13,725 bases of DNA from Candidatus Iainarchaeum sp. (GTDB taxonomy: Archaea; Iainarchaeota; Iainarchaeia; Iainarchaeales; CSSED10-239): contig PWLL01000005.1 of assembly GCA_003559395.1 (NCBI GenBank), forward strand, positions 1 to 13,725. The letters are read 5' to 3'. The notes under the pieces were generated by a model. That model searched no databases, was not told where the DNA came from, and worked only from the letters and a program-made list of their open reading frames with translations. Positions 1 to 13,725 of the stretch are shown here, one piece after another. The translations under genes and the position numbers were made by a program. Position 1 is the stretch's first letter, and each line of letters opens with the position of its first letter.

Positions 1-94
1 TATAAATATAATCAATCCTATATTAAAAGAAAGTTTTTTATAAATATTATTTATTTTTTCTCTTTTTACACATATAATATATAGTATCTAAACT

Positions 95-125
95 ATTAAA
101 AAAGGTTGTTTTTTGGAAAAACAAA
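95..125 (-). terminator. Possible terminator after rnp2: weak A/T hairpin followed by a T6 run on the minus strand
   Basis: Immediately 3' of the rnp2 stop (126-128), 106-113 can pair with 117-124 (8 bp, one G-C, 3-nt loop). Next on the minus strand is TTTTTT (complement of 98-103). Oligo-T tracts are the usual archaeal termination signal. The hairpin is weak. Confidence 0.3.
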
Positions 126-476
126 CTAAATTTGTTTTTTCTCTTTTTCTTTTAAATTTGTTTTTTTAATTGTGTTTTTTACATCAACAACACAAACCAA
201 TCCAAGATCTTTAACAAACAACAAAGATCCTAAAAAATCATCCAAACAGTCTTTATTTACTCTAAAAAACAAACACTTTTTTTGAAAATCAACATCTAAA
301 AGAGTTATGTTTGCAAGAGTTGCTTTTACAACACCGTGCAAATAAGAAAAAGCACTATTAAACATAAAATAAAGTTCTTTTTCTGAATTACCACTAATAT
401 CAAAAGAAACTTTTATTTGAACGTATCTTTTCTTATGTCTTCTTGTTGGTTTAATAACGTTTATTTTTTTTTTCAT
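126..476 (-). CDS. rnp2: RNase P protein component 2 (Pop5 family)
   Basis: 116 aa. N-terminal 'KPTRRHKKRYVQIKV' matches the archaeal Pop5 signature (P. horikoshii Pop5 'LPPTLRDKKRYIAFKV'). 'LFFRVNKDCLDDFLGSLLFV' parallels 'GIVRCDRNYVYDVIFALTLV'. Size and position directly after Rpp30, with an ATGA overlap, fit the archaeal Rpp30-Pop5 gene pair. Confidence 0.8.
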   Translation of the reverse strand: MKKKINVIKPTRRHKKRYVQIKVSFDISGNSEKELYFMFNSAFSYLHGVVKATLANITLLDVDFQKKCLFFRVNKDCLDDFLGSLLFVKDLGLVCVVDVKNTIKKTNLKEKEKKQI

Positions 477-1078
477 AATTTCTCTTTTAAAACTCTTTTG
501 CTTAAGGTTTCAGGGACCTTAAATTCTTTTAAAAAATTAATTGTAATGAGTGGGTCAACAACCTCTTCTATCTTTCTTGCATAACTACAAAATAAAAAAT
601 CAACTCTTTTATCCATACAAACCTCATATACAAAAAAAGATTGTTTTATTGTTTTAATGGCTTTTGATTTTTGTTTTCTATAATCGTCAAGATTAATTAT
701 AATTCTTTTATTATTTTGTTTAGCTAGATTTGCAGAAGCTTCATCAAAAGCAAGATTTTCAGAAAAAGGATTAAATAGATATTTTATCTTTTTTGATTCT
801 AAAACTTTTGAAATATTATTAACATCTCCACCATATCCAAAAACAACATCTTGAGCAACATTAACATTAAGATCTTTTAACAAATATGCTTTTTTGTAAT
901 TTATTTTTTCAGATTTTGGCAATTCAAAATCTTTTACATCTTCTTTATTATTAACTTCTCTAACAACATAAACGATTGTTATTGAGCAAGAAAGAAAAGC
1001 ATCTTCAATTTCTAAAAAGTTATTGTTCTTAAACAATTCTTCTGAAACAACATCAATATATTCTTCTTTCATAATCAC
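473..1078 (-). CDS. rnp3: RNase P protein component 3 (Rpp30 family, PHP/TIM-barrel-like)
   Basis: 201 aa. The C-terminal two thirds follow the Rpp30 pattern: 'KYLFNPFSEN..FDEASANLAKQNNKRIIINL', then 'RVDFLFCSYARKIEEVVDP', compared with P. horikoshii 'DAIISPW...[20 protein letters not shown] ... RRFLTSSAQEKWDVRYP'. The start in the track is GTG (1076-1078), overlapping the argS TGA. An ATG two codons downstream (1070-1072) is an equally good start. Confidence 0.7.
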   Translation of the reverse strand: MIMKEEYIDVVSEELFKNNNFLEIEDAFLSCSITIVYVVREVNNKEDVKDFELPKSEKINYKKAYLLKDLNVNVAQDVVFGYGGDVNNISKVLESKKIKYLFNPFSENLAFDEASANLAKQNNKRIIINLDDYRKQKSKAIKTIKQSFFVYEVCMDKRVDFLFCSYARKIEEVVDPLITINFLKEFKVPETLSKRVLKEKL

Positions 1079-2775
1079 ATCTTTTTAGGTATTTTTATGC
1101 CTAACAGGTCTAGTGCGTTTCTTAGAGTAATAAGATACGCTTTAGTTATTAATAGTCTTTTATTTTGTAGTTGTTTATCTTCTGACAAAACAACACAAGA
1201 GCTATAAAACTTATTAAACATTCTTGCTAACAACAAACAATAGTTTGCAATAACATGTGGTTTATATTCTTTGGTTGCAAGCTCAATTTTTTCTTTAAAA
1301 TGATTTATCAAAGATAATAAAGTTTTTTCTTCTATTGTCAACTCTATTTTTAATTTATGAATATTTTCTAAAGAAACACCTTCTACTTTTCTTAAAATAC
1401 TTTGTGCTCTAACGCCACTATATTGAACATAGACAGAAGAATCACCTTGTATATCTAAAGCATCTTTTAAAGAAAAGTCAAGGGTTTTATTTAACCCAAG
1501 TTTTAACATCTCAAACTTAATAGTTCCAAAAGCAATGTCTTTTACTATTTGTTGTTCTGTTTCTAGATTGTTTTCTTTTAGTTTCTCTAGAACTTTCTTA
1601 AATAAAAGATCTCTAAAATCTTCATAAAGAATCAACGAGCCTTCTCTTGAAGCCATCTTTTTTGATTCAAAGTTTACTGTTCCGTGCGCTATATGATGAT
1701 GGTAGTTATCTTTATAAATAAGATCAAACAAACAAAAAAGTTGTTTAAAATAAAAAGCCTGTTCAGAACCAACAACATACAAAAAATAAGAAGCGTCAGG
1801 ATATTTTTCTTTTTTTAATAAAACTAACCCTATATCTTTAGCACCATATAAAGGCGCTTTGTTTTGTTTAACTAGCAAAAGCACATCCAGATCTTTTTTT
1901 TTAAGATCTGCAATAATTGCACCTTGGCTTTCATAAATAATATCAGCATGTTTTTTTTGCAAATCTTCTTGTATCTCTAAAAACTTTCTTTCTGATTGAC
2001 TTTCAAAAAAAGAATCATCAAGATAAACATCTAGTTCTTCTGCTATTTTAAAATAACTTTTAACACACATGTCTCTTAGTTCTTTTATTTCTACTTGCAT
2101 TTCTTTGTTATTTTGTATTTTTGATTGAAGTTCGTTTATTTCTTGTTCGTAATCTTTGTTTTCTTTTAGAGTTTGGTTTGCTGAAATATAAATTTCTCCA
2201 AACCATTTTGTTTTATATTTTTCTGGAATATCTTTTTTAGTAAGTTTTTGTTTTTTAAAATACCAATACCACTTAGCAATGTGTGTGCCAACATCTCCAC
2301 TATAAAAAACTGGTTTTGGATCTTCTCCAGAGTATTTTAGTAGTCTATTTATGGATTCTCCAGTAACTATGTTTCTTAGATGACCTACGTGCACTGTCTT
2401 TAAAGGGTTTACATTAAAAGTGTCTATGATTATTTGTTTTGGCGTTTCTTTTTTTGTTTTTCCATAGTCTTTGTCTTTTTCTAGAACTTCTTGTACAAGT
2501 TGTTTAAACAAATAATCATCTGTAATCTTTAGATTTACATATCCGGAGATGCAAGAAAAAGAATATTTGTTTTGAGAAACACTTTTTAGTTTTTCTGTAA
2601 TTTCTTCTGCAATTACTTTTGGATTTTTTTTGTAAATTTTAGATAAAGAAAAAACAGGAAAAGAATAGTCTCCTTGAGTTATTTCTGGTGGTGTTTCTAT
2701 TAGGTTATGTATCTCTTGTTTTGATAGATCAACAAAAGTATCTAAAATTGCACAAAAATCATCTTTTACATTCAT
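1075..2775 (-). CDS. argS: Arginine--tRNA ligase (class I ArgRS)
   Basis: 566 aa. HIGH-type motif 'NPLKTVHVGHLRN'. 'KKMASREGS' stands in place of the ArgRS MSTRxG motif. The C-terminal DALR-like anticodon-binding region ends in the characteristic terminal Met ('...GIKIPKKM'). Confidence 0.95.
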   Translation of the reverse strand: MNVKDDFCAILDTFVDLSKQEIHNLIETPPEITQGDYSFPVFSLSKIYKKNPKVIAEEITEKLKSVSQNKYSFSCISGYVNLKITDDYLFKQLVQEVLEKDKDYGKTKKETPKQIIIDTFNVNPLKTVHVGHLRNIVTGESINRLLKYSGEDPKPVFYSGDVGTHIAKWYWYFKKQKLTKKDIPEKYKTKWFGEIYISANQTLKENKDYEQEINELQSKIQNNKEMQVEIKELRDMCVKSYFKIAEELDVYLDDSFFESQSERKFLEIQEDLQKKHADIIYESQGAIIADLKKKDLDVLLLVKQNKAPLYGAKDIGLVLLKKEKYPDASYFLYVVGSEQAFYFKQLFCLFDLIYKDNYHHHIAHGTVNFESKKMASREGSLILYEDFRDLLFKKVLEKLKENNLETEQQIVKDIAFGTIKFEMLKLGLNKTLDFSLKDALDIQGDSSVYVQYSGVRAQSILRKVEGVSLENIHKLKIELTIEEKTLLSLINHFKEKIELATKEYKPHVIANYCLLLARMFNKFYSSCVVLSEDKQLQNKRLLITKAYLITLRNALDLLGIKIPKKM

Positions 2776-2790
2776 ATTAAATCAATAATA

Positions 2791-2863
2791 CGAGCCCGGT
2801 GGGATTCGAACCCACGACCCACAGCTTAGAAGGCTGTTGCCCTATCCACTAGGCTACGGGCTC
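2791..2863 (-). tRNA. tRNA-Arg (anticodon UCU), 73 nt, no encoded CCA, no intron
   Basis: The reverse complement folds by hand into a canonical cloverleaf. Acceptor GAGCCCG/CGGGCTC. D arm GCCT-AGTGGATA-GGGC. Anticodon stem ACAGC/GCTGT with loop CT-TCT-AA. 5-nt variable loop GGGTC. T arm GTGGG-TTCGAAT-CCCAC. Discriminator G. The GC-rich island in AT-rich DNA is typical of tRNA genes. Confidence 0.9.
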
Positions 2864-2873
2864 CTTTCTTTTT

Positions 2874-2889
2874 CTATATATAATTTATC
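2874..2889 (-). promoter_or_regulatory. Candidate archaeal TATA box for the tRNA-Arg/argS transcription unit
   Basis: The minus strand reads 'ATAAATTATATATAG' ending about a dozen nt upstream of the mature tRNA 5' end. Position and composition fit an archaeal TATA element with a short 5' leader. No other promoter-like element lies between here and argS. Confidence 0.4.
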
Positions 2890-2914
2890 GTACAAAAAGT
2901 TAATAAATAGAACT

Positions 2915-2940
2915 TAAAAAAAGAAAAAAGAAAAGATAAA
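2915..2940 (-). terminator. Oligo-T termination tract downstream of the DsbA-like gene
   Basis: Directly after the stop at 2941-2943 the minus strand reads 'TTTATCTTTTCTTTTTTCTTTTTTTAAG', with T4, T6 and T7 runs. This matches archaeal oligo-T terminators. Confidence 0.4.
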
Positions 2941-4374
2941 CTATTGATAAAGTTTATCATAGTGTCTTTGTAGTTCTTCTAACTCATCCATGTATTGTTC
3001 CATAATGCCTTCAACAAACATCATTCCAAATTGTTCTCTATTTTCAAACAATTTTTTGTGTGTTTCATAATATTTGTTTTGTTCTTCAGCACATCTTACA
3101 AACACAGCAGGGAACAAAGATTGTGCTTCATAAACAATAAAATCTTTTATCACTATGTTTACAAGACTGTCATCAAAATAGTCTTCTTTTATCTTAGGAA
3201 CAAGCTCTTCTTGTATCTTTTGACTACCTCCACAATCATAGTCAGAAAACAAATAAACTGTAACTTGTGCGTTTTCATCTCCAATTACATAATCGTCTTC
3301 ATGATCTAACACCGTATAATCTGTAAGATAAGTTGTTTTAAGACTGATTGTATATCCACCATTTGGAATCTCTTGAAAGAACCCATAAAACATCTCTTGT
3401 TCTTCTTCTGTAAGCTCTAACTTTGATACATCTCCTTCAACAAAAAAGAAAGGAAGATGATGTATATTGTAGGTTTCAAAAAGATTTGTTATGTGCTCTG
3501 GTGCGTCAAAGAAATCTACATGGTTTGTTTCAATGGTATCAAAAAACTTTATAAAAAAACTAGCATAATCTGACATCAAGGTACTTTCGATTATGTTTTC
3601 TAGTTCGTCTTCTGTAAAAGCGTGTTCTTGATTATAGATTATATGTAAAACAGGATCTTGTTCTGCATCGTAATCATAACCATCTTGTTCTGTTGTTGAA
3701 AAATCTACTAACGGAAGATCGTTATCTATATCTTCAAGCGCAGCATCTATTCTTTTTTTTAAAACATCATATTCAACAAATCCGTCCATCTTATATCCAT
3801 TAACCATAATTCCAGGAGTTCCTTGAAAACCAAGAACTTCTCGAGCCAAAGTCATATCAGCCATGATTTTGTTTAAGATGTCAGATTCTTCAAAAACAAT
3901 ATCTTCTGAATAATTGTTTTTTGCAATACAAATTTCCATTTCTTCTTGATCTAAATTCAATTCATCATACCAACCTTCAAAAATATCTGTTTGTTCTTGA
4001 ATAATTTGTTGGTTTAGACGATATTGTAGATCTTCTAAAATTTCATAAATCTCTTCTTCTGTATATTCAACATCATCATCCAGACCAGGGTCGTCATCAA
4101 GATCGTCATCAATTCCATTTTCATCAATTTTCTCATCTGCATCTTCAATAGTTGTTGATGGAAGTGCAAATAACAAAACAATAATCACAACTAACAAAGC
4201 ACTTAAAATAGAGATTAACAAAACATCTTTCTTTTGAACATTTTGTTTCTTTTTTTCTATTTTTGGTTTTGTCGTGACTTTTTTATTTTTAGGTTCTGGG
4301 GTTTGTTTTTTTGGGGCTGTGTTTTTCTTCACATTTGTTTTTTTCTTAACAGAACCTTTTTTTTTCTGTACCAA
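2941..4374 (-). CDS. Membrane-anchored, highly acidic protein with degenerate DsbA/thioredoxin-like modules (CGGS instead of CxxC)
   Basis: 477 aa. Residues 1-49 are Lys-rich and a single TM helix lies at about 51-71. An acidic linker (DDDLDDDPGLDDD) follows. Residues ~140-215 ('LNLDQEEMEICIAKNNY...LGFQGTPGIMVNGYKMDGFVEYDVLKKRIDAAL') look like the C-terminal half of a DsbA-family domain. Residues ~369-448 ('AQVTVYLFSDYDCGGSQK...VFVRCAEEQNKYYETHKKLFENREQF') look like the N-terminal half. The start codon is TTG (4372-4374), preceded by AGGTGA. Confidence 0.6.
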   Translation of the reverse strand: MVQKKKGSVKKKTNVKKNTAPKKQTPEPKNKKVTTKPKIEKKKQNVQKKDVLLISILSALLVVIIVLLFALPSTTIEDADEKIDENGIDDDLDDDPGLDDDVEYTEEEIYEILEDLQYRLNQQIIQEQTDIFEGWYDELNLDQEEMEICIAKNNYSEDIVFEESDILNKIMADMTLAREVLGFQGTPGIMVNGYKMDGFVEYDVLKKRIDAALEDIDNDLPLVDFSTTEQDGYDYDAEQDPVLHIIYNQEHAFTEDELENIIESTLMSDYASFFIKFFDTIETNHVDFFDAPEHITNLFETYNIHHLPFFFVEGDVSKLELTEEEQEMFYGFFQEIPNGGYTISLKTTYLTDYTVLDHEDDYVIGDENAQVTVYLFSDYDCGGSQKIQEELVPKIKEDYFDDSLVNIVIKDFIVYEAQSLFPAVFVRCAEEQNKYYETHKKLFENREQFGMMFVEGIMEQYMDELEELQRHYDKLYQ

Positions 4375-4380
4375 ACTAAA

Positions 4381-4386
4381 TCACCT
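4381..4386 (-). promoter_or_regulatory. Shine-Dalgarno AGGTGA, 6 nt upstream of the TTG start of the DsbA-like gene
   Basis: The minus strand reads 'AAAAAAAGGTGATTTAGT-TTG-GTA-CAG'. AGGTGA is complementary to the conserved archaeal 16S rRNA 3' end (...GAUCACCUCCU). Confidence 0.6.
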
Positions 4387-4510
4387 TTTTTTAAATATTG
4401 TTTATTATAAAAAACAATTAAATAAAATAATATATAGAGAAAAAACCTTTTAAAAGCTATTTATTTATAATAAAGAAAATACCTAATCATTTTTAAGATA
4501 TTTGTAACTA

Positions 4511-4518
4511 AAATATAT
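4511..4518 (+). promoter_or_regulatory. Candidate TATA box for valS (implies a leaderless or near-leaderless mRNA)
   Basis: 'AAATATAT' is centred about 30 nt upstream of the valS ATG (4545). No SD-like sequence occurs in 'CCCTAAAAAAAGATAAAT' before the ATG. Confidence 0.35.
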
Positions 4519-4544
4519 GTTTATAACCCTAAAAAAAGATAAAT

Positions 4545-7001
4545 ATGAACATAAAAGAAATGCCTAAAAAATACGATGCAAAAGAACAAGAAGAAAATAT
4601 TGCAGAATCTTGGAAAAAAAACCAAACTTTTTGTTTTGAAAAAGACAATGTAGATAAACCAATCTATTCTATAGACTCACCACCACCAACAGTTTCTGGC
4701 AAACTACATATTGGACATGCCTATGGTGCAACCATCATGGACTTTATTGCAAGATATAAAAGACTAAAAGGGTATAACGTGTTCTTGCCAATAGGAACAG
4801 ACGATAACGGACTACCCTCTCAAAGACTTGTAGAAAAAATAAAAAAAATAAAAGCAAAAGATATGCCTAAAAAAGAATTTATAAAAATATGTAACGAAGT
4901 AATTAATGGGCCAGAAGGAATAAGAGAAAAATACCTTGATGATTTTAAAAAATGGGGCATAAGTGTTGATTGGAATATTAATTATTCAACAATCGATAAA
5001 CACTCAAGAAAAATATCTCAACAACACTTTATTGAACTTTATAATATTGGACGCGCATACAGAAAAGACGCAGCCACCATGTGGTGCCCTTTATGTCAAA
5101 CTGCCATTTCACAGGTTGAGCTTTGTGATTTAGAAAAAGAGGCTTTATTTAACGATATTGTTTTTAAGATAGAAGAAGAAGATCTAGAAGAAAAATTTAC
5201 AATATCAACAACAAGACCAGAACTTCTACCTGCTTGTGTTGCTGTTTTTTATCATCCAACAGATGTAAGATACAAAAAATATCAAGGAAAAAAAGCAACC
5301 GTGCCTTTATTTAACTTTAAAGTGCCTATTTTAGAGGATGAAAGAGCAGACCCAGACAAAGGAACAGGAATGGTTATGTGTTGTACGTTTGGTGATCAAA
5401 CAGATATTGAATGGCAAAAACTACACAACCTGCCAATAAAAGTAGCAATAACAGATGACGGGAAACTTTCTTCGCTTGCTGAAGAATATCAAGGCATGGA
5501 TGTTAATAAAGGAAGAAAAGAAATAATTACTGTATTAAAAGAAAAAGGACTTTTAGTAAATCAAACAAAAATAAAACACACAGTAAACGTTCATGAAAAA
5601 TGTAACACGCCTATTGAGTTTCTTCAATCTAAACAATGGTTTATTAAATATCTAGATCTAAAAGAAGAAATGTTGCTTTGGAGTAAAGAATTTAACTGGA
5701 TTCCTGAATTTTTTAGAAGTAGATATAATAATTGGGTTAATGGTCTTGGTTGGGACTGGTGTGTTTCTAGACAAATCTCTTTTGGAATTCCTTTTCCTAT
5801 ATGGTATTGTAAAAGCTGTGGAGAACCAATATTTGCTAAAGAAAAAGACCTTCCAGTAGATCCAAGCGTAGATAAGCCACCTATAGATGTTTGTCCTAAT
5901 TGTCAATCAAAAAACATCATTCCTGAAACAGATGTGATAAACACATGGGCAACAAGCTCACTCACACCAACAATTGCAAAAGAGCTTATAAAAGGGCACG
6001 ACACCTACGATTTACTTAAAGACACACCCATGGACCTAAGGATAGAAGGACACGACATCATCTCTTTTTGGTTATTTAACACAGTCTTTAGATCAAAGAT
6101 ACATAACAACCAGATTCCTTGGAAAAACGCCATCAACACTGGCTGGATTCTTGATAAAAAAGGAAAGAAGATGGCAAAGTCTGTTGGAAACGTCATTGAG
6201 CCACAAGAGATTGTTGGGAAATATTCAGCTGATATTTTTAGATATTTTTCTGCAACCTATAAGTTAGGATATTACATTCATTTTAATGAAAAAGAACTTA
6301 TAAACGGAAAAAAAACAATCACTAAACTATATAACGCAACAAAATTTGCATATAGTCATCTAGAAGATTATGAACCAAATAAAGAAGATTTAGAAACCCT
6401 TTCAGGAATAGACGCATACATGATACACAAACTAAACAACATAATAACCTCAACAACAAAAAACAACGAAAACTATGATTTTTCAAAAACACTATCTGAA
6501 ATTGATTTGTTTTTTTGGAAAGAGGTTTGTGATAATTATCTAGAAATTGTAAAAGATAGACTCTACAATCCAGAAAAAAGAGGAAAAGAAAAAAGAAAAC
6601 AAGCACAAGCTACGTTGTTTGTTTTGTTTAAAGATATATTAAAGATGTATTCTGTAATCGTTCCGTTTGTTACTGAATATCTTTATGATTTTTATTTTAT
6701 AAGTTATGAAAAAGAAAACACTATACACAAAACTAGCTATCCAACAACCTACGACGTAGATACAAACGAAAACAAAATAAAACAAATAATTGAAATTATT
6801 TCCTTTATAAGAAACTATAAAGCATCTAAAAACCTTTCACTAAAAACAGAAATTAATAAACTAGAAATAGAAACAAAAGAAGATATCACAAACATAGAAA
6901 AAGATCTTAAAGCATGTATGCAAATTAAAGAAATTGCGTTGGTTAAGCTTGAGAGTCCAGATTATAAAACAGAAAGCTTTAAAATCAAAATAAACCTATA
7001 A
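4545..7001 (+). CDS. valS: Valine--tRNA ligase (archaeal type)
   Basis: 818 aa. 'PPPTVSGKLHIGHA' (HIGH). 'KMAKSVGN' (KMSKS). Editing-domain block 'TTRPELLPACVAVFYHPTDVRY...DPDKGTGMVMCCTFGDQTDIEW' is typical of archaeal ValRS. Cys pairs 'CPLCQT', 'CKSCGE' and 'CPNCQS' are consistent with zinc knuckles. Confidence 0.9.
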   Translation: MNIKEMPKKYDAKEQEENIAESWKKNQTFCFEKDNVDKPIYSIDSPPPTVSGKLHIGHAYGATIMDFIARYKRLKGYNVFLPIGTDDNGLPSQRLVEKIKKIKAKDMPKKEFIKICNEVINGPEGIREKYLDDFKKWGISVDWNINYSTIDKHSRKISQQHFIELYNIGRAYRKDAATMWCPLCQTAISQVELCDLEKEALFNDIVFKIEEEDLEEKFTISTTRPELLPACVAVFYHPTDVRYKKYQGKKATVPLFNFKVPILEDERADPDKGTGMVMCCTFGDQTDIEWQKLHNLPIKVAITDDGKLSSLAEEYQGMDVNKGRKEIITVLKEKGLLVNQTKIKHTVNVHEKCNTPIEFLQSKQWFIKYLDLKEEMLLWSKEFNWIPEFFRSRYNNWVNGLGWDWCVSRQISFGIPFPIWYCKSCGEPIFAKEKDLPVDPSVDKPPIDVCPNCQSKNIIPETDVINTWATSSLTPTIAKELIKGHDTYDLLKDTPMDLRIEGHDIISFWLFNTVFRSKIHNNQIPWKNAINTGWILDKKGKKMAKSVGNVIEPQEIVGKYSADIFRYFSATYKLGYYIHFNEKELINGKKTITKLYNATKFAYSHLEDYEPNKEDLETLSGIDAYMIHKLNNIITSTTKNNENYDFSKTLSEIDLFFWKEVCDNYLEIVKDRLYNPEKRGKEKRKQAQATLFVLFKDILKMYSVIVPFVTEYLYDFYFISYEKENTIHKTSYPTTYDVDTNENKIKQIIEIISFIRNYKASKNLSLKTEINKLEIETKEDITNIEKDLKACMQIKEIALVKLESPDYKTESFKIKINL

Positions 7002-7021
7002 TATATAAAGAAAGAAAATAA

Positions 7022-7504
7022 ATGAATAATAAAAAAACATCTTTTGTTGGAGATTTAATAATTATTGTTATTATTGTTGTATTTATCTATCTTGCATACC
7101 TGATAATTACGCCAGACAAAGCAACACAACTAGAAGAAATATACCAAATCTATAACATAACAGAAAACAACCTAGTTCCAACCAACAAAAACGAATATGT
7201 TACAACGCTTTCTAGTGTTGATAATGAACTGGCACTACCAATAATTGATTTTATAAACCTAGAAATAGAAAAAGAAAAACTTCAAAGAAACATAAACCAA
7301 AGCCTTTTTCTAGATTGTATATCTATTGACCTTTATAGAAAAATTGATAGATATATTTCTAATAAAAATATAACTGTTAGAAAATTTCAAAACTCATTAG
7401 ATAATAAAACTAAAGAGCTTTACTGGAACGCATATATTAGTTCTTTTGAAGAAAATAATATTGAAGAAGTGTATGATAGAATAAAGCTTCTTGAAAGATG
7501 CTAA
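7022..7504 (+). CDS. Hypothetical N-terminally membrane-anchored protein
   Basis: 160 aa. Short basic N-terminus 'MNNKK', one hydrophobic helix 'FVGDLIIIVIIVVFIYLAYLII', then a polar Asn/Glu/Lys-rich domain. I recognise no family motif. It is wedged between valS and bud32 on the same strand, so it is probably co-transcribed. Confidence 0.5.
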   Translation: MNNKKTSFVGDLIIIVIIVVFIYLAYLIITPDKATQLEEIYQIYNITENNLVPTNKNEYVTTLSSVDNELALPIIDFINLEIEKEKLQRNINQSLFLDCISIDLYRKIDRYISNKNITVRKFQNSLDNKTKELYWNAYISSFEENNIEEVYDRIKLLERC

Positions 7505-7514
7505 GGTGTTTTTT

Positions 7515-8087
7515 ATGATTACCAAAGTTAATTCTGGTGCAGAAGCTGACATATACAAAACAAACATCTTTGATCAAAATGTTTTTATAAAACAAAGAAT
7601 TCCTAAAAACTATAGAAACAAAAAACTAGATGACAAGATAATCAAAACAAGAAACAAACAAGAAGCAAACCTTCTTAAAAAAATAAAAAAACTAAACCTA
7701 AACACGCCTTTTGTGTTTTATGTAGGTCCAAACAAAATCATTATGCAAGAGATAAAGAACGATAACAAACATGAAAGGCAGCTATATGAGATTGGAAAAA
7801 AAATAGCAGAGCTTCATAATAACGACGTGATTCATGGAGATCTTAATCTTATAAACATAATAACTAACAACAAACAAATTTATTTTATTGACTTTGGACT
7901 AGGATTTGTTTCTAGAAAAATAGAAGATAAAGCCACGGATCTTTTAGTCTTTAAAAAAACGCTAAAAAGTTCTTCTAAAACAAAAGATTTTTGGGAGAAA
8001 ATACTTGATGGATATTGTTCAACAACTAAAGAAAAGAAGATTTTTGAAAATATTAAAGCTATAGAAAAAAGAGGACGGTATCTTTAG
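7515..8087 (+). CDS. bud32: Bud32/PRPK-type atypical protein kinase (KEOPS subunit)
   Basis: 'GAEADIY' (Gly-loop equivalent), 'IKQRIPKNYRNKKLDDKIIKTRNKQEANLL', catalytic 'HGDLNLINI', 'IDFGLG', and C-terminal 'IEKRGRY' all match the archaeal Bud32 pattern. I prefer the ATG at 7515, which has AAGGTG 6 nt upstream, over the track start at 7491, which overlaps the previous ORF by 14 nt. Confidence 0.85.
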   Translation: MITKVNSGAEADIYKTNIFDQNVFIKQRIPKNYRNKKLDDKIIKTRNKQEANLLKKIKKLNLNTPFVFYVGPNKIIMQEIKNDNKHERQLYEIGKKIAELHNNDVIHGDLNLINIITNNKQIYFIDFGLGFVSRKIEDKATDLLVFKKTLKSSSKTKDFWEKILDGYCSTTKEKKIFENIKAIEKRGRYL

Positions 8088-8152
8088 TTTTTCTAGAAAA
8101 TGAAAAAAATTGTTGTTTGGTCTAAAACAAAAACAAATATAAATGATTCGTA

Positions 8153-8192
8153 CATATATTATATATATAGAATAAAAATTATTTTTATTTAA
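8153..8192 (+). promoter_or_regulatory. Promoter region (multiple TATA-like elements) for the rps15 operon
   Basis: 'CATATATTATATATATAGAATAAAAATTATTTTTATTT' lies in the only sizeable plus-strand intergenic gap (8088-8233). A T5 tract right after the bud32 stop (8088-8094) suggests the upstream unit terminates first. I cannot resolve the exact TATA or transcription start by eye. Confidence 0.4.
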
Positions 8193-8233
8193 TCGCCACA
8201 GAAAATCTAATAAAAAACAAATGTGAAAGAAAT

Positions 8234-8644
8234 ATGAAAAATACAGAAAATAAGAAAAAAATAGAAATTACTAAAGAAGATTTAGAAAAAACTATTGAAG
8301 AACTTACAAAAAAAGGAAAAACAAACGCAGAAATAGGACTACATGTTAAAGAAAACATGAATGTTAAAAATATCTATGCTTTTTGTGGAGAAAAGATAAT
8401 AGATATACAAAGAAGACTAAAACTAAAAGAAAACAAACTACCAGACGATCTTCTTGCACTAATAAATAAAGCAGTAAAATTGTTAAAACATAGAGATAAA
8501 AATAAAAAAGATACAAGAGCGCTAAGAGGATATCAAATTACTGTTTCTAAAATAAATAGATTAAGAGGATACTATATAAAAAAAGGAATAATTCCAAAAA
8601 ACTGGAGATATTCAGAAGAAACAGCAAAATTGCTTACAAAATAA
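8234..8644 (+). CDS. rps15: 30S ribosomal protein uS15 (archaeal S15P / S13e type)
   Basis: 136 aa. C-terminal 'DTRALRGYQITVSKINRLRGYYIKKGIIPKNWRYSEETAKLL' matches the archaeal/eukaryotic uS15 signature. Confidence 0.9.
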   Translation: MKNTENKKKIEITKEDLEKTIEELTKKGKTNAEIGLHVKENMNVKNIYAFCGEKIIDIQRRLKLKENKLPDDLLALINKAVKLLKHRDKNKKDTRALRGYQITVSKINRLRGYYIKKGIIPKNWRYSEETAKLLTK

Positions 8645-8659
8645 TAAATGGTGTTTAAT

Positions 8660-9235
8660 ATGGCTACAAAAACAAAAAGACAAGTAGATAATTGGAAAAA
8701 AAAGAAATGGTTTGAAATTTATGCAGACTCAGTTTTTGATAATCACATGATTGGAGAAACAATTGCAATTGAAAGTAAAAAACTAATTGGAAGAAAAATA
8801 AAAAAATCACTAAGAGATCTTACAAACAGTGTAAGAGATTCTTATTTTGAAATTACTTTTGTTATTAAAAAAGTTACTGCAACCAAAGCAGATGCAGAAA
8901 TAATAAAATACGAAACAAAAGGAAATTACTTAAGAAGACTAACAAGAAGAGGAAAATCTAAAATAGAACCTGTTTTTTATGTAAAAACAAAAGACAACCA
9001 CACACTAAAACTGAAAATACTATTTATAACAGGTGCAAAATATCCTACAAAAACAAAAACAGAAGCACAAAGAATAATAGTAGATACAATTACAGAAGAT
9101 ATAAAAACTAAAAACCTAAACGAAACATGGAATGATGTAATCTACCAAAAACTAACAAACATTTGCAAAAAAAAATTGTTGAAACTAGGATATGTTAACA
9201 AAATCATTGTATCTAAAGCAACGTTAAAAGAGTGA
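8660..9235 (+). CDS. rps3ae: 30S ribosomal protein eS1 (S3Ae)
   Basis: 'DNWKKKKWFEIYADSVFDNHMIGETIA...LIGRKIKKSLRDLT...YFEITFVIKKV...YLRRLTRRGKSKIE' is the S3Ae pattern. I prefer the ATG at 8660 (MATKTKR...), with GGTG 7 nt upstream, to the track start at 8648. Confidence 0.9.
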   Translation: MATKTKRQVDNWKKKKWFEIYADSVFDNHMIGETIAIESKKLIGRKIKKSLRDLTNSVRDSYFEITFVIKKVTATKADAEIIKYETKGNYLRRLTRRGKSKIEPVFYVKTKDNHTLKLKILFITGAKYPTKTKTEAQRIIVDTITEDIKTKNLNETWNDVIYQKLTNICKKKLLKLGYVNKIIVSKATLKE

Positions 9236-9238
9236 GAT

Positions 9239-9922
9239 ATGCTTGTACTTTATTTCTTTCTTTTTTATATTTTAGGAATCATACTTTGGCTTACAAGAAA
9301 GTATGATTTTTTCACAATTTCTATAACTTTTGTTATCTCTGCTGCTTTTTTAGGTTTTGGAAACCTAGAAATGTTTATCTATGTGCTTATTTTCTTTTGC
9401 GCTGCTGAAGGAATAACCCTTATATTAGATAGATATAAAGAAAATAAACACTCAAAAAGATCCTACAAAAATCTTTTAGGAAACTGCTTAGCAGGGACTG
9501 TGTTTATATCTCTTGGATATCCAGTGGTTGCAATTGCTGCCATATGTGCATCTTTTTGTGACACTCTTTCTTCTGAAGTAGGAATGTTGTCTTCTAGCAA
9601 GCCTAAACTAATAACCACTTTTAAAAACGTAGAAAAAGGAACTGATGGAGGAATTACTTTTATTGGCTATCTGGCTGCATTTGTGGTTTGTTTTTTTACA
9701 ATTGCTTATTTTTATTATGTGCCTGGGTTTATAGGATCAGATTTTGTATATACAAGTAGTTTTTTTATTATTGTTGGTGTTTGTGGAATATTAGGAACCA
9801 CGATAGATAGTTATATAGGAGCAACTTTAGAAAAAAAAGGACTATCCAACAACTATCAAACTAATTTTTTAGCAAGTTCTTTTGCTGGATTAATTGCTCT
9901 TTTGTTATTATATTTTTTATAA
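9239..9922 (+). CDS. DUF92/TMEM19-family polytopic membrane protein (family of the plant phytyl-phosphate kinase VTE6)
   Basis: 227 aa with multiple TM helices. Family-like motifs are 'NLLGNCLAG', 'CDTLSSEVGMLS', 'ITT...V.KGTDGGITFIGYLAA' and 'GILGTTIDSYIGATLE'. It starts 3 nt after the rps3ae stop. Confidence 0.75.
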   Translation: MLVLYFFLFYILGIILWLTRKYDFFTISITFVISAAFLGFGNLEMFIYVLIFFCAAEGITLILDRYKENKHSKRSYKNLLGNCLAGTVFISLGYPVVAIAAICASFCDTLSSEVGMLSSSKPKLITTFKNVEKGTDGGITFIGYLAAFVVCFFTIAYFYYVPGFIGSDFVYTSSFFIIVGVCGILGTTIDSYIGATLEKKGLSNNYQTNFLASSFAGLIALLLLYFL

Positions 9923-9931
9923 AGGTAAAAC

Positions 9932-10360
9932 ATGTATCTTAAAGAAAAAATAAAGTTTGTGTTGTATTTTGTTGTTTATTATTTTGTATTGTTGGTGTTT
10001 GGGTTATATGTTGTTGGTCCTTTTCTTATGGACCTACAATATAGATTGCTAGACCTTATTTTTAAAGACATATCTACACAACTTGTTTTTGTTGCACACT
10101 GTAGCGGAATCATAAGTATTGTTACATATCTTTCTGTTGTCTTGGCTTTATTGACAATAAATAAAAGAGTTATTTTTAAAAAAATAGTGACTAGTGTTTT
10201 GTTATTGTTACTATACAACCTCTTTAGACTATCTGTAATTGTATGGGTTGCAAAAAAAAGTATAGAACAAGCCAACACAACACATGTTGTTTCTTGGTTT
10301 CTGGTTTTTGGGTTGTTAATCTTACTAATTTTAAAAGATTTTAAGAAAATAAAAATATAA
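9932..10360 (+). CDS. Minimal exosortase/archaeosortase-family protein (4 predicted TM helices)
   Basis: 142 aa. 'VAHCSGIISI' carries Cys57 (10100-10102). 'LYNLFRLSVIV' carries Arg99 (10226-10228). 'TTHVVSWFL' carries His118 (10283-10285). All three sit in or at the edge of TM helices, in the order and spacing of the conserved Cys/Arg/His of the exosortase/archaeosortase core. AAGGT lies 6 nt upstream of the ATG. Confidence 0.65.
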   Translation: MYLKEKIKFVLYFVVYYFVLLVFGLYVVGPFLMDLQYRLLDLIFKDISTQLVFVAHCSGIISIVTYLSVVLALLTINKRVIFKKIVTSVLLLLLYNLFRLSVIVWVAKKSIEQANTTHVVSWFLVFGLLILLILKDFKKIKI

Positions 10361-10365
10361 AAAAA

Positions 10366-10388
10366 GTTTTATCTTTAAAAGATAAAAC
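10366..10388. terminator. Palindrome between convergent genes, a possible bidirectional terminator
   Basis: GTTTTATC (10366-10373) is the exact reverse complement of GATAAAAC (10381-10388), with 'TTTAAAA' between. It is flanked by an A5 run (T5 on the minus strand). It fills almost the whole 27-nt gap between the archaeosortase-like gene and secD and touches the secD stop codon. Confidence 0.4.
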
Positions 10389-12013
10389 TACTTAGATGTG
10401 ATTCTTTTTGCAACCTCTGCATATGCAGGTCTTGTTATTAGTATACCAATGGCTGCACCAATAACAATCGTTATTGCAAAACCAACAAGCTTACTTAAAC
10501 CAACACTAAAAAAGATTATTGGAAACATTGTTGCTACGATAGTTGCGCCTGCAGCAAACACAATAAAAAACGCTTTCTTGACCCTATGAACAAGGCTTTC
10601 AGAAACCGTCTCGTCATCATCTTTCTTTTTACTTTTGATTAGTTGATCAGTTATGATTATTTTATGATCCACGCCTGTACCAATGGTTGCAAGAATTCCT
10701 GCAACAGCAGCAAGATCTAGTCTAAAGTTTATAAGTGAGAAAATTCCTAACAAGATTATTATCTCAGAAGCACCAGCCAACATAATTGGAATAGAAATTC
10801 CAAAGTGTCTGTATCTTACAAACAACACTAAACCAACAGACAACAAAGCAATAATACCAATCCATACAGAATTTCTTAAAAACTCATCTCCAAGATAAGG
10901 AGAAATAGATTCTGTACTTATACTGTCAATAGCAATTGGTAATGATCCAGATTCTAATAAAACAACAAGCTCGTCAAGTCTTTCAGCTGCGTCTTGTCTT
11001 GTTTCTCCACCACCTGTGATTGTTAATGATTGAAAAGTATCAAATGCAGGAGAATCTATTGAAGGAGCGTTCATATTTGCAACACTTGGTGTTAAAGAAA
11101 TAATACTTTTAAGACCTGTGGCTTCCCATACCCAAGGAACATTATCTATTTTTTCTTTAGTTATTATTCTGTATCCTATTTCTTCTAGAACTTCAATTGT
11201 GCTTTCATCTATAGATAAAGGAACGACAGCTCTTGGATAGCTTTCATAAGCACTTGTAAGTGAAGAAATTTGGTCTTCTGTTAGTTCTTGATCAACAACA
11301 AAAAACTCAGTTGTTGTTTGTCTTAATATCTCATCAATATGCACTGTTTGACTACCAATCATGTCAGGGTTTGTAGGCACTTGTCTTTCTTCATCATAAA
11401 GTTCTTTATCTAAAACAAAGATAGAATCAGTTGGCCTATCAATAAAAAAATAAGTTTTTTCACAATCATACTCTATTTCTGCACCATAGCCCACAGCAGT
11501 ACATCTGTGAAAAGCCATTCTTGAAAAATTATCAGCAGCTGATGATGATAAAACAAAAGGCAAAGTCCATTGATGGCCACTAGGAGTATCTGAAACTCCA
11601 AAGCCTCTTGCAGGGTCTTTATAGATAGTTCTTATATCCTCTCCAAAAAACAAAACATTTCCATCTAAGATGGCCTCAAATTTACCCTGTCTTAACAAAT
11701 TGCTTCTTAATCTTGCAATTTCTTCAGCATCAGATTCTGCAATCTGCGCAACAATATACTGATTTCCTGAAGAAGTTACTCTAGTATCCATTACTCCAGC
11801 CCAATCTAGCCTTCTAGAAATGATAGATGAGATTCTAGATAGATCTTCTGGAGATACTGGTTCCTCTAACATTATTTGAAAAACAGTTCCTCCTCTAAAA
11901 TCAACACCATATTGCAGGCCTTTGGAAGCAAGCACAAGCAAAGCTATAAATATCAATATAAACCATATAACAATTATTGGTTTTTTTAATAGTTGTTTCA
12001 TTGTTGGTTTCAC
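10388..12013 (-). CDS. secD: Protein-export membrane protein SecD
   Basis: 541 aa. N-terminal TM helix, 'GVDFRGGT', a large (~340 aa) extracytoplasmic domain, then five TM helices. C-terminal block 'GTGVDHKIII...LVGFAITIVIGAAIG' resembles E. coli SecD '...GMAVDANVLI...KGFAITTGIGV'. AGGTGA lies 8 nt upstream, and the start overlaps the secF stop in a 4-nt ATGA overlap. Confidence 0.85.
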   Translation of the reverse strand: MKPTMKQLLKKPIIVIWFILIFIALLVLASKGLQYGVDFRGGTVFQIMLEEPVSPEDLSRISSIISRRLDWAGVMDTRVTSSGNQYIVAQIAESDAEEIARLRSNLLRQGKFEAILDGNVLFFGEDIRTIYKDPARGFGVSDTPSGHQWTLPFVLSSSAADNFSRMAFHRCTAVGYGAEIEYDCEKTYFFIDRPTDSIFVLDKELYDEERQVPTNPDMIGSQTVHIDEILRQTTTEFFVVDQELTEDQISSLTSAYESYPRAVVPLSIDESTIEVLEEIGYRIITKEKIDNVPWVWEATGLKSIISLTPSVANMNAPSIDSPAFDTFQSLTITGGGETRQDAAERLDELVVLLESGSLPIAIDSISTESISPYLGDEFLRNSVWIGIIALLSVGLVLFVRYRHFGISIPIMLAGASEIIILLGIFSLINFRLDLAAVAGILATIGTGVDHKIIITDQLIKSKKKDDDETVSESLVHRVKKAFFIVFAAGATIVATMFPIIFFSVGLSKLVGFAITIVIGAAIGILITRPAYAEVAKRITSK

Positions 12014-13089
12014 CTTCTTCTCTCATTTTTTTTATTTACATAGGTTATAAGTGTAGGTGCGTTAAAGAACCATGTAGATACAAGATCTCCAAGCAATCCA
12101 CATAATAGCACGGTTGCAATTTCAAAAATAACTAACATTTGTGTATAATAAGACACTAACAACATAACTAAGACAGTAAAGATAGTTGTAAAAGTCATTG
12201 TAAGTCCTGTTTTTATAGATGTATTTGCTGCAGAAACAGGATCTCTTTTTTCTTTTAATAGTTTTGTACTTAATAGGATGTCAGTATCAACGGAATATCC
12301 CACTAACATCAGCAAAGCAGGAATCGTTGTTAGATTTAGTGGTAGTCCAAGAACCGCCATTCCTGCAAGAGCAGTAAAAACATCAAACACAGATGAAAAA
12401 ACAATCAATCCTGAAGGGATAATTTCTCTGAAAAATAAAAAAATAACAATTATTAATAAAATAAAAGCAATTATTCCAACTCTTACAGAACTGTCATAAA
12501 AATCGCTTCCTAAAGTTGCAGCAACTTCTCTTATAGAAATTCTATCAGTATCTGCAATATTTAGTTCTTCTTGAAGTACTGCAATTACTCTTTGATTAAA
12601 GTTATTTCCTGCTAGTATGATTGTTTCTCCAAGATATTCTCTTAGTTCATCTTTATTGGTTATTGCGTCTACATAGTCAATATCTGCATTATCTAAAAAG
12701 TTTCTTTCTCTTAAAGGAATTAGTATTTCTTTTGATTGTATTTTTAATTCATCTAGACTAAGATTTAAAAAATCAACTTCTCTTCTTGCTTCTCTTGCTT
12801 GTAAAACATCTTCTTGATCAGAAAACTCTATTATTAGTCCATATTCTGTTGGACTTCTAATCTCATTAACATAAACTTCCATTAGATTAAATTCTGTTGT
12901 AAATCTTTGCTCTATATTTGAAAAGTCTTTTTCTTCATCATATCTTACAATTATTTGGTTTCCTCCACGAAGATCAAGTCCTCTTTCTATTCCAGGAGAT
13001 ACGAATATCAAATATGTGAATACAAGTAACAATACTAAAGGAACAATAAACATTTTTTTATAGTTTTTATGATTATAAAATTTGACCAT
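12010..13089 (-). CDS. secF: Protein-export membrane protein SecF
   Basis: 359 aa. N-terminal TM helix, 'GLDLRGG', a shorter extracytoplasmic domain, then five TM helices with 'VGYSVDTDILL', compare E. coli SecF 'IGYSLNDSIVV'. The secF-then-secD order matches the archaeal arrangement as I recall it. GGTGA lies 7 nt upstream of the ATG. Confidence 0.85.
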   Translation of the reverse strand: MVKFYNHKNYKKMFIVPLVLLLVFTYLIFVSPGIERGLDLRGGNQIIVRYDEEKDFSNIEQRFTTEFNLMEVYVNEIRSPTEYGLIIEFSDQEDVLQAREARREVDFLNLSLDELKIQSKEILIPLRERNFLDNADIDYVDAITNKDELREYLGETIILAGNNFNQRVIAVLQEELNIADTDRISIREVAATLGSDFYDSSVRVGIIAFILLIIVIFLFFREIIPSGLIVFSSVFDVFTALAGMAVLGLPLNLTTIPALLMLVGYSVDTDILLSTKLLKEKRDPVSAANTSIKTGLTMTFTTIFTVLVMLLVSYYTQMLVIFEIATVLLCGLLGDLVSTWFFNAPTLITYVNKKNERRR

Positions 13090-13233
13090 GTATTTTTCAC
13101 CGATTGTAATCTTTTTTACTATTTTTTTTAAAAATAAGTAATAATAATTATTAAGGTTTTATAAAATATTATATATATATAAACTATTATAAACCTAATT
13201 ATTTTCAAAAAAATAACAAATATCCTAAAATAT

Positions 13234-13725
13234 TTAATTGACAAGACAATATAAGTAATCTATTTGTCTATAAGTTGTGTTGTTTCTTGTTTGTTTAGTA
13301 AGTATAATTGATTTATGATATTCTATGATCTTCTCTAAAACAAAAGTAATTTTTTTTTTTGAAATATTTACATACACATAATTCTTTTTTTTGTTTATTT
13401 TATTAAGAAATAACTTTTTAAGAAAAAAAGCATCTTCTTGTAAAGCTCTATAATAAATACCAACATCTAATAAAACAATAGTGTTTTTTTGAAAACTTTT
13501 AAAAAATGCATGTTGCTCTTTGAAAAAACAAAGCTTGTTTTTGTATTTTTCTGTAACTTTATTTTTATAAAAAAAAACATAGTTGTTAAGATAAATATGT
13601 TTTGTTTGTATATTATCAATTATTTTTTTATGTTTTGCATGTTTTATATATCCTAGATAACTGTTAATAGAACTTACTAAACTAGATGTGTGATCATAAT
13701 AATAAACAACCTTGTTTTTATCTAA
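13234..13725 (-). CDS. 3' part of an ORF truncated by the window edge: RT-thumb-like segment plus MutS domain-I-like C-terminal module (possible DGR-type reverse transcriptase)
   Basis: Not in the ORF track because it has no start in the window. Hand translation of the minus strand from 13725 gives 163 sense codons and a TAA at 13234-13236: LDKNKVVYYYDHTSSLVSSINSYLGYIKHAKHKKIIDNIQTKHIYLNNYVFFYKNKVTEKYKNKLCFFKEQHAFFKSFQKNTIVLLDVGIYYRALQEDAFFLKKLFLNKINKKKNYVYVNISKKKITFVLEKIIEYHKSIILTKQTRNNTTYRQIDYLYCLVN*. That it is coding is fairly secure, since 163 open codons is a long run in DNA this AT-rich. The functional call is tentative. Confidence 0.5.
   Translation of the reverse strand, partial: LDKNKVVYYYDHTSSLVSSINSYLGYIKHAKHKKIIDNIQTKHIYLNNYVFFYKNKVTEKYKNKLCFFKEQHAFFKSFQKNTIVLLDVGIYYRALQEDAFFLKKLFLNKINKKKNYVYVNISKKKITFVLEKIIEYHKSIILTKQTRNNTTYRQIDYLYCLVN

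Follow-up and report, generated by a model that had tools for sequence, protein, structure and literature searches.

A diversity-generating retroelement reverse transcriptase with a C-terminal MutS domain I-like module at the edge of an archaeal contig

The window (the whole stretch of 13,725 nucleotides analyzed here, from Candidatus Iainarchaeum sp. contig PWLL01000005.1) ends inside a gene that we read, with good confidence, as follows: it encodes a reverse transcriptase (RT) with a fused MutS-like (MSL) module, it belongs to a chromosomal diversity-generating retroelement (DGR) of a low-GC archaeon, and its 3' third lies in the window; the rest of the cassette can be placed by analogy with related loci, and the module would bind mismatch-dense intermediates. 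In DGRs, the RT and Avd copy the RNA of a template repeat (TR) into cDNA, with random nucleotides incorporated wherever the template has an adenine; this cDNA takes the place of the variable repeat (VR), so that the ligand-binding face of the target protein is diversified. The features of the window that bear on this reading are listed below.

13234..13725, minus strand: C-terminal part of a 502-codon DGR RT-MSL fusion gene, corresponding to residues 340-502 of the full-length protein P0001 (from translation, contig L001 and P0001)
13552..13725, minus strand: post-thumb linker of the RT, fragment residues 1-58, P0001 residues 340-397 (from the AF2 model)
13636..13662, minus strand: S-Y-L-G-Y-I-K-H-A motif, fragment residues 22-30; the family consensus is SYLGHFKHA
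13237..13551, minus strand: MSL module, fragment residues 59-163, P0001 residues 398-502 (from Pfam, profile and fold)
13447..13461, minus strand: G-I-Y-Y-R, counterpart of MutS G-D-F-Y-E (Taq G37-E41) (from the codons and the profile alignment)
13090..13233, no strand: AT-rich spacer of 144 nt from the RT-MSL stop to the start of secF, the downstream boundary of the DGR cassette
12010-13089, minus strand: secF, downstream neighbor
10388-12013, minus strand: secD, downstream neighbor

The RT-MSL gene and its two parts

Translation of the minus strand of positions 13234-13725 gives 163 sense codons followed by a TAA stop (13234-13236); the other two minus-strand frames of this segment have stops throughout, and the RT-MSL open reading frame (ORF) is still open where the window ends. 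The Logan contig L001 (run SRR490128), retrieved by exact look-up of the SecF protein, differs from window positions 9729-13725 at one of 3997 nt and continues for 720 nt past the window edge. On L001 the ORF has 403 codons, its 5' end still open, and a homology search with this 403-aa ORF found the full-length protein (P0001, JGI, 502 aa), from which it differs at a single residue (N393 in P0001, K in the L001 ORF). As read from this near-identical protein, the ORF probably extends about 1017 nt beyond position 13725 to the RT start. The preliminary description of this DNA had proposed an edge-truncated ORF with an RT C-terminus, and both parts of that proposal hold: the 163 codons and TAA on the minus strand are continued on L001 and completed by P0001, and the upstream extension carries an RT domain and the two motifs expected of it.

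These are RVT_1 (E=1e-14 on L001; 3.3e-16 in a second scan), motif 4 as IGNLTSQ in both L001 and P0001 (the DGR-specific form is [ILV]GxxxSQ), and motif 5 as YVDD (the catalytic YxDD) in the same ORF on L001; the translation of the extended ORF shows them within YFLQLDIHNFFMSID, GLPIGNLTSQLFANVYLNELD and YVRYVDDFVF. Four residues of the motif 4 region (G227, N228, S231 and Q232) do not vary among 100 homologues. By phmmer, the best PDB sequence match of P0001 is the Bordetella phage DGR RT (bRT, 8ub7_A; E=3.9e-40), with the best group II intron RT at 2.5e-12, so that 28 orders of magnitude in sequence E-value lie between bRT and every other RT. The AF2 model of P0001, built with 100 homologues, has a pLDDT of 92.8 and a pTM of 0.84, only residues 1-19 being disordered, and a Foldseek search of the PDB with it returned bRT states in all of the top five places (best 8ub7_A, E=1.2e-24, TM 0.90 on the target, 30% identity). 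The RT belongs to the DGR type.

Only the post-thumb linker of this RT and the MSL module lie inside the window. The linker is modeled as a beta-hairpin, two helices and a second hairpin (E338-348, H352-366, H372-387 and E389-398 in the AF2 model of P0001), and it lies beyond P0001 residue 334, where the phmmer alignment to the 328-aa bRT 8ub7_A stops. It holds the conserved block that the preliminary description, from a hand translation, likened to the segment after the catalytic core of DGR RTs; the block is indeed present as S-Y-L-G-Y-I-K-H-A, and in the 100 homologous RTs its serine (S361) is invariant and its tyrosine (Y362) is conserved in at least 90%. In the representative library, RT fragments that are truncated at the N-terminus have the same motif ahead of their MSL domain.

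The MSL module was matched by the Pfam MutS_I model (PF01624) over fragment residues 70-150 (13276-13518) at E=6e-6 and 26.9 bits, and at 23.2-23.4 bits on the longer ORFs, against a curated gathering cut-off of 20.6 bits. A family profile, made from an alignment of the last ~105 residues of 36 homologues, had 26 matches in the PDB, all of them MutS/MSH proteins (MutS, MSH6, MSH3), with Taq MutS residues 16-118 at the top (E=3.9e-13). A model of the domain alone (AF2, 13237-13551) has a pLDDT of 92.7, and its top 50 Foldseek matches in the PDB are all MutS, MSH2, MSH3 or MSH6 (with a TM on the query of 0.6-0.81 and an rmsd of 1.5-3.9 A across ~100 columns). In this model the C-terminal 105 residues have the MutS domain I fold. 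The resemblance of the last ~90 residues to MutS domain I, first seen by eye, is borne out by Pfam above its cut-off, by the profile search of the PDB and by the fold, and the comparison of a predicted structure with domain I, suggested at the same time, gave the same answer. The domain is visible only to Pfam and family profiles, not to single-sequence searches: with the 163-aa fragment alone, a word-indexed homology search gave no match, NCBIfam nothing meaningful, and phmmer against the PDB no MutS match.

The family consensus, LFQVG.[YF]YE.[YF]..DA...LGL...GFP...[IV].[EQ]...R, parallels the G-D-F-Y-E, GIP and ICEQ blocks of MutS, and in the profile alignment the family VG.[YF]YE sits on Taq MutS V36-E41. 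The window protein departs from this consensus at two places. The Phe-X-Glu motif is not kept, reading Y-Y-R instead (13447-13455), with Tyr as the stacking aromatic and Arg in place of Taq Glu41; and the GFP of the consensus is N-I-S, its clade having N/D-[IL]-x. Among the 100 homologues, position 430 is Y in 46 and F in 43, so that the stacking aromatic is kept in 89%, and position 432 is E in 76 and R in 13, the Arg variants within this alignment sample being members of the archaeal clade; Gly428 is kept in 94% and Arg492 in 96%. The ORF stop at 13234-13236 follows directly after domain I, and by Pfam MutS domains II-V, including the ABC ATPase, are absent. The MSL module is a MutS-derived domain, not a MutS.

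What the MSL module may do

In the mechanism that we favor, the module, which comes straight after the RT's thumb-like region, would bind mismatch-dense duplex intermediates (the cDNA:VR heteroduplex and/or the RNA:cDNA hybrid), and once bound it could keep the RT complex on these intermediates or shield them from correction; the yield of mutagenic retrohoming might thereby be raised. Work on mismatch repair in Bacteroides and E. coli backs such a role indirectly: a mutS knockout in Bacteroides raised DGR retrohoming 5-10 fold, with MutS correction being all-or-nothing (10.1101/2024.11.15.621889), and a DGR system set up in E. coli included a dominant-negative MutL to suppress mismatch repair (10.64898/2026.07.21.739853). 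Retrohoming in Bordetella is independent of mutS (Wu et al., 2018, PMC5758913). Since mutS is dispensable there and the Bordetella bRT-Avd mutagenizes without an MSL, the module is not intrinsic to the DGR mechanism. Many archaea lack MutS and MutL, as this host probably does too, which would weaken an anti-mismatch-repair role in it and speaks against classical mismatch sensing by this member. The literature searched held no experiments on MSL function.

The chemistry of the module also has to be considered. In favor of mismatch binding, 76% of the family retain the G-x-[FY]-Y-E motif. The archaeal clade, with its change of Glu to Arg and of GFP to N-I-S, may have modified classical mismatch recognition or given it up. 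It is therefore possible, if on balance doubtful, that the module is not a mismatch sensor at all but a repurposed nucleic-acid- or protein-binding scaffold, which might hold, within the RNP, the TR RNA, the RNA:cDNA hybrid or Avd. In the archaeal clade the MutS fold would then have outlasted the mismatch chemistry, and the element would be a DGR RT all the same. Besides the two substitutions in the clade of the window protein, such a scaffold would suit a module whose fusion in cis places it just behind the RT thumb, probably (from domain order) where the nascent duplex exits, and that lacks every other MutS domain, the ORF ending at the domain boundary. Against it stand the high conservation of the stacking aromatic, Gly428 and Arg492 across the family, and the retention of Glu in 76% of members, so that MutS-like contacts with DNA were probably part of the ancestral function; in addition, the limit that mismatch repair sets on DGR output supplies a selective rationale for a mismatch-directed role of the module.

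A more specific version of the mismatch-directed role can be put forward tentatively. The MSL may be a cis-acting heteroduplex handler, which recognizes the dense mispairs that its own RT produces at adenines; it would either hide these from the mismatch surveillance of the host or allow them to become fixed in the VR, and the archaeal change of Glu to Arg may retune it for hosts without MutS/MutL or for RNA:DNA hybrids.

The cassette in relatives and in the window organism

The close relatives of this RT, 48-67% identical to it, show the cassette in which it would be expected to act. Four of them (L056, L057/L058, L059/L060 and L003) share one order on a single strand: an Lcl_C (PF07603) target, bAvd (PF22296), a gap of ~190 nt and the RT-MSL gene; a fifth, L004, entered the comparison through its TR/VR pair only. 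The relatives' elements sit amid archaeal chromosomal genes (histone, prefoldin, eRF1, ThrRS, FtsZ and UvrA/C), and one homologue, P0012, is labelled Candidatus Woesearchaeota. All five relatives have a pair of repeats of ~100-109 nt, one copy located at the target gene's 3' end and its partner abutting the RT, and the mismatches within each pair fall mostly at TR adenines: 23 of 28 in L056, 21 of 23 in L057, 20 of 21 in L059, 16 of 17 in L003 and 17 of 18 in L004 (binomial P for the adenine bias, 1e-5 to 4e-7). In a cruder scan of 47 related loci, 31 had an adenine-biased TR just ahead of the RT, among them all five close relatives; the remaining loci mostly lack upstream sequence. None of the outcomes that the preliminary description named as refuting (an upstream part without RT motifs, no significant RVT or MutS_I profile match, no adenine-biased TR/VR pair) came about, the last of them as judged from these related loci. 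Read in the VR frame, the TRs of the relatives encode TEYSSSNAYKINMNNGNINNNNK.NN..VRCVRE, and this scaffold recurs in the VRs, with diversification at the Asn codons. A separate homology search with a chimeric query (the C-terminus of the closest relative's target joined to Avd) returned 19 Lcl_C matches and no Avd match.

A trace of the TR is present in the window organism itself. The N-terminus of P0001, MNNGNINNNNKTNNKQVRCVRE, is a translated template repeat: it starts MNNGNINNNNKTNNKQVRCVREHKF and fits the TR-encoded peptides of the relatives, and its TR-derived residues 1-19 are the ones that are disordered in the AF2 model. Because this N-terminal peptide is a TR peptide in frame with the RT, the 3' two-thirds of the TR exist in the window organism and overlap the RT start. 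By analogy with the relatives, we infer that the cassette continues beyond position 13725 with, in order, the rest of the RT, a TR of ~105 nt over the RT start codon, bAvd and a surface-protein gene. The VR would lie at the 3' end of this last gene, in an Lcl_C (C-type-lectin-like) domain, and Avd and the VR would be expected within ~1-1.5 kb further than the RT start. The same comparison points to an active cassette in the window organism.

The sequence on the other side of the RT is of a different kind. Within the window, which covers 13.2 kb downstream of the RT, no TR/VR pair was found, only low-complexity chance repeats; an IMH-like GTGCGTTGTGTTCGCGA is absent from it at up to 3 mismatches, and a VRCVR-like peptide is absent from all of its frames. 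The spacer at 13090-13233 yielded no repeat, RNA family or terminator. The housekeeping secFD genes that had been named as the immediate neighbors are there, both secF and secD lying on the same strand as RT-MSL. Archaeal housekeeping genes fill the remainder of the window (for the ribosomal proteins S3Ae and S15, a kinase of RIO/Kdo type, DUF92, ArgRS and tRNA-Arg), and the window also codes for an 818-aa class I aminoacyl-tRNA synthetase (4545-7001) and has a sub-threshold match to an Rpp14/Pop5 RNase P subunit. Its GC content is 23-34%. The archaeal origin of the window is supported, although a GTDB search with the 818-aa synthetase gave no relative.

These downstream results could be taken to mean that the DGR is an orphan or in decay, with RT-MSL intact and the TR, Avd or target lost or non-functional, so that diversification no longer takes place. 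The RT also occurs in a different chromosomal neighborhood in every relative, which implies frequent rearrangement. We nevertheless judge such a loss to be quite improbable, since the cassette of the relatives is always upstream of the RT and the window covers the downstream side; moreover, the ORF is complete at 502 aa with its catalytic motifs intact, and its N-terminus still encodes the Asn-rich TR peptide with the conserved VRCVRE end, the same pattern as in relatives with working TR/VR pairs. A more radical reading, in which the gene is not a DGR at all but encodes a group II intron, retron or defence-associated RT whose AT-rich, low-complexity tail resembles MutS by chance, might draw on the NCBIfam results (only sub-threshold matches, to group II intron, retron and Drt3a models), on the failure of single-sequence searches with the 163-aa fragment to find any homologue or MutS, and on a GC content of only ~23% in the RT-MSL region, but it is refuted by the IGxxxSQ motif in the ORF, by the first place of bRT among RTs in both sequence E-value and structural ranking, by the adenine-specific TR/VR pairs of the relatives, and by a MutS_I call that stands by curated Pfam threshold, profile and fold.

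Spread of the fusion and its relation to known systems

Fusion to an MSL is the rule in most of this RT clade, which spans bacteria and archaea. Precomputed PF01624 annotations are found in 66 of the 120 closest homologues, and an HMM of the MSL domain matches 105 of the 120 (it was built from 36 of the same 120, which makes the test partly circular); the 15 without a match are short, at 352-460 aa. When searched against 1.84 billion representative proteins, the MSL profile had 8811 matches at E<=1e-3 and 490 at E<=1e-10, with RT fusions and N-terminally truncated RT fragments in the top ranks and bona fide MutS at ~1e-16. Two other kinds of arrangement came up as candidates in this material. 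The short top matches looked like standalone MSL genes and were mostly rejected as such, being N-terminally truncated RT fragments instead. Apparent RT-MSL-Lcl_C triple fusions were rejected as well: the Lcl_C match covers only profile positions ~72-117 and falls on the extreme N-terminus of the RT, where it is the TR read in the VR frame.

The MSL module of the preliminary description, attributed there to DGR surveys, does exist in the literature, both as accessory genes and as three RTs with MutS_I-like extensions (Wu et al., 2018, NAR 46:11, PMC5758913). In that survey, ~20% of DGR RTs have C-terminal extensions, of up to ~150 aa, and three related RTs have weak similarity to MutS_I in theirs (PMC5758913). 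As in those three, the MutS_I-like extension here follows the thumb (it covers ~170 aa past the end of the bRT alignment), and avd stands alongside it in the relatives. The differences are that the identity there is weak, whereas here the homology is confirmed by profile and fold and the fusion occurs in 105 of the 120 nearest homologues, and that the window member is archaeal and has Arg for the motif Glu. The fusion of an RT to MutS_I has thus already been reported and barely studied, and the window protein is an archaeal, motif-divergent example of it.

The standalone MSL accessory family was found in 16 of 372 DGRs, the Legionella DGR among them, and never without avd; these proteins are separate ORFs of 112-283 aa in Legionella and Bacteroides DGRs of architecture D (PMC5758913). 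The Legionella DGR exemplifies VRs of the DUF1566 type. As described, the standalone proteins share with the present one a MutS domain I-like module in a DGR, together with avd and DUF1566/Lcl_C VRs (which are known here from the relatives), but in the window element the module is a C-terminal domain of the RT within one continuous ORF. Taken together, the Lcl_C/DUF1566 target, avd and MSL of the relatives suggest that the window element fits a Legionella-type lineage in which the MSL has become fused to the RT.

Among the other points of reference, the bRT of Bordetella phage BPP-1 has IG.LTSQLFANVY and Y.DD in common with this RT; it differs in being 328 aa long, phage-borne and without an MSL, whereas the window element belongs to an archaeal chromosome and has a TR that runs over the start of the RT. 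Domain I of MutS/MSH proteins (PF01624; Taq 1ewq, E. coli 1e3m, human MSH3/MSH6) shares with the module its fold, VG.[FY]Y(E), DA, the GFP equivalent, [IV].[EQ] and the conserved Arg, but the window protein has no connector, core, clamp or ATPase, and it has Tyr for Phe, Arg for Glu and NIS for GFP. The DGRs of DPANN and CPR organisms, as far as Paul et al. (2017) is cited in PMC5758913, are likewise chromosomal and include those of small, low-GC uncultivated archaea. In the CPR set, 90% have the order TR-(avd)-RT and encode avd on the other strand (Wu et al., 2018, PMC5758913), unlike the relatives studied here, which have target-avd-TR-RT, all on one strand.

For DGR specialists, the RT-MSL call itself will be ordinary; its value lies in the breadth of the fusion and in a possible tie to the evasion of mismatch repair. 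The earlier literature searched holds only a brief mention of three RTs with weak MutS_I similarity, and here the domain is shown, by profile and fold, to be a genuine MutS domain I. Since mismatch repair throttles DGR output, the RT-MSL fusion offers a handle on how mismatch-dense intermediates get fixed, and it is a candidate part for engineered DGR mutagenesis systems. For the organism itself, an archaeon with a small genome, a gene for a hypervariable surface protein is to be expected within 2-3 kb past the contig edge, and its product is probably an adhesin that resembles a pilin. If the MSL does act as a heteroduplex handler, a large DGR lineage would have a built-in anti-repair or mismatch-tolerance module, and this would explain how DGRs escape the all-or-nothing MutS correction seen in Bacteroides.

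Chromosomal setting of the cassette

Immediately downstream of the RT-MSL gene (the DGR reverse transcriptase with a C-terminal MutS domain I-like, or MSL, module), past a 144-nt AT-rich spacer, lies the co-oriented secF/secD pair, which looks like a single operon since the secF stop (ORF 12010-13089) and the secD start (ORF 10388-12013) overlap by 4 nt (window 12010-12013). The gene 3' of the RT varies among relatives (DUF4349, FtsZ or a small hypothetical), so that the chromosomal position of the DGR cassette is not conserved.

Other genes in the window include:
1075-2775, minus strand, arginyl-tRNA synthetase gene
2791-2863, minus strand, tRNA-Arg (anticodon TCT)
2941-4374, minus strand, 477-codon ORF with a TTG start

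The tRNA-Arg and the synthetase gene share a strand, with the tRNA 16 nt upstream. Within the 477-codon ORF, Pfam assigns a family only to the C-terminal ~90 residues (Thioredoxin_4, E=4.9e-21) and matches nothing in the ~350 residues at the N-terminus. An intein that, according to the Pfam matches, carries a LAGLIDADG endonuclease domain splits the eRF1 gene of a relative (L059 698-3235, L060 684-3221).

The template repeat and the RT start

In the RT-MSL clade, the template repeat (TR) enters the RT ORF directly in the reading frame of the variable repeat (VR), and the annotated RT start codon falls within the TR. The regions concerned are:
L003 2731-2831, TR running into the RT ORF
L056 10038-10143, TR running into the RT ORF
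L057 9964-10072, TR running into the RT ORF
L059 9965-10069, TR running into the RT ORF
P0001 (near-identical full-length RT-MSL) residues 1-25, TR-encoded N-terminus of the RT

The TR/VR alignment for L057 has AAA in the TR where the target gene has its TAA stop. Many database RT proteins (e.g., P0020, P0027, P0029 and P0049) carry an N-terminal "Lcl_C" Pfam match covering profile positions ~72-117 only; this match is spurious, because the TR is read through in the VR frame into the RT ORF with the start codon inside it.

MSL modules in giant proteins

The MSL profile search also returned very large proteins with two to four internal copies of the MutS domain I-like module:
P0123, 1329 aa
P0136, 2323 aa
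P0189, 1756 aa
P0220, 6471 aa

They score as well as the RT fusions do, and all four are neither RTs nor MutS.

Target proteins of the relatives

The DGR target genes of the closest relatives are:
L003 88-2013
L056 8495-9376
L057 7574-9205
L059 8052-9248

Each of the four targets opens with the motif K-x-I-[SE]-P-L-I-A-x-I-L-[IL]-[IV]-V-V, which resembles a class III (type IV pilin-like) signal of archaea. Each closes with the variable Lcl_C domain, and L003 has a PKD domain besides. Matches to Pfam Pilin_N were sub-threshold for L059 (E=4e-4, 21.6 bits; cut-off 25.2) and L056 (E=0.024). Taken together, the putative pilin-like signal and variable Lcl_C end of every target suggest that the DGR targets of these relatives are diversified pilus-like adhesins.
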